DNA of 64,000 nucleotides, from contig JBBIML010000014.1 in NCBI GenBank assembly GCA_037444405.1, positions 32,001-96,000 on the forward strand. The letters are read 5' to 3'. Below, piece after piece: positions 1-64,000 of the stretch. Under the pieces are notes generated by a model that searched no databases, was not told where the DNA came from, and was given only the letters and a program-made list of their open reading frames with translations. A program made the translations under genes and the position numbers. The stretch is from Armatimonadota bacterium. Lineage in GTDB: Bacteria; Armatimonadota; Fimbriimonadia; Fimbriimonadales; GBS-DC. Numbering within the stretch: the stretch's first letter is position 1; the number at the start of each line of letters is the position of its first letter.

Positions 1-566
1 GTTCGGGCGGCATCCAGCCGCCGCGCACGGCTCCTGACGCAACCAGCCGCTTGCCGAGCATCCCGCCACCGCCAGCCGAGCCATCCGACACCCAGGGCAG
101 CCATGAGCCGTCCAGTGCGCCCCTGCCCTTCTGCGGCATGGGCGAAACGGAGGAGCAGCTCTCACGGGCGATCAGCCAGCAGCTGGGCGGTCAGGCGGTC
201 GCCTGCTTCTTTGATCCGCTTTTGAACCGCTGGACGGTGCGCACGCGCATTCAGGCAGGTGCGCTCACGCGGGCGCGCGTGATGCAACAGGCGTTGCTGG
301 TCGCTGCCGCCACCTTCGCGCAGGCGCCCAGCCTGCAGAACGCCACCTTCATCGTGCTGGTGCCGGGCACCGCTGGCTCCGACACCGCGCTCTTCTCTGC
401 CGAGATCAGCCGCGCGATGTTGCCGCCCGATGTGCGCACGCTCACCGACGCCCAGATCGAAACCCTCTTTCAGTCGACTCGCGTCTGGTGGAACCCCGCT
501 GTACCACTGACCCCTGCTAATCCAGCAGGTCAGGCGCAGGCGCCGTCGAATCCCTTCTCACAATGA
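1..566 (+). CDS. Hypothetical Pro-rich protein, 5'-partial
   Basis: Frame is open from the window edge (base 3) to TGA at 564-566; the stop overlaps the ATG of the next gene (ATGA). Confidence 0.6.
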   Translation, partial: SGGIQPPRTAPDATSRLPSIPPPPAEPSDTQGSHEPSSAPLPFCGMGETEEQLSRAISQQLGGQAVACFFDPLLNRWTVRTRIQAGALTRARVMQQALLVAAATFAQAPSLQNATFIVLVPGTAGSDTALFSAEISRAMLPPDVRTLTDAQIETLFQSTRVWWNPAVPLTPANPAGQAQAPSNPFSQ

Positions 567-1990
567 GCCAGTGGATTGCGCGAGTGCTGTTCGGGGCAGT
601 AGTCGCGTTCGTTATTGGCAGCGCGATCTGGAACAACATCGTCACCAATCGGCTGATTGAGGAGGCGACGGGGCGCGACATCGAGCGTCAGACGCGCGCG
701 CTCACGCTGCTATCGGAGCGGGAGGACTTTTTTGACCTTATTCAGTCGCGGCGTCCACCCCGACGCCTGCGCGTGGCAATCGGCGTCGAGCGCATGAACA
801 ACCCGGTGGGTGTGAAGGTTGCGCTGGCGATGCTGCGCGACCCGGAGCCGCGCGTGCGCGACCGCTTCCTGCAGGCTCTGCTCAAAATCGGAGGCGATAA
901 TCTCGACGCGCTTGCCGAGGGGCTGAAGAACTCCGACGCGAATGTCAAAAACGGCACGGTGAAGGTGATGGTTCAGCTGGGCACGCGCTGTCTGCCCGTC
1001 GCGCTCAAGGCGTTCGAGAACAAAGATGCGCGTCAGGCAGCCGCCGAGGTGCTGGTGCAGTTCGGCAGCGCGAGCGTGCCCGGCTTGCTCGCGATTCTGA
1101 ACCGTGCGACCGACGAGGAATTGAAACTGGACGCGATAAACACGCTGGGACGCATCGGTGATCGGCAGGCGACTGATGCGCTGCTGCCCTACCTGAATCT
1201 GCCGCCTGAAAAGCGACGAATCGTGCTGGTGGCGCTGGGCAGTATCGCGGACGCCCGCACGGAGTCGATACTGGTGGAGGCGTTGCACTCGCCTGCGGAG
1301 GACCCCGATGCGCGGGCGCAGGTCGCGCTGGGGCTGGGGCGAATCGCCACGCCAGGCGCCATTCGTGCGCTGGTTCAGGCGCTGGGCGACCCCGATCTGG
1401 AGGTGGCGGACGCCGCCGCACAGGGACTGCAGCAGGCGGGCGTGAAGGCGCTGGACGCCCTTGCCAGCGCGCTCGCCGATGATCAAGTCGGTGTGCGCCT
1501 GCGAGCGGTGGCGGCGTTGAGCGGTATTCGCGACCGACGCGCGGTGGAGCTGTTGCGTCGGGCGTTGCATGATGACGACGCGCGGGTTCAACGCGCTGCC
1601 GCCGACGCGCTGGGCGAGAACGGCTTGCCCGAAGCCGTGCCGGTGCTGATCGAGGCGCTCGGCGCGGACGATGGCGGCGTCGCGCTCAGCGCCGTGCGCA
1701 GTTTGACCCGAATCGGTCAGTCGGCTATTCCTGCCCTGTTGAACACCCTGCGTGCCCCGCAGGACACCCAGCAAGCTTACTTCGCCGCGCTGGCGCTGAG
1801 CCAGATTCCAGAAGCCGAACCTGCGCTGCTCCGCGCGGCGCAACAGCCCGAAACGCGCCGATTCGCGCTAATCGCGCTCAAGGAGCGACGCTCGCAAGCG
1901 GCTCGCCCCCTCTTTGAAGGAGCGCAGCACAGCGACGATCCCACCCTGCGCAAGATCGCGCGCGAGGCGCTGATGCAACTCTCGCCATGA
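563..1990 (+). CDS. HEAT/PBS-lyase repeat protein with N-terminal membrane anchor
   Basis: N-terminal hydrophobic helix; repeated 'AxxALGxIGDxxAxxxLxxxL.D.D..VR' units. Confidence 0.85.
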   Translation: MSQWIARVLFGAVVAFVIGSAIWNNIVTNRLIEEATGRDIERQTRALTLLSEREDFFDLIQSRRPPRRLRVAIGVERMNNPVGVKVALAMLRDPEPRVRDRFLQALLKIGGDNLDALAEGLKNSDANVKNGTVKVMVQLGTRCLPVALKAFENKDARQAAAEVLVQFGSASVPGLLAILNRATDEELKLDAINTLGRIGDRQATDALLPYLNLPPEKRRIVLVALGSIADARTESILVEALHSPAEDPDARAQVALGLGRIATPGAIRALVQALGDPDLEVADAAAQGLQQAGVKALDALASALADDQVGVRLRAVAALSGIRDRRAVELLRRALHDDDARVQRAAADALGENGLPEAVPVLIEALGADDGGVALSAVRSLTRIGQSAIPALLNTLRAPQDTQQAYFAALALSQIPEAEPALLRAAQQPETRRFALIALKERRSQAARPLFEGAQHSDDPTLRKIAREALMQLSP

Positions 1991-2307
1991 AACCCGCTCG
2001 CGACTGGCTGGGGCGACTGCTGTCCATCACCGTGTTTTTGACGGGCATCGTGTTGATGCTGATCGCCTTCTGGCTCGCCTATCGCATGTTCCAGACGCCG
2101 CCCCAGCGACTGTTCCCAAGCGCAGGCGGCAGCAATCCGAACCTGAACGCGATAGCGACGGGCATCTGGGCAGCCCTGCGCGGCATCCTGCTGCTGGTGC
2201 TGATGGCAATCGTGGGCGGCATGGTCGCCAATCGGGGGATCAACCTCTACCTCGCCGTGCGCCGCGCCGAGTATGAAGAAATGAATGCCGATAACCACAC
2301 CCGATAA
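1987..2307 (+). CDS. Small hypothetical membrane protein (2 TM)
   Basis: Two hydrophobic helices; ATGA overlap with the upstream gene. Confidence 0.7.
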   Translation: MKPARDWLGRLLSITVFLTGIVLMLIAFWLAYRMFQTPPQRLFPSAGGSNPNLNAIATGIWAALRGILLLVLMAIVGGMVANRGINLYLAVRRAEYEEMNADNHTR

Positions 2308-2333
2308 GGAGGGTATAATTCATCGCGAGCGAC

Positions 2334-3656
2334 ATGGAAAAGTCGAGCCAATCGTCCTATGCTTGTACGGACAGGGTCCGTGAGCAGATTGCTCTCCTGC
2401 GAGATGATCATTACTTATACGAGGGGGAGAGCTGGGACTATGCTGACGCCGACACGAAAACCCACACGCACTGTTACCATGTCTACCCTGCGATGATGAT
2501 TCCACAAGTGGCGCGAAGGTTGATTCGCTTATATGGTTGCTCTCGTGGAACACTCCTTGATCCTTTTTGTGGTTCTGGAACCTCGTTGGTCGAGGCACGG
2601 TTGGCTGGTATGCATGGGGTTGGCATCGACATCAATCCGTTTGCCGTGTTTTTGACAAGAGCCAAGACGCAGATATTTGATGTTGATCAAGTGCTGAATC
2701 AAGCAAGGCGGCTACGCTCCCTTATCGATCATAAACTGAAACATCGAGAGAAAGTAGAACCACCTCGATTCTTCAATATAGACTATTGGTTTAAGAAAGA
2801 AGTTCAAATTGATTTATCAATTATTAAGGAACTAATTTTTGATGAAATCGATTCTTCGGTACGCGACTTCTTTCTGGTAGCATTCGCGCATACGGTACGG
2901 GAATGTTCAAACACGCGCAAGGGCGAATATAAGCTCTACCGCATTGCCGAACAGGAGCTAAGCTCATATCACCCACAGGTATTTTCGACCTTTTGGGAGA
3001 AGCTCGCTCAGAATCTGCGGGGTTTGATGGAATTTGTTGATGAAGCTGATCCGGCAACCCGAGCGATCGTCCTTCAGAGTGATGTGCGCTGCCCACAACC
3101 CATCGAGTCTGAGTCAGTAGACTTGATAGTTACCTCACCGCCATACGGAGATTCACAAACAACGGTGGCATATGGTCAATTTTCTCGCTTAGCACTTCAG
3201 TGGTTAGGTTTAGAGGACGATCAAGTCAAGAGCATTGATCGCAAGAGCTTGGGGGGAGCGGAGCGAGCAGCCAAAGTAGGCTACGAATCAGCGACATTAG
3301 CGCAAATCCTTGAGCAGATTCGTCAAAAAGACTCAAAACGAGCCAAACAGGTAAAACAGTTTTATGACGATTTTGCAGAGTGTTTTCCAGAGATAACGCG
3401 CACTGCACGCAAAGGGGCACATGCTTGCTTCGTTGTCGGAAATCGTACGGTTAAAGGCGTGCGTATTCCCACAAACAAGATTCTGGTCGAAATCGCCGAA
3501 TGCTTTGGCTGGAGTTACTGTACCACCTATCATCGTCGTATTCCTAACAAGCGAATGCCTCTACGCAACAGCCCATCGAACAAACCAGGTGAGTTGTGCG
3601 ATACGATGACCGAAGAGCATATCGTAGTGCTACGCAAAGGTGGCTGCAATGAGTAG
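2334..3656 (+). CDS. DNA amino-methyltransferase, probably N4-cytosine (M.MvaI/M.PspGI-like)
   Basis: SAM-binding LLDPFCGSGT precedes catalytic TSPPY; N-terminal HxYPAMMIP; AT-rich codons; GGGTATAAT -10 at 2311-2319. Confidence 0.88.
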   Translation: MEKSSQSSYACTDRVREQIALLRDDHYLYEGESWDYADADTKTHTHCYHVYPAMMIPQVARRLIRLYGCSRGTLLDPFCGSGTSLVEARLAGMHGVGIDINPFAVFLTRAKTQIFDVDQVLNQARRLRSLIDHKLKHREKVEPPRFFNIDYWFKKEVQIDLSIIKELIFDEIDSSVRDFFLVAFAHTVRECSNTRKGEYKLYRIAEQELSSYHPQVFSTFWEKLAQNLRGLMEFVDEADPATRAIVLQSDVRCPQPIESESVDLIVTSPPYGDSQTTVAYGQFSRLALQWLGLEDDQVKSIDRKSLGGAERAAKVGYESATLAQILEQIRQKDSKRAKQVKQFYDDFAECFPEITRTARKGAHACFVVGNRTVKGVRIPTNKILVEIAECFGWSYCTTYHRRIPNKRMPLRNSPSNKPGELCDTMTEEHIVVLRKGGCNE

Positions 3657-4503
3657 CTGGGAGGAGATTGCGAAGGAAGTGCGTGGCACAAAGGGATTAG
3701 CGGCAAGACTGCGGAAGCGAATACCTAATCCCGCAAAATTAGCAGCCGAGGCGCAGAAAAGAATCCTTGGAGACCCTCCACAGAAAGTTATCTGTGATGG
3801 AAATCTGAACAAAATTTTATGCAATCTTTTTGATATTGAATACCAAATTTATTTAGAGTTTGAGCGTAAAGCTTTTGATGATATAGTTGATATTGCACTC
3901 GGGCTGGATAACGGCTCTCACATAAGGCAGACTGTGGAGGAAAGTCTACAGATTGTCCAAGGCGGCTCTCTGTCACCTAATGAGGTACTTAAACAAATCT
4001 CAAAAAATCTGCTTCCAATCCATAAAGCTGTAGCAGAATCGTTTGCTCAAAGTCGTAAAAACCGAGCGGGAGGCAGTGCCCAGTACCATGTTGAGTTCGT
4101 TCTTAACCAACTCGGATATGCTGGCAAGTACGAAAAGGCTCGCAAGCTGAACGGCACTGTTGATTTTTTGTTTCCTAACCTTAAAACTTGGGAGCAGGAC
4201 AGGCGCCGTTGCACTATCCTATCCGTTAAACGCTCTTTGCGAGAGCGGTATAAGCAAGTATTCGAGGAGCTTGCCATCACACGGGGGTTAACTGTATACT
4301 TGATGGTTACGGAGACCGAAAAGGAAGCAGAAAAAGACATTACAGACAAGAAAGTTGGAACTCTTAATTCACAAAATATATATTTAGTTGTCAGAGATGA
4401 AATTAAAGCCGAGAGATTTTCTAAAAGTGCAAATGTGCGTGGCTTCACGGAGTTCTTCTGTAAAGATTTACCATCTCTAAGCAGCCGTTGGGAGGTGGAT
4501 TGA
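3649..4503 (+). CDS. Type II restriction endonuclease, EcoRII-C/PspGI/SsoII-like
   Basis: Motifs SRKNRAG, DFLFP and KRSLRERYKQ; overlaps the MTase stop; ATG 3649 follows AAAGGTGG. Confidence 0.8.
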   Translation: MSSWEEIAKEVRGTKGLAARLRKRIPNPAKLAAEAQKRILGDPPQKVICDGNLNKILCNLFDIEYQIYLEFERKAFDDIVDIALGLDNGSHIRQTVEESLQIVQGGSLSPNEVLKQISKNLLPIHKAVAESFAQSRKNRAGGSAQYHVEFVLNQLGYAGKYEKARKLNGTVDFLFPNLKTWEQDRRRCTILSVKRSLRERYKQVFEELAITRGLTVYLMVTETEKEAEKDITDKKVGTLNSQNIYLVVRDEIKAERFSKSANVRGFTEFFCKDLPSLSSRWEVD

Positions 4504-4593
4504 TTGCAGATGTGCCGAAAATAGGGGGTATCTAAGCCCCCTCTCCACCTATGGAGCAGAAAAAGGAAGATAAGGGGGCGATATTTTTAGAAC

Positions 4594-5028
4594 CTACTTC
4601 GACTCGCCAGCGGATTGGTTGGCGGGCGGGTTGTTGAGCGGGATGGTGTAGCCTTCAGGTGCGCCGGGTGGGGCGATTCCGTACTGCCCTGTGCGCGGGT
4701 CGAACTGCACATCGCCCACGCGCGTGTCGGGCGGTGGTGAGGGATTCTGTTGCGGGTGCGGTTCGTTGCTCACTGTCGGTGGCGGCGCCTGATAGGGCGG
4801 CACGCCCGGCTGCGACGGGTTCTGATTCGGCGTTGCGGGCTGCTCGGCGTTGGGCACCTCAATCGGGGGCGGCGCGGTTTGAACCCCACGCTCAATCTCG
4901 GTTCTATACTGCTCGCGCTTCTCGCCCAGCGCCTCATGCACGGCGGTCTCGTTCAGCGGCTGACGGCGGCACCCGCCGAGTATCAGCACCATCGCCAGCC
5001 CCATCAAACCCCATCGAATGGCTTGCAT
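4594..5028 (-). CDS. Pro/Gln-rich putative lipoprotein
   Basis: MQAIRWGLMGLAMVLILGG-C lipobox-like signal; GAGG SD upstream of ATG 5028. Confidence 0.7.
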   Translation of the reverse strand: MQAIRWGLMGLAMVLILGGCRRQPLNETAVHEALGEKREQYRTEIERGVQTAPPPIEVPNAEQPATPNQNPSQPGVPPYQAPPPTVSNEPHPQQNPSPPPDTRVGDVQFDPRTGQYGIAPPGAPEGYTIPLNNPPANQSAGESK

Positions 5029-5041
5029 CGTTTGACCTCTG

Positions 5042-6025
5042 CTAATATTGTGGCACATTCGCGTCCCATCCCACATAGAGAACCTCCTCTTCCAGCCAGA
5101 CGCCAAACCGCTCATGGACCGCCTGCTTCACTTTGTGCGCCAGCTGGTAGAAGTCGCTGGCGGTGGCATCACCGCGGTTAATGAGGAAGTTCGCGTGTTT
5201 GCGGGAGACGCATGCGCCGCCAATCTGATAGCCTTTCAGCCCGCACGCCTCGATGAGAAACCCGGCAGGCACGACGCCCGCCTCTTTGAGCGGTGCAGGC
5301 AGGTTCGGCAACCGCTCCGCCAGCTCGCGATGATACACATTCTTGAAGAAGCTGCCAGCGGACGATTCAGGGGGCTGCTTTTCGATGCGCTGGCGTTGCA
5401 GGTGGCGGGCGCGGTCAAAAATGGCGCGTTTCGAGTCGGGCGTCAGGCGCATCCGCACCGCTAATAAGGCGGTCGGCGGCGCGTTCGGTCGGCGCAGGCG
5501 ACTGTCCCGATAGGAGAACTGCATCCAGTCGGGCGAGACGCGCTGTCGCCGACCTTCCACCACCAGATCGATGTCGATCAGCAGGTCAGCGATATTCTGG
5601 CGGTAGGCGCCCGCGTTGGATACCAGCGCGCCGCCCAGCGTGCCCGGGATGCCGACGGCGAACTCCAGCCCGCTTAAGCCCTGCTGTGCCGCCTTCAAAA
5701 ACAGCTCGCGAATGGGAATGCCCGTCTCGGCGTAGGTCTCTTCGCCGATAATTGCCCGCTCACAAGCGTTATAGATGACCAGCGCGGGGATGCCCGCATC
5801 GCTGACCAGGATATTACTGCCGTGCCCCATAATAAAAGTGGGCACATGATGGGTTTGTGCCCACTCGCTGATTCGCGCGAACTCTTCCAGATCGCTCACC
5901 CTGTAAAAGAGCGCGGCGGGTCCGCCCACGCGCAGGGTGGTGTGCCGTCGCATCGGCTCGTTGCGCTGGAGCGGACGGGAGCAGAGCGGCGTCAGCTGGC
6001 GTGCCAGCGCGTCCCAGTCGATCAA
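5042..6025 (-). CDS. murB: UDP-N-acetylenolpyruvoylglucosamine reductase
   Basis: HTTLRVGGPA, GxGSNILVSD, GIPGTLGGA, SAGSFFKN, HANFLIN. Confidence 0.95.
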   Translation of the reverse strand: MIDWDALARQLTPLCSRPLQRNEPMRRHTTLRVGGPAALFYRVSDLEEFARISEWAQTHHVPTFIMGHGSNILVSDAGIPALVIYNACERAIIGEETYAETGIPIRELFLKAAQQGLSGLEFAVGIPGTLGGALVSNAGAYRQNIADLLIDIDLVVEGRRQRVSPDWMQFSYRDSRLRRPNAPPTALLAVRMRLTPDSKRAIFDRARHLQRQRIEKQPPESSAGSFFKNVYHRELAERLPNLPAPLKEAGVVPAGFLIEACGLKGYQIGGACVSRKHANFLINRGDATASDFYQLAHKVKQAVHERFGVWLEEEVLYVGWDANVPQY

Positions 6026-6243
6026 ACGGCACGCACCACCTTGCCCGCCTTCAGACAGCGCGTGCAGACGCGAATGCGCCGCACGGTCTTACCGCCGTTC
6101 ACATACGCCCGCACCGTCTGCAGATTCGGCGACCACTGGCGCTTCGTGCGCGGTGCGCGATACCGCCACAGCCCCGAATGGCGATGTCGAATGTTCTGCC
6201 CAAACTGCGGTCCCTTGCCACAAATCTCACACACTCGTGCCAT
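6022..6243 (-). CDS. rpmB: 50S ribosomal protein L28
   Basis: MARVCEICGK...TKRQWSPNLQ...VCTRCLK (zinc-binding CxxC pair); AGGAGG SD. Confidence 0.95.
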   Translation of the reverse strand: MARVCEICGKGPQFGQNIRHRHSGLWRYRAPRTKRQWSPNLQTVRAYVNGGKTVRRIRVCTRCLKAGKVVRAV

Positions 6244-6319
6244 CGATGTCTCCTCCTGTTGAACCGATGGGTTATTGTACCCAACCGGTGCATCGTCGAG
6301 TATACTACAGAGCGTCGGT

Positions 6320-6355
6320 GGTTATTAAACGATCTGGCGGTATCGTTTAATAACC
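6320..6355. repeat. Perfect 14-bp AT-rich inverted repeat
   Basis: GGTTATTAAACGAT-N8-ATCGTTTAATAACC. Confidence 0.85.
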
Positions 6356-6362
6356 TGACCCC

Positions 6363-6391
6363 TTATTTAACATTATTTAACATTCGTTACA
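6363..6391 (+). promoter_or_regulatory. Tandem 10-bp direct repeats, possible regulator binding site
   Basis: TTATTTAACA TTATTTAACA TTCGTTACA immediately upstream of the mini-ORF at 6405. Confidence 0.45.
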
Positions 6392-6404
6392 TTCGGTGGC
6401 GGCG

Positions 6405-6497
6405 ATGAAGCGCGGGAACATAGCGTGCAGACGCAACCGAATCTTCGTCTATGACCATTATCTGAACATTCTCAGCGAAGGCACGGAGCCGCTGTAA
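6405..6497 (+). pseudogene. Internally deleted Fic-family gene remnant (30 aa)
   Basis: MKRGNIACRRNRIFVYDHYLNILSEGTEPL*; the tail resembles the 'RRNRxFxYxxYLxILxEGTEP' end of Fic proteins. Confidence 0.55.
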
Positions 6498-6506
6498 GCT
6501 GGAGAG

Positions 6507-7082
6507 CTATTCCGAAAGGTGTTGCCGATTAAAACGGCTCATCACGCGCTCGATGGGGTCGGTGAGCCAGCACTCGCAGGCATTCGCTGCGATCTCCAGC
6601 ATCTGGCGCATAAGGGGTTTCTCCGACTCGTCAAAGGGCGACAGCACATAGTCGGCGGGATCGACGCCTTCAGGCGGTGCGCCGATTCCCACGCGCAGGC
6701 GCGGGAACTCCTCCGTGCCAATCGCCTCAATAATGGAGCGCATCCCGTTGTGCCCGCCCGATGAGCCGCGCGGACGCAGGCGCAGAGTGCCTATTGGCAG
6801 CGCGATATCGTCGTACACCACCAGCATCTGCTGGGGGGTCAGCTGATAGGCTTTCAGCAGGGGGCGAACCGCCTCGCCACTGCGGTTCATAAAGGTCATC
6901 GGCTGCACCAGCAACACAGGCACGCCGCCGATCTCGCCCTGACCGTAGCGGGCATGATAGCGGTGGCGATTAAGCGGGATATTGTGTCGGCGAGCCAGCA
7001 GGCTGACGACCCAGAAGCCCACATTGTGGCGTGTGCCCGCGTATTGCTCGCCCGGATTGCCCAGCCCGATAATCGCTCGCAC
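6507..7082 (-). CDS. pth: Peptidyl-tRNA hydrolase
   Basis: GLGNPG..Y..TRHNVGF, TFMNRSG, GGHNG, RLRVGIG. Confidence 0.96.
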   Translation of the reverse strand: MRAIIGLGNPGEQYAGTRHNVGFWVVSLLARRHNIPLNRHRYHARYGQGEIGGVPVLLVQPMTFMNRSGEAVRPLLKAYQLTPQQMLVVYDDIALPIGTLRLRPRGSSGGHNGMRSIIEAIGTEEFPRLRVGIGAPPEGVDPADYVLSPFDESEKPLMRQMLEIAANACECWLTDPIERVMSRFNRQHLSE

Positions 7083-7105
7083 GCGCGGGATTGTACCCCA
7101 GCGCG

Positions 7106-7777
7106 TCAGGCGCGCACCGGCTCAAATATCTGCAAACCCGCGCGGTTCCAGTCGTCCAGAAACCGCTGGAGCCCGATATCGGTCAGCGGATGGTGGAACA
7201 GCTGTTCCAACACCTTGAAAGGCATCGTGGCGATGTGTGCGCCCAGCCGCATCGCCTCCACCACATGCATCGGATGGCGGATGCTGGCGACCAGCACCTC
7301 ACTGGGGAAGCCATAGTTTTCGACCATCTGCACCACATCTTCGATTGTGCGCATGCCCTCGCTGGCAACATCGTCCACGCGCCCGACGAACACGCTGATG
7401 AAAGTGGCGCCCGCCTTCGCCGCCAGCAGTGCCTGCGCGGGCGAAAAAACAAGCGTCATGTTGATGCGGATGCCTTCGCGGGAGAGGATGCGGGTTGCTT
7501 GAACGCCGGCGGGCGTCATCGGAATTTTGACCACGATGTTGGGCGCCCAGGAGGCAATCTCACGCGCCTCGCGCAGCATCTGATCCACCGTGGTGCCGAC
7601 CACCTCCGCGCTGATGGCGCCCTCGGGCACAAGCCGACACATCTCTACCACCGTCTCTTTGAACCCGCGCCCCGCTTTAGCAATCAGCGAGGGATTGGTG
7701 GTCACGCCATCGATGATGCCCCACTCGGCGGCTTGCTGAACCTCTTCGATCTGCCCTGTGTCCACGAACAGCTTCAT
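7106..7777 (-). CDS. tal: Transaldolase / fructose-6-phosphate aldolase family
   Basis: LFVDT, GVTTNPSL, VVKIP, NMTLVFS, ASIRHP; GAGGTG SD before MKLF. Confidence 0.92.
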   Translation of the reverse strand: MKLFVDTGQIEEVQQAAEWGIIDGVTTNPSLIAKAGRGFKETVVEMCRLVPEGAISAEVVGTTVDQMLREAREIASWAPNIVVKIPMTPAGVQATRILSREGIRINMTLVFSPAQALLAAKAGATFISVFVGRVDDVASEGMRTIEDVVQMVENYGFPSEVLVASIRHPMHVVEAMRLGAHIATMPFKVLEQLFHHPLTDIGLQRFLDDWNRAGLQIFEPVRA

Positions 7778-7794
7778 GCTGACACCTCGCACAC

Positions 7795-7868
7795 TGGCTG
7801 CCGGGGGTGGATTCGAACCACCACTACGGGATCCAAAGTCCCGCGTCCTGCCCTTAGACGACCCGGCA
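7795..7868 (-). tRNA. tRNA-Gln (anticodon TTG)
   Basis: Cloverleaf: TGCCGGG acceptor, CGGGA-CTTTGGA-TCCCG anticodon arm, TTCGAAT T-loop, encoded CCA. Confidence 0.95.
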
Positions 7869-7945
7869 TCGGTTCCGATTATACCTGCTCAGTGCCTGCC
7901 CCGCAAAGAATACGGTTTTTTGCCAATCCCCGTAAGAGTATAGAA

Positions 7946-8110
7946 GTGCCGGGCGGGCGAAAGTGGCACGATACCATCAGCAGCGGGGTCAAGCCCCGAG
8001 ATGGCGAGTGGCAACCGCGGTGGCGGAGTAGTTGAAACGGCTCTCATCAGCACCGTCCAGCGCCACCGCCACACACCCCCTGCGGGACGCTTTTCCGCAG
8101 GGGGCTTTTT
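7946..8110 (+). ncRNA. Candidate structured ncRNA of unknown family
   Basis: Three hand-folded stems plus a possible pseudoknot; -10-like GTATAGA just upstream; own terminator; no + strand gene downstream. Confidence 0.55.
8076..8110 (+). terminator. Intrinsic terminator
   Basis: CCCCCTGCGGGA / TTCCGCAGGGGG stem followed by CTTTTT. Confidence 0.85.
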
Positions 8111-8112
8111 AT

Positions 8113-8149
8113 AAAAAGTGAGAGGCGGGTGGGGAGGAGCCCGCCTCTC
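8113..8149 (-). terminator. Intrinsic terminator (minus strand)
   Basis: GAGAGGCGGG / CCCGCCTCTC 10-bp stem followed on the minus strand by ACTTTTT. Confidence 0.8.
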
Positions 8150-8217
8150 TTCGGGGTAGGGGAGGTGCGACCAAGTTTAGCAGGAGGTTCTCTGGTCAAC
8201 CTGTACCCTGTCGCCAC
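8113..8217 (-). ncRNA. Candidate ~100-nt sRNA with three CCUCC anti-SD motifs
   Basis: Lies between a sigma-28-like promoter and a terminator; contains ACCTCCT, ACCTCCC and CTCCTCCCC. Confidence 0.5.
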
Positions 8218-8223
8218 TCTCGA

Positions 8224-8251
8224 TTATCGGCAGGTTGCCCCGAAATTTTTA
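8224..8251 (-). promoter_or_regulatory. Sigma-28 (FliA/SigD/WhiG)-like promoter
   Basis: TAAA-N16-GCCGATAA on the minus strand, overlapping the tatD stop codon. Confidence 0.6.
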
Positions 8252-9016
8252 GGGGGTTTTTGAGAGAAAGGCGTCCACATTCGCCTCGGTCTGCGCTGAT
8301 AGCTCGTCCAGCGGCATGCTCCAGAGTTCTGCGACATGGTGGGCAATCAGGGGCAGGTAGGCGGGTTCGTTGCGCCTGCCCCGATAGGGATGGGGCGCCA
8401 GGTAGGGCGCGTCGGTTTCTAACAGCAGGCGGTCGCGCGGCATCTGGCGCACAATCGCTCGCAGCGGCTCGGCGTTTTTGAAGGTAATCACGCCGCCAAT
8501 GCCCAGATAGTAGCCCATCGTCAGCGCGCGTTCGGCATGAGCCTCCGTGCCCGAAAAGCAGTGCAACACGCCGCGCACCGGCGAATATTCCGACAACACC
8601 TGAAGCAGCGGGTCATACGCCTCACGACAGTGAATGATCACGGGCAGCCCGCGCTCCTGCGCCAGCGTCAGTTGCGCGTGGAACGCCTCGTATTGTGCCG
8701 CGCGGGGCGACCAATCACGGTAAAAATCGAGCCCGATTTCCCCGATTGCGACCACGCGCGGATGCTGACTCAGCGCGCGCAACCGCTCGAGGGCGTCGGG
8801 CGTGCAGGCAGGCGCGTCGTGCGGATGGATGCCGACCGCTGCCCACAGCGCGGGCGACTGTTCGGCAAGCTGCACAGCGCGCTCACTGCTGGGCAGGTCA
8901 TAACCAATCACGATCAGTCGCGCCACGCCCGACTGCTGCGCACGAAAAAGAGCCGCCTCCCACTCCGAAAACAGCTGCTCGTGATTGAGATGGCAATGTG
9001 TATCAGTCCACTGCAT
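8249..9016 (-). CDS. tatD: TatD family hydrolase
   Basis: DTHCHL, GIHPH, IGEIGLD, IIHCRE, LHCFSG, LLETDAPYL; start trimmed to MQWTD. Confidence 0.94.
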   Translation of the reverse strand: MQWTDTHCHLNHEQLFSEWEAALFRAQQSGVARLIVIGYDLPSSERAVQLAEQSPALWAAVGIHPHDAPACTPDALERLRALSQHPRVVAIGEIGLDFYRDWSPRAAQYEAFHAQLTLAQERGLPVIIHCREAYDPLLQVLSEYSPVRGVLHCFSGTEAHAERALTMGYYLGIGGVITFKNAEPLRAIVRQMPRDRLLLETDAPYLAPHPYRGRRNEPAYLPLIAHHVAELWSMPLDELSAQTEANVDAFLSKTP

Positions 9017-9029
9017 CGCTCGGCTCTCT

Positions 9030-9215
9030 AAAAGATACCTGACGCTGGCAGTGCTGGTGATGCTGAATCCACCGCAGGTAATGGTTCTGCTTCGGGGTGA
9101 ACAGGGCTGGGACTGGCAGAAGCCTGTCAAAGGGGATGAGGCAATCCCCTCGCGTATATTCTCCAATCTGGCGTTGACGCCCGCTCAAATATTTGCAGTT
9201 CAGGAGCCTGTTTGA
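9030..9215 (+). pseudogene. Probable C-terminal remnant of a Uma2 (DUF820) endonuclease-like gene
   Basis: ...PQVMVLLRGEQGWDWQKPVKGDEAIPSRIFSNLALTPAQIFA resembles the Uma2 C-terminus; no plausible start; abuts the tRNA-Ser 3' end. Confidence 0.4.
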
Positions 9216-9308
9216 TGGCGGAGAGGGTGGGATTCGAACCCACGATCCCCCTTGTGGGAGGATTCCCGATTTCGAGTCGGGCCCGTTCAACCGCTCCGGC
9301 ACCTCTCC
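9216..9308 (-). tRNA. tRNA-Ser (anticodon CGA)
   Basis: GGAGAGG acceptor, CCCGA-CTCGAAA-TCGGG anticodon arm, long variable arm, CCA. Confidence 0.95.
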
Positions 9309-9324
9309 CTGTGAGGTAGGGTTC

Positions 9325-9400
9325 TGGCGCCCTCGGAGGGATTCGAACCCCCGACGCCCTCCTTAGGACGGAGGCGCTCTATCCACTGAGCTACGAGGGC
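9325..9400 (-). tRNA. tRNA-Arg (anticodon CCT)
   Basis: GCCCTCG acceptor, CCTCC-GTCCTAA-GGAGG anticodon arm, CCA. Confidence 0.93.
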
Positions 9401-9407
9401 GCACGGC

Positions 9408-9483
9408 TGGCGCGCCCGGAGGGACTCGAACCCCCGCCCTCAAGGTCCGCAACCTTGCGCTCTATCCTCTGAGCTACGGGCGC
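9408..9483 (-). tRNA. tRNA-Arg (anticodon GCG)
   Basis: GCGCCCG acceptor, CAAGG-TTGCGGA-CCTTG anticodon arm, CCA. Confidence 0.93.
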
Positions 9484-9549
9484 GCGACGCTAATAGTATA
9501 CCCCACTGTCGATACCCTTTTGTCAAGAGGTGAACGCCGTTGCCTGCAC

Positions 9550-10722
9550 CTACTGCAGCGCTTCCACCTCCGGGTGCTTGCTGAAGAAGCGCTTGAGCGC
9601 AGGCCACACATCCTCTTTGGAAGTGATTTTGACGATGACCACGCGCGGGTCGTCGCCGAACGCCTCGCTGAGCGACTGTCCCAGCGGCGCCAGCCCACCC
9701 GACTGACCCCACAGGTCGTTGGCAATTTCGCCGTAGCCGACAAGATTCGAGTACTCCACCAGGCGGCGCATATACTCCACCACCTCGTGGTCGCCCCAGT
9801 TGTAGCCATCAGAGAACATGAAGGGGTAGATGTTCCACTCGCGCGGGTTGTAGCGCTTTTCGATGATGTCGAGCGCGAGTTTGTAGGCGGCGGAGAGGCG
9901 CGTGCCGCCCGAATCGCCCGCCGCGAAGAAGGCGTGTTCGTCCACCTCTTTTGCCTCCGTGTGGCAGGTGATGAACACAATCTCAGTGGCGGTGTACTTG
10001 GTACGCAGGAAGCGTACCATCCAGTAGTAGAAGCTGCGGGCGATGTAGGCTTCGAACTCGCCCATACTGCCCGACACATCGCGCATGGCGATCACTACCG
10101 CGTTGCGCTGCTTTTCGGGCACAATCTCCCAGCTTTTGAAGCGTTTATCTTCCTCACGGATCTCCCAGCCGGGGCGCCCTTCGCGCGCGTTGCGTTTCCA
10201 GGCTTCAATCAGCGTGCGCTTGCGGTCGAGATTGGCAGCGGAACCGCGCCGCGCGATGGTATCGAACCGCACCTGATCCGCCAGAATATCTTTGGTGCCC
10301 TTCTCGCGCAGGTTGGGCAAGTGCAGGTCTTCGAACACCAGCTGCACCAGCTCTTCGATGGTGAACTCGGCTTCGTAGAAGTCGACGCCCGGTTCCGTGC
10401 CTGCCTGCTTGCCTGCGCCCTGACCGTGCTGACCCGACCGCCCGATCACATCGCCGGGCTGGCTGCCGCCCTGACCCTGCCCGACGCCCTTCTTGCCGTG
10501 CGGGTCGAACCGAATGTGGGGCAGCTCCAGCCCCCGAATCGGGATTTTGATAATCTTGCCGTCTTCCGCCGTGATGATGTCCTGCTGGGCGATGATCTCG
10601 CCCAGATTCTCACGGATGACCTCTTTGACCTTCTCGTTATGGCGCAGCCGATCCTTCTCGGCGCGACGGTGCAAATCCCACGAGTCGGTCGACAGCCAGA
10701 AGCCCTGTGTGCGCTCTTGCAT
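9550..10722 (-). CDS. yhbH: YhbH/YeaH (DUF444) family vWA-like protein
   Basis: W.LHR....DR.RH..KVKE, IPIRGL, Gly-rich linker, AMRDVSGSM, SGGT..S, WNIYPF.FSDG.N. Confidence 0.9.
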   Translation of the reverse strand: MQERTQGFWLSTDSWDLHRRAEKDRLRHNEKVKEVIRENLGEIIAQQDIITAEDGKIIKIPIRGLELPHIRFDPHGKKGVGQGQGGSQPGDVIGRSGQHGQGAGKQAGTEPGVDFYEAEFTIEELVQLVFEDLHLPNLREKGTKDILADQVRFDTIARRGSAANLDRKRTLIEAWKRNAREGRPGWEIREEDKRFKSWEIVPEKQRNAVVIAMRDVSGSMGEFEAYIARSFYYWMVRFLRTKYTATEIVFITCHTEAKEVDEHAFFAAGDSGGTRLSAAYKLALDIIEKRYNPREWNIYPFMFSDGYNWGDHEVVEYMRRLVEYSNLVGYGEIANDLWGQSGGLAPLGQSLSEAFGDDPRVVIVKITSKEDVWPALKRFFSKHPEVEALQ

Positions 10723-10820
10723 ATTAACGCCCCCATTAAAGAGTACCTCTTCGAGCAGCCGAAGGTTTCACCGCTTCTTGCAACGATTATCGGCATCAAG
10801 CCCAGATTGCCAGAGCGCCG

Positions 10821-11597
10821 CTACTCGGTCAGGAAGCGCCAGCGCAGCTCATAATGCTCCACGCAGTTAAAGTAGAATCGCGCTACCTGCTCAAAGGAGC
10901 GAAAGGCATATCGATGGCGCACCTCGGCAAAAGGCTCATCCTGCAGGCGCTGCTCAAACTGGGCACGCCTTCTTTCCGGTGCAACCAGCACAAAGCGCGT
11001 GTCGATGTCCCTCAGCTGATACATCTTATGCATCGAGTTGACGAAGCTGGTGGTGGCTTCCACCTCATAAATGAACTTGGGAAAGGGTCTCTGCCCGCGA
11101 CCGAACCAGATGACATCGCAGCGTGCCGCCTTTTGCTGCAGTTCTGGATAGGTGAACGGCGGAACCCCCTGGAGATGGCACAGATCGCCCAACCGTTTGC
11201 CATCAAAAGAGCAATTGCGGTCGCTCGTGTAGGTCTGATACTCCAGATAGTTGCCGATTTCGATGAGCATGCCCTCCATCGCGCTGTGGATATCCTCAAT
11301 CTGGTTCAGATAGGCATCGACGCTTTTGCCTTTGAGCGCATGGGCATAGGCGGTGCTGTCATCGATGGCGTGGTCGGGCAGCGCGTAGACACCCAGACCG
11401 ACCTTCACGAACCGCCCGCGCCGCACCTCGCGATACAGCACGCCCCGCAGCGTCTTTTGCCAGTCGCCCGCGGGCAGCGAATGGCGATGGCGCGGAGCCT
11501 GTTGATAAAGTTGCTCCAGCGAAGCGACGCCCTTGTTCGCCCGCATAATTGCCTCAATAAGCTCTGCCCACTTTTGAGGGTTGCTGGAGCCTCTCAT
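10821..11597 (-). CDS. Winged-HTH + PD-(D/E)xK nuclease-like protein (putative restriction endonuclease)
   Basis: N-terminal wHTH-like 'ASLEQLY...TLRGVLYRE...FVKVGLGVYAL'; C-terminal 'CDVIWF...YEVEATT'. Confidence 0.6.
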   Translation of the reverse strand: MRGSSNPQKWAELIEAIMRANKGVASLEQLYQQAPRHRHSLPAGDWQKTLRGVLYREVRRGRFVKVGLGVYALPDHAIDDSTAYAHALKGKSVDAYLNQIEDIHSAMEGMLIEIGNYLEYQTYTSDRNCSFDGKRLGDLCHLQGVPPFTYPELQQKAARCDVIWFGRGQRPFPKFIYEVEATTSFVNSMHKMYQLRDIDTRFVLVAPERRRAQFEQRLQDEPFAEVRHRYAFRSFEQVARFYFNCVEHYELRWRFLTE

Positions 11598-11612
11598 TGT
11601 GAAGGTTACCCC

Positions 11613-12659
11613 CTATCCACCCCAGTTGCGGGGCAGGAAGAGCTGGATGTAGCGCTGGATGGCGTAGCGGTCGGTCATGCCGGCGATGTAGTCGCACACC
11701 GCCTGCACCTGCGCTTCGAGCGTCGGCTCGGCAGGGCGGAAGTTGTCGGGCAAAGCGTCGGGATGCTCCAGATAGTAGGTGAATAGTTGCTGGATCATGG
11801 TGCGCATCTTCTCCCGCTCAGCCGTCACGCGCGGATGGTGATAGAGGTTCTCAAACATGAACTCCTTCATGCGGTTCATCGCCTCCAGCATGGCGGGGCT
11901 AAGCTGAACGATGGGCTTGCCGTCGCTCTGTTCGACCACATCCATCACCATGCGGGCGATGCGCTGGCTGTGCGTTTGACCCAGAAAGTCGATTAAGTCG
12001 CGCGGCAGGTCGTCGGGTGTGAGCAGTCCGGCTCGCATGCCGTCGTCCAGATCGTGATTGAGGTAGGCGATTCGGTCGGCGATGCGCACGACGGTCGCTT
12101 CGAGGGTGGTGGTCTTCTCGCTTTCGGCGTGGCTCAGATCCGCCCGCCCTTTGGAGTGTCCCACGATGCCCTCGCGCACCTCGTGGGTGAGGTTTAGCCC
12201 CTGCCCTTCTTTTTCCAGCACATCGACCACGCGCAGACTCTGTTCGTAGTGGCGGAATCGGCGATCAGGCAGGTAGCGGCGCACGATTTCGTCGAGCGCT
12301 TCCTCGCCCGTATGCCCGAAGGGCGGGTGTCCCAGGTCGTGCGCCAGCGCGATGGCTTCGGTGAGGTCTTCGTTCAGGCGCAGGGCGCGGCTGATGGTGC
12401 GGGCGATTTGCGCCACCTCCAGCGTGTGGGTCAGGCGTGTGCGGTAGTGGTCCTCTTCAGGGTCCAAAAACACCTGCGTTTTGTGCTTGAGGCGTCGGAA
12501 GGCTTTGCAGTGGATGATGCGGTCGCGGTCGCGCTGGAAGGCGGTGCGCACGGGGTCGGGCGGCTCCGGGATAGGTCGCCCGCGCGATTCGGCGCTTTTG
12601 GCAGCGTACGGCGCGAGCAGCTCACGCTCCAGTTGCTCCAGACGCTCCCGAATGGTCAT
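11613..12659 (-). CDS. dgt: Deoxyguanosinetriphosphate triphosphohydrolase (dGTPase)
   Basis: RTAFQRDRDRI, FRRLKHKTQV, RTRLTHTLEV, HDLGHPPFGH, DYIAGMTDRYA. Confidence 0.95.
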   Translation of the reverse strand: MTIRERLEQLERELLAPYAAKSAESRGRPIPEPPDPVRTAFQRDRDRIIHCKAFRRLKHKTQVFLDPEEDHYRTRLTHTLEVAQIARTISRALRLNEDLTEAIALAHDLGHPPFGHTGEEALDEIVRRYLPDRRFRHYEQSLRVVDVLEKEGQGLNLTHEVREGIVGHSKGRADLSHAESEKTTTLEATVVRIADRIAYLNHDLDDGMRAGLLTPDDLPRDLIDFLGQTHSQRIARMVMDVVEQSDGKPIVQLSPAMLEAMNRMKEFMFENLYHHPRVTAEREKMRTMIQQLFTYYLEHPDALPDNFRPAEPTLEAQVQAVCDYIAGMTDRYAIQRYIQLFLPRNWGG

Positions 12660-12662
12660 GGC

Positions 12663-13184
12663 TCAATACTGGATCAGCGTGCGCACATCGTAGCCGCGTA
12701 GGTTCTTGCGCCCGCCAAGAAAGGTGAGTTCGATCAGGAACACGAAGCCCGCGACGGTGCCCTGAAGCCGTTCGATGAGCCGCGCCGATGCCGCCGCCGT
12801 GCCGCCCGTCGCCAGCAGGTCGTCCACCACCACCACGCGCTGACCCGGCTCGATCGCGTCGGTGTGAATCTCGACGGTGTTGGTGCCGTATTCGAGGGCG
12901 TACTCTTCCGAGATTTTCTCGCCAGGCAGCTTGCCCAGCTTGCGAACGGGCACAAAACCCAGCCCCAGATTGACCGCGATCGGCAGCCCGAACACGAAGC
13001 CGCGCGACTCGATGCCTGCAATCACATCGGGCTTCAGCGAGCGAGCATGCTCGGTCATCAGCTCAATCACCTCCCGCAACGCCTGCGGATGCTTCAACAC
13101 GGGCGTGATGTCTTTGAAGATGATGCCCGGCTCCGGAAAGTTCGGTATATCGCGCACCAGCTGCGCTGCCAACAGTTCCGCCAT
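12663..13184 (-). CDS. apt: Adenine phosphoribosyltransferase
   Basis: FP.PGIIFKDITP, ESRGF, EYALEYG, VDDLLATGGT. Confidence 0.96.
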   Translation of the reverse strand: MAELLAAQLVRDIPNFPEPGIIFKDITPVLKHPQALREVIELMTEHARSLKPDVIAGIESRGFVFGLPIAVNLGLGFVPVRKLGKLPGEKISEEYALEYGTNTVEIHTDAIEPGQRVVVVDDLLATGGTAAASARLIERLQGTVAGFVFLIELTFLGGRKNLRGYDVRTLIQY

Positions 13185-13219
13185 CGCTCAGAACCTCCTC
13201 CGAGTGTTGAAACCGATAG

Positions 13220-13261
13220 AGTATACCCCCTCGCACAAAGAGTTCCTGCAGGGGGTATACT
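13220..13261. promoter_or_regulatory. Back-to-back divergent -10 elements forming a perfect 12-bp inverted repeat
   Basis: AGTATACCCCCT-N18-AGGGGGTATACT between apt and the SPFH gene. Confidence 0.65.
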
Positions 13262-13299
13262 GTCTACCGTCCCTTAGTACGGGGACAGGAGAGGGACCC

Positions 13300-14100
13300 A
13301 TGGAACGATTGCTGGAGAATCAGACAGCGACGGTGATTGTAGCCATCATCATCTTCGTGATTGTGCTGTTGCGGGCATCGCTGCGCGTGCTGCCCGAGTG
13401 GGAGCGAGCGGTGGTGCTGCGACTGGGACGCTTCCAGGCGGTCAAGGGACCCGGGCTGATCTTTCTCATCCCGATTATCGATGTTGCCCGCATCGTCGAT
13501 ACGCGCATCGTCACGATGAATGTGCCGCGCCAGGAAGCCGTGACCAAAGATAATGTGTCGGTCACGGTGGATGCGGTGGTGCTTTTTAAGGTGGTCAACC
13601 CCAAAGACGCGGTGGTGCAGATCACCGATTATATTCAGACCTCCAGCCTGATTGCGCAGACCACTTTGCGCAGCGTGATTGGTCAGGCGGAACTGGATGA
13701 CCTGCTGGCACGGCGCGATAAAATCAATCAGCAGCTGCAGAGCATCATCGACGAGCAGACGGAGGCGTTCGGGGTGAAAGTCACCAGCGTGGAGGTGCGC
13801 GATGTGACTCTGCCGGAGGAGATGAAGCGGGCGCTGGCGAAGCAGGCGGAGAGTGAGCGCGAGCGCCGCGCGAAAGTGATTGCCGCCGAGGGTGAATATC
13901 AGGCGGCGGAGCGACTGGTGCAGGCAGCTGAACGCATCGCCCAGCAGCCCGCCGCGCTCCAGCTGCGCTACCTGCAGACACTCGTCGAAATCGCCAGCGA
14001 ACGCAACTCCACTGTCGTGTTCCCCATCCCCATCGAACTCATCCGCCCGCTCTTTCTCACCGATCAGCGGGGGAACACGCCGCCCTCCAGCTCCGTCTAA
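13300..14100 (+). CDS. SPFH/stomatin (slipin) family protein
   Basis: ERAVVLRLGR, GPGL, TKDNVSV.VDAV, AQTTLRSVIG, QAESERERRAK, LQLRYLQTL; GGAG SD. Confidence 0.93.
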   Translation: MERLLENQTATVIVAIIIFVIVLLRASLRVLPEWERAVVLRLGRFQAVKGPGLIFLIPIIDVARIVDTRIVTMNVPRQEAVTKDNVSVTVDAVVLFKVVNPKDAVVQITDYIQTSSLIAQTTLRSVIGQAELDDLLARRDKINQQLQSIIDEQTEAFGVKVTSVEVRDVTLPEEMKRALAKQAESERERRAKVIAAEGEYQAAERLVQAAERIAQQPAALQLRYLQTLVEIASERNSTVVFPIPIELIRPLFLTDQRGNTPPSSSV

Positions 14101-14196
14101 ATCGACGCGTCAGCGGGTTCGATTGCCCGCCTGAGTGTGCTATAATAGAGTCGTGTCCGAACGAGTCAGTCCAGACCAACGACAGTGAGGCGAACG

Positions 14197-15921
14197 ATGA
14201 ACTGGGAGCAAGCCTATCGGGAGCTATTGCAGCAATATAACCAGCTCAAAACGGAGTGTGAACAGGCGCAGGCGCGATTGCGCGAACTGGAGAGCCAGCT
14301 GAGGAACGGCGGGCGGGGCGCCGCGCCCGATGTGGTCGCCGCGGAGGTCGCCAGCCCCGCCAACTACGAGGCGACGCTGCGCCGACTGGTGCGCCAGATC
14401 GGCGCCATCCTGCAAGCCGAGAAGGTCGTCTTTATGCTCTACGATCCAGAGGAGGGCGAGCTGCGCGCCTACCCGCCTGCCTACGGCATCAGCGACGACG
14501 AACTGCGCCTGCTGCGCGTGCGCGCCACGCAAGGCGTCTCCGGCGAAGTGTTCCGAGAAGGCAAGCCGATTATCGTGCATGACGCCATCAGCGACCCGCG
14601 CACGCTCAAAGAGAATGTTGCCCTGTTCCACATCCGCAACCTCGTATGTGTGCCCCTGATTTTAGAAAAACGCGACGAGGAGAACCGCGTCATCGACCGC
14701 CAGACGATTGGCGTGCTGCACGCCTTTAACAAGATGCGTGGTGGACACTTCATCGATGAAGATGTGCGCCTGCTGGAGCGCATGGCGCGCAACGCCGCCG
14801 CTGTCATCGCAGGCATGCGGCTCTATCAGGCGGTGCTGGAAGAAAAGGAGGAGCTGGTTCACACCATCGAGAGCCTGCGCGCAGGGCTGTTGCTGGTCAA
14901 CCAGAACGGGCGCATCAACCAGATGAACGCCGCCGCCCGATTCATCTTCGGGCTGGGACCTGATGTGCTGGGCAAGCCCTATCAGGAGATTATCCCGAAC
15001 GAGACCATCCGCAGCATGATCCGCGCCGCCATTGAAGAGGAGCGGGAGGGCGAACTGATCGAGCTCACCGTGCAACTCGATGGCAAGGAGCATATCTATC
15101 AGGTGCAGAACGCCATCGTGCGCGGTGAAGACCAGAAGCCGATGGGCACGGTGATGATCTTCAACGACATCACCGATATTCGCAATCTGGAGCGGATGAA
15201 GTCGGCGTTTGTGGCGACCGTCTCCCACGAGCTGCGCACGCCGCTGACCGCCATCAAGGGCTTCATCTCCACCCTGCTGATGGACCCCGAAGACGCCTTC
15301 TCACCCGAAGAGCGGCGCGAGTTCTACACCATCATCGATCAGGAGACCGATCGCCTCACCCGTCTCATCAACGACCTGCTGAATATCGCTCGAATCGAGG
15401 CGGGCGAATCGCTCAAGCCCGTCTACAAAGAGGTCGACTTCTACAAACTGTCGCAGAAGGTGGTCACCATCCAGCGGGCGGCTACCAACAAGCATGTAAT
15501 CGTGCATGATGTGCCACCCGACCTGCCGCGCATTATTGCCGATGAAGACAAGCTCGACCAGATTCTCACCAACCTGCTCAGCAACGCCATCAAATACTCG
15601 CCGAACGGCGGTGAGATTCGCGTCAAAGCATGGGAGGAAGACCCCGACCATATCATCTTCTATGTGTCCGATCAGGGCATGGGTATCCCGAAGGAACACC
15701 TGACGAAGGTGTTCGAAAAGTTCCACCGGGTGGACACCAGCGACACGCGCAAGCAGTATGGCACGGGTCTAGGGCTGTATCTGGTGAAGCACCTGGTGGA
15801 GGTGATTCATGGTGGGCAGATCTGGGTGGAGAGCGAGGTCGGTGTCGGCTCCACCTTCTATGTGCGCCTGCCGAAGATCCCGCCTGCTGTCAAGGAGGGC
15901 AAGGAGCAGGTTGAGAAATGA
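14197..15921 (+). CDS. Cytoplasmic sensor histidine kinase (coiled coil-GAF-PAS-HisKA-HATPase)
   Basis: [40 protein letters not shown] promoter at 14138-14146; start may be GTG 14185. Confidence 0.92.
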
Positions 15922-16367
15922 GCCGTGTTCGTGTCGCCATCTGGCGTTCGCCAGCGGCGCGCGACCTGCCCCTGCCGGGTTATCGCACCTCCGGCTCGGC
16001 AGGGGTCGATCTTTATGCCGCTGTCGATGAGCCTGTGGTGCTGATGCCGGGCGAGCGGCGGCTGATCCCCACAGGGGTTCATATCGCGCTCCCGCCGGGC
16101 TACGAGGCGCAGGTGCGACCCCGCAGCGGGCTGGCGCTCCAGCACGGCATCGGCATGGTCAATAGTCCCGGCACCATCGACAGCGACTATCGGGGCGAGA
16201 TTGGCGTGATCCTCATCAACTGGGGCAGCGAGCCGTTCACCATCCGCCGGGGCGACCGCATCGCCCAGCTGGTGGTCGCGCCCGTCGCCCGAATCGAGTG
16301 GGACGAAACCGAGCAGCTACCCCCCACTGAGCGCGGCGAGGGCGGATTCGGGCACACGGGACGCTGA
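15918..16367 (+). CDS. dut: dUTP diphosphatase
   Basis: [43 protein letters not shown]. Confidence 0.97.
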
Positions 16368-16369
16368 GC

Positions 16370-19300
16370 CTACCCCTCGAACGGCGCCAGCACCGCCTGC
16401 GCCAGCGGACGCAACTGCTCCACAAGATGCTCCCGACAGGTGCGGCACGCCTCCTGACGGAGTGATTCCAGCACCGCGTCGGACAGCCGCGCCGCCACCG
16501 CCTGTAGCAGGTCGGGTGGGCAGGGCTCGCCCGTGAGCGGTTCCATCAGCATCAGCCAGCGGGCAGCCTGCTCGATGTCGTTGCTCTGCAGGGCGAGCTG
16601 AGCCAGCGTCTGCAGAGAAGGCGCGATTTGATTATCCTGCTCGTAGGCGAGGCAGGCATAAAGGCGTGCGAGCTGCCACTGGTACGCCTGCTCGCACTCG
16701 CCACGCCGCTGTACCAGCTCTGCCAGATTCTGCAGCGCCTGCGGCAGGTACCAGAGCAGCCGATAGCGCAGGATGCGCTCCAGGCTCCGCTGGAACAGGG
16801 CTGCCGCCGTCTCATAATCGCCCTCGTGCAGGTAGGTGTCCGCCAGATTGTTGAGCGCGGCGGCTTCACCAATACCTTCGTGCAGCTCCTGCCAGAGGGC
16901 GCTCGCCTGCAGGCAGAGTTCGCGGGCACGCGCATATTCACCGCGCTCGCGCAACCAGACGCCCCAGTTGGTCAGCACGGTGGCAACCGTGCGCCGATCG
17001 CTCAGTTGCTGCGCCAGCTGAAGCACTGCCATCAGAAACGCCTCTGCCTGCTCATGCTGACCCTGCTGATACAGCACATTGGCGAGGTTGCTCATCGCCT
17101 GCAGGCGGATCAGGGGCGCCGATGAGTGCGATGCCTGCTCCAGAGCCTGCTGAAAGGCACAGTTAGCCGCCTCCAGATCGCCCCGAATCCAGAGCGCAAC
17201 CCCCAGATGATTCAGTGCCTCTGCCTGATCGGGCAGGCTCTGGTGGCGATCGAACAGCGCCAGCGCCCGCCTGAGAGAGCAAAGACTGCGCTCGCAATCG
17301 CCCTGCATCCAGTAATGGAACCCTGCGGCGACCCAGAACCGCCCCGCCGACAGCGTGTGGGGATGCGCATCAGCGACAGGCAGGAATCGATGGAGCATCG
17401 ACTCGATCTGCGTCATATCCCTGCGCCGGATTGCCAGGCTCAGCGCCACGCGCGCCGCCTGCAGCTGATGCCCGGCATCCGTCAGGCGCTGCGGGAGCTG
17501 GCACGCCATCGAATAGAGGGCATCCCCACAGCCGCGCCGCTCCCAGAAAGAGGCGAGCGCCGTCACGAGAGGGAGCGCCTGCTCAGGCGCATGCGCCAGA
17601 CCCCATTCAAGAGCAGCCTCGATGTTCGCCCGCTCCGGCTCGAGCTGCTGCTCCCACAGAGTGATCTGACCGCCGACCTGCTCACTCAGCTCACAAAAGT
17701 AGCGCAGGTGAGCCGCTCGCGTCGATTCCCACTCGTCGCTGGCGTGCAGATGCATCTCGGCGAAGAGGCGCACCGGCTCCAGCAGGTGATACCGCTCGCC
17801 ATCCCGCTGCACCAGCGAGAGGCGCGTTAACTCTTCAAGAGACGGCTCGGCGTCAGGTGGGGCTGCCACCGCCTGCGCCGCCGAGAGGGTGAACCCGCCA
17901 TGAAAAACGCTGAGCCGTGCGAAAAAGGCGCGGATGGCAGGCGGCAATAACTGGTAGGTGGCAGTCAGCGAGGTATGAAGCGAATGGCTCAGCGTGCCTG
18001 TGGGTCGCCCGCGCAGCCATTCCCATGAGTGGCGCAGTTGCTGAACCAGCTCAGCAGGCGAGTGGCTCCGCAGGCGTGCGGACACCAGCTCGATCGCCAG
18101 CGGGAGACCGCCGGTCAGCCGGACCAGCATCCCCACCGATTCGGCGTTCCGCGCTGTGAGCCGAAAATCGGGCATGACTTGGCGGGCGCGCTCCAGAAAG
18201 AGGCGCACGGCGGCATACCGTAGCAGCTCCTCAACCTCGCTCGCACCCTCCGGCGGGACAGGCAACGGCTCCAGATGGAACACCTGCTCCGGTTCCAGTT
18301 CTGTAGGCGTCTGCACCGTCACAAGACAGCAGAGGGTTGGCACGGCGGACCGAAGCTGCTTCAGTTCCTGCCGTTGCGCGGGCGAAAGCTGTCCGCCGCT
18401 TGTGTCCACAACAAGGAGCGCGGGCTGGGCGGTCAGCATCGCGCTGAAGGACCGCAGGAAGGGTTCCCGACCCTGCCACTCCCAGCTGAGCCGCTGCGCA
18501 AGTTGCTCCATGACCGAGTCGCGGGCGCTGTGCAGGGCAAGCCACCAGCGCGCCTCGCCAAACAGCGGCTCCGCTTCCCAGGCGCATTCCAGCGCCAGTC
18601 GGCTCTTCCCCACGCCGGGCGCGCCGATGAGCGTGATGAGCGAACCCGCACCGCTCTGCAGGCACGCATGCAGGTGGGCGCGCTCCGTCTCCCGCCCGAC
18701 GAAGGTGGTGGGCACCTGAATCAGCCACTGACGCAGGGGCGATTCCACACGCAGGGGCGCGAAGGTCTGCTCACGACCGGCGAACTCCAGCTGGTAGATT
18801 TGCTCGCTGGAGGCGCGCTCGCCGAGCCGATAGCAGCCCAGATGGCGCAGGGTGAACCGCACGGGAGCCGTCCCTTGCGGCAGCAGCAGCGCGGCGCGCT
18901 CCGTGCAGAGAATCTGACGAGGGGAACCAGCCTTCAGCAGCTGCTCCACCGTTGAGAGCGGAACCCCACCTGCCTGACCCAACCCGTAACGCAGTTCGCC
19001 CACATCCAGCGCGAATCGGCACTCCCTCAGCTCCTGATGCAGCGTCGCCAGCGATTTCAGCACTCCCTCCAGCGAGTTGAAGAAGGCGCGAAGTCCCGCA
19101 GGCGCCACCCCCAGAATGGAACCCTGATGAGTGCGAATCACCCGACATGCCCAGCTGCGCCGATGCTTCAGCAGCGTTTCGCTCTCCAGTCCCAGCACAA
19201 CCCCCAGCCCACTGGGTGTGGTGCTGGTGTAGGCTGGCGGACGGGCAGCGACAGGAGCATGAGCAGGCGGCGCGGTCGCCCCCAGCTGGTGGATCGCCGA

Positions 19301-19789
19301 TTCATACAGCTGGCGCAGGCGCTCGCGCTCCGCCACCACCCACGGCTCGTCAAAATCGCAGAGGAAGTCGCCCCGATAGAGCGAGCAGGCATACTCCAGC
19401 AGGCGGCGCTGCTCCTCGGCGGAGACGCCGCTGGCGACCCGGTGGAGCGCCTCCTCAAAGCGCGCCACATCGGTCTCCACCGCGTCGGGATTCAGCCCAA
19501 CCGATTGCCGACCGCTCCACAGCACCAGCCCTGCCGGCACGCCAGGCGGCTCCAGCACGCGGCGCAGCAGCGCGAGCGTCACGCGCAGATTGTTGCGAGC
19601 GGACGGTTGAGGCAGCCCGCGCCAGAACAGACGCAGGAGCTGCGCACGGGGATGGCGCTGGGGATAGCGCAGCAGATAAGCCAGCAGCAATGCCGCTTTG
19701 CGCGTGCGCAGCCGAAGCACACGCTGACCCGCCACCTCCACCTCCAGCTCGCCAAACAGCCGCGCCTTGACCAGAGGGACAGCCGACAT
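16370..19789 (-). CDS. AfsR/SARP-type STAND regulator: wHTH-BTAD, degenerate cyclase-like region, NB-ARC ATPase, TPRs
   Basis: LFGELEV, YRGDFL...W...ERE, FVGRE.E, GAPGVGKSRLA, GLPLAIEL, C-terminal TPRs. Confidence 0.85.
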   Translation of the reverse strand: MSAVPLVKARLFGELEVEVAGQRVLRLRTRKAALLLAYLLRYPQRHPRAQLLRLFWRGLPQPSARNNLRVTLALLRRVLEPPGVPAGLVLWSGRQSVGLNPDAVETDVARFEEALHRVASGVSAEEQRRLLEYACSLYRGDFLCDFDEPWVVAERERLRQLYESAIHQLGATAPPAHAPVAARPPAYTSTTPSGLGVVLGLESETLLKHRRSWACRVIRTHQGSILGVAPAGLRAFFNSLEGVLKSLATLHQELRECRFALDVGELRYGLGQAGGVPLSTVEQLLKAGSPRQILCTERAALLLPQGTAPVRFTLRHLGCYRLGERASSEQIYQLEFAGREQTFAPLRVESPLRQWLIQVPTTFVGRETERAHLHACLQSGAGSLITLIGAPGVGKSRLALECAWEAEPLFGEARWWLALHSARDSVMEQLAQRLSWEWQGREPFLRSFSAMLTAQPALLVVDTSGGQLSPAQRQELKQLRSAVPTLCCLVTVQTPTELEPEQVFHLEPLPVPPEGASEVEELLRYAAVRLFLERARQVMPDFRLTARNAESVGMLVRLTGGLPLAIELVSARLRSHSPAELVQQLRHSWEWLRGRPTGTLSHSLHTSLTATYQLLPPAIRAFFARLSVFHGGFTLSAAQAVAAPPDAEPSLEELTRLSLVQRDGERYHLLEPVRLFAEMHLHASDEWESTRAAHLRYFCELSEQVGGQITLWEQQLEPERANIEAALEWGLAHAPEQALPLVTALASFWERRGCGDALYSMACQLPQRLTDAGHQLQAARVALSLAIRRRDMTQIESMLHRFLPVADAHPHTLSAGRFWVAAGFHYWMQGDCERSLCSLRRALALFDRHQSLPDQAEALNHLGVALWIRGDLEAANCAFQQALEQASHSSAPLIRLQAMSNLANVLYQQGQHEQAEAFLMAVLQLAQQLSDRRTVATVLTNWGVWLRERGEYARARELCLQASALWQELHEGIGEAAALNNLADTYLHEGDYETAAALFQRSLERILRYRLLWYLPQALQNLAELVQRRGECEQAYQWQLARLYACLAYEQDNQIAPSLQTLAQLALQSNDIEQAARWLMLMEPLTGEPCPPDLLQAVAARLSDAVLESLRQEACRTCREHLVEQLRPLAQAVLAPFEG

Positions 19790-19837
19790 CGCCCTCTGTC
19801 GATTCGCCTTTCCCGCGCTTTTTCCCACCGCAATGAT

Positions 19838-19868
19838 AAAAAATCCCCTTCCCGCAAGGGGAAGGGGA
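19838..19868 (-). terminator. Intrinsic terminator after the PEP-CTERM gene
   Basis: TCCCCTTCCC / GGGAAGGGGA stem with a T-tract on the minus strand. Confidence 0.7.
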
Positions 19869-19879
19869 CTGGATAGGCT

Positions 19880-20908
19880 CTATCGACGGGCACGGCGCGG
19901 GCGGAGCAAGGCTCCCAGCCCCAGCGCCAGCACCGCCAGGCTCGACGGCTCAGGCACCACCTCAAAGCGGAACCACTTAATCTCGTAAGATTCCATCCCC
20001 GTGAAGGAGAAGTTGTGGGTTCCTGCGCTGTCGGTGACGGTGAACCCGAAATTGGCGGTGGTGGTGGTCGACGCGGAGCTGAGAACCGCGCCCGCGTTTT
20101 CAGGGAAGAGCATGCCCCCTGTGCGGCGATCGTCGTCGCTGGGGCTGCCCTGCTCGTTGACCAGATCGAATCGGGTCAACGCAAGGTAATAGACGCCGGG
20201 CGCGTAATCCCGCACCAGTAGAGATTGCGTGGTTGCGCCGGTGCCGCCAGGCGCGTCAGCGCTTTCGTCGTCGTTGCCATAGCCCGGAATGGCGTTGAAG
20301 TTCGCGTCGTAGACCCACAGGTCGGTGTTCAGGGTGGTTCCCCCGATGGTGGAGATGGTAATCGTGCCGGGCAGGAAGGTGCCGAGGTCCACGGGGGTAA
20401 TCTCTACCCGTTCCAGTGTGGCTCGGTAAGGCTCCGTTGTGGCGGCGGTTCCCGTGACCCGATAGTAGATTTGCTCCTCACGCCCGAAGCCGTACCACTG
20501 AACGAAGCGCGGCGGGTTCGTGGAGGAAGAAGAGCGCTGAACGAACCCCTCGACTCCGTTGCCTGTGCCTACCTGACCATTCCATGGACCGGGCGGCGCC
20601 GGGTTCTGCCCCTGCCCCCGAATCTCGCCTGTGTGCCCCACAATATCGGAGGTCAGCACCAGCCGATAGCGGTAGATAGCGGGCGCGGCAGATACCGTGC
20701 GCACCAGGAAGTAGTCCTGTTCAGAACCAGTGGAACCCATGCTGACTCCCTGGATCCAGTCGCCCGGGCTCAGGGTGAAGGCGTTCGCCTGCGCGCGCGA
20801 GTCGTTTGGCTCGCTCTCAAAGTAGCCCGTTTGAGCAAGCCCGTTCGTCATCAGACCAGCTGCAATAAGCCCGATAATCCAGAGTTTAGTTGTACGCATC
20901 GTCATCAC
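19880..20908 (-). CDS. Secreted PEP-CTERM protein (PPC/DVUA0089-like domains)
   Basis: Signal peptide, ESEPND motif, C-terminal VPEPSSLAVLALGLGALLRPRRARR. Confidence 0.9.
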   Translation of the reverse strand: MMTMRTTKLWIIGLIAAGLMTNGLAQTGYFESEPNDSRAQANAFTLSPGDWIQGVSMGSTGSEQDYFLVRTVSAAPAIYRYRLVLTSDIVGHTGEIRGQGQNPAPPGPWNGQVGTGNGVEGFVQRSSSSTNPPRFVQWYGFGREEQIYYRVTGTAATTEPYRATLERVEITPVDLGTFLPGTITISTIGGTTLNTDLWVYDANFNAIPGYGNDDESADAPGGTGATTQSLLVRDYAPGVYYLALTRFDLVNEQGSPSDDDRRTGGMLFPENAGAVLSSASTTTTANFGFTVTDSAGTHNFSFTGMESYEIKWFRFEVVPEPSSLAVLALGLGALLRPRRARR

Positions 20909-20946
20909 TCTCCTCTCATGACCTCAACAGGGGCATCTCACAGGGC

Positions 20947-22200
20947 TTAGCATCCACTTCCAAAGTTAAACAGCACAATCAGCAGGTCGGCGTCGTCGAC
21001 GGTGCCGTCGCAGTTGACATCCACACGCCCCAGATTGGAGCCGCTGTTGCCGAACGCGAACAGCACTGCCAGCAGGTCCGCGTCGTCCACGCAGTTGTTG
21101 TTGTCCACATCGCCGTTATGCGCGGAGCACCGCGGTCCCGTGTCCAGCAGGAAAACTTCTGTTTTGCCAGTGGCGGCGTGGTAGCCATTGCCCACGATGT
21201 AGCGTCCATCGGAGGAGATGGCGGACGCCCACTCCAGCCGTGAGCCGTCGGTGAGCAGGGAGGCGTAGGTAACGTTCAGGTCTTCCATCCCCGTCTCGGT
21301 CCAGCGGAATGCTGCCCATTGGGATTGCGAACCGGGCAGGCGGTCTGACCAGCCGACGATGATGGTGCCATCATAGTTCGCATCCCAGGCTTCGCCCCAT
21401 TCGCCGCCCAGCGTGCCCAGGTCCACCATGCCGGTGGATGCGGTCCAGCGGAAGGGACGCGCCGGGGTGAAGCTCGGATCGCCCCACGCGCCGACCACCA
21501 CATTCCCGTCGCCTGACACGCCGAGCGCCTCGCTCTGCCCGAAAGCCGGGTTATGAATATCCACCATCCCTGCGGGCGTCCAGCGAAAGGCGTGGTGGAT
21601 GCCGGTCGCGTCGCCCGACCAGCCAACAACCACATTGCCGTCGTGCGAAACGGCGCGCGCCACACTTCGGATGCCGCCCGGCAGTGTGCCCAGATTCACC
21701 ATCCCATCGCTCTGCGTCCAGCGGAAGGCACGATTGAAGCCGTTGCTGAGCTGGGCAGCGCCCACAATCACCGAGCCGTCATAGTTGGCGCCCCATGCCC
21801 AGCTGGTGGCCCCGCCGAAGGTGCTAAATTGCATAAAAGTGCCGTTCTCCCAGCGGAAACCGCGATAAACGGAGCCGCTGATGAACCCGTATCCCACAAT
21901 CACTCGCCCGTCCGCCGACAGCCCCCACGCTTCAGTATCCCGCCCCGATGCGAGCGAACCGATGTTTTGCATGCCCGTGTCGGGCGTCCAGCGAAAGGCG
22001 ATATGCGTTTCGGTAACGCCTGCCCACCCGGCCACGACCGTGCCGTCGTCGGAGACGCCGTGCGCCTCCGCATAAGGCGTGCCGAAAGAGCCAAGCCAGG
22101 TGAGCGACTGCCCGAATGTAGCAGGCAGCAGCATCAACACCAGAATCCCGGCGACCAGCGGTCGCACCAATGTACCGAACCCGTTCATGCTATGTCTCAT
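20947..22200 (-). CDS. Secreted HAF-repeat beta-propeller protein with C-terminal dockerin-like domain
   Basis: Repeated 'AFRWT...GM..LG.L....S.A..VS.DG.V.VG'; C-terminal double Ca-binding loop; AGGAGG SD. Confidence 0.88.
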   Translation of the reverse strand: MRHSMNGFGTLVRPLVAGILVLMLLPATFGQSLTWLGSFGTPYAEAHGVSDDGTVVAGWAGVTETHIAFRWTPDTGMQNIGSLASGRDTEAWGLSADGRVIVGYGFISGSVYRGFRWENGTFMQFSTFGGATSWAWGANYDGSVIVGAAQLSNGFNRAFRWTQSDGMVNLGTLPGGIRSVARAVSHDGNVVVGWSGDATGIHHAFRWTPAGMVDIHNPAFGQSEALGVSGDGNVVVGAWGDPSFTPARPFRWTASTGMVDLGTLGGEWGEAWDANYDGTIIVGWSDRLPGSQSQWAAFRWTETGMEDLNVTYASLLTDGSRLEWASAISSDGRYIVGNGYHAATGKTEVFLLDTGPRCSAHNGDVDNNNCVDDADLLAVLFAFGNSGSNLGRVDVNCDGTVDDADLLIVLFNFGSGC

Positions 22201-22503
22201 TGTTGCTCTGTCCTCCTTATGGGTTGTCCCATCTATTATGACTCCGTGATCATCCCCCTATCGTTAACGCATCATTAACCGTAGTGGGTGGCTCCGCCTT
22301 CTTGTGGTCTGCAGGAATCGCCCTGCAGAGAGCGAACTGGCTCAGTGAGCGGTTTCGTGCGAATCGCGTTGTGAGGGAGTAGAGGGCAGGAAGGTGGGCG
22401 ACCAGCGTTGAATCTGACGGCGTGCAGGGACTGACTGGGGGTGGCAGGGAGCCGCGCGGGAAACCGCGACGCCCGAACCGAGCGTATTAAGAGGTGGCAC
22501 CCT

Positions 22504-24963
<2,460 letters not shown>

Positions 24964-25001
24964 GCAAACATCTCTTCCCCTCTGAGGCGAGGGTCACCCT
25001 G

Positions 25002-25030
25002 CCCCCTCTCCACGCTATTTGGAGAGGGGG
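25002..25030. repeat. REP-like palindrome downstream of lon
   Basis: CCCCCTCTCCA-N7-TGGAGAGGGGG; the 13-mer GCCCCCTCTCCAC recurs at 4536-4548. Confidence 0.55.
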
Positions 25031-25137
25031 TACAGCGTAAAGGAGATTGTGCCACACAGACGCGACCTGCCCCAGAAAACCTGTCACAATCACCGCGGCG
25101 CAAGCCTATACCCCAATGAGAGCAGCTTCTCGGAGAT

Positions 25138-25278
25138 ATGCCAATGCGTCAGCCACTATTGTCAGAGGTCATGCAGCTAGCCCCCCTGCAGGGGGGACAG
25201 TTGCGCCCGCTCATTCACCAGATGGTGCGTCGCATCGTGCGCGACCGCGATCTGCAGGAAGACATCACTTGTGGATAA
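25138..25278 (+). pseudogene. Truncated ECF sigma factor fragment (start of region 2)
   Basis: MPMRQPLLSEVMQLAPLQGGQLRPLIHQMVRRIVRDRDLQEDITCG*; GGAG SD; stops where 'QE' would normally follow. Confidence 0.45.
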
Positions 25279-25311
25279 CGGCAAGGTACAATAGGGGGGA
25301 GGAACAGGGCG

Positions 25312-28065
<2,754 letters not shown>

Positions 28066-28083
28066 TTTGAGGGAGCAGGAGCG

Positions 28084-28320
28084 ATGGGCACGCAAACAAA
28101 GGCAAAATCGCGAGTGCAGTCTCGCCAGGAGGTGTTGCAGCACCTGCGAGATGCAATCCCCACCTTGCGCGAGCGCTACGGGGTGAAGCGGTTGGCTCTG
28201 TATGGCTCATTTGCAGAAGATAAGCCCCACGCTCGCAGTGATGTGGATCTGGTGGTGGAGCTGGAACACCCGTTGGGATGGGACTTTGTGGCAATGGCAC
28301 AGTTTCTGAAGCAGCTATGA
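28084..28320 (+). pseudogene. C-terminally truncated minimal nucleotidyltransferase (MntA-type antitoxin)
   Basis: LYGSFA....SDVDLVVE; ends before the usual 'GRKVDLV' segment. Confidence 0.75.
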
Positions 28321-28405
28321 AGAGGTATATAAGATTGTCGTTGAAAAATTAGAGCCTTTGCGAAGGGAGATAGAACGGATTATTCAAACGGAGCAAAATC
28401 TGTAG
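28316..28405 (+). pseudogene. C-terminal remnant of a HEPN/DUF86 (HepT-type) toxin
   Basis: Alternative frame reads YEEVYKIVVEKLEPLRREIERIIQTEQNL*, resembling the last helices of DUF86. Confidence 0.6.
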
Positions 28406-28432
28406 AGTGCCCGCGCCCGGTCAACAGCGTGA

Positions 28433-29737
28433 TCATTTTAGCCAGACAGGGGACGCAAGAGGAATCTGTCCCCACGGCTTGTTGCGAAACCCTTCGGGGA
28501 TGGGGCGGTGGAGAGGCAGAAGGTCGCCGCGGGGCGAGCTGGGTCGGAAATAGTCAAACCGCCCGCCGTCGTCCCGGCGGTTGACCCCCAGCGAATAGAT
28601 GAGAAAGCCGCGCTGGGGATCCACCTTATACACGAACGGCTTGCCGCTGAAGGGGTCGATCGCCATCTCGCCCAGATTGAGCGCGCTCAGCTGGTCAGGA
28701 TAGCGCCCCGTGCGCGATTTGTATAACCGAATCGCTGCAACACACCCCATCAGGCGTATCTGCGCCAGCTCGACGGCTTCCCTTTGCAAAAAGGGTACAA
28801 GCGCAGGTATCAGGATGGCGCTCAGCATATGGCGCGGCTCAAACGGCTCTTTATCGGAGCGCTGCCAGGCAGGCTTGCGGCTTTCGGCGACGGCGGCATC
28901 CGCCCATGCCTCCACTTCGGGCACGGCAAGGCGCACAAACGGGCGCAGAAACCAGCTGGGTATATCGTCACGGGTTGAGGAAGGGTCAGAAGAGGTTGTT
29001 GTCAGCTCACTCCACTGCAGGTTGCCTTCGGCAAGGGCTTTCATCGTGGCGCGAAGGAAATAGCGCTCGTTCTGGATTGGAACGGAGGGAGATGGGCGCT
29101 GTTGCTCCCAGCGGCGCACCGTTTCTACCATTTGCTTCAGCGCGGTCGGTTCATCGAGCGCGTTCGGCGACTCAAAGAATGGGCGTAGAGCAATTGTGGT
29201 CATCGCGATGCCTACAAGATAGTGAATCGTTCCTCCATCGTTGCGAATCTGGTTGCCCAGCGTGAGGACGCGGCGAAGGCGTTCCACCGCCTGTTTGTCC
29301 CGCCCGCGAGCCAGATTCTCACCCATAAGGAGCGATTCGGCGCGTGCCAGCTCGCGGAACCCAATCAATTCGGGAAAGGTGATTCGGGGGTCATACTCCC
29401 AGATAGCGACGCAGGGCTGGTCGAGGTGGCGGGGATAGGCTTTGAGGTAAGGCTCCATTATCTGCAGATAAGCTTGTCGTTCTGCAGGGGTTAACGATGG
29501 CGGCTGTCTGCCAATCTTTTTGGTCAGCTGTTCGAAGTAAGCATCGTGTTGCCGCTGCTGCTGGATAGCTATCCCGATGCGGCGCAGCGGCTCGTAGGCG
29601 TTGCCGGGCGGGTAGCGTCGGGGCGGCACCTGCAGCTGAGGCGGAGTAAAGAGCCACATCAGCCCTGTGCATGCCCCGATGCACACCAGCCCGATCACTA
29701 TGCCAAACCCGATCAATACCTTCGCCGTGCGGGACAT
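28433..29737 (-). CDS. Membrane-anchored hypothetical protein with pseudopilin/GspG-like C-terminal motif
   Basis: N-terminal TM; 'YKSRTGRYPDQLSAL...DPFSGKPFVY...IYSLG.N..DDGG'. Confidence 0.65.
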   Translation of the reverse strand: MSRTAKVLIGFGIVIGLVCIGACTGLMWLFTPPQLQVPPRRYPPGNAYEPLRRIGIAIQQQRQHDAYFEQLTKKIGRQPPSLTPAERQAYLQIMEPYLKAYPRHLDQPCVAIWEYDPRITFPELIGFRELARAESLLMGENLARGRDKQAVERLRRVLTLGNQIRNDGGTIHYLVGIAMTTIALRPFFESPNALDEPTALKQMVETVRRWEQQRPSPSVPIQNERYFLRATMKALAEGNLQWSELTTTSSDPSSTRDDIPSWFLRPFVRLAVPEVEAWADAAVAESRKPAWQRSDKEPFEPRHMLSAILIPALVPFLQREAVELAQIRLMGCVAAIRLYKSRTGRYPDQLSALNLGEMAIDPFSGKPFVYKVDPQRGFLIYSLGVNRRDDGGRFDYFRPSSPRGDLLPLHRPIPEGFRNKPWGQIPLASPVWLK

Positions 29738-29829
29738 AATCGGCAACCGATCAAGAGAATACCTGCTGCTTTGCGAGCAGAGTCTGAAAGTGCTGGCAGG
29801 TCATGGGGCTTCGGGTACAATCTCGCGCG

Positions 29830-30996
29830 ATGGCGTTTCGGGTCTTTTGCGGGCAGCTCATCACCGATGGGCAACTCTATCGGGATGTGGCGCTGCTCAT
29901 CGATAAAGGGCGTGTGGTGGCGTGGGAATCCTTTAATAATAGGGGCGACCTGCGCATCGAGCCGCCCGATGTGGATGCGCGTGCCTGCGCCGTGCTGCCA
30001 GGCATGATCGATATTCACATTCACGGTGGGGGCGGGCGCGACCTGATGGAGGGCACTGTCGAGGCGGTGCAGGCGGTTGCCCGCCATCTTGCCCGCTACG
30101 GCGTAACGGGCTTTCTGGTGACGCCGCTGACGGGTCCGTGGGAGGCGATTCGGGCGACGATTCGCGCCGCGCAACAGGTGCGCCAGCACGGTTCCGATGG
30201 CGCCCAGGTGCTGGGCTGCCATGTGGAGGGTCCCTTTATCAATCCTGCACGGGCGGGCGCACAGCCACCTGAATATATCCGCCCTGCCAGCGTCGCCGAG
30301 CTGGAGCGCGAGCTGGGCACGCTGCTGGAGGAGGTGCGCATCGTGACACTGGCGCCCGAGATCGAAGGTGGCTACGAGCTGACCCGCTACCTGGCGAATC
30401 AGGGCGTGATTGTGTCTATCGGGCACACCGACGCCCGCTATGAAGAGGTCACCCGCGCGATTGATCTGGGCGCCCGTCACGCCACGCATTGCTACAACGC
30501 CATGCGCCCGTTCCAGCATCGGGAGCCGGGCACGGTGGGCGCGGTGCTGACCCATCCCGAACTGAAAGCCGAACTCATCTGGGACAACATCCACACGCAT
30601 CCTGCCGTTGCCCGCCTGCTGGTTCAGGCGAAGGGCGTGGAGGGCGTCATCTGCATCTCGGATGGCACCACGGGCGTCGGCATGCCCGACGGCTATCGGT
30701 TCGAGCTGTGGGGGCACGCGGCGGTGGTGCAGGGAGGCGCGGCGCGCCTTATCGAGAACGGCTCGCTGGCGGGCAGCACTATCGCGATGGATGCCTGCCT
30801 GCGCCATTGCGCCCAAACTTTTAGCCTTGCCGTCGCCTCGATGCTCTGCTGTGCGAACCCGGCGCGGGCGCTGGGGCTGGAAGGACGCAAGGGCACCCTG
30901 CGCCCCGGCGCCGACGCCGACCTCTGCCTCTGGAATCCCGAGCGCCAGCAGGTGGAAAGCACCTACATCGGCGGGCAACGGCAGGAATCTCTGTGA
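29830..30996 (+). CDS. nagA: N-acetylglucosamine-6-phosphate deacetylase
   Basis: PGMIDIHIHG, HVEGPFI, TLAPE, GHTDA, THCYNAM, LAGS, NPARALG. Confidence 0.94.
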   Translation: MAFRVFCGQLITDGQLYRDVALLIDKGRVVAWESFNNRGDLRIEPPDVDARACAVLPGMIDIHIHGGGGRDLMEGTVEAVQAVARHLARYGVTGFLVTPLTGPWEAIRATIRAAQQVRQHGSDGAQVLGCHVEGPFINPARAGAQPPEYIRPASVAELERELGTLLEEVRIVTLAPEIEGGYELTRYLANQGVIVSIGHTDARYEEVTRAIDLGARHATHCYNAMRPFQHREPGTVGAVLTHPELKAELIWDNIHTHPAVARLLVQAKGVEGVICISDGTTGVGMPDGYRFELWGHAAVVQGGAARLIENGSLAGSTIAMDACLRHCAQTFSLAVASMLCCANPARALGLEGRKGTLRPGADADLCLWNPERQQVESTYIGGQRQESL

Positions 30997-31179
30997 AAGC
31001 GTCGAATAACCTGTAGGGCAGGTAATCGAGCCGTTGGGCAGAGCTGGAGCGCCGCTCGCAAGGAGAGAAAAGCCTCTCCGTGCGTGCGCGTTTTGTCGGC
31101 GCCTGCCCCCAAACGGCAGGAATCGCGAATCGGACAGCGAATCATATCCAGATGCACTCTACGAGGAGGTTAGTGAGCG

Positions 31180-32700
31180 ATGTGGTACGACGAGCCAGTG
31201 GACGAGCAGCGACCGGACACGACCAGTACCGACGGGTATCCGGAACCGGGTGATACGGACGCGATGAACGCGCCAGAGGGCGCGGCGAGCGAGGCGACAC
31301 CGCCTGCCGCCGGGGCGCCCGCTGACAACTCTGCTGACGCCGAATCGCCGGTGCCAGCCGCGACCAGCGAGGAAGAGGTCTCGATGGAGGAAGCCCTCGA
31401 ACAGAGCTTTCGCTCGTTTGAGCAGGGCGAGATCGTGCGGGCAACAGTGGTGCAGGTCGACCGTGAGGGCGCATTAGTCGATGTGGGCACCAAGACGGAG
31501 GTCAAAATCCCGCTCTCGGAGCTATCGGGCGAGCAGGTCAGCTCTGCCGAGGAGGTAGTGCAGGTCGGCGACGAGATCGAGGTGATGGTGGTGCGCCCGC
31601 GCGGTGAAGAGGGCGCACCCGTGCTGTCCAAGCGACTCGCCGACTTCGAACGCCTCTGGCAGAGCATCGTGGACGCCTACGAGAAGGGAGAAACGCTGGA
31701 GGCGATGGTCACCGAACGGGTCAAAGGCGGTGTGGTGGTCGATATCGGCATCCGCTGTTTTGTGCCCGCCAGCCTGATTGCCCGCAAACTGCCGCCCCAG
31801 CAACTGGATCGGCTCATCGGCGAGACCTTGCCCATCAAGATTATCGATCTGGATTACGAGCGTCGCAAGGCGGTGGCGTCGAATGTGGCGGCGGAGGAGG
31901 AGCGGCGACGCCAGCGCGATGCCGAAGAGCGTGCCCGCCGCGAGCAGATTTTCAACCAGCTGCGGGTCGGACAACGGCTCACAGGCAGGGTCAAGCGGTT
32001 CACCAGCTACGGCGCCTTCATGGACATCGGCGGCTACGAAGGGCTGCTGCATGTGAGCGAAATCAGCTGGACGCGCATCGAGCATCCGCGCGACGCGCTC
32101 AAAATCGGCGAGGAGATCGAAGTGGTGGTCATTCGGCTGGAGCCGGAGCGGGGCAAAGTGGCATTGAGCCGCCGCCAGCTGCTGCCCGATCCATGGGTGA
32201 AGGTCACCCAGCGCTATCGTGAGGGCGAGGTGCTGGAGCTGCCCATCTCGCGTGTGGAGCGCACGGGCGCCTTCGTGAAACTGCCTGAAGGCGTGGAAGG
32301 GTTCATTCCACTCGGGGAACTGACCAGCAAGCGGGGCGTGCGCAGCGCCCAGGAGGTGGCATCGGTCGGGGAAACCGTCAAAGCGCGTATCACGGAGATA
32401 GATCCGCGCCGCCGACGCATGGTGTTGAGCGTGCGTAATGCCGAAGAGCAGGCAGCGATACAGGAACACGCCCGCCAGCGCGCGGCACAGCCCACCCGAA
32501 CAAGCGGCTTCACCATCGGGCAACGCCTCCAGTCGCAACTGCAGGAGCTGCAGCAGAGCCTTGCATCTTCAGAGGAGAGCCAACCCGCCGAAGCGGAACC
32601 GCCAGCCGCTGATGCGAGCGAACCCACCCAGCCAGAACCATCCAGCGATGCAGGAACGCCAGAGCCAACTGACGAACAGGAATCCGCGAAGGCGGAATGA
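31180..32700 (+). CDS. rpsA: 30S ribosomal protein S1 (four S1 domains, acidic/Pro-rich tails)
   Basis: Four S1 repeats incl. YGAFMDIGG..GLLHVSEISW; GAGGAGG SD; upstream of coaE. Confidence 0.88.
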   Translation: MWYDEPVDEQRPDTTSTDGYPEPGDTDAMNAPEGAASEATPPAAGAPADNSADAESPVPAATSEEEVSMEEALEQSFRSFEQGEIVRATVVQVDREGALVDVGTKTEVKIPLSELSGEQVSSAEEVVQVGDEIEVMVVRPRGEEGAPVLSKRLADFERLWQSIVDAYEKGETLEAMVTERVKGGVVVDIGIRCFVPASLIARKLPPQQLDRLIGETLPIKIIDLDYERRKAVASNVAAEEERRRQRDAEERARREQIFNQLRVGQRLTGRVKRFTSYGAFMDIGGYEGLLHVSEISWTRIEHPRDALKIGEEIEVVVIRLEPERGKVALSRRQLLPDPWVKVTQRYREGEVLELPISRVERTGAFVKLPEGVEGFIPLGELTSKRGVRSAQEVASVGETVKARITEIDPRRRRMVLSVRNAEEQAAIQEHARQRAAQPTRTSGFTIGQRLQSQLQELQQSLASSEESQPAEAEPPAADASEPTQPEPSSDAGTPEPTDEQESAKAE

Positions 32701-33353
32701 ATCGCTCATCCGTCGTGGCGCAGCCCACCGGCAGCGGCAAACCGCCATTGCGGATCGCCATCACGGGCGGCATCGCCGAGGGCAAAACGACCGTTTTGAA
32801 CCTGTTTGGCTCGCTGGGCGGGCAAACCATCAGCAGTGACGGGATTGTCGCAACGCTGTTGCGTCCAGGGACGGACTTATGGCACGCGCTTATCAGGGAA
32901 TTTGGGGAAACGATCTGCACATCAGCGGGCGAGCTGGACCGCGAGCGGCTCGCCGCGCTCGCTTTTGGCGACCCGCGCCAGCGTCGACGCCTCAACCAGC
33001 TGCTCCACCCGCCAGCGGTGCAGGCAATCGAGAAATCGATCGCCCACAGCGACAGGGACGCGCCGCTGTTTATCGAGGTGCCGCTGCTGATCGAGGTTTG
33101 CCTGCAGGGGCTGTTCGATCGGGTTATCGTGGTGCAGGCGACGCCTGCCCTCCAGCGGCAACGATTGCTCATGCGGGGCATCTCGCCCGCGCTGGCACGT
33201 CAGATGCTGCGCTCGCAGCTACCCACCCGCGCCAAAGTGCCCTTCGCCGACTGGATTGTGCGCACCCATCGCTCGCTCGCCGAAGTGGAGCAACAGGTGC
33301 GCCGCATCTGGCAATCGTTGCACACCGATGGGGTATACTTGGCTACCCCCTGA
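32697..33353 (+). CDS. coaE: Dephospho-CoA kinase
   Basis: IAITGGIAEGKTT, LDRERLA..AF, LLHP, EVPLLIE. Confidence 0.93.
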   Translation: MNRSSVVAQPTGSGKPPLRIAITGGIAEGKTTVLNLFGSLGGQTISSDGIVATLLRPGTDLWHALIREFGETICTSAGELDRERLAALAFGDPRQRRRLNQLLHPPAVQAIEKSIAHSDRDAPLFIEVPLLIEVCLQGLFDRVIVVQATPALQRQRLLMRGISPALARQMLRSQLPTRAKVPFADWIVRTHRSLAEVEQQVRRIWQSLHTDGVYLATP

Positions 33354-33477
33354 TTGGGGGCATGGCTCTTATCGAAGCGCAACCATTCGCGGCGGTTAAC
33401 CGTCAAAAAAGCAGGCAGGAGCATGGGAATGCCTGTCGAACCGATAGGAACGCAAACGAAGAGGAGGTTTAGTCACA

Positions 33478-36400
33478 GTGGCTAAGCGATGGTGGCTGAT
33501 TTTGACGGCACTGATCATCGGGAGCGTTGCTTTTGGGCAGAACACGGCAAGCGAGCGTCCGTGGGAGGAGGTGTATCGCAACCGTCCCAATCGGCACGTG
33601 CTGCCGAACGAGCGTCCGCGCACGATTCCGCTCCAGAACTATCGGGAGGTGCCACCCTTCTCCCGCTGGCAGGGGAGCCTCCAGTGGCAAAAGGGTGGAC
33701 TGTTCGATCCGCAGCGCTTCCATCAACAGCGGCAATCTCAACCACAGCGTTCGCGCGCGCCGCGCTGGGATCGCGACCTGACCAACGCGCCCACCGACGA
33801 GCTACATCCTGTCTATGCGTCGCGTGCCACCCGCATGTTCTTCGCCAGCAACGCCACAGCTGTCGTGGATGGGCGCCTGGCGAACCCGGGTCCATACTAT
33901 CATATCTGGCGCGGCGATCTGGACGACGGCAGCAACCCCGACCTGGGACAGCTGACCAACTACACCCAGATCACGGGTGATACCCCCGATGAGCAGTTCT
34001 CGTCCCAGATTCAGCCCAGCACCAACGCGAACGGGCACCTCCTCGCCTATGCCTCCCGCTCCGCCGCTGGCAGCTATAACATCATCATTCGGAACCTGAC
34101 CACCAACCAGCGGGTGATTATCACCACCGACAACAACGGCGTGACGCAGAACCTGCGTCCAACGCTGGATCCGGGCGGAGGGCTGGTTATTTTCTCTTCG
34201 AATCGGCTGGAGGCAGGCGAGACGGAAGCCGACCGCCGATTTCGGCTCTATATGGCACGCGCGGATGGGCGTCCCTTCGATGACGGGCTCTTCCTGAAAC
34301 GCCTCACGACCCCTGCCCCTGGCGAGAACGACATCGAACCGGCATGGTCGCCCGATGGCAGTCGGGTGGCGTTCGTGCGAACCTTTGCGGACGGCAGCAG
34401 CTACATCTTTATGCTGGATGTGCGCAACCTCAATATCGGGCAATGGACGAACTTCGTGGATAACAACAATAACCGTCCGCAGGATCGCCAGCCTACATGG
34501 ACCACCGACACCGACGGCTCCCTGCGGCTGGTGTTTGCCTCCACGCGCAAGTCGCTCGATAATCAGGGGCGCCACCAGCGACAGCAGCCGTCGAACAGCG
34601 TGGACACCACCAATCGGATTTTCGATATCTATGAGATTGGCACCGACATCCCTGAGGAACTGGGCGCCGTTGCGCTCTCCATCACCGCCGATCCCAGCAC
34701 GCCCGCGCTGGCGCGCCCCAACTACCCGGGCGACACCGAGCAGCTGGCAGGTGCCCTGTACCCGACAGGCGCCATCCGCGAGCGCAACCGCGTCGCCTAC
34801 CAGTCCACCCGCCTCAACGAACAACAAAACCAGGGTCCACACGACATCTGGGAGACCTTCCGAACGGACACCATCCCACCCGTAATGGAGATATTGCCGG
34901 TCGTCACCCCGAAAGAGGTCTATCCGCCCGGCTCCAATGTGACCATCCGCATCCGCGCGGTGGACTTCCAGAGCGGGCTGCAGTTCGTGCGCATCCAGAT
35001 CAAAGACCCCGATAGCGCCGAACAGGACGAGGAGGGGCTGGAACATAAAATCTATCTTTTCTCGGAGGAGGTGGTTGATCAAAACATTGTTATTCCTGTG
35101 TTTATCGAAATCGGTCAGCAGGCGATTCACCCGGAGACCTATGAGTATAAAGACCCCTATGTGCTGGCGCCGCTGGGCTTCAATGGTCGCCTGGAGGACA
35201 CGCTGGCATTGCGGTATGTGCCCGACGACCCGAACAACCCTGATCCCACACAATCGGGCTGGTGGGAGGTCACTTGGCGCACGCCCGATGTCGCCAGCGA
35301 CTTCTACATCGATGTTATCGTGCGCGATAATGCGGGGAATGAGTTCCTCTACGACAACATTTCCGGCTTCACCACGAAGATATTCACAGGTGGCAACCGC
35401 ATTCTGCTGGTGTCGGACTATGCGGCGGGACAGATGTTCGTGCAGAACCGAATCGGGGCAGTAGGCAACTCGGCGGGGCGCCCGACATGGCTGCCTGTGG
35501 AAAGCTACTGGACCGATAACCCGACGGGCAAGCCGCCGTTTGATATTGCCATTAGTCCACCGGGTGTGCCTATCATCGGGGACGGAGCCATTCCCAGCCC
35601 CACGGTACTGCTCGCATTCATTCGCTCCGACACGCTGGGGAGCAACACCACCTACGGCAATCTATACGAGATCTGGCGGGTGCAGTGTCGGAACCCGATC
35701 TCGCCCTCGGTGCTGGCAGGCTATCTACCCCGCTATGAGCGGGAGCCAACCGATTTGCAGGGTGGATTCCGCACCAAGTTGCATGCCGAGCGTATTGTGG
35801 TATGGGCAAGCCCCTACACGGGCGACCTGTGGGCAGGCGCGGGGCATCTGCTGGATCCTGAAATCCAAACACTGCTGCGGAGCTTCCTGGCAGGAGCAGG
35901 GCGCCTGGTGGTCAGCGGTCAGGATGTCGCCTGGGCGCTGAGCCTCGCAGGCGGCACCGCCAACGAGTTCCTCCAGCAGACTTTGCAAGCGCAGTTCGAC
36001 ACCGATGCAGCCCAGGATGTGTTCCTGCCCATCCCCTACGCCTACCTGCGCCACCAGCTCGACTCCGACGGGCTGGAAACCAATCCTGATAATAACGATC
36101 CGAACCCGATTGCTTTCAATCCGGGCGGGATGCCCATCTGGTTCATCGAAGATGACGGTACTCAAGGCTCGCCCACCAATCTGCAGATCGCCGATCCCGC
36201 CACGATGTTGCCCAATAGCGTGATTCTCCGTATTACACCATCCCCACTGATTCCTGGCATCAACAGCGATGGCGCATGGAACCAGATCTGGCTCGACACC
36301 ATCTTCACCAACCCGAACGAACGAGCGCCCTACAAGTACACCAACCCCGGCATCACGAACGACCCTCAGCGTCAGCGCGCGGGTACCTACTACGAGAACA

Positions 36401-38940
36401 CAGCCAACAAATCCAAAGTCCTCTACCTTGCTTTCGGGCTGGAAGGTGTTGACTCGGGCTATGAGGATATTGGCGGCATCATCTGGTGCAACGCCTTCCG
36501 CAATAAGGTGCTGCATAACGCTTTCGGCTGGATGACGCACAGCGTGCTGCGCGGCGTCGTGCGCGAGTACGACCCTGAAACCCGCACCTATCGACCGTTG
36601 CCGCGAGCCTTCGTGCGAGTCACGGGCATCCTGCCGCCCAGCGTCAACGGCGTGGAGGTGGGCTACGCCATCACCGACTCGGCAGGTGAATACACCATCT
36701 TCGGAATAGAGGCAGGGCTTTACCTGGTGGACGCCATTCGCCCTGGCTATCGTGTGCAGCACCCGGAGACCGTGATTTTAGTCGCGCAGGAGTTTGAGCT
36801 GAATCTGGTGATGCTGAAAGTGCCGCCCGGGCAAATCAGCGGTCAGGTTATCGATATCAACAATCAGCCCGTGCGCTATGCCCTGGTACGAGCCACCAAT
36901 GTGGACGACCCAACCCTCACCATCGAGGTGTTGAGCGATCCCGACGGCAATTTCCTGATGCCACGCGTGCCAGTGGGTACCTGGAATGTGACCGTGGTCT
37001 CGCTGGCGCTGGGTGGCTACACATTACCGCCCATCCGCCCGCAGCCCGATGGCGTGTTCCGCAATGTGCAGGTGCAAGCAGGTCAGACCACGCAACTGCC
37101 TGAACCCTTCGTGCTGGAGCCACTGCCGGGCACCATTCGCGGGCAGGTCACCCGCGCCGATAACGGGCAGCCGATTCAGGGCGCGCGCGTGGTCGCCGTC
37201 GCCAATAATGTGGAGCGCGGCTCCGCCACCACCGACGCCAGCGGCAACTACAGCTTCGAGGTGCCCGGCGGCGAATACCAGGTGACGGCGACGGCGCCCG
37301 GATTTGCGCCCAGCACGCAGACTGTCACCGTGCCCCGCGAAGGTGAGGTGGTGGTGAACTTCCAGCTGGCAAAGCTGCCGCCAGGGCGCGTGACGGGGCG
37401 CGTGGTGCGCAAGTTCGGCGGCGCACCGGAGCCGGGTGTTAAGATCGAACTGCTATTTGGCAATACATCCATCTACAGGGCGACCACCGAACCCGACGGC
37501 ACCTACACTATCGACCCTGTGGAGCCGGGCGACTATGTGGTGCGCCCGACCAAGACGGGGTTCACCTTCGAGCCGCCCACACGCACTATCACGGTTCAAC
37601 CGAATCAGACCACAACGGTGCCGGACTTCAAGTCGCAGCCGTTGCGCACCTTCTTCCGCGGGCGCAGCCTGGTGTCGGCGCCGTTCGATTACAGTCAGGA
37701 TATTGCCGACCTGCTCGATGTGCCGCCCGACCAGCGGCGCTTCCCCAACTTCCGATTCTTCACCTGGGACACGGTGAACAGCCGCTATATCTTCTATCCT
37801 GACGCGCCTGCCAACCGCTTCGCGCTCGGACGCGGCTACTTCATCGAGACCACGCAGGACCTGCCGCTGGCAACCGAAGGCACACCCGCCGACGAGAGCC
37901 AGAGCTTCCCGATACCTCTGCGACGCGGCTGGAACCTGATTGGCACGCCGTTCCGATTCGACATCGACTGGGAGCAGACCCAGGTGATTGACCCCGACAC
38001 CAACACGCCCATCTCCAACGCGACGGCAGTCGGCAAGCAGATTATCGCGAACGCGCTGTGGGGCTATGCGTTTGGCACCTACAACGCCACTCGCCGCATG
38101 AAAATCTGGGAGGGCTACTGGGTCTACGCCTATAAGGACACCACGCTGCTGATCCCGCCCACAGCGCGGGCGCGCTCGGCGGTCAGTCGCAGCGTGGACG
38201 CACCGACGCCGGGGGGCTGGACGCTCGCGCTGCAGGTGCAATCGGGCGAGCTGATGGATCAGGCGTACATCGGCGTCTCGCGCGGCGCATCGCCGGGCTA
38301 TGACGCCTCGCACGACCTGCTCAAACCGCCGCCCGTTGGGCGCGACTATGTGTATATCAGCATGCCGCGCCTGAACTGGGGCGCGCAGAGCGGCATGTAC
38401 GGCGTGGATGTGCAGGCGCCCTCGCGCAGCGCAAGCTGGGAGTTCACCGTCGAGACCACCCAGCCCAATCGCGAAATCACCCTGCGCTGGCCCAACATCC
38501 ACCTGCTGCCCCGCTCGGCGAACCTGGTGCTGGTGGACCTGCAGACGGGCGCCCGCCGCTACCTGCGCACCACTGGCTCCTACACCTTCCGCAGCCCGCA
38601 AAACGGTGTCAGCCGATTCCGAATCGAGCTGGCGTCCAGTGCAGGGCTGCTGCGGATTGGCAATGTGCAGGTTACGGGCGGTCGCGGCAACCAGCGTACC
38701 ATCACCTTCACCCTGACGGGCGAGGCGAGCGTGGAGGTCAGCGTGCTGGCGGGCGGCAGGGTGGTGCGCCAGCTGCTGACCAGCGCTGGACGCAGCGCGG
38801 GCGTACAACAGGTCAGCTGGGACGGGCGCGACCAGAACGGCATCGCGCTACCGCCTGGCACCTACACCGTCGAAATTCGAGCGGTGAGCGAGGATGGGCA
38901 GGTGGCACGCGCCGCCACCACCATCATCCTCACCCGATAG
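33478..38940 (+). CDS. 1820-aa secreted protein: TolB/PD40 propeller, carboxypeptidase-regulatory-like Ig repeats, shared C-terminal module with FlgD-Ig
   Basis: Signal peptide; EPAWSPDG; several 'G.I.G.V....G.PI.GA.V' repeats; WDGRD..G...PPGTY; GAGGAGG SD. Confidence 0.85.
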   Translation: MAKRWWLILTALIIGSVAFGQNTASERPWEEVYRNRPNRHVLPNERPRTIPLQNYREVPPFSRWQGSLQWQKGGLFDPQRFHQQRQSQPQRSRAPRWDRDLTNAPTDELHPVYASRATRMFFASNATAVVDGRLANPGPYYHIWRGDLDDGSNPDLGQLTNYTQITGDTPDEQFSSQIQPSTNANGHLLAYASRSAAGSYNIIIRNLTTNQRVIITTDNNGVTQNLRPTLDPGGGLVIFSSNRLEAGETEADRRFRLYMARADGRPFDDGLFLKRLTTPAPGENDIEPAWSPDGSRVAFVRTFADGSSYIFMLDVRNLNIGQWTNFVDNNNNRPQDRQPTWTTDTDGSLRLVFASTRKSLDNQGRHQRQQPSNSVDTTNRIFDIYEIGTDIPEELGAVALSITADPSTPALARPNYPGDTEQLAGALYPTGAIRERNRVAYQSTRLNEQQNQGPHDIWETFRTDTIPPVMEILPVVTPKEVYPPGSNVTIRIRAVDFQSGLQFVRIQIKDPDSAEQDEEGLEHKIYLFSEEVVDQNIVIPVFIEIGQQAIHPETYEYKDPYVLAPLGFNGRLEDTLALRYVPDDPNNPDPTQSGWWEVTWRTPDVASDFYIDVIVRDNAGNEFLYDNISGFTTKIFTGGNRILLVSDYAAGQMFVQNRIGAVGNSAGRPTWLPVESYWTDNPTGKPPFDIAISPPGVPIIGDGAIPSPTVLLAFIRSDTLGSNTTYGNLYEIWRVQCRNPISPSVLAGYLPRYEREPTDLQGGFRTKLHAERIVVWASPYTGDLWAGAGHLLDPEIQTLLRSFLAGAGRLVVSGQDVAWALSLAGGTANEFLQQTLQAQFDTDAAQDVFLPIPYAYLRHQLDSDGLETNPDNNDPNPIAFNPGGMPIWFIEDDGTQGSPTNLQIADPATMLPNSVILRITPSPLIPGINSDGAWNQIWLDTIFTNPNERAPYKYTNPGITNDPQRQRAGTYYENTANKSKVLYLAFGLEGVDSGYEDIGGIIWCNAFRNKVLHNAFGWMTHSVLRGVVREYDPETRTYRPLPRAFVRVTGILPPSVNGVEVGYAITDSAGEYTIFGIEAGLYLVDAIRPGYRVQHPETVILVAQEFELNLVMLKVPPGQISGQVIDINNQPVRYALVRATNVDDPTLTIEVLSDPDGNFLMPRVPVGTWNVTVVSLALGGYTLPPIRPQPDGVFRNVQVQAGQTTQLPEPFVLEPLPGTIRGQVTRADNGQPIQGARVVAVANNVERGSATTDASGNYSFEVPGGEYQVTATAPGFAPSTQTVTVPREGEVVVNFQLAKLPPGRVTGRVVRKFGGAPEPGVKIELLFGNTSIYRATTEPDGTYTIDPVEPGDYVVRPTKTGFTFEPPTRTITVQPNQTTTVPDFKSQPLRTFFRGRSLVSAPFDYSQDIADLLDVPPDQRRFPNFRFFTWDTVNSRYIFYPDAPANRFALGRGYFIETTQDLPLATEGTPADESQSFPIPLRRGWNLIGTPFRFDIDWEQTQVIDPDTNTPISNATAVGKQIIANALWGYAFGTYNATRRMKIWEGYWVYAYKDTTLLIPPTARARSAVSRSVDAPTPGGWTLALQVQSGELMDQAYIGVSRGASPGYDASHDLLKPPPVGRDYVYISMPRLNWGAQSGMYGVDVQAPSRSASWEFTVETTQPNREITLRWPNIHLLPRSANLVLVDLQTGARRYLRTTGSYTFRSPQNGVSRFRIELASSAGLLRIGNVQVTGGRGNQRTITFTLTGEASVEVSVLAGGRVVRQLLTSAGRSAGVQQVSWDGRDQNGIALPPGTYTVEIRAVSEDGQVARAATTIILTR

Positions 38941-39030
38941 TGCGCTTTTGCCCGTTCCCCCGCGCGGGGAACGGGCAGGAAGCAAGCTGTTCACAAAGAA
39001 AATAGACAACGGTAAGGAGGAACGACCAGA

Positions 39031-40830
39031 GTGAGAACACGGAGACGACGAATCTGGGCAAAACGCTGGAGTCTGGCGGGCGTTGCCAGCATGCTGCTGA
39101 TGTGGCTGCTGGCGCCATTTGGCATGCCGCCGGCACAGGCACAGCTGGTGCAACTGCCGCGCATTGCGGTCATCGACTTCCAGAACAAAAGCGGCTACGG
39201 CGGCGCCAGCATCGCGCGCGCCGCCACCGACGCCATCGCCAGCGAGTACCAGAAAACGGGGCGCTATGAGGTGCTGGCGCGGGGCGAAATCGAGCAGCAG
39301 CTCAAAGACCTCGATTTAGCTCCCCCGCTGAGCAAAACGGGCTACCTGCGACTGGGACGCGCCCTCCAGCTCGAATCGATTGTGGCAGGCGATGTGGAAG
39401 CCATCACCTTCACTGGCTCCCCGAAGCAGGCGCAGGTAACCCTCACGGTCAAGGTGATCGATGTGGCATCAGGTGAGCCGGTGAACGGCGCGGTCGTGAC
39501 AGGCTCCAGCAACCCGCGCCCGGGCTACAGCGGCGACGACGATACCCTGGTGCTGGAGGCGGTGCGCAACGCCGCCTTCGAAGCGGTGCGTACCATCCTG
39601 AACTACACCATCCCTGAAGCGACCGTGCTGACCACCCGCGCGGGCAAGGAGGTGCTGCTCAATCGCGGCATTCGCGGCGGGCTGAAACCCGGCATGGAGA
39701 TGATTGTCATTCGCAACAACGAAGAGGTCGGACGCATCCGCATCACCGAAGTGTCCGATAGTGACGCCGTGGGCGTGATCATCCAGTCGCTGCGCGGCAT
39801 CCAGACCGAAGACAAGGCGCGCGCCGTGTACGAAATACCTTCGGTCAAAGTCAAAGCCGGCAAAGTAGTTAAAGAAGAGCCGCGCAGTCGCGCTGAGCGC
39901 AACCGGGCACTCAAAGCGCTGGGTCCGATCCTTGTGCTGGGACTGATTGCGTTCGGCATTGCACGCGCTTCATCTGGCGGCAACACACCCGTGCAGGATG
40001 TCCTCGCCGAAGCGGGTGCCGACGGCAACTTCGAACCCTTCGTGCGAGTCTCATGGAAGACCACCCTCTTCGCCAAGAGCAACCGCGACCAGATCCAGTG
40101 GCAAATCTACCGCTCCGACTTCATCGATATCGACGGCAACGGCAATATGATCCCGGTGGGTGTGGTGCCGGGCAATCAGCACTGGTTTATTGACACCACT
40201 GTGCCGCGCGTGGTGAACTACGCCAGCCTGCCGCGCGAGGGCAGTGAGGACCTGGGGCTGGAGGAGGTCGATACCGCGCCGGGCGTCGCGCCAGGACGAT
40301 CCTACACCTACCAGCTGGCTCTGGTCTATCGTGAGGTGCGTGATGTGGCAGGTGGTGGCACGGGAGGCGGTGGCGGGCAGCAGGTGGTTTTCCTGCTGTC
40401 GGACCGTGTGCGCTCCGGGCAGGTGACCGTCATTCAGCCCGTGCAGCTGCTGACCCCTGTCCAGCGCAGCGAGGATGTGGACCCGAAAGACATCCTCTTC
40501 AGCTGGCTGGCATCGGAGGGCGCCAACGCCTACCGTATTGAGGTCTCCACCGATCCCACCTTCCGCGACCGCAGCCGAACCTTCGTCTCGGCGGAGATTC
40601 TCTCCACAGCGGTGGGCGGTAGCCCCGTTAGCCCGCCTGACCGAATCAATATTGAATCTGCGCTGCTGCAGCGGCTGGGACTGGCGGGTAAGCGCGTCAC
40701 GCTCTACTGGCGTGTGGGCGCCCGCAACCTGAACGATAACCCCGGTCCAATACCGGGTCCGGGCGGTCTGCGCTATGTGTGGAGCCGACCGTTCGAGTTC
40801 ACCACGCAGGAGCTGCCGCCGCCACCCTGA
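39031..40830 (+). CDS. Exported CsgG/FlgT-like protein with internal hydrophobic helix and Fn3-like C-terminus
   Basis: Signal peptide; RIAVIDFQN...YEVLAR..I; VKVIDVASGE; LLNRG...GLKPGM; AAGGAGG SD. Confidence 0.7.
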   Translation: MRTRRRRIWAKRWSLAGVASMLLMWLLAPFGMPPAQAQLVQLPRIAVIDFQNKSGYGGASIARAATDAIASEYQKTGRYEVLARGEIEQQLKDLDLAPPLSKTGYLRLGRALQLESIVAGDVEAITFTGSPKQAQVTLTVKVIDVASGEPVNGAVVTGSSNPRPGYSGDDDTLVLEAVRNAAFEAVRTILNYTIPEATVLTTRAGKEVLLNRGIRGGLKPGMEMIVIRNNEEVGRIRITEVSDSDAVGVIIQSLRGIQTEDKARAVYEIPSVKVKAGKVVKEEPRSRAERNRALKALGPILVLGLIAFGIARASSGGNTPVQDVLAEAGADGNFEPFVRVSWKTTLFAKSNRDQIQWQIYRSDFIDIDGNGNMIPVGVVPGNQHWFIDTTVPRVVNYASLPREGSEDLGLEEVDTAPGVAPGRSYTYQLALVYREVRDVAGGGTGGGGGQQVVFLLSDRVRSGQVTVIQPVQLLTPVQRSEDVDPKDILFSWLASEGANAYRIEVSTDPTFRDRSRTFVSAEILSTAVGGSPVSPPDRINIESALLQRLGLAGKRVTLYWRVGARNLNDNPGPIPGPGGLRYVWSRPFEFTTQELPPPP

Positions 40831-40943
40831 GCGCGGCACGATTCTCAAGCCGTTTCGGGAGCGACTTCCCGAAACGGCATACCCGTTTGAGCGTCTGAAC
40901 AGATGAGCGTGCGATTGGGAACCAATCGGGAGGGAAGCAACCG

Positions 40944-43886
40944 ATGAGATGGATGTGGCGACTGTGGCTTGGATGGGTGCTGATTCTGGGCTGCGCAGCA
41001 GCCCAGACGCTGACACCTGACGATGTGGTGCGCGGCGAGATACTGCTGACGATGCGCGCGGGCACTTCGATAGAGAAGGCGCGCGCGCTGGCAAACAGCG
41101 TGAATGCCGATTTGCGCCCGATCCGCGTGCCCGACACCTATGTGCTGCGCCTGCGCGACCAGCAGGGCGTAACGGACGCCGCGCTGCTGGAGCGGGTTCA
41201 GCAGGCGGTGGAGCGGCTCAAAAACGAGCCTGATGTGCGGTATGTCCGCCCGCACTGGCGCGCCCGCCTGATGGATGTGCCCAACGACCCGCGCTACGGC
41301 GAACAGTGGGCGCTTCCGATGATCCGCGCACCCGAAGCTTGGGATCAGGAAAAGGGGCAGGCAGGTGTCCGAATCGCCATCATCGATGATAACTTCGAAC
41401 GCAACCATCCCGATCTCGCAGGTCGCTTCGATCCGCTTTCGCGCAACTTTGAAGCCGACCCTCCCGATGAGAACATCGATCCCGCGCCCGGCTCCTTCTT
41501 CTCACACGGGACACTGGTGATGGGTGTAGCCGCCGCCAATACCAATAACGGCGTCGGGATTGCAGGTCTATGCTGGGAGGGAGTTACGGTCGTGGCGCTG
41601 ACCACCACCAAGCAGAGCTCTGGCTTCCTCAACGGCGAGAATATCCTTGAAGCGATGCAGTATGTCGTGGATAACGCACGCGACGGCAGCGGCAATCAGG
41701 TTATTCACACTGTTAACATGAGTTTCGGTAGCGGCTTCCCTGACCCTCAGGAAAACAGCCTGATCCAGCAGATGTATCAGCGGGGCGTGGTGCCCGTCGC
41801 TTCAGCTGGCAACGAGAACAGCTCGAGCCCACGCTACCCCAGCGATTTTGATAATGTGATTCGGGTGTCCGCTGTTGGTCCCACAGGGCTGAAAGCTTCT
41901 TATTCGAACTTTGAGCGCATCGATCTGGCGGCGCCCGGCGGCGATCAGCAGTCCCGCCTGCAGGATGGGGTGCTTAGCACCGCGATAGGTGGCAGCTACG
42001 AATATGTGCAGGGCACTTCCTTCTCCTCGCCTTATGTGGCGGCGGCGGTGGCGCTGCTGATCTCGGCTGGTGCGCCCGTGCATGACCCCAATCGGGACCC
42101 CATCCCCCCTGCCCAGGAGGCGCTGCAGGAGACGGCTGACTCGCAGGGGCGGGCGGTGCCCGATCCAGAATTGGGCTGGGGCATCATCGATGTGGGTTCA
42201 GCCATTCGGGGCTTCGGCGGCGCCAGCATCACCATTGTAAGCCCCGCGAACAATACCTTCACCGACACCCGACGCATGCGAATCAATGTGATTGTGCGTC
42301 GCAGCACACTGCCCCAGATTCACCTCTTCTTCATGGGTGAAGAAATCCCGCGCTCGCAGTGGGAGCCGTTCGCCAGCGTCTCCAGCGATGGCAAAACCAT
42401 CACCATTTTCGGCTATGAGCTGGTCGCACCAGGTGAGGGGCGCTTCGACTTCACCGTAACAGCAGTGGGACAGGACGGCAACACAGCCACGCAAACGGCG
42501 ACGATTAATGTCCGCTCCCGTCAGCAGCCAGCAGGTCTGGCAATGTTCGCCACACCCTATCGTGTGAGCGGGGCGCCCGAAGAGATTTTCGGTGCGGATG
42601 CGATTCTGGCGCGCTACCTGCCATCTCAGGGGCGCTACGCGCGCTACTCTGGCAGCGGCACGCGCGAGCCGGAAGCGAGCTTCAATCCGCCCGGCGTGCG
42701 CGTGCGCCCTGAAGGGAGCGCGATTCCCACCCCGCCACGCGGACTGGGCTACTTCCTGCGCACGAACAGCCCCACCTTCATTCTGGGCGACGAGTTCATC
42801 GATCCGAACACCGCCTACCTGATCCCACTGGAGCCAGGCTGGAACATGATTGGCAATCCCTTCCCATTCTCGGTACCCTGGAGTGCGTGCGAGATCGAGG
42901 TGGAAGGGCAGGCAGGCGTGCGCCAGCGGCTCAATATCCTGGAGGCTGCTGACAAAGAGTACATTCGCCCGCAAATCTATCGCTACATCACGCTCACGGG
43001 CGAATATACATGGCGCACAGCGCCGCTGGGCGAGCTGTTGCCCTGGCAGGCGCACTGGGTCAGGGTACTCAAGCCCTGCACGCTGATTGTGCCGCCGCTG
43101 GGCACAACCCGCAGCCGTGACGAAGCGGCATCCGAGAACCCGCGCGTTACACCGGACACGCGCGACGGCTGGCTGATCCGCCTCATCGCTCGCAGCGGCG
43201 ACCGGGAAGACGCCAACAACTTCATCGGGGTCAGCCCGCGCGCCCGCGACGAGATGGGCAGCGAAGATGTGGAGAAGCCACCGCTGTTCCAGTCGTATGT
43301 GCAGCTGCGTGTGATCGAGCCGCGCAGCCGCGCTGCGCTCGCTCAGGACCTGCGACGGGCTGCTAAACGCCTGATGCGCTGGGAGCTGGAAGTTACCACC
43401 GACAAGCCCAACGCGGAGGTCACACTCCGCTGGCAACAGGAGGTGCCGCTGCCGACCAGCATGCGACTGACGCTGGTGGATAGCCTCACAGGGCAGCGCA
43501 TCTCGATGAATCGCCAGAGCGCGTACACCTTCCGCACCGACGAGAACAGTCGGCGGCGGTTTATTATCGAGGCGCAACCCTCGCGCCTGAGCCAGCTGCG
43601 CATCACGAACTTTACCATCGCCCGCACGCGCGGCAATCAGATCACTGTCCAGTACGCGCTGAATGCGACCGCCAGCGTGCAGGTGCTGGTTCAGGATTCG
43701 GCGGGGCGAACAATTGCGCGTCTAACAGGCGGTACCCGCTCGGCAGGGCTGAACACCGTCACATGGACAGGGCGCACCGATTCGGGTATCGCCGTGCCGC
43801 CAGGCACTTATCAGATTCAGATTATCGCGACGGGCGAGGAGGGCGACACCGCCCGCGCTGTGCGCCCGCTCGTCATCACCCGCTAA
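40944..43886 (+). CDS. Secreted S8 (subtilisin-like) protease with shared C-terminal FlgD-Ig module
   Basis: Triad motifs IAIIDD, SHGT, GTSFSSP; NMSFG and ASAGNE; propeptide; PNDPRY. Confidence 0.92.
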   Translation: MRWMWRLWLGWVLILGCAAAQTLTPDDVVRGEILLTMRAGTSIEKARALANSVNADLRPIRVPDTYVLRLRDQQGVTDAALLERVQQAVERLKNEPDVRYVRPHWRARLMDVPNDPRYGEQWALPMIRAPEAWDQEKGQAGVRIAIIDDNFERNHPDLAGRFDPLSRNFEADPPDENIDPAPGSFFSHGTLVMGVAAANTNNGVGIAGLCWEGVTVVALTTTKQSSGFLNGENILEAMQYVVDNARDGSGNQVIHTVNMSFGSGFPDPQENSLIQQMYQRGVVPVASAGNENSSSPRYPSDFDNVIRVSAVGPTGLKASYSNFERIDLAAPGGDQQSRLQDGVLSTAIGGSYEYVQGTSFSSPYVAAAVALLISAGAPVHDPNRDPIPPAQEALQETADSQGRAVPDPELGWGIIDVGSAIRGFGGASITIVSPANNTFTDTRRMRINVIVRRSTLPQIHLFFMGEEIPRSQWEPFASVSSDGKTITIFGYELVAPGEGRFDFTVTAVGQDGNTATQTATINVRSRQQPAGLAMFATPYRVSGAPEEIFGADAILARYLPSQGRYARYSGSGTREPEASFNPPGVRVRPEGSAIPTPPRGLGYFLRTNSPTFILGDEFIDPNTAYLIPLEPGWNMIGNPFPFSVPWSACEIEVEGQAGVRQRLNILEAADKEYIRPQIYRYITLTGEYTWRTAPLGELLPWQAHWVRVLKPCTLIVPPLGTTRSRDEAASENPRVTPDTRDGWLIRLIARSGDREDANNFIGVSPRARDEMGSEDVEKPPLFQSYVQLRVIEPRSRAALAQDLRRAAKRLMRWELEVTTDKPNAEVTLRWQQEVPLPTSMRLTLVDSLTGQRISMNRQSAYTFRTDENSRRRFIIEAQPSRLSQLRITNFTIARTRGNQITVQYALNATASVQVLVQDSAGRTIARLTGGTRSAGLNTVTWTGRTDSGIAVPPGTYQIQIIATGEEGDTARAVRPLVITR

Positions 43887-43899
43887 CGGAGGAGAGACT

Positions 43900-46632
43900 A
43901 TGATGCGGTTCTGCATATCTGGATGGGTTTTAAGCGTTATGCTGGTCGTCACGAGCCTGACACCTTTATGGGGGCAGCGCGTGTACGATCCCTTCAGCTT
44001 CCCCTGCTGCTGCCCCACCGATCAGGGCGGCTGCGTAGAGAACCCTGTAAGCGACGATTATGCGGCGATTAACATCACCAATGGCGTGCTGGGCGCCACT
44101 TTGGGGCTGGGTGGCACTATTCAGTGGTACACAGGTTGCTTCCCGATGACCAATACGCGGTGCATCACGCTGCAGGCGGAAGGTAGCATCCAGTTCGGCA
44201 CCAGCGGTGGTACCAGCCTGCTGCGCGGTAATGATGATAATATCGCGATGACCTCCGGCTACCCATGGGCAGTCTATCCTGGTGGAATTTATATCAGCAT
44301 GCAGGAACAGCGTGGGAACCAGACGCGCACCTTCGTGTGGGGGCGCGAACAGGGCGCTCCCAGCCTAATCTTCGATCGCGCCTGGCCCGGTGTCAGCGGC
44401 GTCTATATTCGGCGCCAGTGGTATGTGGAGGGCTGGCAGACCGATATGCGCATCGAGCTGATCCAGTCGGTGGCGCGTATCGAGCTGCGCGTGCGCAACA
44501 CCGGCACCGAAGCGGCGTCGCTTGCGCTGCGCCTGGCATCCGATGTGGAGGTGGGTGTCGAGGAAGGTGTGGACCCGAACGGCGCGTCGCTGCCCCCCTA
44601 TGTCTATGTGCAGGGTCAGCGCCCCATTAAAGTGGACACCGATTTGCGCGGTGTGCAGGTGCCGCCTGCGGTGGAGTTCTATCTTTCACGCGGCGATCTC
44701 AACGGCGCGTCGCGCTACATCCTGCGCCCGATGCCCGGCTTCGAAGACGCCACCCCCATCGACCGCCTGGTGTTCGGTGAGTGGTTCTTCATTCAGGCGA
44801 CCACCAACTGGGAGCCAGTGCTGTTCCCCGATAGATTTATCAGCGATGTGGCGGTTAACATGTTCGTGAATCCGCGCAACTTCGCGCCGGGTCAGGAGCG
44901 CGTGTTCGTGTTCTATGTGGTGCTGACCCCCGTCGATATCGATGTGCAGCCGCCTCTGGCAGTCGGGGTGGAAACCCTGCCCGTCATCGAACCGAACCAG
45001 CAGGATCTGTCCCAGCTGGCGAACGGCGGCGTGTTCGATGTGATTGCCTCGGTCACCAACATGTTCCATGTGGTGGACAAGGAGGTTGACCTGCGCAATG
45101 TGACGGTCGATCTGGCGCTGCCTGCGGGGCTGAGCCTGGCATCCGGGGAAACGCGCACCAAAAGCATCGCGCAGATTCAACCGGAATCGACCGGTTCGGT
45201 TCGGTGGCGCGTGGTTGCCGATCCGAAGGCAGTGGGCTTTTCGACCATCCGTGTCTCGGTGAACGCGCCGCCCGCGCCGCCCAAAACGGTCAGCCGCACG
45301 ATTTTGATTTCCGCCACCGCGAGCCGCGAGCTGAAACGCGGATTCCAGATAGTTTCGATCCCCTTCACTACGACGGCGCCGCTGGTCGATGTGCTGGGTC
45401 TACCTGAAGGCACCTACCTTGCTAAGCGCTGGAACCCCGACCGGGAAGTGTACGAGACGGTGGATGTCCTGCAGCCCGGCATCGGGTTCTGGCTCTACCT
45501 GCCCAACGAGGGCACAAACATCACCATGAGCAATGTGCGCTTCCCGCCTGCGGTCTTCACTGCCAGCGTGCCGATCCGCCTCAGCCGCGGATGGAACCAG
45601 ATTGGCAATCCCTATCCGTACCCGCTGGTGCTGGGGCAGATCGTGGTGGTAAGTGCGAGCGATCCACGCACCAGCCTCAGCTTCTTCGAAGCTGCCCAGC
45701 GTGGGGTCATTCGCGGCGTCATCTACTACTGGGACGAGTTCTTCGGCGAATATAAGTTCACTTCCGACCCCAACACGCCCCTGATACCGCACAGGGGGTA
45801 CTGGATCAAGTGCAACGACGATATTGATCTGGTGTTTCCGCCCGTGTTCATGCCTGGCACAGGATTCGGTGGCGTGATCGGCGGACGCTCCGCCTCGGAG
45901 CAGCCAAATCGCCCCAATGAGTGGCGTCTGCAGCTGATTGCTCGCACCGAGCGCGGCGAGGACAGCCAGAATTATATCGGTCTCACCAGCGGTCGCTCGG
46001 CAGGTGAGGTGGAGGAGCCGCCCGCACCGTTAGCTGAGGTGCCCGTGCGCCTGACCATTCTCAAACCGGGCACAAACGCGCCCCTGATGCAGGATGTGCG
46101 TCCCGCCTCCGCCACGCGCCACACCTTCGAACTGCTGGTGGAGGCGCCAGCGGGCACAGAAGTGAGCCTGCGCGCGCCTAATGTGCGCACCGTGCCGCGC
46201 ACCTACCGCCTGCGCCTGACCGATCAAAGCACGGGGCGCACGGTCGACTTGCGCAACACGCCCGAATATCGCTTCACTTCCAGCGGGCGCAACCGATTCA
46301 CGCTGAGCGTGGAGCGCGGCGCGCGCGGTGGTGCGCTCATCACCAGCATCAGCGTGGGCGCAGCGGGGCGTGGCGCAAACAGCGTCAGCATCTCCTATGT
46401 GCTGGCGCAGGACGCCCAGACCAATGTGCAGATTCTGGGCGCGGACGGACGCCTCATCGCCAGCCTGCAACAGGGGCGCGCTGCCACACGCGGCGTGAAC
46501 ACCGTCGTCTGGAACCTGCGCGATAACGCCGGACGCGCTGTGCCACCTGGCACCTATCGTGTGCAGGTCGAAGCCCGCGACTCCGACGGGCAGATCGCGC
46601 GCGCGGTACGACCGCTTATCGTAACGCGCTAA
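43900..46632 (+). CDS. Secreted 910-aa protein, Cys-rich N-terminus, Ig-like domains, shared C-terminal FlgD-Ig module
   Basis: Signal peptide; PCCCP; GWNQIGNPY; WNLRD..G..VPPGTY; GGAGG SD. Confidence 0.82.
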   Translation: MMRFCISGWVLSVMLVVTSLTPLWGQRVYDPFSFPCCCPTDQGGCVENPVSDDYAAINITNGVLGATLGLGGTIQWYTGCFPMTNTRCITLQAEGSIQFGTSGGTSLLRGNDDNIAMTSGYPWAVYPGGIYISMQEQRGNQTRTFVWGREQGAPSLIFDRAWPGVSGVYIRRQWYVEGWQTDMRIELIQSVARIELRVRNTGTEAASLALRLASDVEVGVEEGVDPNGASLPPYVYVQGQRPIKVDTDLRGVQVPPAVEFYLSRGDLNGASRYILRPMPGFEDATPIDRLVFGEWFFIQATTNWEPVLFPDRFISDVAVNMFVNPRNFAPGQERVFVFYVVLTPVDIDVQPPLAVGVETLPVIEPNQQDLSQLANGGVFDVIASVTNMFHVVDKEVDLRNVTVDLALPAGLSLASGETRTKSIAQIQPESTGSVRWRVVADPKAVGFSTIRVSVNAPPAPPKTVSRTILISATASRELKRGFQIVSIPFTTTAPLVDVLGLPEGTYLAKRWNPDREVYETVDVLQPGIGFWLYLPNEGTNITMSNVRFPPAVFTASVPIRLSRGWNQIGNPYPYPLVLGQIVVVSASDPRTSLSFFEAAQRGVIRGVIYYWDEFFGEYKFTSDPNTPLIPHRGYWIKCNDDIDLVFPPVFMPGTGFGGVIGGRSASEQPNRPNEWRLQLIARTERGEDSQNYIGLTSGRSAGEVEEPPAPLAEVPVRLTILKPGTNAPLMQDVRPASATRHTFELLVEAPAGTEVSLRAPNVRTVPRTYRLRLTDQSTGRTVDLRNTPEYRFTSSGRNRFTLSVERGARGGALITSISVGAAGRGANSVSISYVLAQDAQTNVQILGADGRLIASLQQGRAATRGVNTVVWNLRDNAGRAVPPGTYRVQVEARDSDGQIARAVRPLIVTR

Positions 46633-46687
46633 AATTCACGGGGGTAGCCGTCAACGCTGCCCCCAAACCAAACAGGGAGGCAAATCG

Positions 46688-47377
46688 GTGAAACGGACTG
46701 TTCTGACCGGGGCACTCATGATTCATCTGCTGCTCGCAGGCGCGTTCGCCAGCACGCGCGAGCTGGTCATCTTGCCCTTCGGCATGGGCAGCGGCGTGCA
46801 ACAGCCGCAGGATTTCAACCTGAATACGGAGCTGACGAACGCGCTCTATGCCCAGCTGAAGGCGATCCCCGACCTGTATGTGATGCGCTTCAAGGAGACG
46901 AACCCAGCGGTGCGCCGTGCGCTGGACGAGAACCGCCTGCGCCGCGACCGCCTGAACCCGCCCTTTAATGTGCGTGAGGCGGATGGCACATGGCGCTCCG
47001 CCCGAATCGGGCAGATTCTGGGCGTGACCTATGCGCTGGCGGGCAATATCGAGGAGTTCCGCTATGATCCCGACACCCGAACGGCGACCATCACGGTGAG
47101 CATGGACCTGGTGCAGGTGTCGGACGGCACCGTGCTGGTCTCGCTGGCGGAGACGGGTCAGGGACGCCTGAGTGGCGACGACCCGAACACCGCTTATATA
47201 GCCGCGATTGCCAGCGTCGCCAAGAAGCTGGGCGCGTCGCTGCAGGAGCGGTTGACCCCACCTGCACCCGCCGAGCCGCCCAAAACACCGAAAGTGTCCA
47301 TCCGCCGCACGGAGCGAGCCACTGCTGCCATTTTTGGACTGCTGATTCTGGTGGGGTTGCGCCTCACCTTTTTCTAA
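46688..47377 (+). CDS. Exported CsgG/TolB-N-like protein with C-terminal membrane anchor
   Basis: Signal peptide; LVILPFG; IGQILGV.YAL.G.I; LVQVSDG.V; Pro-rich linker then TM. Confidence 0.65.
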   Translation: MKRTVLTGALMIHLLLAGAFASTRELVILPFGMGSGVQQPQDFNLNTELTNALYAQLKAIPDLYVMRFKETNPAVRRALDENRLRRDRLNPPFNVREADGTWRSARIGQILGVTYALAGNIEEFRYDPDTRTATITVSMDLVQVSDGTVLVSLAETGQGRLSGDDPNTAYIAAIASVAKKLGASLQERLTPPAPAEPPKTPKVSIRRTERATAAIFGLLILVGLRLTFF

Positions 47378-47380
47378 CGC

Positions 47381-49324
47381 ATGCGAACTGGGTTGTTGCG
47401 CAGGGCGCGTTTGAGCTGGGCAGGGAGCCTGTGGCTGGTTCTCTGCCTGCTTGCTCATGGCGGTTCCGGCACCATTCGGCTCACGGCATACCCCACTGCG
47501 CTCGTGGCGGATGGCGCGTCTTCCGTCACGCTCACCGCTGAAGTGCGCACCGCGCAGGGCAAACCGGTGCCCGACGGCACTCAGGTTACCTTCAGCACCA
47601 CGCTGGGCACTCTGCGCGAATCGGTGGTTCCCACCGAAGGCGGTGTGGCGCGCGCGACGCTGATTGCCAGCCAGCTGCCCGGCGTCGCTCTTGTCACCGC
47701 CACCGCGCTGGGGCAGGGGCTTGTGGCGCAGACGCAGGTGATGATGGTGCGCGACGCCAGCGAGCTGCGCACCGCCACCGACTATGTGCAGGTAACAGCG
47801 TCTGACTATCTGGCTTACGCGAACGAACAGCGTGTGATTGCCGCCAGCGGGCGCGACAAAGGCGCAACCATCCAGTACGGCTTCATCCGCATCGAAGCCG
47901 ACGACCTGCAACTGCTGGTGGATGACCTGCAGGTGAAAGCCCGCAACGCGACGCTCCACTACGGACCTGCCACGCTCAGCTTCGATGAGCTTGCCTGCAA
48001 CCTGCGCACGGGCGACGGCTACGGGACTGTTCAGCAGGAAGGACGATGGCAGGTGATGCGCGTTCAGAGCGCCCGCGCGACCCCTGTGCAGGAGCCGCTC
48101 CCGCCAGAAATGTTCCGCTTCGAAGACATCTCCCAATCGGAGATGGTGATCAAGGCGGAGCAGATATGGTTCTATCCGGGCGAGCGGTTGCAGTTCCATC
48201 GCGCCGATTTTTATGTGGGTGCGGTGCGCGTGATGAGCCTGCCGCTCTATTCGCACAGCCTGTGGGGTGGTGTGGGTACCGATACCCTGATTGGCGTGCA
48301 GGGCAGTCAGCTCTATCTCGATCTGCCCTATTATTATGCGCTCAAGCCGGGTCAGGTGGGCGCGCTGCGGTTGCGCACGGCGCAGCGGGGCGGTCGCGGC
48401 GTCAGCAGCGCGCGCGGGCTGTTCCTTGATCTGGAGCATGAGTACCGCTTCGGGCTGGGCAGGGGGAGTTTCACGGTGTCCAGCCTCGCTCGCGAGGATT
48501 GGGGCATCAGCTGGCGCCACTATCAGCCGCTGGGCGCGTCGATGCGCCTGAACCTATGGCTCGACTCGCCCGCGCACAGGGGTCTGTTCGCCTCTGCGCA
48601 GCTGTCGCATCAGGGCAGGAGCTACTCCACCGGACTGACGCTCGCGGGCAGCACCTTCTGGGAGGGTGCCCGCGCCCGCACCCTGCGCGCCGAGTTCTAT
48701 GTGGAGAGCAACCCGCGCAAGGTGACTAACTGGCCGCTGCGCCAGAGCCTCTCGCTGAATCTCAGCTCCGCGCGCACGCACCTGAGCGGTTCATCGGGCA
48801 CGCGGCGCGACGGGGTGGGACTGCGCGCCCGCTGGACGCTCGTGCCGCTCGATCTGGACAGCCGTACCACGCTGACAGGCGGGTTGAGCATCGGGCGCTT
48901 TCTGGGCAACCTGCCGAACGCGGGCTGGGAACTGCTCGGCTCGCTGGGCATCTCGCATGCGCTGGGCAGCGGCGCTCTCACGCTCACCTACGACTATGCG
49001 CAGGACCCGCTCGGCATCAACTTGCTGGGGCAGCACCGACTGTCGGGCAGCCTCAACTGGACAATCGGTGACCGCCTCTACGCCACCGCCTACGGCAGCC
49101 GCTCGCTGGATCGGGACGCCACCAGCCTCATCGCCGACCTCTCATGGCGGCTGGGCACACGCTGGCGCATCGGCACGGGCATCACCTGGCAGCAGTTTCA
49201 CGGCTCTGCCTTTCGCGACCAGACCTACACCATCGCCTATCGGCTCGGATTCCGCGAACTCGCGCTCACATGGTCCACTTTTAGCCGCCGCTGGAGCTTT
49301 GATCTGCTGACCGTTTTTTATTGA
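47381..49324 (+). CDS. Invasin-type Ig (Big_1) + LptD-like putative outer-membrane beta-barrel
   Basis: LVADG.SS.TLTAEV...GKPVPDGT.V.F.TT.G; amphipathic strands; C-terminal aromatic residue (..LTVFY). Confidence 0.7.
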   Translation: MRTGLLRRARLSWAGSLWLVLCLLAHGGSGTIRLTAYPTALVADGASSVTLTAEVRTAQGKPVPDGTQVTFSTTLGTLRESVVPTEGGVARATLIASQLPGVALVTATALGQGLVAQTQVMMVRDASELRTATDYVQVTASDYLAYANEQRVIAASGRDKGATIQYGFIRIEADDLQLLVDDLQVKARNATLHYGPATLSFDELACNLRTGDGYGTVQQEGRWQVMRVQSARATPVQEPLPPEMFRFEDISQSEMVIKAEQIWFYPGERLQFHRADFYVGAVRVMSLPLYSHSLWGGVGTDTLIGVQGSQLYLDLPYYYALKPGQVGALRLRTAQRGGRGVSSARGLFLDLEHEYRFGLGRGSFTVSSLAREDWGISWRHYQPLGASMRLNLWLDSPAHRGLFASAQLSHQGRSYSTGLTLAGSTFWEGARARTLRAEFYVESNPRKVTNWPLRQSLSLNLSSARTHLSGSSGTRRDGVGLRARWTLVPLDLDSRTTLTGGLSIGRFLGNLPNAGWELLGSLGISHALGSGALTLTYDYAQDPLGINLLGQHRLSGSLNWTIGDRLYATAYGSRSLDRDATSLIADLSWRLGTRWRIGTGITWQQFHGSAFRDQTYTIAYRLGFRELALTWSTFSRRWSFDLLTVFY

Positions 49325-49340
49325 CGGGAGGGACTGCCCT

Positions 49341-49778
49341 GTGCGTTCGTCAACGGTCGCTGTATGGGTGTTGCGATTGCTCGGCGTGGGCTTTCTGGTA
49401 TTCGGGCTGCTGTTCGCCTTCGCGCCGGCGGGCACCCTCGAATATTTCAACCGCTGGGGTCAGGCGCTGGGCTGGCAGGAGCCGATGCCCCTCGATGAGG
49501 GCGGACTCTGGCGGGTGCTGGCGGTTGCCTTCATGGTGATGGTGACGGTGCTGGCGTTCTGGGGCGCACAGCCGACTCCGGCGCGTCCCGCCCTGCTGAT
49601 GGTGCTGACCCTCGGCAAGCTCAGTTCCTCCCTGCTGGCGCTGCTGTTCTACTGGCTGGTTGCTCCCCACTTTATCTACCTGCTCAACTTTGCGGTGGAT
49701 GGCTCCATCGCGCTGATCGTGTTCTGGTGTCGGCAAGTGTTGCGAGGCGCCGATTCGGTGGGAGGGGTTGCCCGATGA
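49341..49778 (+). CDS. Hypothetical 4-TM membrane protein
   Basis: Four hydrophobic helices; GGAGG SD; stop overlaps the next ATG. Confidence 0.7.
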   Translation: MRSSTVAVWVLRLLGVGFLVFGLLFAFAPAGTLEYFNRWGQALGWQEPMPLDEGGLWRVLAVAFMVMVTVLAFWGAQPTPARPALLMVLTLGKLSSSLLALLFYWLVAPHFIYLLNFAVDGSIALIVFWCRQVLRGADSVGGVAR

Positions 49779-50854
49779 GCGGTCCCGAACTGGGCGATCC
49801 GCTGCTATGGAACCGTCCGCGCTGGTATGGGCAGTCGCCCTTCTACGAGGTCTACTTTCTCAAACTGAACCTGCCTGCAACGGGAAGCGGCACGGAACAC
49901 GCCGACTGGCGCCATGCCCTCTGGATACGCTACACGCTGACCGCCACGAAGGGCGAGCCACCGACTGGCGAGGTGTGGGCGTTCATCTTTGATGCCCAGA
50001 TGCCCGAATGCAATCAGGGTGCAAAGGGAGCAGCATCCCCTGCGGATGTGCGCTGGCAGGCGGAGTTCCCCATCCGGATCGGCGCGATAGGAGAACTGAC
50101 GCACACAGACGCCACAGGCACGCTGCTTGTGGGTGGGCAACCCCTGCAGTGGACGCTTCACTGGGAGCCTGCGCGGTCGGCAATCGGGCTGTTCCCGATG
50201 CGCTGGATGTATGGAGCGCGGTTTCCCCGTACTAAATATGTGTCGCCGCACTGGGATGTGCGCGTCAGCGGCATGCTTCGCTGGGGCGACCAGAGCTGGC
50301 AGGTTTGGGACGCGCCCGCCCAGCAGGCGCATATCTGGGGCACCCGCTACGCCGAACGCTGGGTGTGGGCGCACTGCAACACCTTTGTCGACGCGCCCGA
50401 TGCCGTCTTCGAAGGGCTGGAGGTGCAGGTGCAGCTGGGGCGATGGCGAACGCCGCCGATGCGCATGCTCTACCTGCGCACCAGCGAAATCCAGTTTTTC
50501 ACCCGCCGCTGGCGAACCATCATCCAGAGGCGTGGCGGTCCTTCGCAAGTCTGGACTGCTGAAGCTGCGCTTCAGCAGTCCATAGGTCGATGGCGATTCG
50601 ATGCCATAGAGGGCAATCTGCGCCTGACAGGTGAGTTGGATGCCGAACCGTTCCAGATTCTGGGCGCGTGCTACACCGACCCTGACGGCTCGCGCCGATG
50701 GTGCCATAACACCAAAATCGGGCGTGCAACGCTTCAGCTCTTTCGGCGAGTGGGCAGCGGCTGGCAGATGGTTCGGAGCCTGCACGCGCAAAACAGCTGC
50801 GCGATTGAATGGGTGGAACCCGCGCCCGATGCGCGAATCGAGAAGTGGGTCTGA
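49775..50854 (+). CDS. Tocopherol cyclase/CrtC-like lipid-modifying protein
   Basis: Trp-rich; FYEVYFLK, WIRYT, QAHIWG..YAERWVWAHCN, YTDPDG. Confidence 0.6.
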   Translation: MSGPELGDPLLWNRPRWYGQSPFYEVYFLKLNLPATGSGTEHADWRHALWIRYTLTATKGEPPTGEVWAFIFDAQMPECNQGAKGAASPADVRWQAEFPIRIGAIGELTHTDATGTLLVGGQPLQWTLHWEPARSAIGLFPMRWMYGARFPRTKYVSPHWDVRVSGMLRWGDQSWQVWDAPAQQAHIWGTRYAERWVWAHCNTFVDAPDAVFEGLEVQVQLGRWRTPPMRMLYLRTSEIQFFTRRWRTIIQRRGGPSQVWTAEAALQQSIGRWRFDAIEGNLRLTGELDAEPFQILGACYTDPDGSRRWCHNTKIGRATLQLFRRVGSGWQMVRSLHAQNSCAIEWVEPAPDARIEKWV

Positions 50855-50857
50855 ACG

Positions 50858-52738
50858 ATGACGGATATCCATCCTGTGCTGACGCGACTGGGACAGCATC
50901 TGTTCGGGCGGGACGGGCAGCTCGATTCAGAGGCGTGCGCAATATTCGGTCAGTGGCTGGCTCAGCTGGAGCCGTCGGTACGGCGGATGCTGACCGCTCT
51001 GATGGTTGCCTGCGATGCCCTGCCGCTCATCTCGCCGTGCTGGAAGCCGCTGCGCTGGCTTTCGGACGAGGCGCTGACGCGCTTCGTGCAGGGAGTGCGC
51101 GATCCCTATCGCCTGCTGATCCTGCGGCTGGTGAAGGGGTTGTGTGGGGTGGCGTATCTTTCGGCGGAGGCGTTGAGCGAGCGTCTGGGTTATGGTGTCC
51201 AGCCTTACAAACAGCCGTATGCGCCGTTGCCGCCGGAGCTGCCCCTGCGTGTGGAGGTGCCTTCGGGTGGGTTCGAGGCGCGTTATGATGTGGTGATTGT
51301 GGGCACGGGCGCAGGCGGGGCAACGGTTGCCCGCCGTCTCTCGGAGGCGGGGTTGAGCGTCGCGCTGGTGGAGGAGGGCGAGTTAGCCACCCGCGCCCAT
51401 ACCCGGCTCCCTTTGCTGGAGCGGGCACGCCGCTTCTATCGCCAGAACGGCTTCACCGTTGCGCTGGGCATGCCACCCATCATCATGCCGATGGGACGCA
51501 CGGTAGGCGGCACAACAGTGGTCAACTCTGGCACTTGCTTTCGCACGCCGCGCTTCGTGCTGGAACGCTGGCAAAAGGAGTTCGGCGTTCAGGGGCTGGA
51601 GCCAGCGGTGCTGGAACCCCTCTTTGAGTGGATCGAGCAGGAGCTTCGGATCGCGCCTGTTGCCGACGAGGTGCTGGGCGGGAACGGGCAGGTGGTTCGG
51701 CGGGGAGCGGAGCGGCTGAAGGTGCGCCATCAGCCGCTGAATCGCCCGCAGCGCGACTGTCATGGCACGGGCGTGTGCGCCCTTATCTGCCCGCGCGACG
51801 CGAAGCTCGACATGCGCTTCAGCATGCTGCTGCCCGCCCAGCAACACGGCGCCACCATCTTCGCCAGCTGTCGCGTGGAGCGCGTGCTGTTTGACGGCGA
51901 GCGCGCGGTGGGGGTGGAGGGAACGGTGCTGAACGGCAACGGACGCTTCCAGATATGGGCGAAGGAGGTGGTGCTGTGTGCGGGCGCGATCCACACGCCC
52001 TGGCTGCTCCATCGGTCAGGGGTTCACCACCCGCGCATCGGGCATAACCTGCACATCCACCCTTCGGCGAGCGTGTTTGCCCGCATGCCAGAGCCTGTCA
52101 GGGCGTGGAGCGGCGTGATGCAGTCATACGGCGTCACGGAATGGATAGAGCAGGGCACGCTGATCGAGGCGACTTTTCCACCGCTGGCGATTGGCTACGG
52201 TCTTCATCCGCTGCCCTTCTGGGGTTCGGAACATCGCCGCCTGCTGGAGGATGTCGCGCATCTGACGGGGGTCGGCGTGCTGACGGCAGACGAGCGGAGT
52301 GAGGGGCGCGTGCTGCACCTGCCAGGCGCCAGTGAACCCGTGATTGTGTATCGCTTGCATCGGGCAGACGCCCAGCGTATACTGGAAGGGATGACGCGCG
52401 CGGCGCAGGTCTTCTTTGCGGGCGGCGCGGAGCGCGTCTACACCGATTTGCCCGGCGCGGAACAGCTCCGCACACCCGACGAGCTGGATTGCCTGCTGAA
52501 GAGCAACGCCCGTTTGCTGAACCTGAGCGCGTACCATCCCGGCGGTACATGCTGTATGGGTGAGGACGAGCGGCGCTGCCCGGTGGACAGCTTCGGGCGT
52601 GTGCGCGGGCGCACCCATCTGTGGGTTGCCGACGCCTCGCTGATCCCCACACCGACGGTGGTCAACCCGCAAATTACCATCATGATGCTGGCGGCGCGAG
52701 TGGCAGACGCACTCGTAGCACGGGCATCCTGCCCGTGA
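50858..52738 (+). CDS. GMC family oxidoreductase (long-chain alcohol oxidase-like)
   Basis: VIVGTGAGG, GRTVGGTTVVN, C.G.G.C...CP, HPGGTC.MG, DAS..PT...VNPQITI. Confidence 0.9.
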   Translation: MTDIHPVLTRLGQHLFGRDGQLDSEACAIFGQWLAQLEPSVRRMLTALMVACDALPLISPCWKPLRWLSDEALTRFVQGVRDPYRLLILRLVKGLCGVAYLSAEALSERLGYGVQPYKQPYAPLPPELPLRVEVPSGGFEARYDVVIVGTGAGGATVARRLSEAGLSVALVEEGELATRAHTRLPLLERARRFYRQNGFTVALGMPPIIMPMGRTVGGTTVVNSGTCFRTPRFVLERWQKEFGVQGLEPAVLEPLFEWIEQELRIAPVADEVLGGNGQVVRRGAERLKVRHQPLNRPQRDCHGTGVCALICPRDAKLDMRFSMLLPAQQHGATIFASCRVERVLFDGERAVGVEGTVLNGNGRFQIWAKEVVLCAGAIHTPWLLHRSGVHHPRIGHNLHIHPSASVFARMPEPVRAWSGVMQSYGVTEWIEQGTLIEATFPPLAIGYGLHPLPFWGSEHRRLLEDVAHLTGVGVLTADERSEGRVLHLPGASEPVIVYRLHRADAQRILEGMTRAAQVFFAGGAERVYTDLPGAEQLRTPDELDCLLKSNARLLNLSAYHPGGTCCMGEDERRCPVDSFGRVRGRTHLWVADASLIPTPTVVNPQITIMMLAARVADALVARASCP

Positions 52739-52747
52739 GCATCGGGT

Positions 52748-53580
<833 letters not shown>

Positions 53581-53617
53581 CGGTGCCTCCTGATCCTGCT
53601 GAAGCAGGGCTTCATAA

Positions 53618-54505
53618 TCAGGCTCGCAAAATGAGCAAGTTGTATGACTCGGCAGTGGCGAAGTGGTGGGAGACGCTGCCGAGTGTGAGGCGTTCCAGCA
53701 GGCTGTGCCCTTTCGCGCCGAGAATGAGCAGCTGGGCGTCGGTGTCGGTCAGCACGGTGCGCAGGGCGGGGATGGTCGCGCCCTCCACCACCAGCGATTC
53801 ACAACCTGCGCCTAACGGACGCAGTTGCTCGCACAGCTCACGATTGCGCTCATGAAGCTGTTCGATAATCCATTCGTTGCCCGCCTCCTTGAGCGCGGGC
53901 GTGGTGCGGGCTAAAATCTCCATTATCTCGCTGTCCAGTTCGAAGGCGGTGGTCAGCAGCAGTTTCTGAATGCCTGTGGGCGCGAACGCCAGCAACTTTT
54001 GCAGGCAGCGGTGATTGTACTCCGAGTGGTCGGTCGCGACGACCGCCTGCAGGGGCTTCTCACTGATGGGCGGCTGATGGGCGATCAGCACGCTCTGGTG
54101 AGCGTGCGTGACGGCGGCGCGTCCCGTGCTGCCGAGCAGCCATGCTCGCCAGCCGCACCGACCCTTGCTGCCCAACGCGATCAGATCGACGCCGTTCTCG
54201 TCGGCGACGCGCAGCAGCTCGGTGCTGGCGTGCCCGCGCCTGATCAGGCGGGTGGCAGGGATATTCACAGCGGTGAGCGTATCCTGCGCCCGTTGCAACA
54301 TCTGCTGGGCTGCCTGCTCCTGCGCCTGCAGGCTTTGCAGGGCAATCCCCTCTGGCATCGGCGCCAGCACGCCCACCACCAGCGGGCTGACAGGCTCCAG
54401 CACGGTCATGAGCAACACTTCCGGCTCACGAAAGCGCAGCTGAATAATCCACTGCAGCGCGCTCTCATAAGAACCCTCAATATCTACACCCAACAGAATC
54501 TTCAT
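53618..54505 (-). CDS. Tandem universal stress protein
   Basis: KILLGVD, DLIALGSKG....LLGS, LLILGAKG....LGSVS. Confidence 0.9.
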   Translation of the reverse strand: MKILLGVDIEGSYESALQWIIQLRFREPEVLLMTVLEPVSPLVVGVLAPMPEGIALQSLQAQEQAAQQMLQRAQDTLTAVNIPATRLIRRGHASTELLRVADENGVDLIALGSKGRCGWRAWLLGSTGRAAVTHAHQSVLIAHQPPISEKPLQAVVATDHSEYNHRCLQKLLAFAPTGIQKLLLTTAFELDSEIMEILARTTPALKEAGNEWIIEQLHERNRELCEQLRPLGAGCESLVVEGATIPALRTVLTDTDAQLLILGAKGHSLLERLTLGSVSHHFATAESYNLLILRA

Positions 54506-54508
54506 CGT

Positions 54509-56525
54509 TTATCCCTCGTCCAGCACCTGGCGCACCCGATTGGCGAGCTGGGAGGGCGTGTAAGGCTTCGGCAGGAAGCGGACTCCCTCAGCCAGCACTC
54601 CATGGTGAGCAACCATATTTTCAGTGTACCCCGAAACATAGAGAATCTTGATTTCGGAGTGGAGTCGCTGCACCAGTTTCGCCAGCTCGCTCCCGCTCAT
54701 CACAGGGAGCATCACATCGGTCAGCAGCAGGTGGATGGGGTCAGTGTACTGCTCGGCGATTTGAAGGGCTTCGGTGGGCGTGGCGGCTTCCAGCACGCGA
54801 TAGCCCAGCATGCGCAGGCTTTCAGCGGCGACGGCGCGCACCTCCGCCTCATCCTCCACCAGCAGGATCGTTTCGGTGCCTGTCTGCATCACAGGCAGTG
54901 GCAGCGTGACGATGGGCGCATGGTCAACGGCGGGCGTGCGAGGCAGATAGATTTTGAAGCTGGTGCCGCGTCCCGCCTCGCTGTAGACCCAGATATGCCC
55001 GCCCAGCTGCTTCACGATGCTGTAGACGGTTGCCAGCCCCAGCCCGCTGCCTTGCCCGCGCGGCTTGGTGGTGAAGAACGGCTCAAAGATGCGTCGCTGC
55101 ACCTCAGGTGTCATGCCGACGCCTGTGTCCGAGACCACCAGCATCACATAGTCGCCCGGCACCACATCGTAGTGGACGCGGGCATACTCGGCGTCGAGCG
55201 ACACATTTGCCAGTTCGATGGTGAGCGTGCCGCCGTTCGGCATCGCGTCGCGGGCGTTCAGCGCGAGGTTGTACAGCACCTGCGTCAGCTGGGCGGGGTC
55301 CGCCTCCACCCGCCAGAGGTCGTCGGGCAGGAAGGTGGCGATGTGGATATTGGTGGGCAGCCACCGCCGCATAATGGGTTCCGCTTCGCGAACCAGCTGG
55401 CTCAGGTTCACCGGCTGGAGTTGCATCGGCTGGCGGCGGGCGAAGGTCATCAGCTGGCGCGTGAAGTCGGTCGCTCGTTCGATGCCACGCAGCGCGTTCT
55501 GCAGAAACTGATACGCCTGCGACTCTTCGGGCACGCTCGCCTGTGCCAGCTCCACATAGCCCAGAATGGCGGTCAGCAGGTTATTGAAGTCGTGGGCGAT
55601 GCCGCCCGCCATCTGCCCGATGCTCTCCAGCTTCTGCGCCTGAATCAGCTGTTCTCGCACCTGCTGCAGCTCCTGCTCGATCCGGAGGCGTTCCAGTTCC
55701 GCGCTGGCGCGTTCCGCGAACAGGTTCAGCACTTCGAGCAGTATGGGCATGTTGGGCATTGGCTTGGTGTCCGCGAACCACACCAGTCCCATCACGCGCC
55801 CTTTCGAATCGCGCAGCGGCACGCCCATATAACTTTCGGCGCCGATTGCCTGCAGCTCCCGGTCCACAGGGAAGAGTTGCTGCACGCGCTGCGGATACAG
55901 GCATGCCTCGCGCATAACCACATTCTCGCACGGCGTGCCCGGCAGGTCATAATCGGGCGGCTCGCGGAACTCGCCCTCCGCCCAGTAGAACAGCCCGCGC
56001 ACGCGCTCCTCACCCGGCACCACCTCGCCGAGATAGCCGTAGCGCAGATTGAGCATCTGGGCGGTTTGTTGCAGGAGCTGGCGCAGGTAGTCGGCGCCCG
56101 ACAGCCGCGCCGTGCCCGTGAGAATATCCGTCAGCAACTGGCGCGAGAGATAAAGCGTGGTGAAGTCGCCAAACAGCAGGTGATACAGCTCATAGTCGGG
56201 CAGCTCGGTGAGCAGAGCCACCAGATAGCGCATCTCGCCAGCCGCATTGCGGGCGATAATCAACCGATAGCTGGCGCTGGCGCCCACCAGCTGCGCGAAC
56301 TCCGGGGAGCATCTCCTGCCGAATATCCAGCATGAACTCGGACACCCGCATCTGGAGCAACTCGCTTTCCGAGTAGCCCAGGATTGCCTGTGCGGCGGCG
56401 TTCGCCCGGTAGACGCGCTCCCTATCAGGGAGCAGGAGCATCTGGGGCGCAGGCAGCTGCGTAAAGAGGGGCGACGCAATGAGCTGAGCGCGCCGCTGCT
56501 CCAGTTCCGCCGGCTTCCGTCTCAT
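54509..56525 (-). CDS. Hybrid histidine kinase (PAS-GAF-HisKA-HATPase-REC), frameshifted near 56304-56307
   Basis: AHDFNNLL, NARDAM, PFFTTK, DVMLP, KPY; the N-terminal PAS in ORF 56190-56525 joins if one C is removed from ATGCTCCCCGGAG. Confidence 0.85.
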
Positions 56526-56649
56526 AGCCTTGCATCCCTCCCAGCAAGCGTCTTGCTTTCCCCTGTACCTGCTTTTTATTTTTTATTCGCCTCCTATCCC
56601 AGCCATTCCTGCCGCTATGAAGCCCTTTCGGGGTATAATCGCCTCAGCG

Positions 56650-57537
56650 ATGATGAACCCGCCTTATGAAACCGTGCCAGGCACCGACGCTCTGATTCTG
56701 AACGGCAAAGCGGTCGCCCAGCAGATTCGCGAATCGTTGCGGGAGCAGGTGGAGCAGTTGCGTCAGCGCGGGGTACAGCCCTGCCTCGCGGTGATGCTGG
56801 TGGGCGACGATCCCGCCTCGCATACCTATGTGCGCACCAAAGCCCGCGCCTGCGAATCGGTGGGTATCCGCTCGGTTGTCCGTCATTATCCCGCCACTGT
56901 CTCGCAGTCCGAGTTAGAGGCGCAAATCGACGCCTGGAACGCTGATCCGGCGGTGCATGGCGTGCTGATTCAGCATCCCGTGCCTCCGCCGCTGGACGAA
57001 GCGGCGCTGTTGCGGCGGCTGGCGCCTCACAAAGATGTGGACGGCATCACGCCCGCCTCGCTGGGCGCATTGCTCACGGGCGAACCCGCCTTCGGCGCCT
57101 GCACCCCGCTGGGCATCATCACCCTGCTGGACGCCTATCAGATTCCGATCGAGGGCAGGCATGCGGTGGTGGTCGGGCGCAGTGTGATTCTGGGCAAGCC
57201 GATGGCGCTGATGCTGCTCAACCGCCACGCGACGGTCACCATCTGCCATTCGCGCACGCGCGATCTCGCCTATCACACCCGTCAGGCGGACATTCTGGTG
57301 GCGGCGGTCGGTAAGCCGGAGTTCATCACGGGCGAGATGATTAAGCCCGGCGCGGTGGTCATCGACGCAGGCTACAATCGGGTGGAGGGGCGCACGGGCG
57401 ATGTAGGCGATGTGCATTTTGAATCGGCGGCGCGCGTGGCGTCCGCCATCACGCCTGTGCCCGGCGGCGTCGGTCCGATGACCGTCGCGATGCTGCTGCA
57501 GAACACCCTCCGCGCCGCCCAGCGGAGCGTCCAATAG
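56650..57537 (+). CDS. folD: Bifunctional methylenetetrahydrofolate dehydrogenase/cyclohydrolase
   Basis: GDDPAS..YV..K, KDVDG, CTPLG, GRS.ILGKP, TPVPGGVGPMT; GGGGTATAAT at 56630-56639. Confidence 0.96.
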   Translation: MMNPPYETVPGTDALILNGKAVAQQIRESLREQVEQLRQRGVQPCLAVMLVGDDPASHTYVRTKARACESVGIRSVVRHYPATVSQSELEAQIDAWNADPAVHGVLIQHPVPPPLDEAALLRRLAPHKDVDGITPASLGALLTGEPAFGACTPLGIITLLDAYQIPIEGRHAVVVGRSVILGKPMALMLLNRHATVTICHSRTRDLAYHTRQADILVAAVGKPEFITGEMIKPGAVVIDAGYNRVEGRTGDVGDVHFESAARVASAITPVPGGVGPMTVAMLLQNTLRAAQRSVQ

Positions 57538-59600
57538 CTAACAGCCCGCGCCAAACGCGAACAGAACGATCAGCAGATCGGCGTCATCAACAATGCCATC
57601 CCCGTTCACATCAGCAGGCAAATTCGCGCCCGTCTGCCCGAACGCAAACAGTACCGTCAGCAGGTCGGCATCGTCCACACAGCCGTCGCCGTTCACATCG
57701 CCCTCCTGTCGGAGGGGGCTGCGAGCGACCAGCAGAGTCGCATCCCGGCGCCCCACCACAAAGAACCGCCCATCGGGTGAGAATCGCACCGAGTTAATGC
57801 CGTTGCCCGTTTCCTGATCGTAGAGCCTTAGCTGGGAGCCATCGCTGACCCGCCACAAACGAATCGTTCGATCCCACCAGCCACCCGAGATGAGATACTC
57901 ACCATAGAAAGCAACCGAAAACACATGCCCGTTGTGCCCGTCCAGAAAGCGCACCAGCGTACCATCCGCCACGCGCCAGAGCGCGAGGGAGCCGTTCGGA
58001 TACCCTGTGCTGCCCACCGCCAGCATTTGACCATCGGGCGAAAAGGCGACCGCCAGCCCACTATCGGGAAAGTCGATTCGGCGCACCAGTGTGCCATCCG
58101 CCACGCGCCAGAGACCGACATAACTGCCATCCGCCGAGGCGAGCAGGCGCCCATCGGGCGAAAAAGCGAGCGCAAAAACCCAACTCGGACCCACGATGAC
58201 GCGGACGAGGTTGCCATCAGCAACCCGCCAGAGACGAATCTGCCCCTCCACACTCCCGGAAGCCAGATACTGCCCATCGGGTGAGAAAACCACCGCCCGG
58301 ACCTGATCGGTGTGTCCGCTGAGCGTGCGGATCAGCGTACCGTCGGCAACCCGCCAGAGGTGTACCGTCATGTCCCGACCGCCTGAAGCAAGCAGGCTAC
58401 CATCGGGCGAAAAGGCGACGGCAAGCACGGCGTCGGTGTGCCCCCTCAGGGTGCGAATCGGGCTGCCGTCGCTCGCGCGCCAGAGCCGAATGGTGCCGTC
58501 GTAGCTGCTTGAAGCCCCAATCTGTCCATCGGGCGAAAAAGCCACCGCGCTGATCTCGTGGGTGTAGACGGTGAGCGTGCGTTGCAGACCGCCATCTGCC
58601 ACGCGCCAGAGCCGCGCGGCGCCGTCCAGTCCGCCCGACACCACATGCTGACTATCGGGCGAGAAGGCGATGCTTGTTGCCTCATCCGTGTGCGCAGCGA
58701 GCTGGCGTACTAAGCTCCAGTCGGACACCCGCCAGAAGCTAACGGTGCCGTTCCCCAGCGCCGCCGCCAGATATTGCCCATCGGGCGAGAAGGCGAGCGC
58801 CTGCACGCTGCTGGGCACACTGATCTGCCGCACCAGGCTCCCGTTCGAAACGCGCCAGAACCGAATGGTGCTGTCCAGTCCGCCCGACACCACATGTTGA
58901 CCATCGGGCGAGAAGGTAACCGCCAGAACCATGTCGGTGTGTCCGCTCAGCGTGCGCAACAGGTCCCAGTTAGAGGTGGAAAAGAGCTTCACGGTGTTAT
59001 CGCCGCCGCCTGTCGCCAGATACTGCCTGTTGGGTGAGAAGGCGACCGAGCGCATCCCGAACGCATGCCCTGGCAGGGAGCGGATCTGGGTTCCATCCGC
59101 GACGCGCCAGATGCGGGTCGTGTTGTCGCCACCACCTGATGCCAGATACTCGTTGCTCGCGAAGGCAACCGCCTCCACCCAGTTTATATGCCCAACAAAG
59201 GTTCGGACGAGGCTGCCATCCGCCACACGCCAGAGGTGCAGGGTGTGCCCCCTTACGAAGGGGTTCTCGAACCCCGTCACCAGAAACTGTCCATCGGGCG
59301 AAAAGGCAACCGCATAAACCGAATCGGGTTCGCAATTGTGCGGACAAGTTGCCCATCCGCCACGCGCCAGATTTTGACCGTGCCATCAAAACTGCCGGCG
59401 GACGCGATATACTGCCCATCGGGCGAGAAGGCGACGGCGCTGACCGCGATGGTATGACCGCCCACCATCCACTGGATGTCTGGACGCCCCTGCGCCACAA
59501 CATCGGGCGCGACCAGCAGCCACATCCACCAGAGAGTCAGACGGAGCCACAGCGCCGAAACTCGCTCTGAACCCCAGCACCCACGCTGTCTCGCTCTCAT
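57538..59600 (-). CDS. Secreted WD40-repeat protein with C-terminal dockerin-like domain, frameshifted near 59326-59328
   Basis: About 14 'GHT..V..VAFSPDG..LASG..D.T..LWRV.DG' repeats; ORFs 59277-59654 and 57538-59280 join by adding one C; GGAGGTG SD before ATG 59600. Confidence 0.87.
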
Positions 59601-59749
59601 CGCAGCACCTCCACACCGCTTCTCTCCCGGTACTGGCGAATTTATACGCCTCATTCGCGCCCTCTCTTGCCTGCTGTTGCAACCAGTGGTGTGTGGTTGG
59701 GGGTATTCTTATAAATGGGGGGTGTACAGGAGCGGTGATTCAATCAGAG

Positions 59750-61975
59750 ATGGCGACGCTGGAGTTTGAGCTACCTGAACAGGTCGAAGCGCTGGTGGAG
59801 AAGGTGCGCGACTATCTGCCCGGCGCCGATACTTCGCGCATCGTGAACGCCTATCTGTTCGCCGAAGAGCGCCATCACGGGCAGTACCGCAAAAATGGCG
59901 AACCCTATATTATGCATCCGCTCGCCGTCGCGCATATTCTGGCTGATTTGCAGCTGGGGGTCAACACCATCACGGCAGGGTTACTGCACGATGTGCTGGA
60001 GGACACCGCCACCACGCCCGAAGAGCTGGAACAGCAGTTCGGCGCGACCGTGCGCAAGCTGGTGGAGGGCGTCACCAAGCTGCACCATTCGGAGCGGCAG
60101 TTCGAAATCTTCTCGGAAGCCGATCGGCGCCAGCTGAGCCTGCGCAAGACGGCAGAGAACCTGCGCCGCCTGCTGATGGCGGTCGCCGACGACCTGCGCG
60201 TGATGATTATCAAGCTCGCTGACCGCCTGCACAACATGCAGACGCTCGACGCCCTCCCGCCCGATAAACAGCTCCAGATTGCCACCGAAACCCTGCATGT
60301 CTACTCGCCGCTGGCACATCGGCTTGGTATCTGGCAGATTAAATCACAACTGGACGACCTCGCTTTCAAATATCTCTACCCCAAGGAGTATGAGGAGCTG
60401 AGCCAGCAGGTGGCGCGCACGCGCGAGGAGCGACAGGCGGAGGTGCGCGAGCTGATCCGCACCCTCAAAGACTATCTCTGGGAGCGGGGCATCCGCGCCG
60501 AAGTGACGGGACGCCCTAAACACCTCTGGAGCATCTTCAACAAAATGAAGCAGCAGCAGATCGACTTCGACCAGATTTACGATCTGATCGCCCTGCGCGT
60601 GCTGGTGGACACCGTTGAAGAGTGCTATCTCGCGCTGGGGATGGTGCATACGCTCTGGACGCCACTGCCCGCCCTCTTCGCCGACTATATCGCCGCGCCC
60701 AAGCCGAACGGCTACCGCTCCCTGCACACCAAGGTGATTGGCCCTGCCGGGCGACCGCTGGAGATTCAAATCCGCACATGGCAGATGCACCAGATTGCCG
60801 AGTACGGCGTGGCGGCGCACTGGCGCTACAAGGAGGGCGAGGACTTGCGCTCGTCCGACCAGAAGCCCCTGCAGTTGCCCCATCTGCAGACCCAGCTGCG
60901 CGATTTGACCAACCTGCGCAGCAATCTGGAGTTCATCGCCAGCGTGCTACGCGATATTACCGCCGACGAGGTGCTGGTGCTGACGCCCAAGGGCGACCTG
61001 ATCGATCTGCCAGCAGGTTCCACGCCCATCGACTTCGCCTACCGGATTCATACGGAGGTGGGTCATCGGTGCGTGGGGGCGCGGGTCAACGGGCGGATTG
61101 TGCCGCTGGACTACCCGCTGCGCACAGGCGATATGGTGGAGATTATCACGCGCCCGAACGCGCAGCCCAGCTACGACTGGTTGAGCATCGTGCGCACATC
61201 GAGCGCGCGCAGCAAGATTCGCGCCTATTTTCGCACGCAGCGTCGGGCGGAGTTCGCGGCGCAGGGACGCGCCCTGCTGGAGCGCGAGCTGGAGCGGCAG
61301 GGCATCGACCGCGCCCGCTTCACCGAACAGCTCCCGACCCTGCTCCAGCGCATGAACCTGCGCACTGAAGAAGACCTCTACGCCAGCATCGGTGAGGGAC
61401 TGCACAGCGTGCAGGCGGTTATCCAGCGTCTGCGGATGCAGACCGATCTCAAGCCGTCGCCGCAACCCGCCCCGACTACCGTTTCGCCCCGTCGCGAGAT
61501 TCGCGCGATGCAGATTGAAGACGCCGACGGCTACATGACCCGCCGTGCCGCCTGCTGCCATCCTCTGCCCGGCGACGAACTGCTGGGCTACATCTCGCGC
61601 GGGCGCGGCATCGTTGTGCATCGCGCCACCTGCCCGAACCTGCGCGCCCTCGAAGAGAAGGAACCCGAACGCATCATGACCATCGAGTGGGTGCCCCGCG
61701 AGTCGAAAAAGGAGCTGCAAACCTACCCTGCTGGCATCTGTATTGAAGCCACTGATCGCGTGGGCGTGCTGGCGGACATCACCGCCATCTTGAGCGGGCA
61801 GGGCATCAACATCTCCGATGTGCGCGTGCGCCGCTCCGATAAGAACACCGCCCTCATCGATATGGTGCTGGAAGTGCGCAACGCGACGGAACTGCGCACC
61901 GTCCTGCAGAAACTGCATTCCATAGAGGATATTATCGCCATCTATCGAACAGGTGGGCGCGGACGGGCAAACTGA
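59750..61975 (+). CDS. rel: Bifunctional (p)ppGpp synthetase/hydrolase (long RSH)
   Basis: [44 protein letters not shown] and ACT domains. Confidence 0.96.
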
Positions 61976-61976
61976 G

Positions 61977-62423
61977 ATGCGGGCAGTGATTCAACGGGTC
62001 GGCTGGGCAGAGGTTTGGGTCAACGAGCAACCGATAGCCCGTATCGGGCAGGGCATTCTGGTGCTGCTGGGCGTCCACAAGGACGACACCGAAGCCGATG
62101 TGAACTGGCTCGCGCCCAAAGTCGCCCACCTGCGTGTTTTTGAAGATGAGGCGGGCAAGCTCAATCGCTCCCTGCTGGAGGTGAACGGCGCCGCGCTGGT
62201 GGTGTCGAACTTCACCCTGTATGGCGACTGCCGCAAGGGGCGCCGACCCAGCTTCACCGAATCGGCGCCCTTCGAGCAGGGACGCGCCCTCTACGCAGCC
62301 TTCTGCCAGCGCCTGGCTGCCGAGGGCATCCCCGTGCAGACAGGCGCCTACGGCGAAACGATGCAGGTACGCCTCCAGAACGACGGTCCCGTCACGCTGA
62401 TTATCGACAGCAGAGAGAATTGA
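61977..62423 (+). CDS. dtd: D-aminoacyl-tRNA deacylase
   Basis: [26 protein letters not shown]; canonical rel-dtd order. Confidence 0.96.
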
Positions 62424-62427
62424 TGGG

Positions 62428-62583
62428 TCAAAGGAGTTTATACAGCTGGAGGAAAATACTTTTGCCTGTTGCCTGTGGTCCCACGAACACGGTGAGGTCG
62501 CCGAAGGTGATGTCGGCGTCCCTGATTGGTCCGAACTGCAGCACCTTCAGCCGCGGCGGGTCAGTGTCTTTTTGCGAGCACAT
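62428..62583 (-). pseudogene. N-terminal fragment of an AAA_15/AAA_21-type ATPase (51 aa)
   Basis: LKVLQFGPIRDADITFGDLTVFVGPQATGKSIFLQLYKLL* - Walker A followed by an early stop. Confidence 0.7.
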
Positions 62584-62593
62584 ACGGTTGAAG

Positions 62594-62612
62594 TATACCT
62601 GACAGGTATAAT
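62594..62612. promoter_or_regulatory. Palindrome overlapping divergent -10 elements
   Basis: TATACCTG-A-CAGGTATA; TATAAT (+) at 62607-62612 and TATACT (-) at 62592-62597. Confidence 0.55.
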
Positions 62613-62634
62613 CTTTGAGCAGGGAGGCGCACGG

Positions 62635-64000: not shown

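Follow-up and report, generated by a model that had tools for sequence, protein, structure and literature searches.

The window, by which we mean the whole 64,000-nt stretch of DNA analysed here, is part of contig C14 of a 2.68-Mb genome (G000, 98.9% complete) that belongs to a family of the Fimbriimonadales (Armatimonadota). A predicted small RNA gene, RNA A, occupies the plus strand at about 8 kb, between minus-strand neighbours. Divergent from it lies a tRNA-Gln gene, with a transaldolase-family gene and peptidyl-tRNA hydrolase upstream of that; convergent to it lies a second small-RNA candidate, RNA B, beyond which a TatD-family gene is found. The features of the locus, in window coordinates, are the following.

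7795-7868, minus strand: tRNA-Gln, the divergent neighbour of RNA A in the window.
7878-7883, minus strand: TATAAT box of the divergent minus-strand gene, conserved as GATTATACC (alignment).
7908-7944, plus strand: upstream block of RNA A with CCCCGTA[A/T], the presumed promoter (alignment of 25 loci).
7945-8112, plus strand: RNA A, a predicted stand-alone small RNA of ~168 nt (covariance model R1 and terminator, without a conserved ORF).
7945-7964, plus strand: variable, purine-rich 5' region of RNA A, containing the 5' strand of a proposed helix P1 and a proposed "bulge" (alignment).
7965-7972, plus strand: conserved motif GGCAnnAU, GGCACGAT in the window and GGCATAAT in most relatives (alignment).
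7984-7998, plus strand: conserved small hairpin CGGGG-loop-CCCCG, GGGG-GAAA-CCCC in most relatives (pair counts and MFE folds).
8003-8025, plus strand: two G-rich segments, GGCGAGTGGC at 8003-12 and GCGGTGGCG at 8017-25, both complementary to the C-rich portion of the invariant block.
8041-8073, plus strand: invariant block CTCTCATCAGCACCGTCCAGCGCCACCGCCACA (alignment, RNAalifold).
8076-8112, plus strand: intrinsic terminator, a stem at 8076-8104 followed by CTTTTTAT (terminator scan, 64 homologues).
8117-8217, minus strand: RNA B, a second conserved small-RNA candidate of ~100 nt, convergent to RNA A (alignment, model R2).
8120-8149, minus strand: hairpin of RNA B, with a minus-strand T-run after it in the window.
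8224-8251, minus strand: putative RNA B promoter of the sigma-28 (FliA) type, TAAA-N16-GCCGATAA (pattern scan).
8252-9016, minus strand: TatD-family gene (PF01026, 278 bits).

Transcription of RNA A would end at an intrinsic terminator whose G+C-rich hairpin of 12 pairs, nine of them G-C, is the sole terminator-like site between 7700 and 8400; the T-run 3' of this hairpin is present on the plus strand only. In the homologue set of 64 distinct sequences, a T-run follows the stem in every case, 99.8% of cells in the stem are paired, and eight of its ten pairs never vary while the other two are compensatory. The alignment of 25 sequences (the window and 24 genomes of the family) likewise revealed an almost invariant stem sequence and a variable terminator loop. 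At the opposite end, CCCCGTA[A/T] stands ~10 nt 5' of the first conserved transcribed bases in the 25 aligned loci and is a presumed promoter, and the putative transcript start lies near 7945; a scan of 7700-8400 with the sigma-70 consensus found no promoter.

A conserved ORF was sought in the aligned homologues and none was found, nor are start codons kept. Indels of 1 and 2 nt occur directly 3' of the invariant block, and upstream indels are not multiples of three; together with the missing start codon, these changes exclude a reading frame. On the plus strand, no ORF of substance lies downstream of RNA A, whose flanks consist of divergent and convergent neighbours. An earlier reading of this DNA, made from its letters alone (hereafter the sequence-only reading), had proposed a stand-alone non-coding RNA with its own terminator, and the terminator at 8076-8104 with its T-run and the absence of a conserved reading frame agree with it. 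The same reading had argued against a riboswitch of a downstream plus-strand gene, correctly, since no such gene is present. We consider RNA A very probably an independent RNA gene.

RNA A is a single-copy gene in G000, where the covariance model R1, built on 25 sequences, matches 7940-8115 of the window at 149.9 bits. With R1, a single copy was detected in each of 26 genomes among the 28 of the family; the two without a match have completeness values of 65% and 68%. Across 122 genomes from four sister families R1 gave no real match; three weak ones (23-32 bits; L147-L149, from another family) were rejected, two being terminators at the ends of coding genes and the third aligning only in the terminator. 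BLAST of 7930-8115 against 40 relatives matched all 24 same-family genomes (E 6e-92 to 7e-8) and, in 16 genomes drawn from four other families, returned only matches of up to 35 nt (E 0.03-1). An exact-pattern scan placed 25 of 27 loci in hot-spring Armatimonadota/Fimbriimonadales MAGs (two labelled just "bacterium"), and the same pattern occurs in 52 metagenome contigs; two Rhodobacterales matches to it (L055, L058) show neither a terminator nor flanking similarity and were discarded as chance. Among the genomes searched, RNA A is confined to one family. In depth, this family is roughly comparable to the Enterobacteriaceae, judging from the CysS protein, which is 81-86% identical between the window's genus and other genera, and the lineage is known almost only from hot-spring metagenomes. 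We know of no earlier description of a small RNA from Armatimonadota, and full-text literature searches returned nothing relevant.

Within RNA A, the 25-sequence alignment contains no column conserved at 90% across the first ~20 transcribed bases (7945-7964), the exception being G/A at 7943-44. In the GGCAnnAU motif that follows, G26 and G27 are invariant and C28, A29, and A32 are conserved at 90% or above, and the G-rich middle then varies among genera in both length and sequence. Of the 25 sequences, 24 have the same 33 nt at 8041-8073; L032, the most distant of all, departs from them at six positions. This invariance is not circular for the 24 genome loci, which were retrieved with the whole 186-nt query; the metagenome sequences were collected with a pattern taken from the block and are unusable for judging it.

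The RNAalifold consensus leaves 8041-8059 unpaired, an accessibility that is predicted only, and the 3' half of the block is predicted to pair with the G-rich segments. For all 47 distinct middle regions, the best duplex with CCAGCGCCACCGCCACA lay between -16.6 and -23.8 kcal/mol, with a mean of -21.5 versus -16.6 for shuffles (mean z -1.7), and 25 of the 47 beat 95% of their own shuffles for a duplex with the C-rich half of the block, although these regions are related sequences and the tests are not independent. The register of the G-rich/C-rich pairing varies by genus, engaging GGCGAGUGGC, GGCGGAUGGC, or GCGGGAGGCGCUG, which fits a one-sided adaptation to an unchanging C-rich partner. In a plain MAFFT alignment, two metagenome contigs (L092, L104) carry a variant of RNA A with a deletion of ~25 nt that corresponds to the second G-rich segment, the block and terminator being kept; this segment, the 5' strand of the proposed helix P3, is therefore dispensable. 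The conservation of RNA A resides mostly in primary sequence (the 33-nt block and GGCAnnAU) plus one small hairpin and the terminator. Such a pattern is usual for a base-pairing sRNA, not for an elaborately folded RNA.

An elaborate fold had in fact been put forward in the sequence-only reading, and the complements listed for it are all present in the window: GTGCC 7946-50 with GGCAC 7965-69 (P1), CCATC 7974-78 with GATGG 8000-04 and CGGGG 7984-88 with CCCCG 7994-98 (the two parts of P2), GCGGTGGCG 8017-25 with CGCCACCGC 8061-69 (P3), and GGGCGG 7951-56 with CCGTCC 8053-58 (a long-range pseudoknot). We projected the six proposed helices, the terminator included (90.1% of cells paired), onto a model-based alignment of the 64 distinct sequences. 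P1 was paired in 46.3% of cells and the pseudoknot in 62.8%, and neither is a conserved feature: the full 5-bp partner of P1 and the full GGRCGG partner of the pseudoknot each occur in 3 of the 64 homologues, among these three the window and its 99%-identical sister, and both helices are absent from other species of the window's own genus. P2 was retained in part, since the CGGGG/CCCCG helix is paired in 77.5% of cells, with three core pairs in 62-63 of 64 sequences, while CCATC/GATGG is paired in only 43.1%. Swapping the strands of the latter among 39 distinct combinations and comparing means gave no significant co-variation (native -4.03 versus permuted -3.77 ± 0.20 kcal/mol; 10% of permutations as good). 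Similarly, P3 (73.5% paired) keeps five core pairs in 59-64 of 64 sequences, not the full helix.

Covariation among homologues, a check named in the same reading, brought out compensatory changes in the small hairpin and the terminator and almost none in the other helices. The hairpin at 7984-7998 is paired in 94.1% of cells, one or more sequences carry a change in both partners for three of its four pairs, and MFE folds predict it as well. The RNAalifold/Infernal consensus, made up of this hairpin, GG.GGC with GCCACC, GGC with GCC, and the terminator, is 98.4% paired, but most of its pairs never vary, and both-sided changes affect only 5 of 22 pairs (nine cells) in an alignment that had been fitted to the model. 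Folding energies are in agreement: the whole 173 nt reach a z-score of -3.03 against shuffles, a value due to the terminator, because 7945-8075 without it gives -0.75 (47 of 200 shuffles fold as well) and a distant homologue without it gives -1.48, no better than shuffles. The opposite strand gives -0.78. Comparison of the homologues indicates that RNA A is real and that its elaborate pseudoknotted architecture is not; the fold drawn earlier is conserved only in its terminator, in the GGGG/CCCC hairpin, and in the core of the G-rich/C-rich helix.

To look at expression, four hot-spring metatranscriptome runs were mapped at 80% likeness (the 16 listed runs hold 6-14% of sampled words). Contigs from three of the four (X9, X11, X14) cover the conserved 3' part of RNA A at 8036-8107, including short X11 contigs with a depth of 390-462 in bins 8036-8083 and a 68-nt X9 contig over 8041-8106, and all four runs cover RNA B. 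Since the contigs stem from relatives in other genera, the 5' two-thirds of RNA A are almost uncovered. The contigs carry neither strand nor ends and may reflect DNA in the libraries, so that the coverage is a weak hint of RNA A expression.

Comparison with known families gave no relative of RNA A. At gathering thresholds, Rfam 15 recognised only four tRNAs in the 64-kb window, and a permissive scan of 7860-8260 (E up to 10) placed nothing on the plus strand inside 7945-8112; the cmscan check proposed earlier thus returned no matching family. The sequence-only reading had also failed to match the element to SRP RNA, 6S RNA, tmRNA, or RNase P RNA. It was right in this, as the SRP, RNase P, and tmRNA genes of G000, and its best 6S-like match, sit elsewhere in the genome.

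C9:190672-190770: SRP RNA (71.1 bits).
C11:66178-66520: RNase P RNA (273.2 bits).
C13:111856-112206: tmRNA.
C11:105640-105821: best 6S-like match (RF00013; L038), 30 bits against a cut-off of 46.4.

The last of these is full-length though sub-threshold, and is probably the divergent 6S RNA of this lineage. RNA A resembles 6S RNA in length and in its one copy per genome, but 6S is a rod with a central bubble, and no such fold was found for RNA A.

Two further groups of small RNAs offer parallels in design. Hfq-dependent trans-acting sRNAs of Enterobacteriaceae, such as Spot 42, RybB, and MicA, are free-standing genes of 80-200 nt with an intrinsic terminator and U-tail; one stretch is conserved across genera while the rest drifts, and their range is roughly one bacterial family. 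RNA A shares the free-standing gene, the U-tailed terminator, the conserved stretch, the restriction to a family, and an hfq gene in the genome. It differs in phylum and shows no sequence or Rfam kinship with them, and its conserved stretch is long (33 nt) and adjoins the terminator rather than forming the 5' end. In the cyanobacterial small RNA Yfr1, two stem-loops enclose an ultra-conserved unpaired motif. As in Yfr1, an invariant and largely unpaired sequence lies between hairpins in RNA A and is conserved more strictly than the helices; RNA A has, however, roughly three times the length of Yfr1 and no sequence relationship to it, and no Rfam Yfr family matches it.

The minus-strand neighbour on the 5' side differs between loci. 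The position of RNA A divergent from tRNA-Gln, named in the sequence-only reading, holds in the window and in L009 and does not extend to the family: in 21 of 24 related loci the neighbour is cysS (PF01406) on the minus strand, consistently 59-63 nt away from the 5' side of RNA A. The ATG of cysS is preceded at 8-10 nt by a TATAAT box, which also stands ahead of tRNA-Gln in the window. This promoter stands between the element and the gene, and RNA A is therefore not the leader of a minus-strand gene. An analogous RNA before cysS was sought in the sister families f2 and f5, where coding sequence was found in that place (L150 and L151, respectively).

The convergent neighbour is far more constant. 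In 23 of 24 loci, RNA B keeps 83-98% identity over 100-140 nt and invariably lies 3' of RNA A in the same orientation, so that the two genes stand tail-to-tail in these loci while the genes beyond RNA B differ. The spacer ranges from ~4 to ~305 nt; the upper value comes from L013, where ~305 nt are inserted between the two, versus 4-77 nt in other genomes. In G004, RNA A and RNA B are on different contigs. Model R2 detects RNA B in 26 of the 28 family genomes, the same 26 as RNA A, and in 0 of the 122 others.

RNA B contains the anti-Shine-Dalgarno-like sequence CCUCC three times, twice in hairpin loops. Its best Rfam match is ar14 (RF02344; minus strand, 8070-8178) at 34.2 bits against a gathering score of 58.8, and with this score it is not a member. 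Nevertheless, cmscan aligns RNA B end to end with ar14, and the ar14 or CCUCCUCCC-motif sRNAs of Alphaproteobacteria are, like RNA B, built of CCUCC(CC) in hairpin loops and a linker, followed by a terminator. The two differ in phylum and in the sigma-28-type promoter of RNA B. We take TAAA-N16-GCCGATAA to be the consensus of sigma-28 (FliA). The pattern has only five sites in G000, another of which, nearly identical to that of RNA B, lies 15 nt before a flagellin ORF with a common spacer, GGGGCAACC(C)TGCCGATAA, and G000 encodes both FliA (245.5 bits) and CsrA. A duplex of either RNA with the flagellin leader was considered and rejected, given that 68% and 36% of random genome windows score as well for RNA A and RNA B, respectively.

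The gene-like anatomy of RNA A, its conservation pattern and phyletic range, the missing reading frame, and the presence of hfq in G000 (101.4 bits) are direct observations. On this basis, our favoured reading, to which we give about an even chance, is that RNA A acts by base-pairing in trans with the help of Hfq. In such a mechanism, RNA A would be transcribed independently as an RNA of ~168 nt and ended by its intrinsic terminator, and the invariant block just 5' of the terminator would be the functional core. The 5' half of the block, CUCUCAUCAGCACCGUCC, would be displayed unpaired as a seed, and its C-rich 3' half, GCGCCACCGCC, would be held in a helix with the upstream G-rich segments. 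The terminator hairpin, the U-tail, and the A/U-rich GGCAUAAU motif could serve as Hfq-binding and stabilising parts. Action in trans, the choice of seed, and the part given to Hfq are proposals; the contrast between a variable 5' third and an identical block is what the usual picture of a conserved seed and terminator would predict.

Scans of G000, extended to orthologues for a start-codon match, yielded no conserved complementary mRNA target site. The search was crude, k-mer-seeded, made in one genome, and free of an accessibility model. It gave 3,503 sites, the top matches being coding-like GGTGCTGATGGG strings and the locus itself, and for the unpaired half in particular the genome-wide complements were only coding-sequence-like GTGCTGATGGG matches. 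The complement of this half resembles a Shine-Dalgarno-like sequence, five nt, and ATG, and a scan of start sites for it gave 35 sites with up to five mismatches, one of them the locus itself. Two candidates were examined and dropped. A match of 13 contiguous nt at the start of an amylase-like gene (G000 C13:4323) is kept only in G000 and its sister G002 among 25 orthologous loci and is ascribed to chance; complementarity of the C-rich block to the first cysS codons, noticed by eye, involves a cysS 5' sequence that differs in the window's genus.

Several other explanations of the locus fare poorly against these data. A compact pseudoknotted RNA with P1, P2, P3, and the long-range pseudoknot, possibly catalytic, draws on the presence of every listed complement in the window and on the conserved hairpin and P3 core. 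Its defining helices are the ones lost among homologues (P1 and the pseudoknot partner in three sequences each, P1 and the first part of P2 paired in 46% and 43%), covariation is almost nil, and no Rfam ribozyme family matches either strand. Nothing points to a ribozyme, and we regard this model, which the comparison has already refuted in large part, as highly improbable. The same grade applies to a minus-strand 5' leader of cysS, for example a T-box-like element. The steady distance of ~60 nt to cysS in 21 of 24 loci speaks for it, but the intervening TATAAT box indicates a promoter and a transcript start with little or no leader, only the plus strand has a T-run after the hairpin, and neither T-box nor any other Rfam family matches on either strand; moreover, the neighbour is a tRNA in the window and L009, and the f2 and f5 genomes lack such an element before cysS. 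A small protein encoded at the RNA A locus is scarcely credible. The window does contain a 37-codon ATG ORF at 8001-8114, whose ATG is absent from other genera, and the frame is broken by the indels noted above; furthermore, all three codon positions are invariant in the block.

Further explanations concern the function of the RNA itself. Folding predictions pair half of the block, and the stem of the terminator hardly varies; neither point is accounted for by seed pairing alone, and both fit a protein-binding site just as well. RNA A could accordingly be a decoy, scaffold, or RNP component in which the block, the terminator stem, and the GGCAUAAU motif form a binding surface for a conserved protein. 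Thirty-three invariant nucleotides and an almost invariant 10-bp stem exceed the 7-12 nt that a seed needs, no mRNA target was found, and every reasonably complete genome of the family has one copy. We nevertheless think this unlikely: RNA A contains no repeated motif as in CsrB- or 6S-type decoys, no protein gene is co-located (the genes beyond RNA B change from locus to locus), and an elaborate conserved fold is missing. It is very doubtful that RNA A and RNA B work as a pair, through read-through, transcription collision, or RNA-RNA pairing, which would link RNA A to the flagellar (sigma-28) regulon. Their identical distribution, with no real match to either outside the family, and their convergent adjacency despite changing outer genes are suggestive, and most genera have no clean T-run after the RNA B hairpin, which makes read-through antisense to RNA A conceivable. 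The variable spacer, the separate contigs in G004, and a terminator-like hairpin on each RNA argue the other way, as does inspection by eye, in which no conserved trans complementarity was seen. A broader version would be a long shot: the two RNAs might be halves of one regulatory module born in this family, RNA B being a sigma-28-driven anti-Shine-Dalgarno mimic and RNA A a partner whose block and terminator dock a conserved protein or the translation machinery. If so, tail-to-tail coupling would let motile and non-motile states set opposite translational programmes, and RNA A would represent a new class of RNP or regulatory RNA beyond the seed-pairing sRNAs.

In sum, the sRNA gene of RNA A is new and restricted to one family, and a sigma-28-type partner adjoins it. 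The two candidate sRNA genes are well delimited and come with covariance models, an exact phyletic range, and a clear invariant core, and the flagellin-type promoter of RNA B provides a testable link to motility control. Otherwise, RNA A adds one to the lineage-specific bacterial sRNAs and opens no long-standing question.

Some minor observations concern the surrounding sequence. Both cysS and a secreted GH13-like gene have a TATAAT box just 7-10 nt ahead of the ATG and lack a Shine-Dalgarno sequence (sites compared: window 7869-7890; L012 and 20 other cysS loci; L170-L193 for the amylase-like gene), and both genes look leaderless across the family. At 7908-7925, between the cysS/tRNA TATAAT box and the upstream block of RNA A, a short inverted repeat is followed by a T-run; by eye it takes the form CCCGCA-N4-TGCGGG in some genomes and is weaker in the window, and it may be an operator or part of back-to-back promoters. 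Just beyond tatD, a minus-strand tRNA cluster (Ser-CGA, Arg-CCT, Arg-GCG) occupies 9216-9483.
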